DNA of 63,408 nucleotides, filler included, from Stramenopiles sp. TOSAG23-2 (Eukaryota): NCBI GenBank assembly GCA_900128395.1. It is 10 parts of 10 records of this genome, joined end to end, with 100 filler letters (N's around TTAATTAATTAA, not from the genome) between each part and the next. Parts side by side here need not be neighbours in the genome. Positions count along the whole stretch, not along the records: positions 25,269 to 33,570 come from LT650217.1; 9 more parts are not named here. One strand, given 5' to 3'. The notes under the pieces were generated by a model. It was given only the letters and a program-made list of their open reading frames with translations, did not search any database and was not told the origin of the DNA. Shown here in pieces: positions 1-63,408 of this stretch; position 1 is the stretch's first letter, and every line of letters starts with the position of its first letter. Both the position numbers and the translations under genes were made by a program.

Positions 1-34
1 CTTTTGAATACTAAATAATTTTTACTAAAATTTA

Positions 35-341
35 TAAATCATTTTTGATTTGAGAGGTTAATTAACGGGAGTAAAAGAAATTTATATAACATATGAGTAA
101 GAGAAAAACACATATATTAAAATATATATATTATATATATTTTTATACGCACATTGGTTCAATCAAAAACAAATACAAAAACCGATAAACGAATTGAGAA
201 CTCTCGTGATGAGATATATATAAATAATTTCCTATGTTTATATGTACCAGTATAATAAATAAGTATTTAAAAATCATTTTTGATTTGAGATGTTAATGAA
301 CGGGAGTAAAAGAAATTTATATAATATATGAGTAAGAGAAC
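35..341 (+). repeat. Imperfect ~70-bp direct repeat pair (~35-107 and ~270-341)
   Basis: AAATCATTTTTGATTTGAGA.GTTAAT.AACGGGAGTAAAAGAAATTTATATAA.ATATGAGTAAGAGAA is present twice. Confidence 0.85.
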
Positions 342-1018
342 ATTTTATATATTTTTATACTCGTAAAAAAATAAAAAAAATATATACTTCGTATAAAATA
401 TTTTAATATATTACGAACGTACATTTTTTATACACTTTTTTGTAAAATTTTTTTATCGACTACTATGAATATTTAATTTATTCTCCATTGCCCGAATATA
501 ATCATCAAAATCATTGTCATTGTCATAACTACCACTATTTTTATTTTGCCCAATAATATCATATTCTGCTGCGTCATAATTACCATTAGTTTGTTGAAGT
601 TGTCGAAAGTAGAAATCATCTGGTGAATTATTATTATTATTATTATTATGATTGCTATTGGTGTACATAAAAGAAGTAGACGATTCATCATATGGATCAT
701 AATAATTATTGCGATTTCCACCATTATTACTATAAGAAGATGATGCATATTTTCTTTCATTCATACTTTGTTTTAAAAGCAATTAATAATAATATGTATT
801 AATATATTGATGTCGCTGATTTCTATATATAATTTTTAACGAATTATTAGTAATAAATGATTTATATTATCTGAATTCTATTTTTATAAAAATAGAAGCG
901 GAATGCCAGATCATACAGTAAATGCACGAATCATGGAAGCCTCAAAAAGAAAAATGTGTGTGTTCGTGAAAACGTGTAAGATTATTGCCAGATTTTGCGG
1001 AAAATACACAGTACGCAC

Positions 1019-1252
1019 GTACGCAGTAGTGCTACCCTCTAAAACATGCCAAAACTGTACACTTAACAAATAACACTATTCACTATGGGAAATATGTATA
1101 TATCGTTTTCTAAAATGCCAATTTTATTTTTCATATACTATTGTAAAAAATAGCAAATACCCGAAAATATAGAAAAAAGGATGAATATTTCCCCCATAGT
1201 GAATAGTGTTAAGTGTACAGTTTTGGCATGTTTTGTACATAGCACTGCGTAC
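1019..1252. mobile_element. MITE-like foldback element with ~55-70-bp inverted repeats
   Basis: AAAACATGCCAAAACTGTACACTTAAC...CACTATTCACTATGGGAAATAT (1041-1095) is the reverse complement of 1185-1234. The interior is non-coding. Confidence 0.7.
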
Positions 1253-1734
1253 CACCAGTACAGTACTGTCTGTAGCTATTATGATATGTATTGAAAAAAA
1301 AATATACCTCGTACGTATTCTCTAAAAAATCCTAAATCTAAACAAAGTGTCACTTGAACTAAATGAGGCAATGCACCAATCAAACTAAAATATATAATAT
1401 ATAACAACATGAACGTCGATAGTTACTGTATCACATGTGTGCACATATGGCTACGACTATATATACAAGATATATAACTTACTAACAACCCATGTTTAAC
1501 GCTTTTTATATATATTCATATATTTACATATATACTGTGTTTGATTGCCTGGTATAAAAATTGGTTCAATATCATTATTCAAATGAAAATGTTCATTATT
1601 TTGTACAATTACATCATTAATCAAACTGAGTAAATTAGTTATTGACATAGCACAAGGTATATTCATTAATTCGTTTGAATCCTTATTATATTCTGTTATA
1701 ATAATGCGTTTAATTTTTTTCCTTTGTATTTCAT

Positions 1735-1942
1735 TACTCCAAGATGGCAAATGTTCCGTACTTACTAATTTTGCATTGGATAAACGTAATTTATTGAAAG
1801 TCAATCAAGCAATTTATCCTTTGGCGTGAGAGAGACGATACTCCAAGATGGCAAATGTTCCGTACTTACTAATTTTGCATTGGATAAACGTAATTTATTG
1901 AAAGTCAATCAAGCAATTTATCCTTTGGCGTGAGAGAGACGA
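1735..1942 (+). repeat. Exact 104-bp tandem duplication
   Basis: 1735-1838 is repeated identically at 1839-1942. Confidence 0.95.
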
Positions 1943-2320
1943 AATTTTATGATATAAAATACATAAACTTCCGAAGACGCACCGTCGTACGTGCGTACGA
2001 AAAGTATATAATATGCAGAAGTGTTCGTGTACAAATTTTTTTGTATCCCAGGAACACTTTGTCTCTCTCGCAAATATACCTTATTACACGGTGGTATGAT
2101 ATTTTTTTTGTTTTTGTTGTCTAATAATAAATAAATAAAGTTATTATTAATATTATAAGTTTAAGTTGTTGGGAAAACAAAAGCAATTCTCTCCCTCATT
2201 ATTTTCCTACTTCAATATTATCATGTATGAACGGCAATAATTTCCTAACGACCAGTCGTCTACGTATATATCATATATACAGGTTAAAAAAAGAGTACAT
2301 ATACCATTGTTTTGTACAAT

Positions 2321-4087
2321 ATGGAGGAGGAACATGAGTTAACTCAATTAAACCCCAGTGATAATAATAATGGTGACAATGAGGAGGAAGAAAAATTAGA
2401 AAATGTAGCAGAGCTTAAGAAAGAATTGATTGAAATAGATAACTCTATATATACTCGTATATTAAATGCAATGCAAATGTTAATTATGTCTTCTAGTAGT
2501 ATTTACCTGGCTGTAGCGCTCAATAAATTTATATTTTCTTGGACCACACAATCATCATCAAAAAGTCATTCTACGATAGTTAATATTTTTGTATTGTTTT
2601 TTACCATCATAGGTTTGTCAAATGCAATTAACAAATTGAATAATTTATTGCGTTGGGTTTCAAATAATCCAAATAAACTATGGATATTGTCAAATGTATG
2701 TGGGCATATTATAGCGTTTATGGCTAAAGGAGTGGCAGTTTCTATTGCAGAAATGTGCGAAATAACGAAGAGTGGAATTGTTTTAACCGTATTGTATGCC
2801 ATATTTCTAATTTTTTTGGCAATTGTTGTTTTGGAATGTAAAAAACAAACACTTGAAAAAGAACAAAAAAGAATTGATCGTAAAAATAATAGAAGAAGAA
2901 AATGTTGTTGTGGCGCATGCAAGTCAAATAAGAAGATGAGAAAATGGAGCATGCGAAGAATTTTAAGATATGTAGTAGCATCAAGTGAAAGCATCATGGA
3001 AGGAATGGCTATTTTAGTTGCATTTGTATTAAATTCATTAGTAATTATGCTATACGATCCACATCATGCATTTGCAGAACACAATCCATGTGCTGTTGTA
3101 GAAAAAAAGGATCATCAAATTAATATGGAAGGTAATAAAACAATCACTGGTGGGTCTAATAATGCTGATCATGTCGTGAATGATCCAGGGCATAGTTCTG
3201 ATGAACTTGATAAAGGTGATCTTGATTCTATGTTTATTTTAACGATTGTTGGAATCTTATCATGTTTTGTTATTGTACCTTTCGGTAGATTACAACTACA
3301 AAAATGTAGGGGTAAATTACCAAGTGGAGGTACTGCAAGTCAAGTTAGTATTTTATTTGATAATGGTTTAATTTTTTTTTATGCATGGGCCTTTTTATCA
3401 ATAATCCAGCTAGAAATCAAAGTGTATTCTATATTGTACTCTAAAAACGAAAGTTCAAGCTTCGATGTTATGGTGGGAAATTGGATAGAATTTTTGTTGT
3501 TTGCGGTATTCAGTGTACTTGTATTAGTAAGAACTTTATCAGCAAAAAAAAAAAAAAAACATTGGTATAATGCTTTATTAATTAGCGCAAATGAAAAATT
3601 TTTTTGTATTATTGTCGGTGTGAAATTCGAAGAAGCAATAGTATGTACATTTTTAGATGGTGGATACATTGAAGAAGCAAATGTACCATATTTAAATGAA
3701 TATTTATCTTTCGCCTTTTTTGTACTTGGTATTATAATTTTTATCATTTGTGTTAAATATTTTGGTAAATCAATGGTACGAAAAATGGAGGTTGAAATAG
3801 ATGAAATGTTGGAGGAATTAACCCATAAATCATCATCAACAATCTCGAATACTGAAGATGATAATATTAATGAAGATGATGATAATAACAACAATAGCAG
3901 TGAAAATAATAAAGATCAAACTGACTATTACACTAGACTGAGTAGAAGTTTTGCAAATGAGGAAGAATTTAGTAGTATTGATTACAGCAATGTCGAATTA
4001 CAACGTACGAGTGGTGATAATAGTGCAAATAGTAACAGAGAAATAGTAGTAGAAGATGGAGAAAGTTTTTCATACCGAGAACTTTGA
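2321..4087 (+). CDS. Multi-pass membrane protein, family unassigned
   Basis: Long ORF (first ATG 2321) with about ten hydrophobic segments and acidic/Asn-rich termini. Confidence 0.8.
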   Translation: MEEEHELTQLNPSDNNNGDNEEEEKLENVAELKKELIEIDNSIYTRILNAMQMLIMSSSSIYLAVALNKFIFSWTTQSSSKSHSTIVNIFVLFFTIIGLSNAINKLNNLLRWVSNNPNKLWILSNVCGHIIAFMAKGVAVSIAEMCEITKSGIVLTVLYAIFLIFLAIVVLECKKQTLEKEQKRIDRKNNRRRKCCCGACKSNKKMRKWSMRRILRYVVASSESIMEGMAILVAFVLNSLVIMLYDPHHAFAEHNPCAVVEKKDHQINMEGNKTITGGSNNADHVVNDPGHSSDELDKGDLDSMFILTIVGILSCFVIVPFGRLQLQKCRGKLPSGGTASQVSILFDNGLIFFYAWAFLSIIQLEIKVYSILYSKNESSSFDVMVGNWIEFLLFAVFSVLVLVRTLSAKKKKKHWYNALLISANEKFFCIIVGVKFEEAIVCTFLDGGYIEEANVPYLNEYLSFAFFVLGIIIFIICVKYFGKSMVRKMEVEIDEMLEELTHKSSSTISNTEDDNINEDDDNNNNSSENNKDQTDYYTRLSRSFANEEEFSSIDYSNVELQRTSGDNSANSNREIVVEDGESFSYREL

Positions 4088-4284
4088 CTGCGCTGTGTAG
4101 CATATGTTCGGAACTCGGTACTTTCAATTATAATTTATGGTTCTTCGGGGAATAGTAGTAGAAGATGGAGAAAGTTTTTCATACCGAGAACTTTGACTGC
4201 GCTGTATATGTTCGGAACTCGGTACTCTAAGACGACTTAATGTCTTACGAAGTTCGGTACTTTCAATTAATAATTTACGGTTCT
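4042..4284 (+). repeat. Degenerate tandem duplication of the 3' end of the membrane-protein gene
   Basis: AATAGTAGTAGAAGATGGAGAAAGTTTTTCATACCGAGAACTTTGACTGCGCTGT at 4042 and 4151. Further partial copies run to ~4284. Confidence 0.85.
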
Positions 4285-4927
4285 CGGTATAAAATATTTA
4301 TCAAAACTGATATTATTAAAAGCATTTTTTTTAAAATTACATCCCCACTCTCTATCGGATTTAAATATTTTTATTAGTGAATTTCTCTAGATGCATAGAT
4401 GATTTAAAAAAAATATAATATGTACATGCATGTATGTCTATGGAACGTGCGAACTCTGGGGAAAACTCAATAAATATAAAAAGTTGTCAAAAATTTTTCA
4501 ATATACCTTATACCTTTACCTTATTAATAATATTCTAAAGTATATATTCGTTACAGGTACTTGGTACATTTACACACAAATCGTTAGCTAGCTAGTGGAG
4601 AGAGTAAAAAGTAAATCATATACAAAAATAAATATACAATACAATCAGTAAATTGCAATTCAGTAAAAGGTGCAAAGAAGAGAATAGAAGTATAGAAGAT
4701 TTATATACATAAGAACACGTACATAATATTGATACATAGCATCTGTCTTCGATTTCAGTGAGATAGATATATATCTGTATTAATATTAGTGGCTTCTTGT
4801 GGTTAATTTATTCTTTGGAGAGTATACGTAGGAATTATCACGAGTAGAAATAAAAAATACGCGTACATTTACAATACATAATAACAATTATATATTGATA
4901 CATAGATAGATAGATCAATCATTAAAC

Positions 4928-5272
4928 ATGGGCACGCATACAAATGATGATTCTGTATTTCGTGAATTTCAACGTAGTTTGAAACAAAAACAACCAGATT
5001 TCTTATTTGCACATTTTATGCTAGAGCGTAATAAAAAAGCGTTGGACTCAACTGACAAGGGTGGCTGGACTACATTCATGCATGCGTGTAAAAAAGGTAA
5101 TATGGAAGTATTAAAATGGCTGCATCATCGTGGTGCGGATGTACATAAATCAGATAAACATAACCATACAGCATTGCATATTGCTGTTGCACAAAAACAA
5201 TATGCATGCGTGGAATGGTTAGTAGATGTTGCTAAATTAGATATTACTATTACTAGTAGGCATACCTCTTAA
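4928..5272 (+). CDS. Ankyrin-repeat protein, probably 3'-truncated
   Basis: GWTTFMHACKKGNMEVLKWLHHRGADV and NHTALHIAV ankyrin repeats. The ORF ends abruptly. Confidence 0.8.
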   Translation: MGTHTNDDSVFREFQRSLKQKQPDFLFAHFMLERNKKALDSTDKGGWTTFMHACKKGNMEVLKWLHHRGADVHKSDKHNHTALHIAVAQKQYACVEWLVDVAKLDITITSRHTS

Positions 5273-6137
5273 TTGTTTCGCATCTATCTCTACAATTGTT
5301 GATATTATTACCATCACTATCACTATTGATATAAAGTAATACATTCTGATCGTTTTAAAATGATCTCGTCTATCTGTTGTTAGCTATTGTATATCTATCT
5401 TTCTTTCATCTTTACTCTCCACTCTATCTACCATCTTCTACACACATTTTACACATAACAATATATATATTTCATCCTGAGTAAAATTAGCAGGTAAATA
5501 CGCTTGTAAAAGTGAATTTATGCCTCCTCCGTTTTTTTATTTATTGCATTTGTCATATCTCCCACCTCAAAATTAACTTACTCAAAGGTCCAAATCGATG
5601 TATTTTAATTATAAATTTCCATAATAGGTTGCGCAAATCGTGTTTTCTGCCGCAGAATCCTCTGCCGGCCGGCAATCCTTGTTATATTAATACACTAATT
5701 TTAGCTAATATTGCTACTACACTCTTTCATAGGTAAAGAATTTTACCAAAAACAAAAAAAAATAATTAAAAATCCATTTTCTTTTGTAAAAATTAAGCAT
5801 TCGATATGGGTATTTGGACTTCTTAGAGGCCGATTTCGATGATGCCTAATGAAAAATGAGCTATATAGGGAGCCTTATTTAGCTAGTATAGTAAAATCAT
5901 TACTACTGCTGCTAAAAAAAATTTTTTATTTTTTTTTTTTTTTTATTATTTCTTCATTAAATTTTGGCAACTTTGGATGAGAGGGGACATTTATATATAT
6001 GTACGAACATGTGTGTGTCTGTCTGTCGTTCGGTCTGTCTGTCTCAAGGGAAAATATATCATATGGAAAGGACAATTCATACTTAACGTATATATATATA
6101 AACTATATTTATTGAAATGTTTAACATGCATAAGATC

Positions 6138-7126
6138 ATGGCTTCTTCTCTCCTTCCTCTGATTGTTGGAATGGTAATATGTATATTATCACCAATAGTA
6201 GTAGTAGTACCGCTAAAAATGCAACAAAGGCTACAAAAGAATGTTCCATAGAATATAAAAAATTAGCATTACAACGTGCTAAGACTGCAAATATTATTCT
6301 AAATGTCACAAAAAAATTAAAAAAAGACTTTCATGAAAATAATTTACCTACAGAAGGCCTTGAAAAACATTTTCCATCCAATAATAATGAAACTGAAAAT
6401 ACATTAAATGATACGATGGCGTTTATTGAAATGACGGATACAGACACGATGGTTGTTGTTGATTCAGCAAAATCTAGAGAAGTTTTAAGTGCATTTGTGG
6501 AAGAATCATTTATGAATCATCAAATGGGTATGTCAAGAGTACGCATAAGAAGCGATCAATGGGATGAGTTACGTGCAACGGGTGATCCGAAACGTCCCAA
6601 AAGTCCGTTAGGATATACCCAAAAAACGATTGTATTTAAATTATCTCATAGTTTAACAACTGAACTCAGCGAGCAATTGACACGTTCTTTGACAACCCAT
6701 TTAACTAATTATTTGAATTTAGTTTTAAGTGATGCTGTGAATGAAAAAGCACCCAATCTAGCTGGAAAAGAAGTCATACGAATGGTAGTGCCAGGTATAT
6801 CAAATGCAATATCATATACATCGACTGTGGTAATGCTTCGATTATTACCATTATTCCTAACATCAGCTTTGGACAATGTGTTGACAAATACATTGACGAA
6901 AGCAATTACGCATACTTTATCATCATCATTGACACATACATTGAAATATAGCCCAGACCAAGAATCGCTATGTTACAATTGCCGTGCGCTGAATAAAGAT
7001 TGTGACAAATGCCGTGTTAGCTGGAAAGCAGAAGAAACTGCTGAATTTTATTTAAATCATGATGCTAGTTATTTTAGCGATTATTATTCATTGTATTATA
7101 CAGGTGTTGGCAATCCTAGGCCGTGA
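6138..7126 (+). CDS. Putative secreted protein; signal peptide lies in a different frame from the main ORF 6179-7126
   Basis: 315-aa ORF with Thr/Leu-rich helical repeats and a CxxC...CxxC/Tyr-rich C-terminus. ATG 6138 encodes MASSLLPLIVGMVICILSP in another frame. Confidence 0.65.
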
Positions 7127-7402
7127 GGTGTGTGAGAGAGAAATGTGGGGTGTGCGTGTGTGTGTGGCGGGTTAATTTTAAAATACTAATATAATATATA
7201 TATATATATTTTAATATGTCTCATGCTGATATTTACTCCAGCATATCTTGAATACGAGTACATTTATATACTCGTAAAAATAAATATTTTAATTTATAAA
7301 AAGATACGTAATTTTTATTTAAAAAAAATACGCGCGTTAAGAATATTATTTGCAACACTCTAAACACGCTCAGTCTAAATATGATACTCCATGTTTCACT
7401 AT

Positions 7403-8335
7403 CTAAAAAGGTGATACTTGATCTGGTGGTGCATTACCTCCACAACCTCCATCCTCTGCATTTGCCATGCCACCAATTTCTCTGCTTTGTTTGATACGAT
7501 TCATACCTAATGTAATGAAATATTCAGATACAAATGTAAGATCAGCTTGCTTAATTGGTGCTTTATTTTTTTTCCAATGAAGTTTTGTTGATGAAAATGC
7601 CCCACCCCAAGAACTTTTTGATTTTGATATTACAAAAATATCCTCAGCCATTTTAAATGCCACGTCCGTTTTAACAAGCACAATATTCATTTCTTCGCAC
7701 GCGGTATTTCTGTTTAAGAAGATTTGGAAATTTTTAACATTTCCACCTTTTCCAATGTCAAAAACATTTTCAGCAGCATTCCATGTGTTAGCCCCGGTGT
7801 ACAATCCCCATCTTACAATTTGATTCACTGCATCCTTATGTTTTGATGGTACTTTTACAACACTTTTCAACATGTCTTTCATAAACGATGTAAAATATTT
7901 CGTTGGTAAACCTGATGTTACCGTAATTGTTGTCCTTTCATTGAAATGACTAAATCCACGATCTTGAAATTGGCCAACCAATGATTCGCTTGATTTTTTA
8001 CCAAATAAATTCAAAATACCTTGAACAGCTCCTGTTGCACCACTTACAGAAGATGTTAATGCATCAAATGCACCAAGAAAATTTAAATTACGTCCTTTTC
8101 TCAAGTTAGTTTTTTTTTGAATTGCTTTTAAACGTCTTACAAAATTTCCCGGTGTGGAAAATTTTTCGATCGATTGATGAGTAGTAAATTGATGCCATTT
8201 ATGGTCAAATTTTTTAAATCCTTGTAACGTAGCTTGCATATCAAGTGCCTCCCATTCACCTGGTGTATACCCATGTGGCTGCCCAACTTGTTCATCCCAG
8301 TTGTATTCAGCACCTGCTTTGTATGGTCCTTTGTT
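7403..8335 (-). CDS. Uncharacterised protein, 5'-partial
   Basis: 278-aa ORF whose frame stays open to the contig end. Confidence 0.75.
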   Translation of the reverse strand, partial: NKGPYKAGAEYNWDEQVGQPHGYTPGEWEALDMQATLQGFKKFDHKWHQFTTHQSIEKFSTPGNFVRRLKAIQKKTNLRKGRNLNFLGAFDALTSSVSGATGAVQGILNLFGKKSSESLVGQFQDRGFSHFNERTTITVTSGLPTKYFTSFMKDMLKSVVKVPSKHKDAVNQIVRWGLYTGANTWNAAENVFDIGKGGNVKNFQIFLNRNTACEEMNIVLVKTDVAFKMAEDIFVISKSKSSWGGAFSSTKLHWKKNKAPIKQADLTFVSEYFITLGMNRIKQSREIGGMANAEDGGCGGNAPPDQVSPF

Positions 8336-8337
8336 GT

Positions 8338-8437
8338 NNNNNNNNNNNNNNNNNNNNNNNNNNNNNNNNNNNNNNNNNNNNTTAATTAATTAANNNNNNN
8401 NNNNNNNNNNNNNNNNNNNNNNNNNNNNNNNNNNNNN
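8338..8437. other. Artificial contig-joining spacer N44-TTAATTAATTAA-N44 (first of nine)
   Basis: Identical 100-nt spacers at 8338, 16755, 25169, 33571, 41971, 50354, 58729, 60289 and 61849. The 12-mer gives stops in all six frames, and the flanking pieces fall in descending length order. Confidence 0.98.
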
Positions 8438-9061
8438 TTTTACAGTCCAAAAGTGTGCTTCAATGTTTACTGCCATGGTTAACTTCATTAGTTTAGGCGG
8501 AGAATCTACAATTTTTTTACCAGTCACAATGCCTGCATTGTTGATTAAGATTGTAATATTTCCAACTTTTGAGATAATGTCATTCATTGCTTTTGTTGTC
8601 GTTTCTTCTTTTGACAAATCTGCTTGAACAATCATAATATTCGTCCTAGTGTTGTTCTCGACAACAGCGCCTTCCAATTTTTGTTTTGTTTCTTGCAACG
8701 CATTTAAATTGATATCAATTAATACAATCTGTTTTGCATCAAGTTTAACAAATTTCATTGCCATCAATGCGCCCAAGCCTCCAGCCCCCCCGGTGATTAA
8801 TACCGTATCATTTGAAACGTCTTTTGCCAACAATGACGGTAACATCCAACCAACAACTACTTTCAGCAAGTGATACGGCAACTTACATATGATAAATAAT
8901 AATTGAATTACACCTAGTGGTGACGTCAAGAAAGCTAAAATATACAATACAACCATTATATTTATAATGTTATATGCAGTTGATTCATAGGCACAAATAT
9001 TATTATCTGTCGACAAGCATTCATTGATATTTTTCAATATCTCATTCATATAGTTATTCAT
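8438..9061 (-). CDS. Short-chain dehydrogenase/reductase (retinol dehydrogenase / 17-beta-HSD11-like), 3'-partial
   Basis: N-terminal hydrophobic anchor, VLITGGAGGLG Rossmann motif, LINNAGIV and VNIEAHFWTVK. Confidence 0.92.
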
Positions 9062-9724
9062 AATTGATTTTTTCCTATTGTTAAAAATGGAACAATATTT
9101 TCACAAATGTATTTATTTATTGTATTTAATATCTGCTAACTTTGTTGTTTAGATATTGGTTTTATTCTTGTTTTTTGGATATTCTTCAGTGTTTAGCTTG
9201 TTGAATGTTAGTATTATATATAAAAATGTGTTTATTCATCATTATTTTTGACATTCATAATTCAACTTAAATGGTATATTATTATTGCAGCCTTAAAACT
9301 TTTTTTTTCATTTTTTTTAATAATACCTGTGGTATAAGGTTAAAGGTACAAGGTACAAGGTACAAGCTTTAACTCCTTATATAAGGTGAAATGGTGCGCA
9401 GTTCTTTTTACCTGTACCTCCGGCCATTCTTCGTCAGCTATTCACTCTCTGTCTAATTCTCTCTGGTCTAACTTGCCTTCCAGGCCTTTCTTTAGGCGGC
9501 TAGAGAGGATCAGAGGATCCGTCTACTTTAGGCCTTCTTTGTAGATTCGTTAAGAAAATTTAAAAATGATTTGTATTATATTGTTGTGTGTTTGTATATA
9601 TATATACACAATACACATCCACATTTAAAAAGAAAGATTAAGATATACATTTAATTATATATACATCTATATACGAAAAAGTAAACTGTAAAACATAAAA
9701 CAAGAAGAATACACAAAAAAAAAG

Positions 9725-10003
9725 ATGGCGTTTGCATCATTAGTATCCTCTCCAGGAAAAAAAGTAAATAGAAAAAATAAAAATAAATTTGACGGGTTAC
9801 ATTTATATAAAGGAAAATGGCGTGTACAAGTCACGTTGGATAAAGGATTTAATAATGCAGAAGATGCCCAACGATATCGTAAAAGTTTAATATCGCATAT
9901 TAAAAAAAGACCTGAAACAACTAATAATAATGAAGATGTAAACCAAATGCAAGTGATGGGAGATCATCATCGATCTTTTCTAATATATGTTTTACAGCAT
10001 TAA
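9725..10003 (+). CDS. Small protein with an AP2-like segment, probably truncated
   Basis: FDGLHLYKGKWRVQV...FNNAEDA loosely resembles AP2 DNA-binding domains. Confidence 0.4.
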   Translation: MAFASLVSSPGKKVNRKNKNKFDGLHLYKGKWRVQVTLDKGFNNAEDAQRYRKSLISHIKKRPETTNNNEDVNQMQVMGDHHRSFLIYVLQH

Positions 10004-10736
10004 CATTATTTTCTAATATGGATTGAAACAATGCTTTGGTATATTTTTTCCATTCTTTTTTCTTCTTCTTCGCCATCTTTTGCTGCTATATGTATTATCT
10101 TGTTGTTGTAAATCATACTAATTATGTATGAATGTAAATAAAAAAAATTCTGATGTAAATGTATAAATGATATGCATGCAAGAAGCGTAATATATATTGA
10201 TGTGTACAACTTTCAATTTTCCCAAATGCTATTATATTAGCATGTGTATAGCATTGAAAATGCAACATATGTGTGCTATCTCCATACTATTATATTAGCA
10301 GGTGCATAGTGGGGGGAATCTATATGAAATCATTTTTGCCTTTTTGATAAATCTAATAAAGTTCACTCTGTGTATTTATTTGTATACATAGCGTATAGCA
10401 TTAATCACCTTAAAACTAGCACTACTGTCACAGCACACAGCACCATATAACCATGCCTTGCATGATCTTCTTTTTTTTATATCTTTGCCGAGTTTGCAAT
10501 CCGGCACTTCTTTTAATAATAATGTACATCATCATGTTTAATGTACAACAACTACCAACGACAAATGTAGAATATATTCACACAGATAGAAATATTACCA
10601 ACATATAAATCTTTAAACAATCTACCTACATATTATAGTATTAATACAGTTGATTGTGTATTTTTTGTTGTTGTTGTTTTGAATTCATATTTGGCTTTAA
10701 GATTACAAGTAATATATTAAATTAAAAAAAAGAGAA

Positions 10737-13022
10737 ATGGATTTATTTTTAAAAATTGGCAAATTTAGCTTAAAAAAAAAAACAGGCGATAGGGGGGACG
10801 ATAGTAATAATATTGATGGTGTGAGTGATACAAAAAAAACAATAGGATCAACAGAAAATATAAGTAGCAACAACAGAAATTGCAATGATAGAAAAACCAC
10901 GAATAAAGTATCACCAAGAAAGTCTACGTCATCAAAATCATCATTATCCTCCTCTCCAATATCTACCAATAGTAATAATAATAATAATAATAAAGTAAAT
11001 ACAAATAATCTTGCGAAGATGAAAAATAATAAAACAATTACTAAAACGAACATTAATAATAGTGCAAATGATGCTTATATATTAAAGATACAAGAATTAG
11101 AACAACACGTAGAACGGCTGCAAGATCAAATTGGGAGATTATCTACATTATTAGAGGAAGCAATGGAAGAAAAAACGTTTGAAATGGATGAGAAATTTAA
11201 ATTTAAACGACAAGCAAATGAACTGCAAGATAAAGTAGATGAAGTGGAACAACTTTTAAGTATTGAAAAAGATGCACGTCAAAAAGTGAAAGATGAATGT
11301 GCTAAATTACATGATGAAATATTTGTATTACGCAGTAAAACAACATCAGCGGCAGCAGAGAAGCGTCAAGGCCGCACGATTTCATTACCTGGTACACCAG
11401 CAGAAAAACACGGTTATGTCATGAATAATAAATCTCTTACGTATAATCAGAGCGATATCAAAAAAAATAATAAAAATAATAATAATAATAATGTATCATC
11501 AGCTCTATCAAATGGTGCTATGTTTGCAAAACGTTTATGGCTTGGTGCTACAAGTGATACTACTAGTAAAAGAAAAAAAAAGCCAAATGTAGCAAGAAGA
11601 ACGATTTCAGCAGGAGATTTAATTAAAAGAAGCCCGTCACCAATTTCAACAAGAAAATTATCGGCTTCATCATTATCCTTGCCAGGATCTACGCTTGCAT
11701 ATAATGATGAGCAAACTAGTAATAATAATAATAAAAAAAATAATAATAATAATACAAACGATAATGATACAATTGATGATAACGGTGACTTTAAATCAAA
11801 ACAACAGAGTACAGTGGAAGATTTTTCGAACGTAATTCCATTGCTTTCATCTATTGCTATCTTTCGTCATATGAATTTACATGAAAAAGAAGTCATAGTA
11901 CGAACTATGGAAAGAGAAAATTTTAATGCTGGTGAATTTGTTGTACGGCAAGGTGAACTAGGCACTTCATTTTATATTATTTTAAGCGGTTCTTTGGATG
12001 TTATTACACATGATGTAAAACCTGGGAAAACAATTAAAGCGGCAAAATTATCCAATCGTAGCGCAAGATTGGTAGCTAAGCTTACTGCTGGGCAATGGTT
12101 TGGAGAAACCGGTTTGGTGCGCAGTTTGCCAAGAACAGCTAGTGTCTGCGCTGCTACAAATTCATCATGTTTAAAATTAGAACGAAACATTTTTGATGAT
12201 TTATGCCATAATTTTGATGCAACGGTGCTTGAAAATATGAAAGTGTATTCCAATTATCGTGAATCGAATGATTTTGTAGAAGAATTGAGGGATTGGTTAG
12301 GATCCGCTTCAAATAAGAAACAATATATTACAGTTTTGAAGAAATACCCGATGTTAACATTAGATTTAAATTCATCTAGAAAACGGCGAAAATCAGTGGC
12401 AGGTGGCCCTGAACAACTTGATCGTGATTTGAAACGAGAGGCTGGCGTAGTATTAAACAATGAATTATTTTCATTTCATGGAACAAATGAGCCAACGGAA
12501 ATGGTCTTTGGTCGTTTCCATGCGTTATTAAATACATTGGTATTGAAAATGTTGCACAAAAATAATTGTTTTAGTGAACAAAATGTAAAAGCCGTCATCA
12601 CTGATATCATGTTAGCAAGCAATAGGACAATTGCTGGTGGAGATTCTTATGGACAAACAAATTTGTTACTCGGAAATTCAGATTTAGTAGTTTTATCACC
12701 CGAATCAGCGGAAGCCGAGCCTTCTAAAATTGACATTTCTATTGACACTTGTACCGTATCCATCGTGGTGACACAAAAATACAAAGTATCCCATTTTGAT
12801 GATGATATGACAGTGGAATTATGGGCTTTTATACAAACGCAATTAAATGAACAAATTATGTATGATGTGGAAAAAATTATCGAGAAAACAAATGAACAGC
12901 AGAAAAAATTAAGAAAACGTGATAGTAGTAATAAGAAAGATGTTGATGACAAAAATGTTGCTAACATTCTTGAATCCAGAGTAAGTGTAAGAGTTTTAGA
13001 TATTAAAACAATTATGGATTAA
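10737..13022 (+). CDS. Coiled-coil, cyclic-nucleotide-binding domain protein
   Basis: GEFVVRQGELGTSFYIILSG...WFGETGLV...PRTASV cNMP-binding motifs, plus an N-terminal coiled coil. Confidence 0.9.
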   Translation: MDLFLKIGKFSLKKKTGDRGDDSNNIDGVSDTKKTIGSTENISSNNRNCNDRKTTNKVSPRKSTSSKSSLSSSPISTNSNNNNNNKVNTNNLAKMKNNKTITKTNINNSANDAYILKIQELEQHVERLQDQIGRLSTLLEEAMEEKTFEMDEKFKFKRQANELQDKVDEVEQLLSIEKDARQKVKDECAKLHDEIFVLRSKTTSAAAEKRQGRTISLPGTPAEKHGYVMNNKSLTYNQSDIKKNNKNNNNNNVSSALSNGAMFAKRLWLGATSDTTSKRKKKPNVARRTISAGDLIKRSPSPISTRKLSASSLSLPGSTLAYNDEQTSNNNNKKNNNNNTNDNDTIDDNGDFKSKQQSTVEDFSNVIPLLSSIAIFRHMNLHEKEVIVRTMERENFNAGEFVVRQGELGTSFYIILSGSLDVITHDVKPGKTIKAAKLSNRSARLVAKLTAGQWFGETGLVRSLPRTASVCAATNSSCLKLERNIFDDLCHNFDATVLENMKVYSNYRESNDFVEELRDWLGSASNKKQYITVLKKYPMLTLDLNSSRKRRKSVAGGPEQLDRDLKREAGVVLNNELFSFHGTNEPTEMVFGRFHALLNTLVLKMLHKNNCFSEQNVKAVITDIMLASNRTIAGGDSYGQTNLLLGNSDLVVLSPESAEAEPSKIDISIDTCTVSIVVTQKYKVSHFDDDMTVELWAFIQTQLNEQIMYDVEKIIEKTNEQQKKLRKRDSSNKKDVDDKNVANILESRVSVRVLDIKTIMD

Positions 13023-13464
13023 GAAAAACAAAAATATACGAAGTCGTATGACGAGAGAGAGAGTACATGTAAATTAAAGAACCACAATATAAATCTAGAG
13101 AGTGGAGTATCTTTTGTCAAACAAACTTTCTCAACCACAATGCACTTTCTTTGATTGCATTCCTTAACCCACCTTGATAATGCACATTCTTCTTCTCGGC
13201 ATGTCGTTGTCGAGTTGAACAAACATGTTTCTTTTCATATTTTATACCTTCAAAACAATGACATTCTTCTTGTTGAAGTTTTTTCCTATCGTCAAATTGA
13301 ACGCCAAAATCATCTAGTAAAAACAACATATTACTATTTTCATTATTATCAACATTATTCGTTGATGTCTCCAACGAGGATGAATAGGTAATTGAAACAT
13401 GAATCGATAAAAAATTAATATTATTAGTATTATCCTGTATATTATATTTTATTTATCTACAAAG

Positions 13465-14139
13465 CCATATTGGAAAACACATTTTTGTACACGTACGAAA
13501 AGGAAATTCTATTATAACTTAGCAACGGGAGAACGTTCATGGAAAAAACCATTGGCGTATAAACGATTAAGACAAGCGCAAGAAGCTAAAAATTATAAAT
13601 ATGAACGACCAAGACATACTGAAGCACATGGATGGGATAATGATGTTGGAAATTGGAAAGCTCAAACCACACGAGCAAAAACAGATAGAAAAAGGAGGAA
13701 ACGTGGGCATAAACGTAATGCTGCTAGTGTCAAAGCAGAAAGGGAAAAAAAGTTGGAAGATATTTTCGATCGATTGCATCACAAAGATGATGTTAAAGCA
13801 CAAAAAAAAGCTGGAGCGCCTGAAGATGCAGCGGGTGCGGAAAATGAAAATATCGATATCTACCGCGGAAATCAAGTTATGGTTGCGGAAGATGCAGATC
13901 ATCTTCGTGTACGAATTTCTCCAGCATTGATAGAATTCGATAATGAAGATGGTACCTACGATGTAATATATGCTACGGGCAAAAGGGAAAGTGGTGTTGC
14001 ACGCATACGAATCATTGTATCCAACATGCGAGAGACGATCACGGGTTTAATGCCAGAATCAGAAAGTGAACCAGATGAATCTTCTTACGACAACGATGAT
14101 GACGATAGTAGTGATAGCAGTGATTCTGATGATTCGTAG
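13465..14139 (+). CDS. WW-domain protein, 5' exon not resolved
   Basis: The frame upstream of the listed ORF reads PYWKTHFCTRTKRKFYYNLATGERSWKKP (WW signature W..YY..W..P). C-terminal DGTYDVIY is Tudor/SH3-like, followed by an acidic tail. Confidence 0.65.
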   Translation, partial: PYWKTHFCTRTKRKFYYNLATGERSWKKPLAYKRLRQAQEAKNYKYERPRHTEAHGWDNDVGNWKAQTTRAKTDRKRRKRGHKRNAASVKAEREKKLEDIFDRLHHKDDVKAQKKAGAPEDAAGAENENIDIYRGNQVMVAEDADHLRVRISPALIEFDNEDGTYDVIYATGKRESGVARIRIIVSNMRETITGLMPESESEPDESSYDNDDDDSSDSSDSDDS

Positions 14140-15676
14140 GGGGAGGAGAAGAGTGAGAAATTTAAAAAAAAAGCAAAGTATTCTTAAAATTAATCAAACA
14201 AAGCTTTTGTATCATATTATTTATATATATCATAAGATGATCTCGAAAAAACATTTTACACATGGTTGACATCTATATCATTAATATCAATATCATATAT
14301 AGTAAATAATATATTTACTCATACTATGTACTTTGAAGTTTGTACATCTTTTATGATACTTTAAAAAAAGAGTGTTAGCTTTTTCATTCATATATATTAT
14401 ATGACTATTATAGAAGGGTGTGTGCGTATGATAGTTATTTCTATATATGTATATATTCATATACATATGGAATGTATTGTCTAGTTAGGATCCAAATTCG
14501 TAAGATTATCTAAAAAGTGGATCGGACATAAATTCGACAATAGTTAATTTAGCCAGATTTTGACCCGCATGCATACATTGAAAATTACGCATAGGAACAC
14601 GGCTGGCAGTGTTGTATAAACAAAAAACAAGTATCTCATTCCAATAATCTCAGGGTGATAGTTAAAATCAGTAATCTCGCAAAAGATCAAAATTCAGACC
14701 CCTAGGATATCACTATTGTCGTCACGGATTATATTTTTTTGGAAAATCTATTGACAATGACCATATAACCAGAAAAAAAGTCAGTGTAACTATAACTTTA
14801 AATATAATATTCTAACATTTACGATGCTTACCGGGAACCGGTTCGCGAATTCGTTCAGACATGTTATTTATCTTCATTCTTTTTTTCAATTCTAATTTGG
14901 TTTTATGTCAAGTTTTTGTTTTTGTTTGTGTGTGTGTGTTTAAAAAAATGTAGTCATACATGTATGTATGTATGTATATATATATATAGGCATGTACTCA
15001 GACAGCAAACATTTGTTTGCGTGTTTAGCTCACTGTGTACACTGGTTTCTTGGAGGGTCCTCCGCACAAAGGCGGTTCCAAGAACAACAGGTAAGCATCG
15101 CAAATAATTATCAGCAAAGTTTTTTCATCATTGTACATTATATATATATATATACACATGTAGGTTTCTGTATTTCCACTAAAGAAATATAAATGTATCT
15201 GTCTGAAGTTCAAGTAGCAACATAGTTTCTGTTCTGAACAGGTCTGTGAACAAATATATTTCATCATTCAGATAATCATATTTCTTGTATTGTGGTGTAC
15301 AGCGTATGTATATGTGTAAAAGAAAATGCATCAGGGTATCATCATCTAAAAAATTGTCTCAACGTATTAATTAAATAAATAAAAAATACTCGGAAACGAA
15401 GAATTCCTTTTTCTGAAAGATGGTTCATCATATGCATTGTATGTGTATATCTATGTTGTAATATCTATGAAGAAACATATATGTGTAAACTTGTTACTTA
15501 CTGTGTATTTATTTGTATTCATCTTATGTTGTACGTAATGATGATGATGTTGTTGATGGTTGATATTTATTATTATTATTATTACAATATTATCGTTGAA
15601 TTATTATTTGACTGCGACATTTCACTTTATATATTACATTATTAGGCAAAAAGAGGGGGGGGGGAAGAGACTATTA

Positions 15677-16024
15677 CTAACTGATAATACAACAACCACT
15701 TGGCGTTGGCTCCTCTTTCTCTTTTACAATGCTTGGTGGTACGCTTACTGGTCGAATCGAGATGGTTATTGCCGTTGGATGGTCGTCATATTGTTTCACT
15801 TTAAATTCAGCTAAAGACTTTCCATCGACTAACATTTTTCCACCTTCAAACATACGCAATTGATTCATATTCATAACAGGCTCTTTAATCCCTAACTCTG
15901 GTATTTTATCATATAGACCTTTTCGTAATACTTCTACCATGGTTTCCATTTCATATTCTAATACAGTTTCTACCCTATCGTAGTTAGAAAATAGACATCT
16001 TAACGAGACTTTTGTGGACGACAT
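15677..16024 (-). CDS. Membrane-anchored ubiquitin-fold protein (MUB/UBL3-like)
   Basis: 115 aa with ubiquitin-like QLRMFEGGKMLVDGKSL and a C-terminal CaaX prenylation box (CCIIS). Confidence 0.8.
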   Translation of the reverse strand: MSSTKVSLRCLFSNYDRVETVLEYEMETMVEVLRKGLYDKIPELGIKEPVMNMNQLRMFEGGKMLVDGKSLAEFKVKQYDDHPTAITISIRPVSVPPSIVKEKEEPTPSGCCIIS

Positions 16025-16961
16025 TATTAATATTAATTATTTTGTTTAAATAATATGGAAAACAAAAACTATATATGATATTGATGGAAAGCAACGAATA
16101 ATATATATATAAATATATATACAAAGACAGAAATATATATTTTATTTAATGATGCGTGCTACTCTACACCTATAGAGATGTAGACGTGTATATACACAAT
16201 TTGTTATAAATAATATATACAGACGACTATACTGATATATATATATATAGTCTCAGAATGTAAATCGATCATCTAAATAACTAAATTTAAAAAATCTATA
16301 TCTAATAATAACAAAATTAGACGACACATAATAAATTGGATGGTGGATGTGGTTGGATGGGTGTTGATGATGGAATCCGCATCATCATATCATCATGCAT
16401 GATTGACCTTGGAGGGAGTGGCCAATAATTATATGGGGTAATATCACTGTGACCTTGGACTGTTTTGATAATATCATACTATATATGTGCTATTATGCTA
16501 TTATTATTATTATATAGGAAACATACATACTACTATAATACGCAGCCTTGTTGCAAGAAGAAGATCAAATTTAAAAAAATAAATTCAATAAACTATACCC
16601 TGGTATAGTTAGTATACTGGTATATATTAATATATAGATAAAGAGCAAAAAGTAAATCATATACATAATAATAAAATCCAATAACTAGATATACAGAAAA
16701 AATAGAACGTACTTTCTTTACCAAGCTAATTGTTTGAAACATGATGAAACAACANNNNNNNNNNNNNNNNNNNNNNNNNNNNNNNNNNNNNNNNNNNNTT
16801 AATTAATTAANNNNNNNNNNNNNNNNNNNNNNNNNNNNNNNNNNNNNNNNNNNNTAGGTTGCAATTCAATATTTTCTAACAGTTATGTAAATTGCTTACA
16901 TTTTTTCGTATCACATATAAATATGTACATATGTTTACATTAGGAATATATTTTATGGTAT

Positions 16962-18890
16962 TTGACAAATGATTTTGGAATATATTTGCGAAAATATAAA
17001 AATCAATCCTTTACAATTAAAGGTGAATTTACCTTAGATGGTACGAAATTAAGCGTATTAAAATCAAATATAACAAAAAATAATGATAATTCTAAAGAGG
17101 CATTGAAATTACTTGGGAATTTAACTTTTTCACAGGCTAAATTATTAATGAAATTGCGTGAAGTAATTGGAAAGCCATTTGGTAGTTTATGGCAAACAAA
17201 ATGGGATTGTGTACATGCATTGAAAACGTATGTACAACATATGCATGGGCATATGGAAACGAAGGAAGAATGGAGTTTATTTAAAGAAGCGTGGCAAAAC
17301 CTTGTTGATCACGTATATGCTCCACCAGGTGAGATAAAGCAGGGGAAATCCTTAGACAAACGACATTGTAGTATGAATGGCGACGAATCTTCTCCTTTTT
17401 CTAACAATAATACACCACCTTCTTCATTCAATACGTCCGTGTTGAATATTGGTGAAATTTTTGAAAATATCCTTACTTTGATGAGAAAACCAGTTTATGC
17501 TACTTTGTCTTTAAATTCAGTAAGTGCTAAATTAAATTTGAACAAATTTTCAAAAATGCAACGAGATGTAGCATTATTTGCAATACAAAGAAGTTTAGAG
17601 TTAGAAAATAATTCAAGCAAGGAAGGTACATCGACAACTAAAGAGAAAAAAGATGGATCCAATAAGGGTGATGATGATGGTCGTACATCTCCTTCTAGTT
17701 TACGTGCACAAAGACATCAAATTGCAATAAATTTACTTGAAGAATGGTACGACAATCGTGTAGATACGTTAGATTTTATTGGACATTGCATCCGTACGTT
17801 AAAAACTGATGTAGAAGTAAAGCTATCAGGTGGAGCAAATGGCTTGCTTAGTATTCTTTTAAATGATATAAATCTATCTTTGCCAGAAAACGTTTATCTC
17901 ATGATGCGAAAAAAATTGTTAATGCCTAGTGTTGATGGCAACGTATTAAATGTTATTGATAATAAGGATGGAAGTGGTGGTGGAAAATATGTTATTGAAT
18001 ACAATGCCCCACTAGCAGCAATGGATAATGAAGCAAAAAAAGAATTAGGAAATACTAAATCACCTAGGAAAAGTACAATGATGGATGCCAGGCGCAACGA
18101 TAACGATAATAATGATGATGAAGATACTCCGCTAGCACGAGTCTCCACAAATGAAGTGTTTAAAGAATCACCAGATTTTCCTGGTTATATACGTGTGTTA
18201 CTTATATCTATGGAAGAAATCAGAATTAAATTGTGTATGGATCGAAAAGAATTAATTAAAAAATTGTTATTGGAAGAGGAGCAGGCAGAAAAAGAAGGAA
18301 CAGAGAAAACGATGCATAGCAACATGTATGATTTAAGTAATATTACATTTTTACAAGATGTGGATGAACAAGGTGCATATAAAATTAACTGGACACGCCC
18401 AGACAATAGTTTCATGTTTATCGACATACAGAAATTAAATATTTTAGGCTCACCTTCAAGGATTACTCATTATTCCAAAGCGACATTAAAGCCATTAAAA
18501 GAACAGATGAGAGCATTGGCTTTTGAAGATAGAGAAAGATCTAATTCTGATGGGAAATTGAGACGCGCAAGCATGAAAAAGTTGGGACGACGAAGAAATA
18601 GTAGAAAAAACAGCGTTGATTCAACAGATGAGGATGAGGATGAAAATACAACATGGTACAAAAATCTAATACAAAAAATTAGACAATACATGTTATCACC
18701 AGATTTAGAAGTTAATATGTATACACAATTTGAAATTGATAGTGGTGGCAAACGTAGTGGTGTAGTTGAAGATGTTAATGATAATGATGTACATGCAGTT
18801 TTATTACCAACACATGGTAAAATTAAAATGTCATTTTCAATTGAAGAAATAGCAATGGATCTTGGTTTAAAGGAAAGGCAGGAGTTTTAG
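16962..18890 (+). CDS. Uncharacterised protein, 5'-partial
   Basis: 642-codon open frame starting near the contig edge. Confidence 0.75.
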   Translation: MTNDFGIYLRKYKNQSFTIKGEFTLDGTKLSVLKSNITKNNDNSKEALKLLGNLTFSQAKLLMKLREVIGKPFGSLWQTKWDCVHALKTYVQHMHGHMETKEEWSLFKEAWQNLVDHVYAPPGEIKQGKSLDKRHCSMNGDESSPFSNNNTPPSSFNTSVLNIGEIFENILTLMRKPVYATLSLNSVSAKLNLNKFSKMQRDVALFAIQRSLELENNSSKEGTSTTKEKKDGSNKGDDDGRTSPSSLRAQRHQIAINLLEEWYDNRVDTLDFIGHCIRTLKTDVEVKLSGGANGLLSILLNDINLSLPENVYLMMRKKLLMPSVDGNVLNVIDNKDGSGGGKYVIEYNAPLAAMDNEAKKELGNTKSPRKSTMMDARRNDNDNNDDEDTPLARVSTNEVFKESPDFPGYIRVLLISMEEIRIKLCMDRKELIKKLLLEEEQAEKEGTEKTMHSNMYDLSNITFLQDVDEQGAYKINWTRPDNSFMFIDIQKLNILGSPSRITHYSKATLKPLKEQMRALAFEDRERSNSDGKLRRASMKKLGRRRNSRKNSVDSTDEDEDENTTWYKNLIQKIRQYMLSPDLEVNMYTQFEIDSGGKRSGVVEDVNDNDVHAVLLPTHGKIKMSFSIEEIAMDLGLKERQEF

Positions 18891-19345
18891 TTGTTGGTAT
18901 TATATAATTCATGTGTATACTTTGCTGAAAGTGTATATATATAAAATAATAATTCTTTCCGAATTTTTGTATATAGCACTATACTAAAATAATTAAACTG
19001 TCCTATTAGAATCACAGTAATTAATATTATTTTACTGATTTTGTACAATATAGATTAGAGACGTGCAGACTATAGTGCATTACACACATTTTAATTTCGT
19101 TACTAATTATGATAAAACATGTCATTAACTGTAATTATATACTTTAAACTGTATACATTGCAACCATTATAATACATCATACATCTCTCTATATTTAAAA
19201 GTGCATTAAACAAAATACGAAACAAAGATAAAGTGGTAACATTCAACAGGAGCACATTTTCAAAAGATTTACAGCAAGATATGTTTAAAACAGACACTCT
19301 AGGAATGTCCTTTAATTCCTCATGGACATGTATAAAATTAGATAT

Positions 19346-19934
19346 TTACACTTTTTCCTCTGCTTGATGCAATTTTTGTTTATTGAAGCAAGTTGCTTTA
19401 ATAAATGAAAAGTAAGTGATACTCAACATTCCAACTACATATACCATGAACAACGATGCATGGAATATGTATACTGTTGAAAGTCTGTCCCCATTGACCG
19501 GGTTCAATTTTGCGCAAGCAACACCTTCTGGTGACCATCGGTTAAGAGGAACTGTAATCGTACAGATAATATAGCATATTCCTCCGAACAGATGTAAAAC
19601 CCAATTTAAAGGGAACAATAAACTGTCGGAGATATAGCCACCGTATGCCATAGCCACACACAGAAATGTTTCGCAGAAACAAGTCATTGCCATCATTCCT
19701 GTAGAATTCCTGGTGCCCTGGCATGTGGTATCATATGATGTTGCACCCCAAATATCCCAGTACATCTGTGGAGCATAGCGTATGATTGAGTGATGTGTTA
19801 GAGAGGGTATATCTTTTTTAAAGTTTAGGGGAATAAAATTTACTTACCACAAAGAAACCAAAATTTTGTATTGCCATCATGGCACTATGAAAAGCAATTT
19901 TTGGCTTATCTTCTGGTAACGAATTAACTGGCAT
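19346..19934 (-). CDS. Small multi-pass membrane protein, two exons (19934-19848, 19765-19346)
   Basis: GTAAGT...CAG intron at 19847-19766 joins MPVNSLPEDKPKIAFHSAMMAIQNFGFFV in frame to MYWDIWG. About four hydrophobic helices. Confidence 0.85.
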
Positions 19935-20333
19935 GTTTTTTTTAAAGTTTCCTTTTTTAAAAGAGAGTTTTTGAAAATGATTAATGTGATTAAAACTAGA
20001 AGATAAACAGCGTTGTTTACTTGATAATTCTGATATTACTTATTACGATATTAATGTTTATTATTTTATGTATGTATTTAATATATACACCCTTTAAATC
20101 TTCGATAAAATGTCATATATATACCATATACCATATAGATATATATACTCATAGATATTTATACCATCACAATATCACAGGGATATAGACTTTTACTTAT
20201 AATGTTTTGGGTTTAAAATACCATGTACACAGTATTAAAGATAGGCAACAAACACGCGCACGAGGACCACCAAGCCAGACAAAGAACTTTTTGAATTTTT
20301 CCTCATTTGAAGAGTTTAATGCGAAATAAATTG

Positions 20334-21323
20334 TTATTTGTTATTAGAGGCCGTTTCATGCATCAACATCAATTTCTTTTGCTGTTCTATCATTACCATG
20401 TTTTGTTTTACATGTTCTTCTGTTTCTTTTTTCATTACAAAACATAATACTTCTTGTCCAGCTAAATTTGCTTTAGGTATTGCAACACTACGTAACTGAT
20501 CAATGTGATCCTTACTACTATTTACAGAATGGTGAAAAATATAATGATTCTTTTCATGCTTTTCATGAAAATGCAAAAATCTTGGAGAAAGACGAAGACG
20601 ATGATGTTTAAGATTATTTTCGTCTTTTGGATCTAAACGATAGACTTGTCCATCCTTTGCAGAAAATAATGGCTCATAAGTAGGGACTAATATATCTTCT
20701 TTATTTATACCTAATTTTCTACCCCGTTGCAAAGGTGTAGGACCATGTTTTAAATGACGTACTTCTGCCCTTCGGTTTTCAGTTACATGTGCGTGATCCA
20801 AAGTATCTTCTACTTTAAACAATTTAATACCCATGTTGTCCGCTTCTTCCATGTGCCTTTCTCTATCTTTAACCAATGCTTCCCTAGCACCCATCATGGA
20901 AAATCGTTTTACTTTACCTTTTCTTCTACCTCCTCGGCGCTGCCTTCTATTGCCGTTATTTTTAAAACCTTTTACTTTTTTTGTATACAAATATAAACGA
21001 TTCGTTCCTTTCTCAAAATGTGCGTCTGCAGTATTTACTGATCTTGTAGAGGCTTTAGCTCTTAAATTTTTTGCTTGATCTTCTACTCTTTGTATAAATT
21101 TTTGAGATAGCAATGATTGTGCAATCTCAGCGGCATCTATTTCATTTACTGCAAGCTTTTTAATATTAACTAACCAATTTATTATTTCATCTCCAGTTAT
21201 TGTATCACGGTATGCTTTGGTAAATACGCTTCCATTGTTTCTAACTTTATGTACTTTTTCTTCTAATCCTCCATTTTCTGCAGAATTCCTCATGGAACGC
21301 GCTATTGCTAGTGTATCCGTCAT
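20334..21323 (-). CDS. DEP-domain protein
   Basis: YRDTITGDEIINWL...AAEIAQSLLSQKFIQRV...F...LY DEP signature. Likely start MTDTL at 21323. Confidence 0.75.
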   Translation of the reverse strand: MTDTLAIARSMRNSAENGGLEEKVHKVRNNGSVFTKAYRDTITGDEIINWLVNIKKLAVNEIDAAEIAQSLLSQKFIQRVEDQAKNLRAKASTRSVNTADAHFEKGTNRLYLYTKKVKGFKNNGNRRQRRGGRRKGKVKRFSMMGAREALVKDRERHMEEADNMGIKLFKVEDTLDHAHVTENRRAEVRHLKHGPTPLQRGRKLGINKEDILVPTYEPLFSAKDGQVYRLDPKDENNLKHHRLRLSPRFLHFHEKHEKNHYIFHHSVNSSKDHIDQLRSVAIPKANLAGQEVLCFVMKKETEEHVKQNMVMIEQQKKLMLMHETASNNK

Positions 21324-21803
21324 GATTATACGTATATAAATATATGTAACATATAATATAATGCATTTATCCAAGATATCTATATATATGTATGTACATG
21401 GGATAATATTATTTCTATCGTTGTTATGCACTTATTAATATTTTAAAATAAATCATTTTGTTGGGGCATTCCAACTTTCCTGGCTTTGGCATTTTTCAGC
21501 ATCATTATCATTGCCAGGATTGCCAAAAAAAAAAGACTGTGGACAATATTACTTACACTACTATGTACTAGTTTCCTTAATTAACCCCCACACCAGCTCA
21601 CTACCTCGTACAGTACGAGAAATACAATAACACACGCACAGCACAGTACCTGGTAATAAGGTCACAACCGTTATTTTTTATAGATTTAAGATTTATAAAA
21701 ACTATATACATGTGTAGTATCACAAATTATATACATACAAACAATATTAATCAGCGGTGGAAAATAAAAGAAATCAATTTATCTTTAATAATAGCATATT
21801 ATT

Positions 21804-21995
21804 ATGAAAATAATTGATCTACCAAACGATCTATTGAATGTTATATTGACTTATTTATTTGAGGATGCTTTTGCAAATGAAGAGCGCAACGCTTTATTAA
21901 TGCAACAACAGAAGAAGATTCAAGTTAATGTTCCAAATAATACCTACGTTCGTGAAATGTATTCTTTATATTATATGAACGTCATCATACCATAA
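21804..21995 (+). CDS. F-box-like N-terminal fragment, truncated
   Basis: MKIIDLPNDLLNVILTYL matches the F-box LP.E/D...I..YL pattern. It collides with the opposite-strand ORF. Confidence 0.45.
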   Translation: MKIIDLPNDLLNVILTYLFEDAFANEERNALLMQQQKKIQVNVPNNTYVREMYSLYYMNVIIP

Positions 21996-23174
21996 TCGTG
22001 TTGATAATTCATTTTGCGTGGAGTGGTCAGTATCAACTGTCCTAGCGGAACTAACGTCTTTCATTTTTATTCTCATATTTTTCAACGTACGTCGTCTTAA
22101 TGATCTCATATAATTCACTTTTTCTTGCCTTTTCTCATTTAAAAACGTACGAGGATCCAATTTGTTCTTTCTTACCACGAAAGTTACAAATTCGTCCATA
22201 CTAATACCACCATCTAAATCTGCATCGCATGCTAAAGTTATATCACGTATATCATCTTGTGTGAATCCAACGTTTAAACCTACTGGTCCGTCACCAAGCC
22301 AATCGGCAAATTCATCATAGGACAAGTTTCCATCGCCATTTACATCAGCCTGTTTGTAAGTCTCTCTTAATAAAGTTTCTAAGCTTGATTTCACTCTTGG
22401 TAGCAGTTTTTGTTGAATTTTATATTTTAGCTCATTCATGCGTTGTAATGCTTTTTTTCTCAATATCATTTCATCATCTGTCAAAGTAGCTATGGCTTTT
22501 TGTGTAGTAGTCAGGTTCATTAGAGTAGGCAGCGAGTTTGCACTTTTCGATGGTGATCCTAACATTGCACTAGTAGTCGTTATTGCACATTCCTCACTAT
22601 CACGTGGATTTGCTTTGCCTAAATGCTTTACTGCTTCTTCATACACGTGATGTAGCTGATCAAACGATATCTCACCTTTCCTTCCCACATCAACATAGTT
22701 AAATATATCTAAAGCAGATTGTTTTGTTACAAATTTATCAAAGTAATGCTCTTGCAGAACGTTGTAAAAATTGTCAAAGTCAATGGTGTCATGTTCTATC
22801 ATATGGTATACTTGTTTAATCTCCTCATGGTCTCCTTGGTATCGTTCTTCACCATAGGAATGTAATTTTTCAAAAACATCTAATGCAGCTTTTTTAGCAG
22901 AGGTTTCTTTGTCTTTTTCTGCCGCTTTTTGTTGCTGTTCCTCCCATAGTTTATCGGTATTCTTGTTGTGTATTGATTTTATCTTCTTCTGAATTTTTAT
23001 TTCTATAGAACGATCTGTATCAGAGCCAGATATTGCTCTGCTACTGTTTTTATTGCTACGAATACTGTTACTTCTCTTAGTTCTTGAACTTTTCTTAACC
23101 AGACTTCTATTTTTGCCTAATCTAGCTGACTTCTTTACAGGGGAAATAACTGGTGGGGGAACACTGGACGACAT
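21966..23174 (-). CDS. EF-hand calcium-binding protein
   Basis: DVGRKGEISFDQ, DVNGDGNLSYDE and DADLDGGISMDE EF-hand loops. Confidence 0.88.
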   Translation of the reverse strand: MSSSVPPPVISPVKKSARLGKNRSLVKKSSRTKRSNSIRSNKNSSRAISGSDTDRSIEIKIQKKIKSIHNKNTDKLWEEQQQKAAEKDKETSAKKAALDVFEKLHSYGEERYQGDHEEIKQVYHMIEHDTIDFDNFYNVLQEHYFDKFVTKQSALDIFNYVDVGRKGEISFDQLHHVYEEAVKHLGKANPRDSEECAITTTSAMLGSPSKSANSLPTLMNLTTTQKAIATLTDDEMILRKKALQRMNELKYKIQQKLLPRVKSSLETLLRETYKQADVNGDGNLSYDEFADWLGDGPVGLNVGFTQDDIRDITLACDADLDGGISMDEFVTFVVRKNKLDPRTFLNEKRQEKVNYMRSLRRRTLKNMRIKMKDVSSARTVDTDHSTQNELSTRLWYDDVHII

Positions 23175-23346
23175 TGTTATACAGATATCTTTTCTTTTAT
23201 TGTAATAAGAAATATATTAGTTAAGTATCTAATGTATCTTGGATACTACCGTAGTAAATATGACAATCTGTTAACGGATTTCTAGTATATATGGGTGTTC
23301 TAATTAAATATCTACTGTCTATGTAGTTTAAATTTATGTTTATTCA

Positions 23347-25149
23347 ATGGAAGATTGTTTGTATTTATTTATATATAATTTAAAAACCTTGTCGACAAAA
23401 AAGTTTCTAAATTCTTATGATAATACTATTATTGGTGTTGTATATTCAACAACAGAACCTAGATGTATAATTACAAAAGCTGGTAACACATTATATGTAC
23501 GAGATATTGTTTTAGTTGATGAATCGAAATTTGGTTTTACTGTGAAAGAATGGATGGGACAAAACCATTACAAATCGATATATAGTAACGATGGGGGCAA
23601 AATAATTACATCCAATACTAATACAGAATATAATTTAAAGCGTGGAGATGTCGTCCTATATCGAATGGTAAATATAAGATGTAAAATGCGACAACAATAT
23701 TTTGGTACAATTACAAGCACAACAAATACTAAATTTATATTACCTGAGACAACCGTATATTATCGATTTGGTTCTCTCGTAAAAAAACCTATTATCATCA
23801 GAAGAAGTCAAAAAAAATTCATTTTGTCTAATGCGGAAAGGAGACGCATGGTGGAAATTAATAATTGGGCTAAAATAAATCATCCAACACTCCTTTCAAT
23901 TGATTATGATATTTTCCATAATAATACAAGAAAAAAACGAAAAATAGATGATGAAATTTCAAAAAAGCCTTATAATAATAAGAATCATATTAGCAACAGC
24001 ATAAACTCATTGGAAATGTTAACACCGAATCGCAATCAAACGTTTACAGCTTTGCTAAAAGATATTAAAGTGCACAAAAAAACGGACACGTCTATAATGC
24101 CATCTACTGGTATTACTGCAAATAAACAAACAGACAAAGATTATATAGTATTGATTTTCAGTGATGAAGATCATGTTGAAGTAGCTATTAAATGTGTTCA
24201 ACCATATTTTCAAAGTCAAAATATAATCAATCAATTATTAAATTTTAAAAATTGCGTTTGTAGAGTTGAAAATGTTTTTGTCAAACAGGCACCTTTTGTA
24301 AACAAAAATGTTGCTGGTATGTATAGAGATCAGATGCAAATAAATACAACTATGAGAACAAATATATATTGTTTGGAGTATTTCGATACAGCAACTCAAA
24401 ATGTTTTAATTGATTGTGGACGTTTAAAGCCTTTATTTCATATATTAGGTTATATTTGTGAATTAAAAATGTCAAATGAATTGTTAAAAAAGTTAATAAA
24501 TGATGATTTAACTAGTGAGAATCAAGAAGCTATGGAAGTTACCAATAATAAGAAGAAGTCTCCTTATGAGAATGAATATTGCATGCTCTATATCAAGATG
24601 AAAGATACCAATTGTAAGAAGAAAAAACAAAGAAAGACAAATGTGGTTGCATTGAGTTTGACGCCATCTCCATCGAGTTTAATCCAAATTAAAGTTTCCT
24701 TGAATATTGTATCTAATGCTTTATTGAATGGTATATCATTGACCTCATTATTTCAGCATCAAATGAAGAAGCCGAGGGGCAATTTTGCAAAGCATGTTGA
24801 AGACATGAATACAACAGGCAATGATGAAGATGTTGATGCAAAATTTTTACTTGGTTGGCGTATGTTATCGAGTATAATGAAAACACCATTGTCGCAAGTA
24901 TTTTCTACGAATAATAATAATATAAATAATAATGGTACTTCTAGTAAGAAGATTAATGATGATAATAATATTATCAACGAATTTGAAAATCCATTGATGT
25001 GTTTCGTAGTAACGAAAGAAGGAAATAACAATAATAATATTGTTAAAAACAAAACAAGGGTTAATAATTCAAAAAATGACAATGATATTACCATGATGAT
25101 GGATGATACTTGTAGTATGTTACGGTTAGTTGATATGAAAATAATGTGA
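23347..25149 (+). CDS. Putative OB-fold ssDNA-binding protein (RPA1/SHLD2/MEIOB-like)
   Basis: IIGVV...ITKAG...RDIVLVDES...VKEW resembles RPA-type OB folds. The rest is not recognised. Confidence 0.55.
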   Translation: MEDCLYLFIYNLKTLSTKKFLNSYDNTIIGVVYSTTEPRCIITKAGNTLYVRDIVLVDESKFGFTVKEWMGQNHYKSIYSNDGGKIITSNTNTEYNLKRGDVVLYRMVNIRCKMRQQYFGTITSTTNTKFILPETTVYYRFGSLVKKPIIIRRSQKKFILSNAERRRMVEINNWAKINHPTLLSIDYDIFHNNTRKKRKIDDEISKKPYNNKNHISNSINSLEMLTPNRNQTFTALLKDIKVHKKTDTSIMPSTGITANKQTDKDYIVLIFSDEDHVEVAIKCVQPYFQSQNIINQLLNFKNCVCRVENVFVKQAPFVNKNVAGMYRDQMQINTTMRTNIYCLEYFDTATQNVLIDCGRLKPLFHILGYICELKMSNELLKKLINDDLTSENQEAMEVTNNKKKSPYENEYCMLYIKMKDTNCKKKKQRKTNVVALSLTPSPSSLIQIKVSLNIVSNALLNGISLTSLFQHQMKKPRGNFAKHVEDMNTTGNDEDVDAKFLLGWRMLSSIMKTPLSQVFSTNNNNINNNGTSSKKINDDNNIINEFENPLMCFVVTKEGNNNNNIVKNKTRVNNSKNDNDITMMMDDTCSMLRLVDMKIM

Positions 25150-25270
25150 TTTGAAGGAAAAGGGGAGANNNNNNNNNNNNNNNNNNNNNNNNNNNNNNNN
25201 NNNNNNNNNNNNTTAATTAATTAANNNNNNNNNNNNNNNNNNNNNNNNNNNNNNNNNNNNNNNNNNNNAA

Positions 25271-25792
25271 TATGAATACAGAGATACAATACATAAGTCA
25301 GGTAAAACCATAGGATTTATAGCACAAGAAGTTCGTGAAATTATACCGAACGCAGTAATGTTAGAAAAACGATTTACTCCAAATGAAATGCGACATTTAA
25401 CAGATTTTTCATGGGAAAAAATAGTAGAAAAAAGTACTACAGAAGAAGGTACAGTAAAAGAAATTGTAAAATATAAATTACATACTGATTTACAAGATGT
25501 TAGTGGAGTAAAATATTTATTTTATGTTAGTAATGAACCAGATGGTATTGGAGAAGAAGCGGAATATGCGGTGGGAAATAATGATAATACTTTTACATTT
25601 CAGGAAAAATACAGCAATATATTCTGCTATGGAAAAGAAGTAAATGATTTTCACCAATTAGATAAAAGTAAATTATTTACTTTAAATTTTTCAGCCACAC
25701 AGGAGTTAATAAGGGAAAATGAAAACTTAAAAACTGAGATAAATGAGTTGAGAGAAGAAGTAAAAGTCATAAAAGCCTTATTAGGATTATAA
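25271..25792 (+). CDS. Fibre/spike C-terminus with intramolecular chaperone (Peptidase S74-like) domain, 5'-partial
   Basis: The frame is open from the contig start: YEYRD...IGFIAQEVREIIPNAV, then LNFSATQEL and a terminal coiled coil. Confidence 0.85.
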   Translation, partial: YEYRDTIHKSGKTIGFIAQEVREIIPNAVMLEKRFTPNEMRHLTDFSWEKIVEKSTTEEGTVKEIVKYKLHTDLQDVSGVKYLFYVSNEPDGIGEEAEYAVGNNDNTFTFQEKYSNIFCYGKEVNDFHQLDKSKLFTLNFSATQELIRENENLKTEINELREEVKVIKALLGL

Positions 25793-25819
25793 AAAAATAA
25801 TAAAAGTTATTATTATAGA

Positions 25820-26815
25820 ATGGTAGTAAAAAAAACTAAATCGAAAAAAACCACTAAGAAAACTTCAAAAAAAGGAAAAGGACTTTTAGACACTGCTAAG
25901 GCACTGTGGTATGGTCGCACTAAACTTCCTCCAAATGTTAGAAAAATTATGGAAAAACACGGCAACGATGAAATTGATTATATTCAGGTCGCCCGTAATC
26001 CACTTGCATCAAGCACAAAACTAATGTTAGATGTAGCCAGTTTAGGCACATTTTCGAGAGATGCAAAAAAACTAATGAAAGAAAAAAGTTATGACAGCCT
26101 CTTTCACCTGTACATGGTTATCACTCTGAAAAATGGAAAAAACATTTTAACAGAAAAAAACGCACAGATAAATATGGAATATAAAGGAGTGAGGAGAGAC
26201 GCTACAAGTAAATTAGTCAGTGTAAATAAAAAATTAACTCTGAACACTCTTATAGCAAATACAAAAAAACGAATGGGGGCTAATTTTCTGCCTTATGACG
26301 GATTTAAAAATAACTGCCAGAATTACATCCTTTCAGTTCTTAAAGCCAATAATTTAGGAAACGAAACAATATATAAATTCGTAAAACAGGATACATCTGC
26401 TATTTTTAAAAAATCACCTATATTTGCCAAAGTGACTCGTGCAGTGACAGATTTAGGTGCAAAGTTGGATATATTAAAACAAGGAGCGGGACAGAAAGGC
26501 AGAGGTGGTTGCTGGGATAAGGATGGCACTTTTGACAGGGATATATGCTGGGGGCTGTCCGACTGTTATAGCAAACAAAGAACTAGAACCAGACGCTGCA
26601 TGAAAAAAAAAAATAAAAATACCAAATACTGCGAGTGCCACTTTGGAAAAAACTCCAAAAATTTAAATCCAAAAGACCAGTATATCGGCACTCCTGCTTA
26701 TAAAACTCTAACAAAAAAACAAAAAGAAATGCTGAAAAAACTAGGAGCAGGTTGGGGTAAGAAAAGAGATACAGAAAAAGCACTAGAAATGTTAAAATTA
26801 TTGGGAAAATTATAG
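25820..26815 (+). CDS. Permuted papain-like NlpC/P60 (H...NC; LRAT/PPPDE-like) enzyme with basic GxG-motif extensions
   Basis: LFHLYMVITL (His), ILTEKN and YDGFKNNCQNY (NC motif). KKGKG near the N-terminus; KQGAG, GRGG and KLGAG near the C-terminus. Confidence 0.7.
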   Translation: MVVKKTKSKKTTKKTSKKGKGLLDTAKALWYGRTKLPPNVRKIMEKHGNDEIDYIQVARNPLASSTKLMLDVASLGTFSRDAKKLMKEKSYDSLFHLYMVITLKNGKNILTEKNAQINMEYKGVRRDATSKLVSVNKKLTLNTLIANTKKRMGANFLPYDGFKNNCQNYILSVLKANNLGNETIYKFVKQDTSAIFKKSPIFAKVTRAVTDLGAKLDILKQGAGQKGRGGCWDKDGTFDRDICWGLSDCYSKQRTRTRRCMKKKNKNTKYCECHFGKNSKNLNPKDQYIGTPAYKTLTKKQKEMLKKLGAGWGKKRDTEKALEMLKLLGKL

Positions 26816-26886
26816 TTGTCTAAATTTGGAAAAAAAATGATGTTTTAGGAAAATATTATTTTTTTATTTTCTTTCTATATTTTATA

Positions 26887-28740
26887 ATGACAGTTGAAAA
26901 TGTGACGAAATGGGACAGATGGTACAATTATATTGATGCCAGTGGCAACAAGCCTAACAAAAAATTATATCTCAAAAAAAAAATTATGCGTCGTATAACC
27001 AAAAAAAGAGAATTACCTTTGTTAAAAACTCTTCGACGATTTGGATTAGTAGACTTTGTTATGAAATTTGGAGATAAAGAAATGAAAGATAAACTGAAAA
27101 AACGCATGAGTATAGAAAAATACATCTACTCAGACCCAGAACCTTATCGCTTTCCAGATGGCAGAGTCGCAGTGGAATCTATATCGAATTATTATCAAGC
27201 ACCAGACGCTCCACTTCCTCCTCCTCGTCAACCTATAATTCAGACAATAGAGGAAATACCTCCTGAAAATAATAACTTTGAAGATGATGATAATTTTTTA
27301 GCCGAAGAAGATATGGACTTCATGACAAATGAACCAGAAGTTATAAATGTTGATGAACTGCCCAAACCAGTTAACAAAAAAGGAAATGAAAAAATTACAT
27401 TACAGGAAAATCAAAAAGTCTCTTACAACACTCAAGGTATAAGTGATTTAAGAAGTAGGAATCGAGCCATACAACAACAGCAAAAATATATGTTTAAGCA
27501 TTACAAACATAAAAAAGGCGACAGATTCGATTATCAGGATGCTATTGATGTGTTTGAAGACCCCAACACAAGAAGCACAAGAGGTAAACCGTATGCTCCA
27601 AAAACTATACAACAGTACAAGAAAAAGTTAAAAAAGTTAACTGAATTATTTGGTTGTAATACCGAAAGAACATACTGGAAAACTGGAGCAAAAAAAGGTC
27701 AGGTAAGAACAAAAGGCAAAGATATAATTAGTTGTTTTAATAAAGCAGAATCAGTTAAAGCAAAAATACTTGAAAAGAAATTAATTGGCTACCAGAATTA
27801 TTTAGGAGTTGTGGTTGCTCTTGCTAATGCTAGTCCCAGTTTTGCTGCCCGATTAGGACAAAGGCAGTTGCCAGAATATCGCAGATTGATGCGAGAAGGA
27901 ATGGAAGAAAGTAAGAAAAAAACAAAAGTCAAAAAAACACAATCTTTAGTAATAGACTGGAAATATTTTATCGAAGGATATAAAAAAGAAAAAATTAAAT
28001 GGGATAAATTTGTAATTAAAAAATTAAAAGAAAAGAAAAAAGCAGAACAAAATAATAAAAATTTCACTTTAGCGTCAAGTGATAAACTTTACATTACCAA
28101 TTTTTTACTTTTCGCTTTTCCAGTATTGTTAAATCCTCTTCGTGATAATTTTGGAAACATGAAAGTTATAAACAGTAGAAATGAAATTGACAAAACAACT
28201 ACTCAGAGTTATTATTACAGAAAAAAGGCAGTGTTTATTCTGCGACAGTATAAAACGATAAACACTTTTGGTGAACAGGAATATTTGCTTAAAAGTAATA
28301 ATGCTTTAAATAATTTAAAAAAATCTCCTCCTACTATTCGCTCCTCGATGAAAGAACAGGGAAAGGAATTAGGAAAAATAGTTGAACAGTCATTAGATTT
28401 ATGGGACAGAAAATATGTTATAGGAAAAAATAACGGAGATAAATATAAAGACGGAAAAATAGGCAGTCGAGTAGGAAATGCTTTAAAATATTTCAATATA
28501 CAAAAATTCAATCCTAATAAAAGAATAGTAAAAGGTAAAGAAGTGCCTATGAAACTAGGATATAATGATTTGCGACATTCTCGAGTTGTCTACAGTAGAA
28601 AAGTGGCAGATGACACTGATGAAGCAAAAGAATCTTTAGCAAGAAATATGCTTCATGCCACATTCACAGCAGACGAAGTGTATATGAGAGAATTAGGAGA
28701 TGGAAATTTCCAACAAAGAATAGCAAATTTAGAAAAGTAA
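26887..28740 (+). CDS. Tyrosine recombinase/integrase with long N-terminal extension
   Basis: Catalytic set R419 (NPLRD), K456 (YKT), N560-x-x-R563-H564 (NDLRH), H590 (MLH) and Y599. Core-binding-like APKTIQQYKKKL helix upstream. Confidence 0.85.
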   Translation: MTVENVTKWDRWYNYIDASGNKPNKKLYLKKKIMRRITKKRELPLLKTLRRFGLVDFVMKFGDKEMKDKLKKRMSIEKYIYSDPEPYRFPDGRVAVESISNYYQAPDAPLPPPRQPIIQTIEEIPPENNNFEDDDNFLAEEDMDFMTNEPEVINVDELPKPVNKKGNEKITLQENQKVSYNTQGISDLRSRNRAIQQQQKYMFKHYKHKKGDRFDYQDAIDVFEDPNTRSTRGKPYAPKTIQQYKKKLKKLTELFGCNTERTYWKTGAKKGQVRTKGKDIISCFNKAESVKAKILEKKLIGYQNYLGVVVALANASPSFAARLGQRQLPEYRRLMREGMEESKKKTKVKKTQSLVIDWKYFIEGYKKEKIKWDKFVIKKLKEKKKAEQNNKNFTLASSDKLYITNFLLFAFPVLLNPLRDNFGNMKVINSRNEIDKTTTQSYYYRKKAVFILRQYKTINTFGEQEYLLKSNNALNNLKKSPPTIRSSMKEQGKELGKIVEQSLDLWDRKYVIGKNNGDKYKDGKIGSRVGNALKYFNIQKFNPNKRIVKGKEVPMKLGYNDLRHSRVVYSRKVADDTDEAKESLARNMLHATFTADEVYMRELGDGNFQQRIANLEK

Positions 28741-28774
28741 GAAACTGAAATAAAAATATTTTATTATATTAAAT

Positions 28775-29557
28775 ATGCTTATTAAACTTGATTCTTCCAC
28801 AATTTCAGACCAGAATAGCGAAAGTTTTGAAGTGACATTCGATAATTTAAGTTTAGAAAAAAATGAAGATTATGAATTGGCACTGCTAAGAGCATCAGTC
28901 TGGTATTCATGGAACAACATATCTTCTGAATTTTCTAACAACACACTAAGATACAAATACTCCACTGATTCTGGAGCGTCTTATACTGATGTAAATATAA
29001 CTTTTGAAAATGGAATTTATTCTGTTGACGCAATAAATAATAAATTAGCAACTGTATTAGAAGCCAATAATCATTTTGCTACTGTGAACGGGATAAAACA
29101 GTATCCAATAGAAATATGTCCGAATTATACAACACTTTTAGTTGATGTAAAATTAAATCAGACATTAGTTAGCGGTACAATTTTTCAACTAGATTTTACC
29201 ACTTCAAAATTAAGGGAATTATTAGGATTTAATTCTAGTGTTCTTTCCACTACCACATCATCACCAAACCAACCTAACATTACTCGAGATGTCAATACTC
29301 TCATGATAAAAAGTTCAGTTGTTGAGGGAAGTTTTGAAAATGGAAAAGCGTCAAATGTTTTATATGCCTTTTCTCCTAGCGGATACAGTATAGGAAGTAA
29401 TATTAATGTTGAACCAACGCAGCGAGTGTATTTACCTGTGTCCGAAAAAAATAACATTAGTAGAATACGAATGGAATTAGTAGACCAACAATCCCGACTT
29501 GTAAAAACTAATGATGACATTACCTATCTACTGCATCTTAGAAAAATCAAAAAATAA
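28775..29557 (+). CDS. Minor capsid protein (penton), Polinton/adintovirus type
   Basis: 260 aa, beta-rich. YELAL...YSWNNI, GIYS...IN, VNTLMIKSSVVEGSF, LYAFSP, IxVEP...YLPV and LVDQ...LHLR follow the Polinton penton pattern. Confidence 0.85.
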   Translation: MLIKLDSSTISDQNSESFEVTFDNLSLEKNEDYELALLRASVWYSWNNISSEFSNNTLRYKYSTDSGASYTDVNITFENGIYSVDAINNKLATVLEANNHFATVNGIKQYPIEICPNYTTLLVDVKLNQTLVSGTIFQLDFTTSKLRELLGFNSSVLSTTTSSPNQPNITRDVNTLMIKSSVVEGSFENGKASNVLYAFSPSGYSIGSNINVEPTQRVYLPVSEKNNISRIRMELVDQQSRLVKTNDDITYLLHLRKIKK

Positions 29558-29575
29558 TATAATTTATTATATATA

Positions 29576-30127
29576 ATGGTAAAAATTTATAACAAAACTC
29601 AGGTTCGACGAATTAAAGGTTATGGTCATGTTCCAGTTCGTATGCATGGTGACGGAAGAGGACAAGTGTTATTTCAGTCTGCAAAACAAATGGCGAAATA
29701 TGCTGTTCCCGTGTTGAAAAAAGTCTGGTCTAATATATCTCCAGAAGCGAAACAGGCTATGTTCGATGCGACAGTAGATTTAGGAATTCGAGGAGTGAAA
29801 AAAGTCGGTTCTACCGTACAGTCGGCTTTTGGAAGAGGTTTAGGAAAAAATTTACAATTAGAGGCAGATAGTTTAGGCGATTCTGCCAAATCTAAATTAG
29901 AGGAATTAGTTGGGGATTCTTCTGACCGCATATCTAAAAAAGCAGAAAAATTATTAAAAAAAATGGCTTCGCAAACGAAAAAGAGAATAAAAAAAGAAAT
30001 AAAAAGAAAGGCTTTACCGAAGTCAGTTGAAAAAATGTTAACACCTAGTCAGCGAAAAAAATTATCAGAGAAAAGTGAAGTTTTATTATCCAATTTATTA
30101 GCAGGACAGGGACTTCGATTACTTTAA
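29576..30127 (+). CDS. Basic virion core/cement-like protein with GxG protease-type motifs
   Basis: Lys-rich, with IKGYG, HGDG, FGRG and terminal AGQGLRLL. Lies between penton and MCP. Confidence 0.7.
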   Translation: MVKIYNKTQVRRIKGYGHVPVRMHGDGRGQVLFQSAKQMAKYAVPVLKKVWSNISPEAKQAMFDATVDLGIRGVKKVGSTVQSAFGRGLGKNLQLEADSLGDSAKSKLEELVGDSSDRISKKAEKLLKKMASQTKKRIKKEIKRKALPKSVEKMLTPSQRKKLSEKSEVLLSNLLAGQGLRLL

Positions 30128-30177
30128 AAGATATTATATGTAATTTATAATATTTTTTTATCTTTTTACATAGTATA

Positions 30178-31491
30178 ATGAGTTTAATAAATCCTAGCCT
30201 AGATTTTTTCTCTGAACCTCTTTCCGATGAGAGTATTGAAAGTAAAGAATATCAAGTTTACAACCCTAATGACTTAGGTGAATATGGAACAACAAAAACT
30301 AGATTTGAAATAAACATTCACCCACAAGATGTATTTCAAAATTTTAGTGAAGCAAGAATTGAGACCACTGTAAAAATAGTAAAATCTGACGGAACAGCAT
30401 TAGATACTGGAAACGACACCGAAAATATTGCTTTACAAAATGGTTTTTGGTCGTTGTGGGAAAGAGCAGAATTGCGAGTTGGTAATGGTGCTGCATCTGT
30501 TGAATCTATAAATTTCGCCAATGTGGCAGCACAGATGAAATTTTTAACTGAGGCTTCTGACGACTATAAACGAACAAGTGGAACAAATATGGGAGTTTAT
30601 TTAGATTCTGGAGATGGGGCGGCAAGTTCTGCCAATACTGGTTGGAATTCTAGATTTGAACTAGCAAAAGCCAGTAATAGTATTACTTACTACGCTCCAT
30701 TAAAACACCTTTTCGGCTACTGCACTAATGGCAAAGTGACTCGTGGATTAAAACATACGGTTATTCTGACTCGAGCATCTCACCCGAATATGATTCATGT
30801 TGATGGTGCTGCTACTGCTGGTTCAAAAGTATTTATTGAAAATGTAAGAATATGGTGTCCAACTGTTGTGCCTTCTTTAGAAGTAATTCAGAATTACGAA
30901 AATAAAATGTTGGAAGGCTTTAGTCAAAAAATTAATTTTGAGAGTATGAACTGTTATAGAAGTGGAGTATTTCAGGCATCAGACCAGACTCCAGTTTATC
31001 GAGTGACAACCGCTATTGCGAATCCAACAGCACTAATTATTGGTGTACAGGCTAGTGCAACTGATAATAGTGAAACCGCTAATAATCAAATTTTTCTAAA
31101 TACACGAATGACAGAATTTGAAGTTCGTTTGAACAACACACAAATTCCTCGTGAGAAATTAATTACTAGTTATAAAAATCCAAAAAATTATGGTAGGGCA
31201 TATCAAATGTTGCAGGACTATAATAATAAATTTGGAGATTCTCAGTCTGGTTCTTGTGTAAATTTAGCAGAATTTGAAAGTATTTATAATTTATTAGTAG
31301 TAGATTTAAAACACGTGCCACCTATGGTTTTTAACACAAATAATAGTGCCGATATTGAAATTAGATTAAGAAGAGATGGTACAGGAGGAGGATACACCAG
31401 TCCAGCCATTCATATTTACTGTCTGGTAATGTCAGATACAGAATGCGTTGTGTCGGGAACATCTGGAGAAATTAGGTTGGAAAAATTGTAA
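30178..31491 (+). CDS. Major capsid protein (double jelly-roll), Polinton/adintovirus type
   Basis: 437 aa. DESIESKEYQVYNP N-terminus, PLKHLFGYC...HTVILTR, IWCPTVVPS, LNNTQIP, RAYQML and VDL motifs typical of Polinton hexons. Confidence 0.88.
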   Translation: MSLINPSLDFFSEPLSDESIESKEYQVYNPNDLGEYGTTKTRFEINIHPQDVFQNFSEARIETTVKIVKSDGTALDTGNDTENIALQNGFWSLWERAELRVGNGAASVESINFANVAAQMKFLTEASDDYKRTSGTNMGVYLDSGDGAASSANTGWNSRFELAKASNSITYYAPLKHLFGYCTNGKVTRGLKHTVILTRASHPNMIHVDGAATAGSKVFIENVRIWCPTVVPSLEVIQNYENKMLEGFSQKINFESMNCYRSGVFQASDQTPVYRVTTAIANPTALIIGVQASATDNSETANNQIFLNTRMTEFEVRLNNTQIPREKLITSYKNPKNYGRAYQMLQDYNNKFGDSQSGSCVNLAEFESIYNLLVVDLKHVPPMVFNTNNSADIEIRLRRDGTGGGYTSPAIHIYCLVMSDTECVVSGTSGEIRLEKL

Positions 31492-31518
31492 TATTATTTT
31501 CTGTATTTATTGTATAAT

Positions 31519-31767
31519 ATGATAAGCCGTCCACCACCCCCACGAGGCTATAAATATAATCCAGTTAACGGAAAATTAGAGAAAAAACCAAAAGGTGTAA
31601 GAACAGTTGGTAGAGGACATGGAAGAAGACATAATAAGAAAAGGAAAAGAAGAAGAGGAGGAAATTTAGCAAGAGTAGTTCCACATGCAAAAAAGATGTT
31701 GAGTTTAGCAAAAAAACTAACAGGTGAAAAAAAATTAAATAGAATGCTTCGTCGTTTATTAAAATAA
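31519..31767 (+). CDS. Small Arg/Lys-rich DNA-condensing core-like protein
   Basis: ATG at 31519. Very basic, with VGRGHG and RRRGG motifs. Confidence 0.7.
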   Translation: MISRPPPPRGYKYNPVNGKLEKKPKGVRTVGRGHGRRHNKKRKRRRGGNLARVVPHAKKMLSLAKKLTGEKKLNRMLRRLLK

Positions 31768-31818
31768 AAGTATTGATAAAATTATTAATACTTTTTTTTC
31801 TAATCAAATATTATAAAT

Positions 31819-32055
31819 ATGGTGCATAAAAAATGTAAATGTAAAAAGCGTGGTAGGAAACGCAAGGTCGGGAGACCTTTAGGTAGTAAAAATAAAAAAG
31901 GCAGAAAAAAGACAGGTAAAGGTTTAGGCAGTTTAGCAATAAAAGGTGCGAAGACATTTGGTCCGCCAATTGTTGCTGGATTGTTAAGTGAGTTAATTTT
32001 AAAAAACTTAAAAAAGGGAAAGGGAAGTTTTGGCAGGGGGCTTCGTTTGCTTTAA
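31819..32055 (+). CDS. Small basic core-like protein ending GRGLRLL
   Basis: KVGRPLGSK AT-hook-like motif, TGKG followed by an amphipathic helix, then KGKG and FGRGLRLL. Confidence 0.75.
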   Translation: MVHKKCKCKKRGRKRKVGRPLGSKNKKGRKKTGKGLGSLAIKGAKTFGPPIVAGLLSELILKNLKKGKGSFGRGLRLL

Positions 32056-32510
32056 AATTAGAGCAAGATGAAGCCCTATCTAATTTTGACTTAGATGAGA
32101 TGCTGAAAAATAGTCCTTCTTATTTAGGCACTTTCTCCCATGACACAATTCCCACTTTTTCGAATGAAAGATTTAGTGCAATTATCAATTACCACGATTA
32201 TAATCAGGAAGGTTCACATTGGATATGTGTATATAATTCTCCAGAAAAGAAGTACGCCGAATTTTTCGATTCGTTTGGAATGCCTCCCTCAGACGAAATT
32301 TTAAAAAAATTAAAACAGACTGGAAAAAAAGTTTTATACAATACTTCCAAAATCCAAAATATTACATCTTCCAAATGTGGGTTTTATTGTTATTTCTATA
32401 TCATCATGCGGGATAAAGGGATGAACCCGTATGATATTTTATACGAGTTCGAACCAGAAGGTAAAAAAAATGATAATATTTTAATTGATTTATTAGAAGA
32501 TAAATTATAA
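31992..32510 (+). CDS. Adenain/Ulp1-family cysteine maturation protease (frame open from 31992, first ATG only at 32100)
   Basis: GSHW (His), FFDSFG (Asp), KIQ (Gln) and CGFYC (Cys). The conserved-looking LSNFDL N-terminal motif lies upstream of the first ATG. Confidence 0.9.
   Translation, partial: VNFKKLKKGKGKFWQGASFALKLEQDEALSNFDLDEMLKNSPSYLGTFSHDTIPTFSNERFSAIINYHDYNQEGSHWICVYNSPEKKYAEFFDSFGMPPSDEILKKLKQTGKKVLYNTSKIQNITSSKCGFYCYFYIIMRDKGMNPYDILYEFEPEGKKNDNILIDLLEDKL
31998..32088 (+). promoter_or_regulatory. Candidate -1 programmed ribosomal frameshift signal (slippery heptamers plus stem-loop)
   Basis: In-frame heptamers T_TTA_AAA 31998, A_AAA_AAC 32001, A_AAA_AAG 32010 and G_GGA_AAG 32016. 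Hairpin GGGCTTCGT-TTGCTTTA/TAGAGCAA-G-ATGAAGCCC at 32038-32076, extendable to 32030-32083. Confidence 0.6.
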
Positions 32511-32544
32511 AATATTTTAATATGTTGTATATATATACTAAAAT

Positions 32545-32781
32545 ATGTCCGTTTATTTAGCAAATTGGATTGACGAATATAGTTTCGGCTATTATTGCGA
32601 ATCATGTTCTCGAGAGCATGTGCATGGCTGCTGCCGTGATTTCATTACTAATCGAACTGAAAATCGAAGCAGACACTGTGATAAAATTCGAGGAAATGTG
32701 GATATAAAAATTACACCAGCAACTACTAGAAGATTGAACAGAAGAAATATGAGAATTTATGAAAACACTTTAACCAGATAA
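32545..32781 (+). CDS. Small viral putative Zn-binding protein
   Basis: CESC...HVHGCC...RHC, with an AT-rich leader like the other viral genes. Confidence 0.6.
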   Translation: MSVYLANWIDEYSFGYYCESCSREHVHGCCRDFITNRTENRSRHCDKIRGNVDIKITPATTRRLNRRNMRIYENTLTR

Positions 32782-33375
32782 ACCCATTCCCACTGTTGGT
32801 GCAGTTGGAGGAGGAGGCAACATGGCTTCAAGTCGAGTTAAATTATTTTCCTGTTCCCAGTAGTCTACAGCATCACACACACAGTCCCAGACAGTCTCAC
32901 TCATATTGTTATAAATATAGTGGTGAAGTGTTGTGTGAGTGGTGGTGTTATCGTTATTCATAACTGCTACAAGTCTTTTAAGTCTATCTATTTTCTCTAG
33001 TCTATAAGGTACTTCTAACATCTCGCACAAATGCGAACCATCATCATTTTCTCTTAAGTCTTCAATTTCATCTTCCACTTCAGGTATTAAATCATCCTCA
33101 ATATGCCATATAGCATCATGCATAAAACAACAGACACAACGCTTCTTCTTCTGTTTTAACTCGTTATTCTCCCTAATAACTTTTCTTAAATGTCGTTCCA
33201 CATTCTGTTTCTGAATTTTAATTAGTCTAAACTCATTAAGATTCATCGCTTTTAACACTTTTATCTGGTTTTCTAACTCCTTTATTCGCTGTGCATGTTT
33301 AACATCCCTTCTTGATTTCTCGCTTTTAGTACGCTTTCGTCTATCTTTATTTCTGCGTATAACCTTCGATTTTTT
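32770..33375 (-). CDS. Viral coiled-coil protein of unknown function, start unresolved
   Basis: The frame is open 33375-32770 (202 codons) and overlaps an upstream truncated frame at 33518-33282. Confidence 0.6.
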   Translation of the reverse strand, partial: KKSKVIRRNKDRRKRTKSEKSRRDVKHAQRIKELENQIKVLKAMNLNEFRLIKIQKQNVERHLRKVIRENNELKQKKKRCVCCFMHDAIWHIEDDLIPEVEDEIEDLRENDDGSHLCEMLEVPYRLEKIDRLKRLVAVMNNDNTTTHTTLHHYIYNNMSETVWDCVCDAVDYWEQENNLTRLEAMLPPPPTAPTVGMGLSG

Positions 33376-33515
33376 CTATTTAATCGTTTTGTTGCTTTAT
33401 CCAATTTTTTTTTAATATCCGTGATGTGTTCAATAGCCTTCTTTTTATCACGATTGGCGAAATTTTCGATGAACCATTCATTAACTTTTAGTAATTTGCG
33501 TTCACATTCTTCGTC

Positions 33516-33570
33516 TTGTTAACTGGTTTGGGCAGTTCATCAACATTTATAACTTCTGGTTCATTTGTCA
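33516..33570 (-). repeat. Exact 55-bp inverted copy of 27323-27377 at the contig end
   Basis: Reverse complement is TGACAAATGAACCAGAAGTTATAAATGTTGATGAACTGCCCAAACCAGTTAACAA, identical to part of the recombinase gene. Confidence 0.95.
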
Positions 33571-33706
33571 NNNNNNNNNNNNNNNNNNNNNNNNNNNNNN
33601 NNNNNNNNNNNNNNTTAATTAATTAANNNNNNNNNNNNNNNNNNNNNNNNNNNNNNNNNNNNNNNNNNNNAAGTAGATTATCAAAAACCGCTGGAAATGG
33701 CTTAAG

Positions 33707-35158
33707 ATGAAAAGTGATAGGCATTTAGATTGGAGAAAAGGCTCTGTTTTGAGCATGCCAAAATATAGAAAACAATTGCAGTTATTATTTCGAACAGCTG
33801 CTTGCCCTGCGTGTGATGAACAAGACAAAACGGGGAGTTTAAGACCAACGCCGTTACGTATTGCAATTTTAGGTGGAACTAGCTCTATTCATCGTTTCTT
33901 ATGTGCATATGCTGCCTTGTTAGAAGAATATCCAGATGAAGACTTTCAATCTTCTGTAGATTTGCAATTGTTTTTATTACCATGTTTGCATTCAGATGTT
34001 GCAGCATATTTAGCGGAGAATGATGGTTGGTATAGGCGACAAGTGTTTTCACCATTTCGTAACATCCATCGCAGTGTCTTGCCTGGGTTGAAAGTAACGA
34101 AAATACCAGCAGAAGGACATATGCCTAAAATACCACAAACGACGAAAAACAGTTTGGAAATAGAAACCCCAGCTCCTGCACCTATGTTTCTACCACGTTT
34201 GTTGTTGGAAGATTTTACAGAAGGTGCCAATAGAAGTTTAAATGTATGCGTTTATGATATTTTGTGCTGGTGTGCTAGTGATTCGCAATGTGATAGTGTC
34301 GCGAAAGGTTTTATTTTAAAATCCAATCGTCATTTTCCAAATGATGATCTGGTAAAACCAGGTGATGATAATACTAGGGAAACTGACGAACATATGAAAA
34401 TACCAATGTTTGGACGTATTGAAATTGGATTAGGTGTTTGCATGGAAGAATTTCGTTTAAAAGAAAGGAAAGATGAAAATCGAAGTTGGATGTTCGAAGA
34501 TAGTAAAAATAGTCCTGGGAAAAAGAAAGGTAAAAAGAAGAATTTAGATGATGATTTAACGTGGAGAAATTTGTTAAAAGACAAAGATTTCTTAACATTT
34601 TGGAAAGAGAAATATACCACGCCAGACTTAGGCATATCGTTTAGAGAAGTCGATGTACATGGCACGCCACGACCATTGACACAAGCATTAATTAGGAAGC
34701 CTATGCCATATGCAAGTATTACAGTGTCGAACATTAAGAAATATAAAGGTAATAATGATATTGGGCCAGATCCTTGCGTGCCATGTCCAGTGTCGACTCA
34801 ACCAAATTTCCCATCTTTAGGATTAATGGCGACACCATTAAAAGGACAGACATTAGATTTATTAAAAAAGAAAGAGTTTAAAACATCAAAAGAAACAGAG
34901 CAATTGTTAAGTCTACTCCAAGGTGTTGAAGACAATATTGATATAAAAGGTAACGATGATAAAAAAAAAGATGATAATACATGTGTACATCAAATAGGTG
35001 AAATTGAAATTAGTGATGCTTCGAAAAAAGGATTCAAAATTTTAGTGGATGGTGTCGTTTATGGTAAATTTGTTAAAATTAAGATCAGAAAAAGTTTGCG
35101 TGGTAATTCAGAAGGGCTGGCTTTGCCATTTATGCATTTCTTAGCACCAGATTCGTAA
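33707..35158 (+). CDS. PACS-1-like C-terminal domain protein, 5'-partial
   Basis: LRIAILGG...HRFLCAY...LFLLP...VAAYLA..DGWY and terminal IxVDGVVY resemble the PACS cytosolic sorting-protein domain. Confidence 0.6.
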   Translation: MKSDRHLDWRKGSVLSMPKYRKQLQLLFRTAACPACDEQDKTGSLRPTPLRIAILGGTSSIHRFLCAYAALLEEYPDEDFQSSVDLQLFLLPCLHSDVAAYLAENDGWYRRQVFSPFRNIHRSVLPGLKVTKIPAEGHMPKIPQTTKNSLEIETPAPAPMFLPRLLLEDFTEGANRSLNVCVYDILCWCASDSQCDSVAKGFILKSNRHFPNDDLVKPGDDNTRETDEHMKIPMFGRIEIGLGVCMEEFRLKERKDENRSWMFEDSKNSPGKKKGKKKNLDDDLTWRNLLKDKDFLTFWKEKYTTPDLGISFREVDVHGTPRPLTQALIRKPMPYASITVSNIKKYKGNNDIGPDPCVPCPVSTQPNFPSLGLMATPLKGQTLDLLKKKEFKTSKETEQLLSLLQGVEDNIDIKGNDDKKKDDNTCVHQIGEIEISDASKKGFKILVDGVVYGKFVKIKIRKSLRGNSEGLALPFMHFLAPDS

Positions 35159-35507
35159 AAAAAAATACGTAAAATATGTGTTTTTAGAAAAATAGAAATT
35201 TTTCTTGAGTTTTAGTTGAGTAGTAGAAATTAGAGTAGAGATGGGGTTTTGTGCCCTCTTCTTTTATTTACAAATGTACAATATTAAACAAACAGTTTTT
35301 TTTTTATTTTTATATACGCACTCGTATTTTTTAATACCTGGTACCTATGATAAGTAAAAAAATAATATACTGGTAAAATTGATTTTATAAACAAATTTTT
35401 AATCTCTCTCTCTCTCTCTCTCTCTTGGAAAAAAATATTAATTTTTTTTTTTAAGGTTCGTATCATAATATGTATATATACACGAGTTCGTAATATAAAA
35501 TATTCTT

Positions 35508-36362
35508 TTAAGAAATAACATCTTCATCTACGCTGAGCTTTCCTTTTGTATAATATAATAATGCAAAGCCACCTGCATTCACAGGAAAAGCTTTAGCTCC
35601 TGTAACACCTGCGCCTCGAAAAAAACCAAATGGCCCTAATTCACTTAGTACTCGACGAGAATGAAACAAAGCTCCACCCTCAGTAGTTGCCATCATACGA
35701 CTTCTTAAGACTTCAATAGGATTCAAAATTAGGTTGAAAATGACTCCGGTAAATCCACCAATTAAAAGCTCAAGAACAGTTGGATGGAAGTAATTTGTTA
35801 GCGCTTTTTGCTGCTGTACAGATTCTCGTAAAACTTCATTAGTTAAAAAAAAAATACCATTTCCAGGGAGGTTTCTTACTGCTGTCATGGAGAAACCACG
35901 GAATGCAGCAGATGTTTTCCTTGGTCGCCCTGTTATCTCTGGTGCTTTTCCTGATACTCCAGTACCAGCTGTTTGCAATCTCGTCCGCCAGACGTCGAGT
36001 GGATTTTGAAAAAATGTAAGAAGCACACCACTACCAACTCCAGCAAGAAAAACATTGAAAAAATATTGTGAATCAAGTACATCAGTTTTTAACGGTTTTA
36101 ATCTAGCATATGTACCAAACATGATTGTACTATAAGGCATTGAAATTAAAAGTTGTGGTAAAAATCCTTTATAAAGTGCCATGATACCTTCATGTTTAAT
36201 AGTTGCTTTTAAGCAGTGTACTGGACCAGAAAATCGCATAGCACTTGTTGCTTGTAAACGCGTTCGAATAACATCAAAAGGTTGCCCAATACTAACCCAT
36301 GCAATTGAAGGTGAAGCTGCTATTGCACACTCCTTGATAAAAAACTCATATTCATCATTCAT
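35508..36362 (-). CDS. Mitochondrial carrier family protein (SLC25; carnitine/ornithine-type)
   Basis: Three Px[DE]xx[KR]x[RK] repeats (PFDVIRTRLQ, PLDVWRTRLQ, PIEVLRSRM) and EGIMALYKG. Confidence 0.93.
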   Translation of the reverse strand: MNDEYEFFIKECAIAASPSIAWVSIGQPFDVIRTRLQATSAMRFSGPVHCLKATIKHEGIMALYKGFLPQLLISMPYSTIMFGTYARLKPLKTDVLDSQYFFNVFLAGVGSGVLLTFFQNPLDVWRTRLQTAGTGVSGKAPEITGRPRKTSAAFRGFSMTAVRNLPGNGIFFLTNEVLRESVQQQKALTNYFHPTVLELLIGGFTGVIFNLILNPIEVLRSRMMATTEGGALFHSRRVLSELGPFGFFRGAGVTGAKAFPVNAGGFALLYYTKGKLSVDEDVIS

Positions 36363-37111
36363 TATTTTTTTTCCCCAACTTCTTTCAAAAATCTATTTTT
36401 CGTTACATATAATTTTTTTCTTATCCTTCCCCATTATTTGAACATCTATTACATCTAACAAAAACAAAATAACGAGCTTTTTTACAAATCCGGTTGTTAT
36501 ATTATCTATATTGTACCAAAATACAAATTAGAAAATTATGACTATATACATATCTTTTTTAGGACTTACTATTAATTGGTGACAATATATATTAAAGCGG
36601 CTTTTTCGTTTGGATTTTTCCGCCGTTTTTTTTTTCCCTTTCCTTGCGCTATTTTTTCTTACCTTGCGCGTCTCTTTTGTCCATTTTTTGAGACATACCA
36701 CCGGCGGTAATTTATCAAAAAAAATATTACCAGGAATCAAAATAAGGGGCGTTTAATAGAAATATATCTTCACGATTTCTACCTATCAAATGACTCATAA
36801 TTTATACTTGAAAGGGAAATTAGAATATAAATATCAGAAAACTCTTTTCATCATAATATATACCTTAAATTTCCATATCTCATGTTGCTACAATGCATGT
36901 ACCCTCATCCTAACTCCTAACTCACTCATCATAAAAATTACATCTCAAAAAAGCCATTAATTATATTATATAATACTACAAATATATAAAATTAAAATGG
37001 GAATAGATAGAATAGAGATAAAGATAGAATTGTTCGGTTCGTGCGTTCGTTGGTAATATATATATATATAGATATAGATAGGAAAGAGACCGTGAAGAAA
37101 CAAACTAAAGA

Positions 37112-37378
37112 ATGAATGGTTTTGCAGTATTGTTGATATTCATTGCCATTGTAATGGGCATCATATATTATTTCACGACATGTAGGAAAATTACAAGTAT
37201 ACAGCAAGAAGCAAAAAATTATATTGAACAAAAAGATTTTAAAGGTTCCTCATCTGATGATGATGATGATGGTGCTGAAGAATTTGGAAAGGATCCAAGC
37301 AGTCCCATGAGTAAAATGATACATGATATGACAGTTGAAATGGGTGAAAGTTTAAGTCCTGAATCTGGAGTTATTTAG
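37112..37378 (+). CDS. Small single-pass membrane protein
   Basis: N-terminal hydrophobic helix and acidic tail. Confidence 0.55.
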   Translation: MNGFAVLLIFIAIVMGIIYYFTTCRKITSIQQEAKNYIEQKDFKGSSSDDDDDGAEEFGKDPSSPMSKMIHDMTVEMGESLSPESGVI

Positions 37379-37722
37379 AACAACACAAGTATAATTTTTG
37401 GTCATACAATGTAAAATAAATAAATTAATATTTATTAATGATATATATATATATATCCGCTCTCTCGACCCGTCCCTAAATAATAAAACCTCTCACACGC
37501 ACACCAACAGATCGAATATTCTACCCAGGAGTAGTGAATAACACACATTAAATACATATTCTAAATACACGATATATAGAAGATATGTATATAATATATT
37601 TGTAATATTTATATATATGTACTTCTTTTATTATGCGAGAAAAGAGAGAATTTAATCTCCTCTCGCTCCTCTATTACTCTTTTACACACACATTATATAC
37701 AGTGTATTAATACATCATTCAA

Positions 37723-38310
37723 CTAACTACAACAGGACTGTTTTTTTGCTTTTGGCATGGCAACTTTTACATTTGAATTTTCTTTACTTTTTTGTGGCAA
37801 ACGCTTTACTAAATCTACAAATAAATCATCAACGCCTTCACCAGTTTTAGCAGATGTATTATAATGCAATAATGATTTAGTCGATGCAAATGCTATAGCC
37901 TCTGCCTCTGTTACTTGCCGTCGATTTGGTGGCAAATCACATTTATTTGATGCTAATCCAATTATTATATCTTCCTCGACTTGTGCTTCACTCCTTAATT
38001 TTTTTAACCATTCTGCTGCTTTTTCATAAGATTTACGATTCCCAACATCATATACAATCACAGCTGCTTGTGCACCACGATAATACAGAGGTGCAATTGC
38101 CGCGTACCTTTCTTGTCCTGCTGTATCCCATATATCCAACGTCCTTCCATCTACTACTTTTTGTTTATATGCTGCACCAATTGTTGCCATTTCATTTTCA
38201 CTAAACTTACCATCACATAAACGAATGGTTAAACATGTTTTTCCAACACCTTGATCCCCTAACATAACTATTTTTGCAGATGGTCCATTTTTCTTATTAT
38301 TGCTCTGCAT
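37723..38310 (-). CDS. Rab GTPase, Rab5/21/22 group
   Basis: GDQGVGKT, ATIGAAY switch I, WDTAGQERY, YYRGA, NKCD, TSAK and C-terminal CC. Confidence 0.95.
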   Translation of the reverse strand: MQSNNKKNGPSAKIVMLGDQGVGKTCLTIRLCDGKFSENEMATIGAAYKQKVVDGRTLDIWDTAGQERYAAIAPLYYRGAQAAVIVYDVGNRKSYEKAAEWLKKLRSEAQVEEDIIIGLASNKCDLPPNRRQVTEAEAIAFASTKSLLHYNTSAKTGEGVDDLFVDLVKRLPQKSKENSNVKVAMPKAKKQSCCS

Positions 38311-38484
38311 TGTTTACCGTTTGGTAATGTAAATTTATATATATATATGCTTGTTATTATTTTCTCGTATTACTTGTTAAATAGTATATATATTCTATCA
38401 TATATATATATAAACTAATGTTCTATTTCTATTTTATATAAAATAAGTATTATCTTCGATTTATATTAATATATATCAATCGTG

Positions 38485-38703
38485 CAATCCAGGCAATCAT
38501 CTGGCAATCCAGCATTACCAGCAATCATACCAGCATTACTGTATACACAGTATACCAGAGAGATCATACTAATACGGCCATATTCTTCGTACATATAATA
38601 AGGAAAAATTTCTGCTGAAAAAAAAAATCATCACGGATTTCAGAAATTTTTCCTTCCGTAATGATATGTGCATATTGCCTGGATTTAGATTGCCTGGATT
38701 GCC
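38485..38703. repeat. Nested inverted repeats upstream of the Rab gene
   Basis: Outer pair GCAATCCAGGCAATC / GATTGCCTGGATTGC. Inner pair AAGGAAAAATTTCTG (38600) / CAGAAATTTTTCCTT (38641). Confidence 0.7.
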
Positions 38704-39097
38704 AAGGATTTGCTGTGCTGGACTGCTGGACTGCCACAGACGACTGCTACGCCTCGTATACAGTACAGTACTCTCTGGCTGGGCTGGCCCGGCTGGCCCG
38801 CTTGGAATACCACCACGGTGGTAGTATATTTAGTATTTATATATTTAGGAAAAGTTGATAGGAAAAGCTGATGGGCACAGATTAGTATATAAATAAGATT
38901 GAGTCCTATTTATATGCTAAATAAGTCGATTTTGTTTTTCCTCTTATTTTTCAAGGACTTTTCCAGCACTTTACCATAAACACACTACTGTAATTAAAAG
39001 GTAAATTTCATACGAATCGTAAATTTTATAGCATACCCATAATATCTTTAAAATATTTTTTTTATCCATTTAAGCTTCACACAATAAAAGTCCTCTC

Positions 39098-41930
39098 TCA
39101 GAAAAAAACGGGGTTCCATATATTATCTTGTTTTTTTCTTTCTCTTCTTTTTTTGTTCCTTCCGTTTTCTTCTCCTTGCTTTGCTTGCTTTCACCTCTTC
39201 ATCATCAGATTCATCATCTGATGACGATTCGTTTTTTTTTTTCCTTGCCTTTTGTTTCCTTCGTTTTTTTCTTCTTCTACGTTTTTTTTCTTTTGCATCT
39301 TCATCTGAACTGCTATCATTAGATTTTGCACTACTCTCAACCTCTGCTTCATCCTCTGATGATTTGTTGTTTTCATTAGTATCATATTCATCTTCATCCG
39401 ACTATATACATATCAATAATACAGTTAAAATATTTCATAGACATGTTAGAAATCGTTTTGATAAGAAATATTTTTTCATTATAATCAAGGCTATCATATA
39501 TGATATTAGAGTACTTACACTTGTAAATGTTAACATTCCTGATATCCCATCATCATTACCATTATCAATTATTGGTTCACCATTATAATAAATTGGAAAA
39601 TATATACGTGTACGATTTGATTTCCTCTTAAGATGTGTATAGGGACCGTATTTATATTCATCATGACCAGTTGCTGTCAAGATTTTTTTATATTCCCATT
39701 TAATTATATCATCTCCTTTTTTTTGCTGTTTCATTTTTTTCTCATCCCCTGCTGCATCATCACTATGTAAAATCCATATCAATGCTTCATCCAACGTCTT
39801 CAATGAAAAAGAATTTAAAAATAGACGTGGCTCAATATTTTGCACAAAGTTATTATCGCAAAAATAATATTTAATATCCGCATCACAGTACATTTTAAAA
39901 TGTTCACGCAATTTATATGTGCCTATTGAAAGTTTGTATATAAAAGTTGATATTTCTGATACAAGCCATGAAAAAGTTGCAGATGGTAAATGATCTTCGC
40001 TTCTATGTGTAATCAACTCACGTAAGCATTTAACATATGCGTTTAATCTATTTTTTCCCCAATTTGGTATATTAGCAACGGTTTCTCCAAAAGATTCAAA
40101 AACATGTCCACTTTTATGGAATACACCATGTTCCACTATTAATTCTAATTCATTTAAAACCAAACATTGCAACAAGTCAATTCTACGAATTAATTCTATT
40201 TCTATTGTTGCTTCGTTTGTTTTATCTTTAGTATTGCCATAAGCACTGCTTTCTACTTCTACATCACTATCATCGCTTCCGGAGGAAGTCTCTTCCCCAA
40301 ATCGTTTCTTCTCTAAATGTTCTTTTCCAAGTACATCTTCCTCAAATTGTGCTTCGTGGGTATATTGCATACCAAACAATCGTGCTTCTTTTTCTGCTAC
40401 TTTTGTTTTCGTAGTTTCCCAACTTGACGCGGTCATCATGAGTGCATGGCCAACATGTTCTGCATTATTTAAATCAAACTCGTCATAATTTACACCCGTC
40501 CTATTTATGTTGTTGTTTTTGTTATTATTATTACCGGCAGTATCATTAGTATTGTTATTTTGTTTAAATGATGAAGTTAGGTTTACATTTATACCATGAC
40601 TTTTTGCTTTTGACCAAGTTGGTGGTACAGCAGATGTTCTTCTTCCACTATGAGACCATATATGCATCATACTATTTGATCGATGAATACGATTTTTTAC
40701 ATTTGTATGTGCATTACCACTTGCAGTATCGGTAACAAATGACATAGTAGACATGCCTTTTTTCAACGTCTTACTTAAATCATCATAATCTTTAATTGAA
40801 GTTTTGGTTTCGTCAACAATATCATCATGTTTGCTTTCGTTTCTCGTATAATCTTTATATTTCAATGATTTACCAAGTTCTTCATTATATGGAGTATCTG
40901 TTTCATTTACTTTACTATAATATGTTGAATGGTCATCATAATAATCTTCCGTTGGAATCTGTCGTCGATTCGGGGAATTTAGTGGTGATCCGTAATTAAT
41001 TGTGGATTCACCACTACTACGAACATCGCCATAACTATCACCAAATTTCATTGTTGAACGAAGCATATCGTGTATAACTAGTCTTGGATTTGTGCCATCA
41101 TCGCGTTGAGAAATTAAATTTTCCACATAATCTTTTGCGTTTGAAGCAGCTTTCTTCCTATTGACTAATTCAATTTGTTTTTGTAGTTCTTTTGATGCCT
41201 TAGACGCTGCTCTTTTGCCGTAATTTAAAGTTAATATTTCTACCATGCCACTGAAAGAATGAGGTACTGGTACCAACATATTTAAACGCCTATCCAATGT
41301 CTCGCTATTAAATAGAGCAGCATGTATTGTAGTTAACATGGCAATTACTAGACGTAGTTGGCTGTTACGTGTAATTGCAGAATCATTTGCCTGTAATAAA
41401 GCAAGATTTTTTAATATATAACGTAATAATTTACCTGAATCAAAAAACATACTCTTTACTTGTCTATCTTGTAACAATGCTTCTGTTAATTCATGAAGTA
41501 ATTCTCCACATGCTTGCGCTTCCACTTTATTTCCATGTGGTTGGCATTCAATTATCTCATCTTCAATATCATTATATAAACGTTTAACATCAGCTTCATC
41601 CCCTTGCATAGATATTGATATTGGTATACCTTGCATGAAACGTACGGAGTATGTATACCATGCCCGTTTTAAATGCCACAAAAGTTTTGATTCAGTTTCC
41701 CAAGTAAATAACTCTATGTAATCTCGTTGTCCTTTCTCCTCTTTCCTGTTTAAACCTATCTTAATATGTTGTGTCATTTGGTCTAACCGCTGGTTCCTGA
41801 ATACGCTTTGATGTTTGCCATCTAAACGGTCTATACGTATTATGTCTTTTAATAATACAGGTAAAGGACATACTTGATGGTACTTTTTATGTTCTAAAAT
41901 ATAGAAACGGTCTTCAGATAGGTTTAAACA
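39098..41930 (-). CDS. Large uncharacterised protein, 5'-partial, with an intron at 39518-39402
   Basis: Long open frame extending upstream of 41777. A GTAAGT...TAG intron joins it to an acidic/basic last exon ending at TGA 39098. Confidence 0.7.
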
Positions 41931-42508
41931 GGAAAGAGGAGAAAGGACAACGAGATTACATATTGTTGTANNNNNNNNNNNNNNNNNNNNNNNNNNNNNN
42001 NNNNNNNNNNNNNNTTAATTAATTAANNNNNNNNNNNNNNNNNNNNNNNNNNNNNNNNNNNNNNNNNNNNTACGCGATGCACCACTTCCCATATTATATA
42101 TCTCTATATTCTGAATGATCGAGTAGAAACAGAAAAAGATATATATATATATAGGTAGATAGATTGATAGATAGAGATATGCAGAAGTATGTATTTCTAG
42201 AAAGATGATACACAAGAGAAATTGAAGTTTAAAATAAATGTCGTGTAGATTTGCCAACAACAACCACTACCACACACTATCCATGACACATGTATATATA
42301 TATCTGATCTACTGTTTACATCAAAATGTGTGTGTGTTGCATATACTTATAAATAATAATATGCTAAATGTAACTCCATCATCATATAAGTGGGAACAAC
42401 AATGTGATTTAAAATGCAATAGTGTGTCGTTTTATTTTATTAAAGCTTAAGTTTTACGTCGTCTCACATTGTATCATCATATAATAGTAGCAGAGAGGGC
42501 ATGAGGCC

Positions 42509-42700
42509 ATAGAGCAGCTGACATTTATATTTACCTTAAATTAGGCACTTTTTTGACCGAGCACGAAAATATACTAAATTGTTATTTCATCAAAAATAAT
42601 CAAAAATTCAAAATTCATTATTATTTGTTGTATTTTTATTCTATTTTTATTTTGGTCAATTTTGGTGAAGATTGTTCATTTTAAATGTCAGCTGCTCTAT
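42509..42700. mobile_element. MITE with 19-bp perfect TIRs
   Basis: ATAGAGCAGCTGACATTTA ... TAAATGTCAGCTGCTCTAT. Flanks GCATGAGGC / GCAGAGGC look like a degenerate TSD. Confidence 0.75.
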
Positions 42701-42746
42701 AGCAGAGGCCCATAGTGTGTGAATTAGAGCAGGTTATTATTAAATC

Positions 42747-43022
42747 GGAACCAATGGGACCGAAAATATTAGGATAGGAATAGCACAATAATAGAGTTGA
42801 AGAGTAGGGTTCAAGGGGAACGAAATCAAGGGGAACGAAATTGGATCAAAATATGCCTATTATTGATATTATTAACATACAAATATCCGATTATTATTTT
42901 GTAAAATGTTATATCTATATAGTTATTTCTTTTTAAAAATGAAATAACAAAATCCTTTTTTGAAATTCATTTTTTGATAAGATTTCGTTCCCATTGATTT
43001 CGGTCCCATTGTAATTGGTTCC
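42747..43022. mobile_element. MITE-like element with GGAACCAAT ends and subterminal repeats
   Basis: GGAACCAAT...ATTGGTTCC termini. CAA(T/G)GGGA(A/C)CGAAA units are direct on the left and inverted on the right. The interior recurs at ~59520-59668. Confidence 0.7.
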
Positions 43023-43202
43023 TCTCGACGACGATCTTCTTCTGGGCACAACGCAACAAATTATATAATTGAATTGAATTGAATCGAATAAAGAGAATAA
43101 TGATTTATCGGTCAGAATTTGTTAGAGAGGAAGAGGAAGAAGAGAAATAGCTAGAAACATTTAGCAAATCGTAATAATAGTAATAACGCAATTTGAAACA
43201 AC

Positions 43203-44632
43203 ATGCCATCCTGCAGAATATGTGGGTCAGACCCAGATTCATTATTAGCATATAGCACACCTGTAATTGTGAAAAGTAAGTCTTTTTTCTTCATTTATGT
43301 ATAATATTAACATATCCATCTATATATAATACACCTAATTTACTAACAACAACATACATACATGCATACATACGTTGCACTGCAAAAAACGAAGTACGCG
43401 ATTGGAGATTAGGTTGTATGAAATATTTTTTAATGTTATTAATAATGACATATATATTCGTATATCAATTATTATATCAAACAACATATCTTGAAAAAGA
43501 AGATCCAACTGGTGTAATACGCTTTAGCATTCAACAACCGACGGAAGATGTGAAAACGAAGAAACCAGGTTGTGATCCCTTGGACACTGGTTGCATTAGT
43601 AAATTTCGTAGTTTTAAAGATCTCGATTATTGCTTGCAATCTGGATTACCACGTAGTTTTAAACAATATCCATGCCGATTTTGGGGAAGTGCCGAGGATG
43701 CTACTGTCTTTCAATCATCTGCATTATTTGCAACACGTGTGAAAGAATACAAGCAAATTAATACGTGCGATCCAGCGAAAAATGTATGTAATAATTTATG
43801 GAACAATACTGTACCAGATGAAACATATTTTATTGCAGATGTTGAATCTTACACTATATTGTTTGATCATACAGCATTTGCTGTAAATTTAAATGTTACC
43901 GGTGGGTCGAGATATGCAAAAGGATATATCCGTACTAAAAATAAGAAATTATGCGATGTAACACCAAATTCAAGAGATGATCCAACTGATCCAAAAAATT
44001 ATTGTTTAATTGAACCAAATCAAACAAGTACGTCGCTAGATATTATTGAATTAGGTGTATTATTAGGTGCTGGTGGTACATCATTGGAAGATGCTAGTGA
44101 AGTAAATAATGGCCATACGGTACGGTACAATGGTGCTGTTATATTTGTAAAAATAGTGTACAAAAATTTTCAACCGATGACGTTTAACCAAAATTTAAGC
44201 CACGTTACATATCAATATGAAATCAGTGCATTGACTGGGACGACGGCGAAAAATATTAAAACAATATATGACAAGTATCCAAATACAAGAATCGTACAAA
44301 ACCGGCATGGAATCCGCGTAGTAGTTGTGCAAACAGGACAATTAGCACGGGGTAATATTCAAGCGTTTTTATTGACATTAACTGCATCGTTGACATTACT
44401 AGCGATATCGAATACTGTTGTTGATAGTTTAGCTATTTACGTCTTGCCACAAAAAGACTTGTATAAAAAATTCAAGTATAAAATTACACCGGATTTTAGT
44501 GATTATATGGATATTAAAAATCGACGTAAAGGTATGAATTTTGATGAAGATGATGATGGTATCTTGTACGATACCTTGCATCAATATAAATCATCGCAAG
44601 ATGTAGTAAAGAGTCACGGTGTGGTGAGGTAA
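43203..44632 (+). CDS. P2X: P2X receptor family ion channel, two exons (43203-43275, 43395-44632)
   Basis: Spliced N-terminus AYSTPVIVKIRDWRLG, TM1, Cys-rich ectodomain, RHGIR, TM2 with conserved D, and a YKKFKY (YxxxK) motif. Confidence 0.88.
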
Positions 44633-44892
44633 TTTTGCCTCGTTGTATCGAATATGGTTGTTGATGAGGTAAATACCAGTTTGTATTTATAAAAATATAT
44701 ATACGCATGTGTACGAACGTTACGTAATTAATATTATTTTGATAAATTATATTTTCTTAATATATCATATTATAATAAAATATCATACGATATTATATTA
44801 CGATCGTATATATTTTTTTATTTTATTTCTTTCACTTTTAACACACTCACACTCTTTCTCACATTTACTCCCACCATCAGCTCCTATTATTT

Positions 44893-45891
44893 TTATGAGC
44901 TTTTTGTAAAATACTCTTTGAATACTTCATCAATTACTTTGTTGTAATCAGCGTTACTTCTGTAACCATTTGCAGTTTTCCCAGCAACAAACATACTGAA
45001 TGCAACTCCATGTGGCTGGGAAAAATATAATAATTCAACTGCATCATATTTTTTTATTATAGTGTAAAACCTTTCCACTGAGTTGATCCTGTTTCTAAGC
45101 TTTATTCGGGTTTTGCTTGTATGGGCATCGCCTGTATAACGGAGAAAATCGTCAAGAAATGCATCACTATATGCTTTATATGCAGAAATATGATGTTTTT
45201 CACGTAATTTATGAAGAAACTCTCCCTCCATATATGCCAATATAAATTGTATTGATTTTTTATTACTGAATAAACTAGAATATTGTTGTTTCATTTTTTC
45301 AATATCATTCTGCATTTCACCAAAATAGATGTTGCGAAATTTCTTTTTACCCTTAGTATCAACAAACTTAATTAATCTTTGTTTAAACATTTGTAATTTA
45401 GCTTCGTCTGCTTTTTTCGCTGCTTCATCTACTGCTTCGTGTGCTTTTGCTTTTTTTGATGCTGCTTCTACTGCTTCTTCTGCTTTTGCTTTAGCAGCTT
45501 CTTCTGCTTGTGCTTTAGCAGCTTCTTCTGCTTGCTGTTGTGCAGCTTCTCGTGCTTCTTTTGTACTACCATCTTCATCATCATCTTTATTAACTTGATT
45601 GTTGTCATCATTTTTAATATTAGTCACATCATCCTCTTTCATTTCATCATTATTATTATTAGCAGAAATGTTATCGTTAATTGTATTGCTATTTTCAACC
45701 AATACTTTTTCAGCTTTTTCTTCTTCATCTCCTTCTTGATCTTTTGTCTCTGCGTCGATGCAACGTGCCAGAAGTTTTTGCGCATTCTTTGTGCTGTTGG
45801 TTGCAATTACGTGCAATTTCTTAACTAAATTACTTAGTTCTTCTATTTTTTTGGATTTTAGCTGGCAATCAGGGCAATCAGGGCAAGACAT
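44893..45891 (-). CDS. Uncharacterised protein with CxxCxxC N-terminus and AEEAAKA repeats
   Basis: 332-aa ORF with Ala/Glu/Lys helical repeats and a globular C-terminus. Confidence 0.75.
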   Translation of the reverse strand: MSCPDCPDCQLKSKKIEELSNLVKKLHVIATNSTKNAQKLLARCIDAETKDQEGDEEEKAEKVLVENSNTINDNISANNNNDEMKEDDVTNIKNDDNNQVNKDDDEDGSTKEAREAAQQQAEEAAKAQAEEAAKAKAEEAVEAASKKAKAHEAVDEAAKKADEAKLQMFKQRLIKFVDTKGKKKFRNIYFGEMQNDIEKMKQQYSSLFSNKKSIQFILAYMEGEFLHKLREKHHISAYKAYSDAFLDDFLRYTGDAHTSKTRIKLRNRINSVERFYTIIKKYDAVELLYFSQPHGVAFSMFVAGKTANGYRSNADYNKVIDEVFKEYFTKSS

Positions 45892-47106
45892 ATTATTCTT
45901 AATAAATACAAATATATATGATATGGAAAGAATATCTTTCTTTTATTAGTATCACAATATATTATATATAATATAAATACTGTGTATATAAATATATAAA
46001 TATATAATATTATAATTATAATAATTAATATAAATAATACTATTAATACTGTATTATATATATTACAGTATATTATAGAGAAGAAGAATATAAATACTGC
46101 TGTATATTATTATTAGTAGTAATTTTTTACTTTTTTTTTTATTACTTTAACTTGTAACTGTTGTAATTTTAGGAAGTTCTCATAGGAGCAATATAGTTCT
46201 TTTATTCCTTAGTATACAACACCAGAAGTTGTGCGCGAAATGAAATTATAGCACTAAATAGCATTAGGAAGAGATAGTAAATTTTAATTATTTTACAATC
46301 ATTTTTATGGCCAACCGATACTGTTTTTTTAATAGATCTAGTTTTTTTATACTACTTTTTATCAAACGTATAATAGCTGGATAAAGTAGGTTATATCCAG
46401 ATAGTTCTACCTATTTGTTCCTGAGACTACAGCAATATTAAATATTAATATTGTCGAATAATATTTTAATAGTATTATTACTTTTTATACTATAAATAAT
46501 ATAGTTTTTGTACTATTGTAGACTACAAGGATATAATAATACATAGGCGATATATATATATATATATATATATATGGTTCATGTGGCACGTGGCATGGAT
46601 ATATACGATATTATACTAGCGCTATTAATAAAAATTAGTTTGGCTATTCTCAACCGCACACAGTTTCTTTTTTATATTAATATTAATTAATAATAATATC
46701 TATATTTTATGTTTCTTTTCAATTTTAATAGTTTATTTTTCCTATTCTAATTACCTGTTAATTATTTTTTGTTTTGCAAATTTAGCGAAAGTCGTAAAGT
46801 GCGCTCGAGTGGTAGGATAATATTTTATTTTATAAGTACACCTTGTCGTATTCTTTAATTAATTATTTCATTTTCAAAAAGGAAATAGCAACCAAAAAAA
46901 AGATGCTCAGGAATGCAGCTTTCAAGCCTATTTACCTGGTAATTTTTAATAATAATATATATCCGCGACGCGCGACGCACATATATACCCAAAAAGACCG
47001 CTATAAGAGAATATAATGAGATACTTCCATAAAAAGAAAACAAACAAAAAAGAAAGAAAAGAAGAAAGAAAAGAAGAAAGAAAAAAAGGAAAACAAGAAA
47101 AGTAAA

Positions 47107-47826
47107 ATGTCAAAAAAATATAGTCAAAAACAAAAATTTACTATTGCAGCTAAAGCTGCTGCTACTAAAGCAGTAAAACCACTTGCAGATGATTTAAAAT
47201 TACTTGCTGATGATTTACAAGCTACTGCAAATGGTTTGGACAATGTGACGAAACAAATGGCATCTTTGGACATGCTTCAAGTTGAAGTGAATGGAATCAA
47301 AGCAGATGTACAAGATTTGGAGCATAAATATGATTCCATGGACAATAAAGTTAGCAAACTTGCAGCAAATATAGATGCAGTTGCTAATTTTACTGACGGT
47401 ATTGAAAAAAATACCATCAAATTAAAACAACTTCAAAAGGTTGTTGGTTCTAATTCAGAAAATATGGAATTGCAATTCAAAGACTGTAAAGCATCAATTG
47501 CAAAAGCTAGAAAATCTGCAGAGAAAAAAGCAAAAGCAGAGATTTTGTTATTACAATCAGCAAGGAAGCAATATGAAGTAGAATTTGCCAATTCTACAAA
47601 AAAATCGCGCCAAGAAATCAAACATGATTTTGATAATTTGGAAAACTCTTTGGTAAAAAAATTGTTTGCTAAAGTGGATGATGTTGCTAATGTAGCTGTA
47701 ACAAATCTTCATTTGGATCTAGCAAAAGCAAAAAAAATTGAAGAAGAAGCAGAAGCAAAAGCAAAAGAAGGCGCGACATTCCTTAGGTCATTTAGTGATT
47801 GGATGTGGACAAATTCCAAACAATAA
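47107..47826 (+). CDS. Coiled-coil protein
   Basis: 239-aa heptad-rich ORF. Confidence 0.75.
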   Translation: MSKKYSQKQKFTIAAKAAATKAVKPLADDLKLLADDLQATANGLDNVTKQMASLDMLQVEVNGIKADVQDLEHKYDSMDNKVSKLAANIDAVANFTDGIEKNTIKLKQLQKVVGSNSENMELQFKDCKASIAKARKSAEKKAKAEILLLQSARKQYEVEFANSTKKSRQEIKHDFDNLENSLVKKLFAKVDDVANVAVTNLHLDLAKAKKIEEEAEAKAKEGATFLRSFSDWMWTNSKQ

Positions 47827-48085
47827 AGTGAAAAAGATTAAAGGAATTAAAAATATTATATTAAGTGGGTGGGTTCACTGCTCCTGCCCTTGTTAATGAC
47901 AGCAATCATATATATATTATAGATGCTTGAAATACAAGGTGAGTGGTGGGTTGTAAGTGTAGTGTGTCAAAAAAAATGCAAAGTAATTGGAGCTGATGGG
48001 GGGAGTAAGCATGAGAAAGAGTGAGTTTTAGTGAAAAAATAAAATAAAAAAAGAAAAGTATTACTCTGTAAAAAACATTTTGCAC

Positions 48086-50353
48086 CTATTTCTTCTTAAA
48101 CTGTTTCAGTCCAGCTGCTCTAAACTCGCGTCCACGTGGTGTTATACTATAACCTCGCCCAGCATGTTTTGGATCTACCGGTCGTAAACGTGGTGTTTTA
48201 CGAACTTTTGCAGCAATACCACCAATTCTACTATTACGTTCGCGTATGCTTAAATTACTCAATTCACTAATCAATCGTTCCGATGTTTCTTTAATATCTT
48301 CAATATGTAAATTTACAGCATCATCTTCCCCCATCATTTGACGACGACGATGTTCTTCATATGCTTTTAATGCTGCTGCATCTAAATCGCTTCCTTGTTC
48401 CTGTAGATCCAAAGCAGGAACATTCGTTGTATTTATATTTTGGTTGAAAATGGGATTTAATAGATCCGCGTCACCTTCTAAACGTTTTCGTTCCTCATCT
48501 TCCACCATATCATTGATCGTATTGATAATTTCTTTTGCTTCCATTAATTTTCTTTTTCGATTTGCATCTAAATCTACTTTAAAATGCCATCCGATACCAG
48601 TAAAATTATGGCCTTGATGCAATGTACCTAAATGCATCCCATCCCTATTCCAAATTTTAACTAAACGATCATTTCCTGATGTAATCATGCTTTTTGGATT
48701 TCGTATTAATTTTAAATCCAATACACCACCATCACCAGGATGAGCAGCCCAAGAATGAATCAAACCCATTTCTACTATTGTATTCGATAATAATGGTTTT
48801 GGACCATCGTTTTTTCGATTTTTGGTTTTACTATTACTACTACTACTACTGTTACTACTACTACTATTATTATTATTACTACCTTTAGCCTTTGCATCCC
48901 AACGTAAGCTTCTTTTTGGATTTTCACATTTTTTACTTTTACGTATTACAAATAAATCATGATTTTCCTGTAATTCTTTCACTATTGGTAATAAATCATA
49001 AATTTTTACACGTCCATGATCATCACCTGTATATAATTTGGCACCAATGACATAACGTCCATCGCTACCATCTGGTGCAATACCATCTTCATTATCCTCA
49101 TCATCATCACTATCCATAACATTTTCTGTTAAATGCGTCAAACCATCATGAAATTCATCATACGTAATCTGACCACTGCTATCGTCATCGATATCATGAA
49201 ATAATTGTTCCAATAAATCTTGTTTACCGATTCCTACGCCAAAATTTAACATAGCACTTTTAAACTCTTGCATATCAATTTTACCATCACCATCTCCACC
49301 AATTTGTCGAAATAATTCACGTAAATGTTTCGACTTCGACATGACCTTTTTTCGTACTAAAACTTTCATTTCATGATAACGCTTCTCTGCTGAATTAAGT
49401 TGTACCAATGGTTCAGACCATTCCACTTCAACTTTAAAGACACCAACTGAAACTGCATTGTGTTGCGATAAATGTTCCAAATTTTTATTACGTGCTAAAC
49501 AAACACCTTTGAATTTCGCATTTGGCCCTGTACCCCATAAACATATCAATCCTTTCGTATCCGAAGAGACTATAATTGGATAATTCCCTAAAAATTCGAT
49601 ATGGCGTATACCTCCCGCATGGCCATTACAAATACCTAATGGTCGAACAAATTCATAATCCCAATAACGTATTACACCATCGCTATCTCCACTTACAATC
49701 ATGGACATATGGCTATTATAATCCAATGCACTTATATCCGTATCATGGGCATTATCAATACGTCTCAATAAAATTCCACCTTCCGCATCATTTTCATCAT
49801 GTATGGAAATTGCCCTATCCCATGACGTGGAAATAAAACATTTATATTTATTTACATATTGTATATTGCTTATTTCACCATCATGTGCGCGATCATTGAA
49901 TTCTCGATAATTACATTTTTTCATATAAACACCACTTAAATAATCATATACTTTAATATTTCCATCATAATCACCTAATATAAATTTTCGATCACGATCA
50001 TCTAAGGCACACGTTGTTACACCTTTTTCACTTAAATCACGAAACGTTTGGGTTAAATTACCTTTTGTATCCCATATTTGAACGGATTCAGGCGTGACGG
50101 TAATAAAAGACATTAATTTATCATTATACGTAGCACTAACAACTGGTAAATCACTACTTAAATCAGGATTTTGTAATTTTTGATAATCAAATTTTCTTAA
50201 TTTTCTTGATCCCGTAATAATTCGTTGTTCCTGTGGAAGGCATACAAATGCATTCATTGCTGTATTACCACCTGTATCATCATGTAAAAACGTTTGCATA
50301 CAAGTAAATGTACGTATATCCCATATTTTTACAACACCACTTGCATTATCTGA
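48086..50353 (-). CDS. WD40-repeat plus EF-hand protein (WDR49/EFCAB8-like), 5'-partial
   Basis: Multiple GH/AH...WD repeats with inserted EF-hands GGDGDGKIDMQE and DDDSSGQITYDE. Confidence 0.85.
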   Translation of the reverse strand, partial: SDNASGVVKIWDIRTFTCMQTFLHDDTGGNTAMNAFVCLPQEQRIITGSRKLRKFDYQKLQNPDLSSDLPVVSATYNDKLMSFITVTPESVQIWDTKGNLTQTFRDLSEKGVTTCALDDRDRKFILGDYDGNIKVYDYLSGVYMKKCNYREFNDRAHDGEISNIQYVNKYKCFISTSWDRAISIHDENDAEGGILLRRIDNAHDTDISALDYNSHMSMIVSGDSDGVIRYWDYEFVRPLGICNGHAGGIRHIEFLGNYPIIVSSDTKGLICLWGTGPNAKFKGVCLARNKNLEHLSQHNAVSVGVFKVEVEWSEPLVQLNSAEKRYHEMKVLVRKKVMSKSKHLRELFRQIGGDGDGKIDMQEFKSAMLNFGVGIGKQDLLEQLFHDIDDDSSGQITYDEFHDGLTHLTENVMDSDDDEDNEDGIAPDGSDGRYVIGAKLYTGDDHGRVKIYDLLPIVKELQENHDLFVIRKSKKCENPKRSLRWDAKAKGSNNNNSSSSNSSSSSNSKTKNRKNDGPKPLLSNTIVEMGLIHSWAAHPGDGGVLDLKLIRNPKSMITSGNDRLVKIWNRDGMHLGTLHQGHNFTGIGWHFKVDLDANRKRKLMEAKEIINTINDMVEDEERKRLEGDADLLNPIFNQNINTTNVPALDLQEQGSDLDAAALKAYEEHRRRQMMGEDDAVNLHIEDIKETSERLISELSNLSIRERNSRIGGIAAKVRKTPRLRPVDPKHAGRGYSITPRGREFRAAGLKQFKKK

Positions 50354-50453
50354 NNNNNNNNNNNNNNNNNNNNNNNNNNNNNNNNNNNNNNNNNNNNTTA
50401 ATTAATTAANNNNNNNNNNNNNNNNNNNNNNNNNNNNNNNNNNNNNNNNNNNN

Positions 50454-50511
50454 CTTATACGTCTTGCTTCTCTCCTTTTAAAATGAAGCAAGGAGCGAAG
50501 CGACGTATAAG
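50454..50511. repeat. Imperfect palindrome at contig start
   Basis: CTTATACGTC(TT)GCTTCTCTCCTT ... AAGGAGCGAAGCGACGTATAAG. Confidence 0.7.
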
Positions 50512-51060
50512 ATAAATGTTAAGTAACAATATAGTCGGTCTATCTATCTAAATAATATAATAAAATACAACAGTCACATCTGTAGATTAAGATACAGTAC
50601 ATGTATTATATTATTTATCAAGGTTTTTCATGTACTACTTTATATTTTAATTTTTAATAATAATAATAAAATATGGATATAAGTTGATTTATTATAATAG
50701 TTTAAGGGAAAGTTGCCAAAATAATAAATATAAATTGATAGTAGATATCTACTTTTAAGTGCATAAATTGTGTAGTGTAGCATCACGCCAAGTCCTCTAA
50801 TAACAACAAACATAATAATATAAATAATAAAAAACTTTCTCTGTCCCATCCATCTAAAAACATCAAAATGTTATCATAGGATATATATATATATCTCGGG
50901 GTTTGTTTTGTTTGTTTTAGTTTTTCCCAAAGACATTTGTAATAAAGAGGAAAACGCAGGCAGAGAACTTATTGGCACTATCAAACTATTAATATTGAAT
51001 CATATATAAATCTACAAAAATAAACACGAGGAAAAAAAATAATTATTTTTTTTTTAAAAA

Positions 51061-51852
51061 ATGCCAGTGGATGTAGAAGTAGTTTTTGATTTTTCTTCAC
51101 CCTTTTCATGGCTAGCTTGCATGCGTATTGAAGATGTTACAGCAAAATATGGTGACAACGTAAATATCATTTGGAAACCATGTCGCGTTATGGATATTTG
51201 GATGATTACACAACCAAATGCTATGAATCATCATAAACCAGAGGAAGAGGCACGTCGATCAAAATTTAGAGACGATTATTATATAAGGGATTTGAATGAA
51301 TGGTATGAAGCGTATGGATTAAAACCAAAGGCAGCAAGTGAAACTCCACATACACCTGTTGAACCAACAATTTCCATGCAAGAAAAAATGAAGCGATATG
51401 GTAATGCGTGTACTGGATTTGTCATGTTTCAACATATTTGCTCTAAAAAATTGAATCTTTCACAATCGGAACAAGCAAAATATGAATCAAAATATGTCCA
51501 TGCCGTCTATAAAGCATATCGAGAAGAGGGATTTACTGATATTCATAATCCAGTATTCGTTGCAACAACAATACAAGATATTTTAAAAGAATTATTAGTT
51601 GATGATAAAAATATACCAAACGATGATGAAGTTTTATCCTTCATAAATAATAAAGAGAATAAAAATATAATTATAAATTGGGGTAAAGATGCAGCAAAGC
51701 GTGGATCATTTGGTGTACCAACTATGTTTGTAGCAACGGGCCATATGTATTTTGGTAATGATCGAATGCCATTATTACAAAGACGTTTGGATATTGAAAC
51801 AGGAATGTTATCAAAAGATGACAAAGGAATGACGATGTGGAGTAAAATGTAA
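51061..51852 (+). CDS. DsbA-like 2-hydroxychromene-2-carboxylate isomerase / GST-kappa family protein
   Basis: FDFSSPFSWL, IIWKP, GSFGVPTM and YFGNDR. Confidence 0.9.
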   Translation: MPVDVEVVFDFSSPFSWLACMRIEDVTAKYGDNVNIIWKPCRVMDIWMITQPNAMNHHKPEEEARRSKFRDDYYIRDLNEWYEAYGLKPKAASETPHTPVEPTISMQEKMKRYGNACTGFVMFQHICSKKLNLSQSEQAKYESKYVHAVYKAYREEGFTDIHNPVFVATTIQDILKELLVDDKNIPNDDEVLSFINNKENKNIIINWGKDAAKRGSFGVPTMFVATGHMYFGNDRMPLLQRRLDIETGMLSKDDKGMTMWSKM

Positions 51853-52073
51853 ACAATATGTGACGAAATTAATGGGAGAGAAGAGGAGGAAAATATTACG
51901 CTTCGTATTATATTGAACAGATTTCATTTTTTACACAAGGAAATTCATGCATATATTAAAAGAGACACACGCCCAATGTGCCATTTTTTTTTTTAATTTA
52001 ACCACACTTTTTTTCTTTCCAAAAGTTTTTTTTTCGGGGAGGGGTGTTACATATTCTGCACACCGTCATATTC

Positions 52074-52340
52074 TTATAAATCTTCTGGGATTGCCGGTGG
52101 CGAATCATTTTCTGCTGCTGCCGCTGCGGCTGCTTGTGCTTGTTTTTCTGCTTCTTCTTGTGCTTTTGCAGTTTCAGCTTGTTTTATAGCTTCTTCTTGT
52201 TGTGCTTTAGTTGCCTCAGCTTGTTTTGTAGCTTCTTCTTGTACTTTTGCTGCTTCGGCTTGTTTCGTAGCTTCTTCTTGTGCTTTTGCGGATTCAGCTT
52301 GTTTGGTAGCTTCTTCTTGTACTTTGGCATCTGCTGCCGC
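52074..52340 (-). repeat. 39-bp coding tandem repeat (K[AV]QEEATKQAExA) in an orphan terminal exon
   Basis: About five repeats in an open frame ending PPAIPEDL*. It is preceded by a CTAG acceptor-like site and has no ATG. Confidence 0.65.
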
Positions 52341-52704
52341 TAGTATACAAAAAGAGCGGTACCAAACATTGTTTGTGACAACTCTTTTTACTACTTTTAA
52401 TAGTAATGTGTAATATTAAGACTATGCTGTTGGTACGGAGTCAGTATAAAACTACTAATAAGTGATATAAATTTTCTGTAAGTATCCCCCGACTGATCTA
52501 CTTTCGGGCTTTCGGGACCCCATTTCATTTATTAGAATACTATATCAAATAGGTAAAATTAAGTTTACGTTTTGGGCCAATATTTTAAGGGTACAAAAAT
52601 ATTGTGCAAAAACACGCATCGTCGAAGGGGAGATCCAAGAATATACACCTTTCCAAATTTACACAACAATTTTTTATAAAAATACTGATTTTCCGCTAGT
52701 TCAT

Positions 52705-53895
52705 CTATTGATATTTTCTTCTAACTTCATTTGAATTCAACCATGTATCAAACTCTTTAATAAAATCATCATCCAATGCAGGTTTTGAGTATTTACTTGT
52801 TGATGTCGTTACATTGTCATTATTATTATCATACAGGATGGGTATTGTTGTTATTTCGTTTTCTTGACGTCCATCAATATTATCATTATATGCAGAGTAA
52901 TCTAATAATACTTTTTTTTCAATTGTTGGAAAAATTAAATCACGTGATTCAATTAATACCGTATATTTAGAATTTTTTGGGCGAACAACCGTATAATTCT
53001 TCCGTACCCTTCGCCACCAAACATTAAAATATACGCGTTGAAACCCTAAATACATTTTATCCCATATTCTTTGTAACATTTTATCAATATTTTTTCTTTT
53101 GTTACATTTACGAAACCATTGTCGAAAATTATGTTTTAAATATAAAGCGGAAGACATTTTGTTTTTCCGACAATTTACGGTATACTTATCCCATATAATC
53201 CATGTGCGTAAATACGTTTGTCGAATGAAAAAATCTATCGCTCGCTGTCTAAGCTCATGATCACGACGATCTTCTCGCTCTCGTTTCTTATGGTGTTTTA
53301 TATTATTTATAACATGATTATCTGATTTATGTTTCAACCAAGGAATTCCATCTTTTAAATGTTCTTGTTGGACTAATTCTTGTTTTAATACTTCATTACT
53401 CATAGCAATTAAATGATGTTCTTCTCTTCGCCTATCAGCACATTCAAGGAAATATTCCATTCTTATTGCAACTTTTTCCTTTCTTATTTTTTCTTTCATT
53501 TCATATGTTTGTTTACGTCCATGACGCCCTCTCCAAACTTTTTGGAATTTTGTTGCTGCGTTATCTTCTCTTTCCCATTCTTTTAAACGCAACTCCATAT
53601 ATGATTCTAAAACCAATATATCTGCGTCTGTATAATTTTCAGGTCTTTTTTCAAAAATTTCACGAAACAACGTGCGTGGAGACAATATTTTATCTCGTAT
53701 CATACGTTCCCCATACATATACTTAAATTCTTTAAACTTTTGTAACAATTTCGTTGCCTTTATTTTATATTTATTGTTTGGGGCATTAATAAAATTGTTA
53801 TCTTCAATAAAGTCATCATCACTACTATCTTCGTCGGATATTACGTTTTCCTCTGATACTTCATATTTTTTTTGTTTACTATTTCTTCCACCCAT
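52705..53895 (-). CDS. IQ-motif protein, possibly N-myristoylated
   Basis: AATKFQKVWRGRHGR IQ motif and MGGRNS N-terminus. Confidence 0.75.
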   Translation of the reverse strand: MGGRNSKQKKYEVSEENVISDEDSSDDDFIEDNNFINAPNNKYKIKATKLLQKFKEFKYMYGERMIRDKILSPRTLFREIFEKRPENYTDADILVLESYMELRLKEWEREDNAATKFQKVWRGRHGRKQTYEMKEKIRKEKVAIRMEYFLECADRRREEHHLIAMSNEVLKQELVQQEHLKDGIPWLKHKSDNHVINNIKHHKKREREDRRDHELRQRAIDFFIRQTYLRTWIIWDKYTVNCRKNKMSSALYLKHNFRQWFRKCNKRKNIDKMLQRIWDKMYLGFQRVYFNVWWRRVRKNYTVVRPKNSKYTVLIESRDLIFPTIEKKVLLDYSAYNDNIDGRQENEITTIPILYDNNNDNVTTSTSKYSKPALDDDFIKEFDTWLNSNEVRRKYQ

Positions 53896-54472
53896 TATTA
53901 TATATATGTTGATGCAATAAACGTGTCATGTGGATGAAGCACTCTGTGTAAATATATATGTAAGTGTACAATTTATGTTGTTTATCATTAGTTGTTGTTA
54001 TTACCTGTGCATCTAATTTTGAGATATTAATACTTAATGTATTTCACACATACATCATTCCTGGCATTATAATAACGTCTATATTATTATTAATAAAAAA
54101 GTCTGAAAGTTTTATTAAGGAGTAAAAAAAAAGCTGGTGTAAATGTTGTAATGTGTAATGTGGTATAATAATACAATAGTACTAGCGCGGCTAGCCTGGC
54201 TAGTTAATTTATAAATTCCATCCCTATTAATATTATGAGTTGTATATTACACAATACACGGTTTGCATATTGCACTATTATTGCATCATATTTTCAAATT
54301 TTAATAAAAAAAAACAAAATAATATTTATTATTTTAATTTCAAACGATTTATATTTTGTTGTAAAAGTATGTTTGGTGTAAAGAGAACAATTAAAAAAAA
54401 AAAACAAGCCAATCAACCAGTTTAATCCACACAACAACATCATTTTATTGTTTTTGATATTGTTAACACAAT

Positions 54473-55698
54473 ATGAATTATCGATCAAGTTTAGTGGATG
54501 CAGTAAAGAACCGTCACGACGGGGAACGTGTACATTTTGATAATTACCAAGATGATTTTTCTTCTTCCACCTCGTTTGTAGTATATAAAACATATTATAA
54601 ACGATTGAAGAAACAGCTCATACCCACGATATCTAATAAATTAAGTGAATTGGAAAAGAAAGGACAGAAATTAAAAAGAATAAATATAGAGAAAATCAAA
54701 TCTAAAGTTACATCACAACGAGCGAGTATTGTTAAACATTTACATGTTTTAGCCAAACAAAAAGAACGGGAGTTTTTTATGAACCAGAAATATTTAAAAG
54801 TATGGAAACAAATAGTTGATATCGTACCAAAATTTGATGAAGAGTTGCCAACTGGTGGCCCAATATTAGGATCTCTTGCGGTTGCAAGAGGCTTGCTACT
54901 TATTAAAGGTTTTATAATATTAGATGCATCACTCATGATTCGAAAAGGTGGCACATGTCGTCATGGTAGAAACTGCTGTAACAATGGACATTTCGTCAAT
55001 GATGAACCTGGTGTTGACCTTGCTGATTTGTATTTAAGAAAACTTCACGAAGAGTCCTCTTTTGACGAAGGGAAGTTAGACATGATGACCTTGAAACTTG
55101 ATCATTTCGGTGCAACATTACAACGAATTGATCAAAGCGCTTTAAATGTCATGATAGATTCGTTAGATGTTTTAAAGCAATTGATTTCTGATAAAGCAAA
55201 AAAAATTGATAATTTTGATTCTTTGAGTTCAATTCAGCCAGTGAAAAAAAATAAACGTATATTATTATTGGATGATGACGATGACGATGATGACGATGAT
55301 GATGAAGATTCACAAAATGTTGAAAATGAACACATACTGTTTGAAAATAATGATGCTGTAACTGAAGACATTCTAACATCATCCGCTAGCACTACTACCA
55401 CCAGCACTACTACTTCACCATCATCAAATTTTGATTTAAACAATGATTATGATCAATTTCAGTTAAATTTTCCTGAAGCTGGTGTTAATCAAGGTCGAAT
55501 TGATGGTAGTATTAGTACAAGTGCATATCAAATGCAAAGGGATGACTTATCTAATCGCGAGGGTACTATAAGTATTGCTGAAATGATGTGTACTAAGAGC
55601 AAATCGTGGGAAGGCAATGCAACCTCATCTATGAAGGGGTATGGATCTATATCAATTTCAACTTCATCTACATCTAGTAAGAATAATAATTCAAAACC

Positions 55699-55729
<31 letters not shown>

Positions 55730-56029
55730 AGTAAAACTGAAAGAAAAGCATCTAATAGAAGAAACAAGAAGCAATTTATGCAACAATTTTATGTCAAGAA
55801 AAAACGACGAAAACCATTAATATTTTTAGATAAGAACTATTTAAAACGTATGAAAAAGGATGCATTTGATAAGAATGAAGATATGATTGGAATTGATGAA
55901 AATAATGAAAGAAAGAAATATCATGCACGTAATATACTATTAGAATGGTATGAAAGAGATCAAAAACCATTTCTTGAATTAGGAGAAATGGCACAGCAAC
56001 GCCAAAGTCAAGAAGAAGAAGGTTATTAG
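54473..56029 (+). CDS. Uncharacterised protein
   Basis: 518-aa ORF with poly-D and poly-N tracts. Confidence 0.7.
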
Positions 56030-56295
56030 GGTGGTAAAAAGTCTCTCTATTAATCTTGAGACACACGATGATTTTCTTTTAAATATTTGTGTGTGCGAGT
56101 TATTCATAGAAAAGACATACACTCGTATATTTTCCTGTAGATGTACACACTTAGTAAAAATATAAATGCACACATATTTTTATATTTTTTATTTGTATTA
56201 TAAAATATTTTTTTTTACATTTTTTTTCTATCATAGTCTTGTGTGCATTTTCTCCCTTGTCTATTATTCGTATTTTACGAACGTTCGCGTATATT

Positions 56296-58728
56296 TTACT
56301 GTGTATTTGCTAATTCACGTCTTCGTGATCTAACAACTTCTTTTTCCCTCGATTTAATTTCATCCCGGACTTTATCTTGTGCTATCATTTCATCTTCATC
56401 AAGTAACGCTATCTCGTCTAATGCTTCTTCTAATGCTTCTTCTTCTTGATCTATTTGAGATTGTCGAGATGGAACACGAATCTCATAACGTAAACTATTG
56501 ATATTATTTGGACTAAGTCTTCCTGTTGATGATGATTGAGACATTGGACGTGAGCTTGGGACATAATTTGGATCTGCAATTTTCTTTTTCATTGATTCTT
56601 CATTTGGCAATGATTTCAGTAAGTTGACCAAATGCCTTTCAATGTCTGCAAGTCTTCGTTCAATATCTTTCCCAAGAAGTTTTGGGTCGACCGATTCAAC
56701 ATGTCGTTTTTTGCTTAGATCAGAGTCTATATCACGGATTTCCCTCTTATTATTTACACCAATCATTCTGGATAAATGCATTGTACCCCCATGGACATCT
56801 TTTAACAATTGTTGTGCATGATTCCATCGTACCCTTTCCGTGTGCAAACGGCTTTCAGATACAAACGTTTGATCATCCACCTCGCGTATATGACGACTAC
56901 TTATGAAGGTATTTGCATTTTGTAATGATAACAACGTTCTATTCAATTCATTTGATCGTTTCTCCAATGCTAAAATTCTATTTTCATACTTTTGCCTTTG
57001 CTCTTCTAATGATGTGTAAACTTGATCTTTATTGATAAATTTAATGAAAACCATGTTTGGATCTGATATTCCGGTAGCAGATTTAATCCTAGCAAAAGCT
57101 CCCTCGTATTCTGCTTCTTGGACTTTACTCTCTTGCAATTTTGTTTTCATAGCTGAGTGCCCTAACATTGACAACACATTTGCTGCAGCCATTTTCTTCC
57201 TTTTATCAATATCTTGTTGTACGATAGCATTCCGTGTCAATTCTCTTTTCTTTTCTCTAGCAATTTCCTTCTCTTGTTCCCGTTGCATGCGGCGCCTGAT
57301 ATCTTTTAAACGTTTGACTGCCTCTGTCATCATTAAATCTGCTTTTTTTGCCTCGATTTCCAATGCAGGCTTTTCCACAGTCAATAGATGTGTATATTCA
57401 TACTTCGCTGCTTGCTGTCGTGCTTTCAAATACGAAGCTCTTGAATCGCTAACTTTCAAACGTCTCTCAACTTTCTTTAAATGCGGTTCATCCCTAGCTG
57501 GAAATTTTTGGCATACGTTCATTACTTTAGTATAAAATTTACCTAATCGAGCTCCATCGCTTAATGCATCTTTTAGCTTTTTTATACGCTCTTTTAACAC
57601 AGCAATCATGGCTTCACCTGCTTCAATACACTCTCGTGTATAATCATCCATAAAACGTCTTGTACCAACTTTTTTATTTAATTGATCTAATGCTTTTTGT
57701 TTCTCCTCGCGTTCATACATCAAACAATCCAATTCCTCGCGCAGACGTGCAATCATTTGATTTAAACCAGCTACGTTAGCATCTCGCTCTGTGGCGGGAT
57801 AATCTTGGGAATGGGCCGCTAAATGCTTTACACTTCCAGAATCAAATTCATGGGATGGAGGAAGTACCTTAATTAATGAAGATGCAGTATTTTCTACATG
57901 GTCTTTTGATACAATTCCAGTGCTGAATAATACCATGCGGCGGCTTGGATCATCCCTCTCCATCTTCTCGACAGTTGGAAAACGCGTACCTGTACGTAAT
58001 GACTTTGTTGAAGGCGATGAAAATGGTATATTTTGCAATGCCTCCTCCCGTGTAGGTTTTCTTTTCCCTTTTACTCTACCCATAGCTGTCTTATAAGCAT
58101 CTTCATGGCTTGCTCGATTTCCATTTTTCTTAGCAATTTCACGCGCACGCAAAATAGCTGGACTGGCAACAGCATTTTCTAATAATTTTTTTTCCGCATT
58201 TAATTGTGATTTTAATTGAATAGGTGTGACATTAATTTTTGGCGCACCATTTGGATCAATTTTTTTCACCTCCCAAAACGATTTCTTTTTAAATCCCGGT
58301 GTCTTTCCGACTATACCATCTAAGCCTGGAGTTCGAGGCGGTACAACACCATCTGCATTAGATAGTGCCAGCCATGGAAACATAATCCATACCCAACGAC
58401 GATATAATTTATAATCCAAATCATCATTTATAATTTCTTTCTTCCCATTTTCCAGCAGATCTTCACTTACTTTTGGTGCCTCCCCCGTCGATTCTTCCTC
58501 ATCCTCTATTCCTCTAAATCCTACTTTCGTTTCACTTTTTACCGGGGTGGTTCCTTTCTTTTTTTTCTTACGTCTTCTTTTCTTCACCGCATTTGCTGCA
58601 GGTGGTCTGCCTTGTCCTGATTCCTTTGGTGCATGAGCTGGTCGTTTAACTACATCTTTTAAATGAGGTGGCCACATCTCAAAACCAATACTTGCTAACA
58701 TTCTCTCATCAAGATGAGGAACTAAATA
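56296..58728 (-). CDS. Coiled-coil protein resembling outer-dynein-arm docking complex subunits, 5'-partial
   Basis: Long coiled coil containing YEGAFARIKSATGISDPNMVFIKF. Confidence 0.6.
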   Translation of the reverse strand, partial: YLVPHLDERMLASIGFEMWPPHLKDVVKRPAHAPKESGQGRPPAANAVKKRRRKKKKKGTTPVKSETKVGFRGIEDEEESTGEAPKVSEDLLENGKKEIINDDLDYKLYRRWVWIMFPWLALSNADGVVPPRTPGLDGIVGKTPGFKKKSFWEVKKIDPNGAPKINVTPIQLKSQLNAEKKLLENAVASPAILRAREIAKKNGNRASHEDAYKTAMGRVKGKRKPTREEALQNIPFSSPSTKSLRTGTRFPTVEKMERDDPSRRMVLFSTGIVSKDHVENTASSLIKVLPPSHEFDSGSVKHLAAHSQDYPATERDANVAGLNQMIARLREELDCLMYEREEKQKALDQLNKKVGTRRFMDDYTRECIEAGEAMIAVLKERIKKLKDALSDGARLGKFYTKVMNVCQKFPARDEPHLKKVERRLKVSDSRASYLKARQQAAKYEYTHLLTVEKPALEIEAKKADLMMTEAVKRLKDIRRRMQREQEKEIAREKKRELTRNAIVQQDIDKRKKMAAANVLSMLGHSAMKTKLQESKVQEAEYEGAFARIKSATGISDPNMVFIKFINKDQVYTSLEEQRQKYENRILALEKRSNELNRTLLSLQNANTFISSRHIREVDDQTFVSESRLHTERVRWNHAQQLLKDVHGGTMHLSRMIGVNNKREIRDIDSDLSKKRHVESVDPKLLGKDIERRLADIERHLVNLLKSLPNEESMKKKIADPNYVPSSRPMSQSSSTGRLSPNNINSLRYEIRVPSRQSQIDQEEEALEEALDEIALLDEDEMIAQDKVRDEIKSREKEVVRSRRRELANTQ

Positions 58729-58900
58729 NNNNNNNNNNNNNNNNNNNNNNNNNNNNNNNNNNNNNNNNNNNNTTAATTAATTAANNNNNNNNNNNNNNNN
58801 NNNNNNNNNNNNNNNNNNNNNNNNNNNNTTTTTCTACGGCGTTCACTTCGCTGTTCTGGTGTATATTTCGATGTTCTAGTTCTCAATCCTTTCATTTAGG

Positions 58901-58932
<32 letters not shown>

Positions 58933-60840
58933 AATATTCGTTATAAATATAATATTAATAATGTAACAATACAATATATCTAAATTATAAATATATATAC
59001 ACTGGGTGTAAGTGTTAACTTGTATAAATACTTTGATATTTTGTTTTCATGTCTTTTGTTTTCATGATGCGATAAATGGCAATGGTGGTGGTGATTCAAT
59101 TTGTGATTTTTTTTTAAAAAAAAAATGTAAGAAGTTGATAGGTATGTTTTATCGTATACTAATATATCATATATTGTGTATATGTTAAATGTAAATATAT
59201 GTTGTACTTAGATTTAATCATTCCCAAACAATATTTTCAGACCTGTGATGAGATGTAGTAAAATTATATTCATTTCTTCTTCGGCATGCTGTGCGGTGCT
59301 ATTGTTGGGGTAGCTATACCTTAAAAAAAGTCTAAGGACAAAACTTAGCATGGACAACATTGCTAACGGTGTGTATAAGCTAGCAAATTGTAGTGAGTGC
59401 TGTGTCATGCTATCTCGTGGCCATTATTTGGCCATTTAAGGGTTTTTGCCATCGTGGTCATTCCAGTACTATGTAATGTATATACCTCTTTAGCAGGTGA
59501 ATACCATCGTATTTTTTGGAGAACCTATTGATATTGTTAAAATAAAAAAATCCGATTTTATTTTTGTAAAGTGTACGTGTATATGTTCTATTTATTGTAT
59601 TTTAATTATTTATTTAAAAAACAAAATGAAATCACAAAATCCTTTTTTGAAATTCATTTTTTGTTAAACCTGGTTTGCAGAGAGAAGAAAAGCGAAAAAG
59701 AAGAAGGTAGAGCTGATATTTTTAACAGGGGCATACCAGCATACCTAATCGGGTCCATAATCCATAAAAGTGATGCGCCTACACAGCACTGGTTATTTTT
59801 CATTACGAATATAACCAGGCCTGTGTACCTGTTAATCCGGAAGTCGCTAGTAAAATATCATATATTGAAGTATAATAATTAGTAGTCTAAATAGGTTCAG
59901 CTGAGGGTGGTGGAAATCGATCAGAAAAACAAACGAAAATTCATCCAATCGATCAATCGATCAATGAAGCCATGCGTGAGATGTGTGTGTGTGTGTGATT
60001 GTGTGAAATTTGTGAAAATATCTACCTTTGGATTGATACATAGAAGATTATTTAGCTATTTGTTGTGTTGGATTTCTTTTTTTCGAAAGTTGTGGTTTTA
60101 GTTTTATCTTTTGATTTTTTTATAATAATTTTTGTTGATTATAATATAAATTTTAAGAAATTTTACCGTGGGATTAAATAATTAGTGGATTTATTGGAAA
60201 ATATATAATACAATTTTAAATAAATAAACATGTCGACACATCAAATTCATACATCCGATTCATGGATAGCAAAACAAGTAGTATCCAANNNNNNNNNNNN
60301 NNNNNNNNNNNNNNNNNNNNNNNNNNNNNNNNTTAATTAATTAANNNNNNNNNNNNNNNNNNNNNNNNNNNNNNNNNNNNNNNNNNNNATCCATTAATAA
60401 TTCGAGATAGTGTTGTAAAATGGCTGGCTGGGCTGGCTGATGACAATAATAATAAAAAGAATACCTCCGGTAGTAATTTGTAAAAAAAACACGAGGGATG
60501 GAGACATACTTCTCGTACAAAAATTTAATACAGAGAGAAGTAATATATATTATCAAAATATTATATTTAATATTTTAAAATATGTTGTTCAGGTTGTACA
60601 TATATTAACAAGGACCAAGATATACTCTACCAAGGTACGATGTATCATAAATCGTTGACAAGCACTGTATTCTTTGGAGAGTAGGAATTGTTATGAGTAG
60701 GAATAAAAAATTAAAATACGCGCGTACATTTTATATTATTTTAAAATATATACTTCGTATCATACATCACTGACATCATATATACATTTTTCATATTCTT
60801 CTTCTTCGTACAATGTACAGTGTATGCATATGTTATTTTG

Positions 60841-61242
60841 TTATACAACTGCTCGTGGGGGTGGTGGCGGTGGGACGTAGCCTGGTTGACCGGGTCGTAG
60901 CGGTGGAGGACCAGGAATGTAACCAGGCATACCGGGTCGCAGCGGCGGAGGACCTGGAACAAAATTTTCTATTACATGTTGCTCTTCTTCATAATATGTA
61001 TACGCACTTGGAGGCAATCCAACATATTTACAAAATTCACCATCTTTATTGTACATGTTCCCTTCTAAATCAAGGTAAAAAGGTGCATCTTCACCTCCGT
61101 CCAAAATATAAGCATTCCATGATTCATCGGCAGCAGCAACAACAAGGGAAAAAATTGGACATTTGGTAGAAGATGAAGCTGTATGGGCATACATTGACCC
61201 TCGAGTAATATGGCTATGTATAAAGAGGTGGTATATAATCAA
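60841..61242 (-). CDS. Small protein or exon with Pro-rich 39-bp repeats (PGPPPLRPGxPGY)
   Basis: Two and a half tandem repeats in an open frame. Start uncertain. Confidence 0.45.
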   Translation of the reverse strand: MIIYHLFIHSHITRGSMYAHTASSSTKCPIFSLVVAAADESWNAYILDGGEDAPFYLDLEGNMYNKDGEFCKYVGLPPSAYTYYEEEQHVIENFVPGPPPLRPGMPGYIPGPPPLRPGQPGYVPPPPPPRAVV

Positions 61243-61986
61243 ACATAATAATTATGATCTTGTAGAACATATACGGTGGGTTGGCATATGAAGAGAGTTT
61301 CCCTGAAGTTCCAAGAATAAAAGAATAATTGTAAATACAATAATTTATAATCATTCATCTGTAACTCTAGTACCAAATAGCTATAAAATAGCAGTTGAAT
61401 AGTATGCTTTCTGTTGCATCTAATGATGTGTGGTTGCCATTGGTTTAAGGGTCCAAATTCGATCAAAACTTCGTTAAAATCCTTAGTATATAAATCTGAT
61501 ACCATCAAGTACAAATTCTAATTTTTATGCTCCAATAATAATTATAATATTTAATGCAACACCAAGATCAAGAATCAAGATTTTGCATTACAAATCCCTT
61601 AAAAATGTTGCATTATCGTAAATTATCTCATGCAACAATTTGCACAATTCTCCCCCAAATTTCAGATAATATGTGCATATGGAAGCATCGTTGCAATAAT
61701 CGTGTAAGTACAATTAATTATTATAAATCCCTCAAAATATTTATACATATACACACATGACAATATCTATCTCTATTCCATTTCTCTTTCATTAGAATAC
61801 TTCATCTCTTATCTTTCTTACAAACAAATGCAATGAATGGAACATTATNNNNNNNNNNNNNNNNNNNNNNNNNNNNNNNNNNNNNNNNNNNNTTAATTAA
61901 TTAANNNNNNNNNNNNNNNNNNNNNNNNNNNNNNNNNNNNNNNNNNNNTTCCTGTTCCTCTTCTTCCATAATTTTAGCCCTTTTAA

Positions 61987-63408
61987 AAACACTATTTACT
62001 AGCAGCTGCGATGGAGATACTTCATGATCCAGCAAGACAACCACCGACAGTGAGGAAAATTATTGTATCACTTGCCAGTGCTTTAAAAATTGGTGGAGAT
62101 ATTGCAATATTACAGCAGAGTAAAAATACCACTGATTATTTTAGACGAGATCCAGATGCATTTCGTTTGTCAACTATGCACATCACTCATCCAGCTACAA
62201 AAGAATTTCAAGACCCGGATTTTTTGAAGGAAGTTCGTGCAGAGGAAGACATTGAAAGAACATTATTGAGTTGGCGACCAGGCCAGTTTAACAGTATTGA
62301 GAAAACACCGGCTTTCCAACCCTTTGAAACAAGAGATGGTATGTTACTTCTTCAATGGGTTAATTTCCATTTAGGGCGCGAGCCAGCAAAAAAAATTCTG
62401 AAAAACAAGCTCCTTGAAGTACCTGACGATCTGACCGATTGTAGCATATATTTGGCATTAAATCGATTTACGCTATTGCCTGCAATTGAAGATAGGAAGC
62501 AGATGGAGATGGATAACCAAGTCGTGGCAGATCATACTCGTCATACAAGGAATAATGATGCAGACGATGCTAGCGATGATGGTGAGGAAAAACCACGCTT
62601 TGATTTAAAGTCTGAAAAGAAAAAATTTAAAACTGCCATGGAAGCAAAACTATATGAGCGGGCTGATAATATGTTAAATGAACTCAAACAACCAGATCTA
62701 GTAGCATTAAATAAAAAAGTTAGTTTCCATGATTTTCAGAATGTTGAATTACCACTAGGGCGATTCATTACAGCAGAAGATATAACAGGAATACCAAGAG
62801 AACCTACGGAGGAGGAGAAGGCAAAACACGAAGCTAGAATGGCAAGATTGGCTGCGAGAGAGGCAGAATCGGGTATCATTGTACATATAATGTCTAGATA
62901 CTGCGGACAGCGAATTCATGTCGAAGGAAGGGAGATCCCGTTAAAGTTTGCATTAATTGTAGCAATATTGTCAAAAAGTGACGGATTTATGTACATCCCT
63001 GAAGAGATGGAGCATAGAGAGTTTATGATGCTAGAAGAAGCCACTACAAAGTGGAATGAATTTCGCGCGACTTGTGTTAAATTGGCAACAAAAGGACAAT
63101 TGGCTTTTTTGCACGAAGATTTAACTGCAATGAATGACGTATTGCAGCATCAGCAGGTCAGAATAAACAAAATCTTGAAATGGAGATCTGACCAATATAT
63201 AACATCATTGCCAGATCGTGAGAAGTGGGCATGTTTCCGTGATAGATTAACATATTTAATGTGGCAATCTGTATGCACAACTGTACTATCCAGAAAAGTC
63301 AAAATCGAAGAAGATATTGATGACGGATCCTTCACTACGATAGATCGACAACAGCTAGTAAATAGTGTTTTTAAAAGGGCTAAAATTATGGAAGAAGAGG
63401 AACAGGAA
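61987..63408 (+). CDS. Calponin-homology domain protein, partial at both ends (absent from the ORF track)
   Basis: The frame is open to the window end. LLLQWVNFHL...DDLTDCSIY is a CH-domain signature. Confidence 0.75.

Follow-up and report, generated by a model that had tools for sequence, protein, structure and literature searches.

A candidate recoding signal that may join a basic core protein to an adenain-type protease in a polinton-like virus

Introduction

RNA viruses, retroelements and phages are well known for programmed frameshifting and readthrough. To our knowledge, such recoding is known in the DNA viruses of eukaryotes only in odd cases, for example in the release factor of giant viruses. 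The adenovirus protease (adenain, AVP) processes core and capsid precursors within the particle; its gene has an ATG of its own, the enzyme is packaged through binding to DNA and to the pVIc peptide, and we know of no recoding or fusion for this enzyme. In herpesviruses (UL26/UL26.5) and HK97-like phages, the protease enters the procapsid as a low-stoichiometry extension of an abundant internal protein. We know of no described route by which the adenain-type proteases of polintons, polinton-like viruses (PLVs) and virophages enter their particles. In a passage of PMC5009743, herpesvirus cases are given as examples of recoding in eukaryotic DNA viruses. For frameshifting or readthrough in the PLV and virophage literature, the closest statement found was a suggestion that adintoviruses express a Hexon-Adenain isoform ('Hexain') and a Penton isoform by -1 programmed ribosomal frameshifting (PRF); in the section of the preprint concerned, the suggestion is hypothetical, occupies one sentence and refers to KnotInFrame predictions (PMC11071296).

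In the present study, we analysed a locus of a PLV, a small, marine DNA virus of protists, in which the adenain-type protease for capsid maturation seems to be made only as an extension of the neighbouring putative DNA-binding core protein. We consider it reasonably probable that programmed recoding yields a 230-aa core-protease fusion in this virus.

Results

The window, which is the whole stretch of 63,408 nucleotides that was analysed, consists of contigs with N44-TTAATTAATTAA-N44 spacers between them, the viral genes lying on a block of their own (25269-33570); since the contigs are concatenated, integration into a host genome cannot be read from this block. This block is a fragment of a PLV genome, with genes for a double-jelly-roll capsid protein, two small basic proteins and an adenain-type protease. 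The core gene (31819-32055, + strand), which runs from its ATG to the TAA at 32053-55 and supplies the 0 frame of the proposed recoding event, encodes a 78-aa protein with 26 Lys and Arg residues, a pI of 11.9 and a conserved G-x-G-L-R-L-L motif at the C-terminus. Homologues of this gene were found upstream of the protease in the relatives L001 and L003-L010, and no Pfam family was found for either the 78-aa or the 82-aa basic protein of the block. In having a basic N-terminal part, a hydrophobic C-terminal part and a length of about 80 aa, the 78-aa protein presumably resembles adenovirus pX.

The core ATG lies in a good start context and is abutted by the TATAAAT of an AT-rich, promoter-like leader (31780-31818, + strand). 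Such a leader reaches the ATG in 9 of the 11 + strand ORFs examined, and in most of these its final ~12 nt include a TATA-like word. The first-pass annotation had noted that the protease lacks this feature, and indeed none precedes its first in-frame ATG at 32100; the other ORF without an AT-rich leader is that at 25358, 90 nt inside the contig block. The core leader would serve both core and protease as their sole leader.

The protease frame opens at 31992, directly after the TGA at 31989-91, inside the 78-aa gene and in its -1 frame, as had been proposed and as was verified in the sequence. From stop to stop the frame occupies 31992-32510 (+ strand) and overlaps the core gene by 64 nt. The product scored 26.3 bits against Pfam PF00770 (cut-off, 21.3) and its profile matched 1avp_A with an E of 3.6e-10. 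An AF2 model (pLDDT 93.7), with a helix at N9-M15, was superposed on the adenovirus protease 4wx4_A with a Z of 17.5 and an rmsd of 2.2 Å over 145 aligned residues, and residue 5 of the model paired with residue 1 of the adenain chain. The catalytic core (32217-32378, + strand) comprises His (32217-19), Asp (32268-70), Gln (32355-57) and Cys (32376-78). In a 30-sequence alignment, H54, Q100 and C107 were invariant and D71 was at least 90% conserved; by analogy, we take His, Asp and Cys to be the adenain triad and Gln to be the oxyanion Gln. With family match, fold and catalytic residues all present, the protein is a member of the adenain family (peptidase C5) of CE clan cysteine proteases. A dN/dS of 0.05-0.15 within the clade that has the -1 arrangement indicates that the protease is under purifying selection.

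Alignment of relatives distinguished three states of this gene pair: a -1 overlap accompanied by a hairpin; core and protease in the same frame behind UGA-CUA, without a hairpin; and the same frame with an own ATG for the protease. The 64-nt -1 overlap of the window is shared by six metagenome loci, L001-L006, with 72-95% protease identity, L002 being cut at the contig start. In L007, L008 and L009, core and protease form one frame across AAA UGA CUA CCA, and the own-ATG state is represented by L010 and P0006. No further relatives with DNA were found among viral contigs. UGA CUA appears as a high-readthrough consensus in human in a passage of PMC4359377 and as a Sindbis-type motif in a passage of PMC13517186. 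Reassignment of TGA in L007-L009 was considered and rejected, since TGA ends two other genes of L009 and the standard code leaves the ORFs intact. In other lineages, the same protease is fused to virion-type N-terminal domains within one ORF (P0052, P0119, P0139, P0086, P0069 and P0115). No natural single-ORF fusion of core and protease was found; the sole long match, P0158, is a gene-model artefact, an ab initio spliced eukaryotic model that joins capsid, core and protease tail. Long open N-terminal extensions were also observed in P0010 and P0012.

The protease frame reads ...LEQDEALSNFDLDE ahead of ATG 32100 and has no in-frame ATG upstream, which bears out the earlier reading. The LEQDEALSNFDLDE codons (32058-32099, + strand) follow the core stop and precede any in-frame ATG. 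Across this segment, three, one and nine variable columns fell on the first, second and third codon positions of the protease frame, and pairwise codon differences were synonymous to non-synonymous at 28:12, compared with 1:37 and 3:35 in the other frames. In the AF2 model, the adenain fold begins with a strand and a helix, both formed by this segment. Furthermore, at least 90% conservation was found for the LSNF Leu in the 30-sequence alignment, and the Met-starting members, 23 in number and picked since their match began downstream of residue 10, all place the Met 3-9 residues ahead of this Leu. By this alignment, LSNFD is the conserved N-terminus of the protease family, and it corresponds to adenain from residue 1 on. 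Because substitution pattern, family conservation and fold agree, the ATG-less segment at 32058-32099 is translated and is under protein-level selection.

These data bear on where translation of the protease could begin. The first in-frame ATG (32100-32102, + strand) is M37 of the open frame and lies at the end of the first helix. An independent start at this ATG, through an internal promoter, reinitiation or leaky scanning, is the alternative that survives best, and we regard it as unlikely; it would yield a 136-aa enzyme without the first helix and would leave the hairpin and the upstream open frame to some other cause. The Met is kept in all seven sequences of the -1 clade and in L007 and L008, gene callers start P0003-P0005 and P0007 at the matching ATG, and an out-of-frame ATG opens an 8-codon mini-ORF in the core frame (MKPYLILT; 32068-32094, + strand), which ends 5 nt before ATG 32100 and could allow reinitiation. 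However, the 14 codons upstream of ATG 32100 evolve as protease-frame coding sequence and encode the family N-terminus, which is part of the fold; the residue is Leu in L009, L010, P0006 and P0010, of which L009 lacks any ATG ahead of the catalytic His; and this start has no leader and would be reached only past four further ATGs that follow the core ATG in its good context. By comparison of these sequences, ATG 32100 is not the usual start of the protease family. As for the mini-ORF, the matching ATG of L004 is followed at once by TAG, so ATG 32068 cannot be a general start; it is possibly the relic of an ancestral protease start (MKP-LSNFD) that was displaced by 1 nt.

Initiation at a non-AUG codon upstream of LSNF, such as that for Leu at 32058, appears improbable; it would take place on the core mRNA or some unrecognised transcript and would yield no fusion. 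TTG stands at the codon matching 32058 in L001, L003, L005 and L006, and gene callers start P0001 and P0002 there. The window and L004 have TTA at this position, however, so that the codon toggles as a synonymous Leu codon; moreover, UUG is a weak eukaryotic start codon, the clade shares no conserved near-cognate codon and L009 has none, and such a start leaves both the hairpin and the UGA-CUA arrangement unexplained.

A hairpin of about 17 bp had been claimed at 32038-32076. The structure is real and slightly larger, with 18 bp, one bulge and an AAAU loop (32037-32077, + strand), and is a candidate frameshift stimulator; the core stop UAA (32053-55) sits at its tip. In the window, it folded with z of -3.5 to -3.7 and was the most stable 50-nt fold of 12404 + strand windows (-24.7 kcal/mol; mean -4.6, sd 3.1). 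The structure is strand-asymmetric, the complement folding to only -15.9. The hairpin was found in the window, L001, L004, L005 and L006 (z -3.5 to -4.6), and none was found in the same-frame loci L008, L009 and L010 (z -1.4, 0.05 and 0.06), of which L008 and L009 also offered no downstream structure for readthrough in 83-nt folds. Among the loci folded, the predicted hairpin thus co-occurs with the -1 arrangement. A role as a generic transcript-end signal was also considered and rejected, the next best fold at other gene ends of the block reaching -16.3 and the hairpin being absent after the core gene of L008-L010. A search of 31700-32300 against Rfam, with hits allowed up to an E of 1, gave no match.

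Conservation of the stem is high, with 91.7% of cells paired among 4 distinct sequences only. The covariation amounts to one U-A to G-U double change, a score that 123 of 500 shuffles reached, and is not significant. Since both arms are coding, protein constraint may explain part of the conservation. Two finer structural proposals of the first-pass annotation held in part. Pairing does extend the base to 32030, but as a weak 4-bp extension. The loop region is complementary to the sequence downstream over 9 nt (32054-62 with 32079-87), but over only 5, 5 and 6 nt in L001, L004 and L005. An H-type pseudoknot formed by this pairing was rejected, as the pairing is not conserved in these three loci; in addition, a pseudoknot in which a loop 3 of 1 nt has to span a 14-bp stem would be sterically implausible.

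The four X_XXY_YYZ heptamers that had been named are present and correctly phased (31998-32022, + strand): U_UUA_AAA at 31998, A_AAA_AAC at 32001, A_AAA_AAG at 32010 and G_GGA_AAG at 32016. They weigh little on their own, since phased heptamers are commonplace (68 in the 2957 codons of the 11 + strand ORFs of the block) and the presence of four alone is close to chance; lysine-rich tails generate extra heptamers. These four are the only ones of the 68 that lead into a long -1 ORF, of 162-168 codons, the other 64 leading into at most 36. The heptamers lie 33, 30, 21 and 15 nt ahead of the conserved stem core GGGCUUC (32038), and a canonical stem distance was found for none of them. No canonical heptamer occurs 5-9 nt before the stem in the window or in L001-L003. 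In L004, L005 and L006, A_AAA_AAC is placed exactly 6 nt before the conserved stem core. In the aligned columns, the window has the non-canonical heptamer A_AGU_UUU (32025-32031, + strand), also 6 nt ahead of GGGCUUC, on which re-pairing is predicted to be perfect in the A site and poor in the P site. The A_AAA_AAC with its 6-nt spacer in L004 and in L005/L006 may represent one inherited event. In sum, the claim of a core-protease fusion by -1 frameshift gained comparative support, but no canonical heptamer at the canonical spacing was found in the window lineage.

Transcriptional slippage, in which the polymerase would add one A in an A6-A7 run (32001-06 or 32010-15) and thereby produce the same fusion from some mRNAs, is quite improbable. 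A6-A7 runs are present at every junction of the -1 clade, a one-base insertion leads into the -1 frame, and potyvirus P3N-PIPO uses GAAAAAA. Equal A-runs are nevertheless found in same-frame relatives (A7 in L008 and L009) and throughout the lysine-rich genes. Runs of 6-7 are short for slippage by DNA-dependent polymerases, and the strand-specific hairpin 6 nt after A_AAA_AAC is unexplained by this route.

It had also been proposed that the -1 relation reflects a 1-nt deletion in ATG AAG CCC(C)TA. Such a deletion could be an assembly or sequencing error or a mutation private to a dead copy, and MKP-LSNFD would indeed fit the family start, with the Met 3-9 residues before the Leu. This explanation is very improbable. 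No indel was found at 31931-32509 in any of 4 runs: run X1, a possible source, gave an exact match at a word depth of 243, and independent contigs from seawater and the viral fraction (records 4 and 5 of X2 and record 23 of X5) bridge 31961-32191 with 0 gaps. Moreover, the frame relation is the same in six loci down to 72% protease identity, the low dN/dS of the protease argues against decay, and in L004 the displaced ATG runs directly into TAG. Assembly error or indel is excluded by the gap-free bridging contigs together with these six loci. The arrangement may nevertheless have originated in an ancient 1-nt loss. Between GLRLL and LSNF, the same-frame clade has 7 nt more than the window clade, and this difference, together with the fit of MKP-LSNFD to the family start, makes an old indel a likely origin.

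Finally, a tiny intron (GT at 32027 to AG at 32061), whose 35-nt removal would join the two frames, or a bypass from CUU 32050 to CUA 32076, for which the window and L001 have matching Leu codons at take-off and landing, is scarcely credible, as L001-L003 have GG in place of the acceptor AG, no GT...AG of a suitable length class exists in L005, the only spliced model is the ab initio artefact P0158, and the bypass codons mismatch in L004 (UUG/CUG) and L005 (AUU/CUU).

Discussion

The proposed mechanism of core-protease fusion is as follows. Without a leader or start of its own, the protease would be translated from the mRNA of the upstream 78-aa core gene. Most ribosomes would stop at 32053 and release abundant core protein. 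We infer that a minority, stalled by the 18-bp hairpin at 32037-77 with the core stop at its tip, slips back 1 nt within the last ~20 codons of the core gene and goes on in the protease frame, which would give the 230-aa fusion whichever heptamer is used. In the window lineage, the slip site might be G_GGA_AAG at 32016 or A_AGU_UUU at 32025. At a presumably low rate of slippage, the fusion would set a low protease:core ratio; it would probably carry the protease into the particle through the putative DNA-binding core part and might later cleave itself, perhaps at the GxG sites that had been suggested. The sister lineages L007-L009 would reach the same product by UGA-CUA readthrough.

A wider proposal is that this lineage of marine PLVs has, among close relatives, toggled between an own ATG, UGA-CUA readthrough and hairpin-stimulated -1 PRF, of which the last two would give a Gag-Pro-like core-adenain fusion that both doses and packages the enzyme; in our judgement, the case for this proposal is evenly balanced. 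The recoding signals probably arose as a rescue of an indel that displaced the ATG of the protease. Three expression states in one gene pair provide a natural set for studying the origin of recoding signals. A low-frequency core-protease fusion would answer, for one lineage, how the protease enters the particle. If true, this would be a convergent re-invention of the retroviral strategy and, among eukaryotic DNA viruses, the first instance with comparative support in which a capsid protease is delivered through recoding. Annotation is concerned as well: in these sequences, gene callers either cut the protease short at M37 or begin it at a chance TTG, and protease genes that PLV surveys list as 'without a start' may have been recoded, not lost to decay.

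The proposed system shares with retroviral Gag-Pro and Gag-Pol (-1 PRF in MMTV and HIV-1, readthrough in gammaretroviruses) an abundant structural or nucleic-acid-binding protein that is rarely extended into a maturation protease, the elements concerned (heptamer, spacer and downstream structure, or a leaky stop) and the occurrence of either type of recoding among related viruses. The differences are that the present virus is a DNA virus with a double-jelly-roll capsid, that its protease is a cysteine rather than an aspartic enzyme, that the upstream protein is a 78-aa basic protein rather than Gag, with no homology between the systems, and that the recoding is predicted here from sequence. 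The likeness to the adenovirus protease lies in fold, Pfam family and the position of the gene, which directly follows those for capsid and core. With the scaffold-protease fusions of herpesviruses and HK97-like phages, the proposed fusion shares the delivery of a protease as a low-stoichiometry extension of an abundant internal protein; these fusions differ in being nested in-frame genes with separate promoters or starts, and their protease belongs to an unrelated family.

Type II readthrough of the Sindbis type (UGA-CUA) resembles the arrangement of L007-L009, in which UGA CUA stands between core and protease in one frame; that arrangement differs in that no extended 3' stem-loop is predicted in 83-nt folds and the virus is a DNA virus, and the comparison concerns the relatives rather than the window. 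The recoding of the giant-virus release factor, the subject of PMC3521657, likewise combines frameshift and readthrough in a DNA virus of protists; it differs in affecting a translation factor gene rather than a structural-protease pair, and in another virus group. The adintovirus 'Hexain' suggestion, as worded in the relevant section of the preprint (PMC11071296), concerns the same virus realm and protease family and the same idea of a frameshift predicted from sequence, but its partner is the hexon, whereas here it is a basic core protein. Compared with that suggestion, the case made here is a comparative one, built on a conserved N-terminus without an ATG, the linkage of the hairpin to the -1 frame and sister lineages with a readthrough arrangement.

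Results

In this study, the window was found to be a chain of separate contigs of descending size (about 8.3 kb to 1.46 kb) rather than one molecule. Nine spacers of the form N44-TTAATTAATTAA-N44 (8338-8437, 16755-16854, 25169-25268, 33571-33670, 41971-42070, 50354-50453, 58729-58828, 60289-60388 and 61849-61948) separate the contigs, and adjacency across a spacer is therefore meaningless. The viral region occupies its own block and separate contig, 25269-33570, whose genes are all virus-like, and the eukaryote-like genes (DEP, EF-hand and cNMP-binding in Pfam) lie on other blocks. The block encodes a double-jelly-roll capsid protein (30178-31491; PF21738, E 1.7e-14), a very basic 82-aa protein (31519-31767; 29 K+R, pI 12.0), a very basic 78-aa core protein (31819-32055; pI 11.9) and an adenain-type protease (PF00770) ending at 32510. 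Judged by its sequence and as a contig only, the block is read as a polinton-like virus (PLV). The related metagenome locus L009 has the same gene order over 9242 bases of a 10.9-kb contig.

Several further features of the block were recorded. Loci L004 and L006 carry ORFs similar to the 82-aa gene by size and position alone, and L009 has no ORF of at least 60 aa there, its core gene directly following the capsid gene. An ORF of 78 aa 3' of the protease (32545-32781) contains many Cys and His residues (YYCESCSREHVHGCC...CDK) and is perhaps zinc-binding; it had no match in a Pfam search, and similar-sized ORFs occupy this place in L004, L006 and L009. A moderately stable fold (32783-32832, -16.1) lies directly 3' of its stop, where the convergent minus-strand ORF 32770-33258 also terminates, and may signal the end of transcripts from both directions. 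The final 55 nt of the block (33516-33570) match 27323-27377, inside a 617-aa gene, as a 100% reverse complement, and this resembles a fold-back or chimeric end of the contig rather than a terminal repeat.

As the first-pass annotation had described, the protease frame begins at 31992, is in -1 relative to the core gene and contains no in-frame ATG 5' of 32100; the overlap measures 64 nt. An AT-rich leader abuts the ATG in 9 of 11 + strand ORFs analyzed, in most cases with a TATA-like word in its final ~12 nt, but is missing at ATG 32100; the second leaderless ORF, at 25358, lies 90 nt inside the block. All four proposed slippery heptamers (31998, 32001, 32010 and 32016) are present in phase, and they are weak evidence alone because such heptamers are frequent by chance (68 phased in the 2957 codons of these 11 ORFs). 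Only after these four does the -1 frame stay open for long (162-168 codons versus at most 36 for the other 64).

The alternative that the frame break is an erroneous 1-nt deletion was dismissed, as no indel was found at 31931-32509 in any of four runs compared, contigs of a seawater and a viral-fraction metagenome span 31961-32191 with zero gaps, and the same overlap occurs in six metagenome loci (L001-L006; protease identity 72-95%). The possible source run, X1, matched exactly at depth 243, a match that is not independent. A second contig of that sample (X1 record 2, window 32118-32149; depth 2.7 versus 243) has a flank like the L005-type junction (ELDEMLKNSK), pointing to another related PLV in this sample.

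The segment between the core stop codon and ATG 32100 was analyzed in four distinct sequences of the -1 clade (the window and L001-L006), over 14 codons. Variable columns numbered 3, 1 and 9 at the first, second and third codon positions of the protease frame, and pairwise codon differences were 28 synonymous versus 12 non-synonymous in this frame, against 1:37 and 3:35 in the other two. Together with the family conservation and the fold described below, this substitution pattern shows that the ATG-less segment is translated. The protease is under purifying selection (dN/dS 0.05-0.15 within the -1 clade).

A profile search yielded 9875 relatives at E <=0.001. In a selected alignment of 30 rows (23 relatives drawn from 30 listed matches beginning past residue 10, P0006, P0010 and five sequences of the window's lineage), the Leu of the N-terminal LSNF motif was at least 90% conserved, and 23/23 Met-starting rows placed Met 3-9 residues 5' of it. 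The AlphaFold model of 32058-32507 (pLDDT 93.7) has a helix at NFDLDEM and superposes on the adenovirus protease 4wx4_A (Z 17.5, rmsd 2.2 Å, 145 residues), with model residue 5 on chain residue 1.

The predicted hairpin was confirmed; it occupies 32037-32077, has 18 bp interrupted by a single bulge and carries the stop codon of the core gene at its tip. Among 12404 + strand windows of 50 nt, none folds more stably (-24.7 kcal/mol; mean -4.6, sd 3.1). The complementary strand folds far more weakly (-15.9), an asymmetry consistent with an RNA element containing G-U pairs. In the window as a whole, the next most stable 50-nt fold (38776-38825, -23.7 kcal/mol) is on another, eukaryote-like block. 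The hairpin was found with the -1 arrangement only (z -3.5 to -4.6 in the window and L001-L006 group), which argues against a generic transcript-end signal. Both arms are coding sequence, and stem covariation, with one double change, was not significant (123/500 shuffles scored as high). The pseudoknot-like pairing proposed earlier was not conserved in relatives.

Three states of the junction were distinguished. In the first, comprising the window and L001-L006, the protease lies in the -1 frame with the 64-nt overlap and the hairpin. Here, in L004, L005 and L006, A_AAA_AAC precedes the conserved stem core GGGCUKC by exactly 6 nt, which by sequence is a textbook signal for -1 frameshifting. 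The aligned column reads A_AGU_UUU in the window and L001-L003, whose nearest canonical heptamer, G_GGA_AAG, is 15 nt 5' of the stem core. In the second state (L007-L009), core and protease share a frame with AAA UGA CUA CCA between them, and no significant local structure was detected at the junction (z -1.4 and 0.05). L009 has no ATG 5' of the catalytic His codon, and TGA terminates two other L009 genes. UGA CUA is described as a high-readthrough consensus in human genes (PMC4359377), and as the context of Sindbis-type viral readthrough (PMC13517186). In the third state (L010 and protein P0006), the frame is again shared, and in L010 the TGA is followed two codons on by ATG in a leader-like AAATATATG context.

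The core C-terminus G-x-G-L-R-L-(L/I) (window 32035-32055) is strongly conserved in L001 and L003-L010, every locus with a core end, down to ~58% protease identity. The tail would be missing from a -1 fusion and retained in a readthrough fusion; our guesses for its role are a site of cleavage or, as with adenovirus pVIc, a cofactor peptide.

No natural fusion of core and protease within one ORF was detected. The one long match, P0158, a 498-aa public eukaryotic gene model, was rejected as an artefact of ab initio annotation of viral DNA; it splices together the capsid gene, the greater part of the core gene and the final 17 protease residues (window equivalent 30178-32510). In other lineages, the protease family forms the C-terminal domain of 300-370-aa proteins (P0052, P0119, P0139 and P0086) whose N-terminal part carries GPGT...HD..Y motifs reminiscent of the phospholipase A2 in the capsid proteins of parvoviruses. 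P0069, P0115 and P0141 share a different N-terminal domain. Fusion of the protease to virion-type proteins seems recurrent.

Discussion

These comparative data partly support and strengthen the earlier proposal of a core-protease fusion made by -1 frameshifting, and it is moderately probable that recoding yields this fusion. Most ribosomes on the core mRNA would terminate at 32053, and a minority would shift to the -1 frame 5' of the hairpin and produce a 230-aa fusion. The data show the anatomy, the lack of an indel, translation of the ATG-less codons and the association of hairpin and frame. The slippage itself, its site in the window lineage and its rate are inferred; the product could be packaged via its basic part and later cleave itself. 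Against frameshifting, the window lineage has no canonical heptamer at canonical spacing, and the covariation was not significant.

Initiation at ATG 32100 is one rival. Its codon, M37, is retained across the whole -1 clade, which counts against frameshifting, but a start there would cut off the N-terminal helix of the family, as indicated by the model and its superposition. Further alternatives are non-AUG initiation of the protease, slippage during transcription, and joining of the frames by an intron or a bypass.

The out-of-frame ATG at 32068 would give MKP-LSNFD, and the GLRLL-to-LSNF interval is 7 nt shorter in the -1 clade than in the same-frame clade. An indel displacing an ancestral start may be the origin of the -1 arrangement, and frameshifting would then be a fixed rescue.

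The nearest published statement found is one sentence of an adintovirus preprint, in which KnotInFrame predictions are taken to suggest that -1 frameshifting might join Hexon to Adenain (PMC11071296). In a large recoding review (PMC5009743), the first 300,000 characters mention no adenovirus, polinton, maverick, mimivirus or 'DNA viruses', only herpes cases (thymidine-kinase and LANA/EBNA). Recoding of a giant-virus release-factor gene is reported elsewhere (PMC3521657). Unlike that of retroviral Gag-Pro, the window protease is an adenain-family cysteine protease, and the system is therefore not a member of that family. It would nevertheless work like retroviral Gag-Pro, also in that some relatives use frameshifting and others readthrough.
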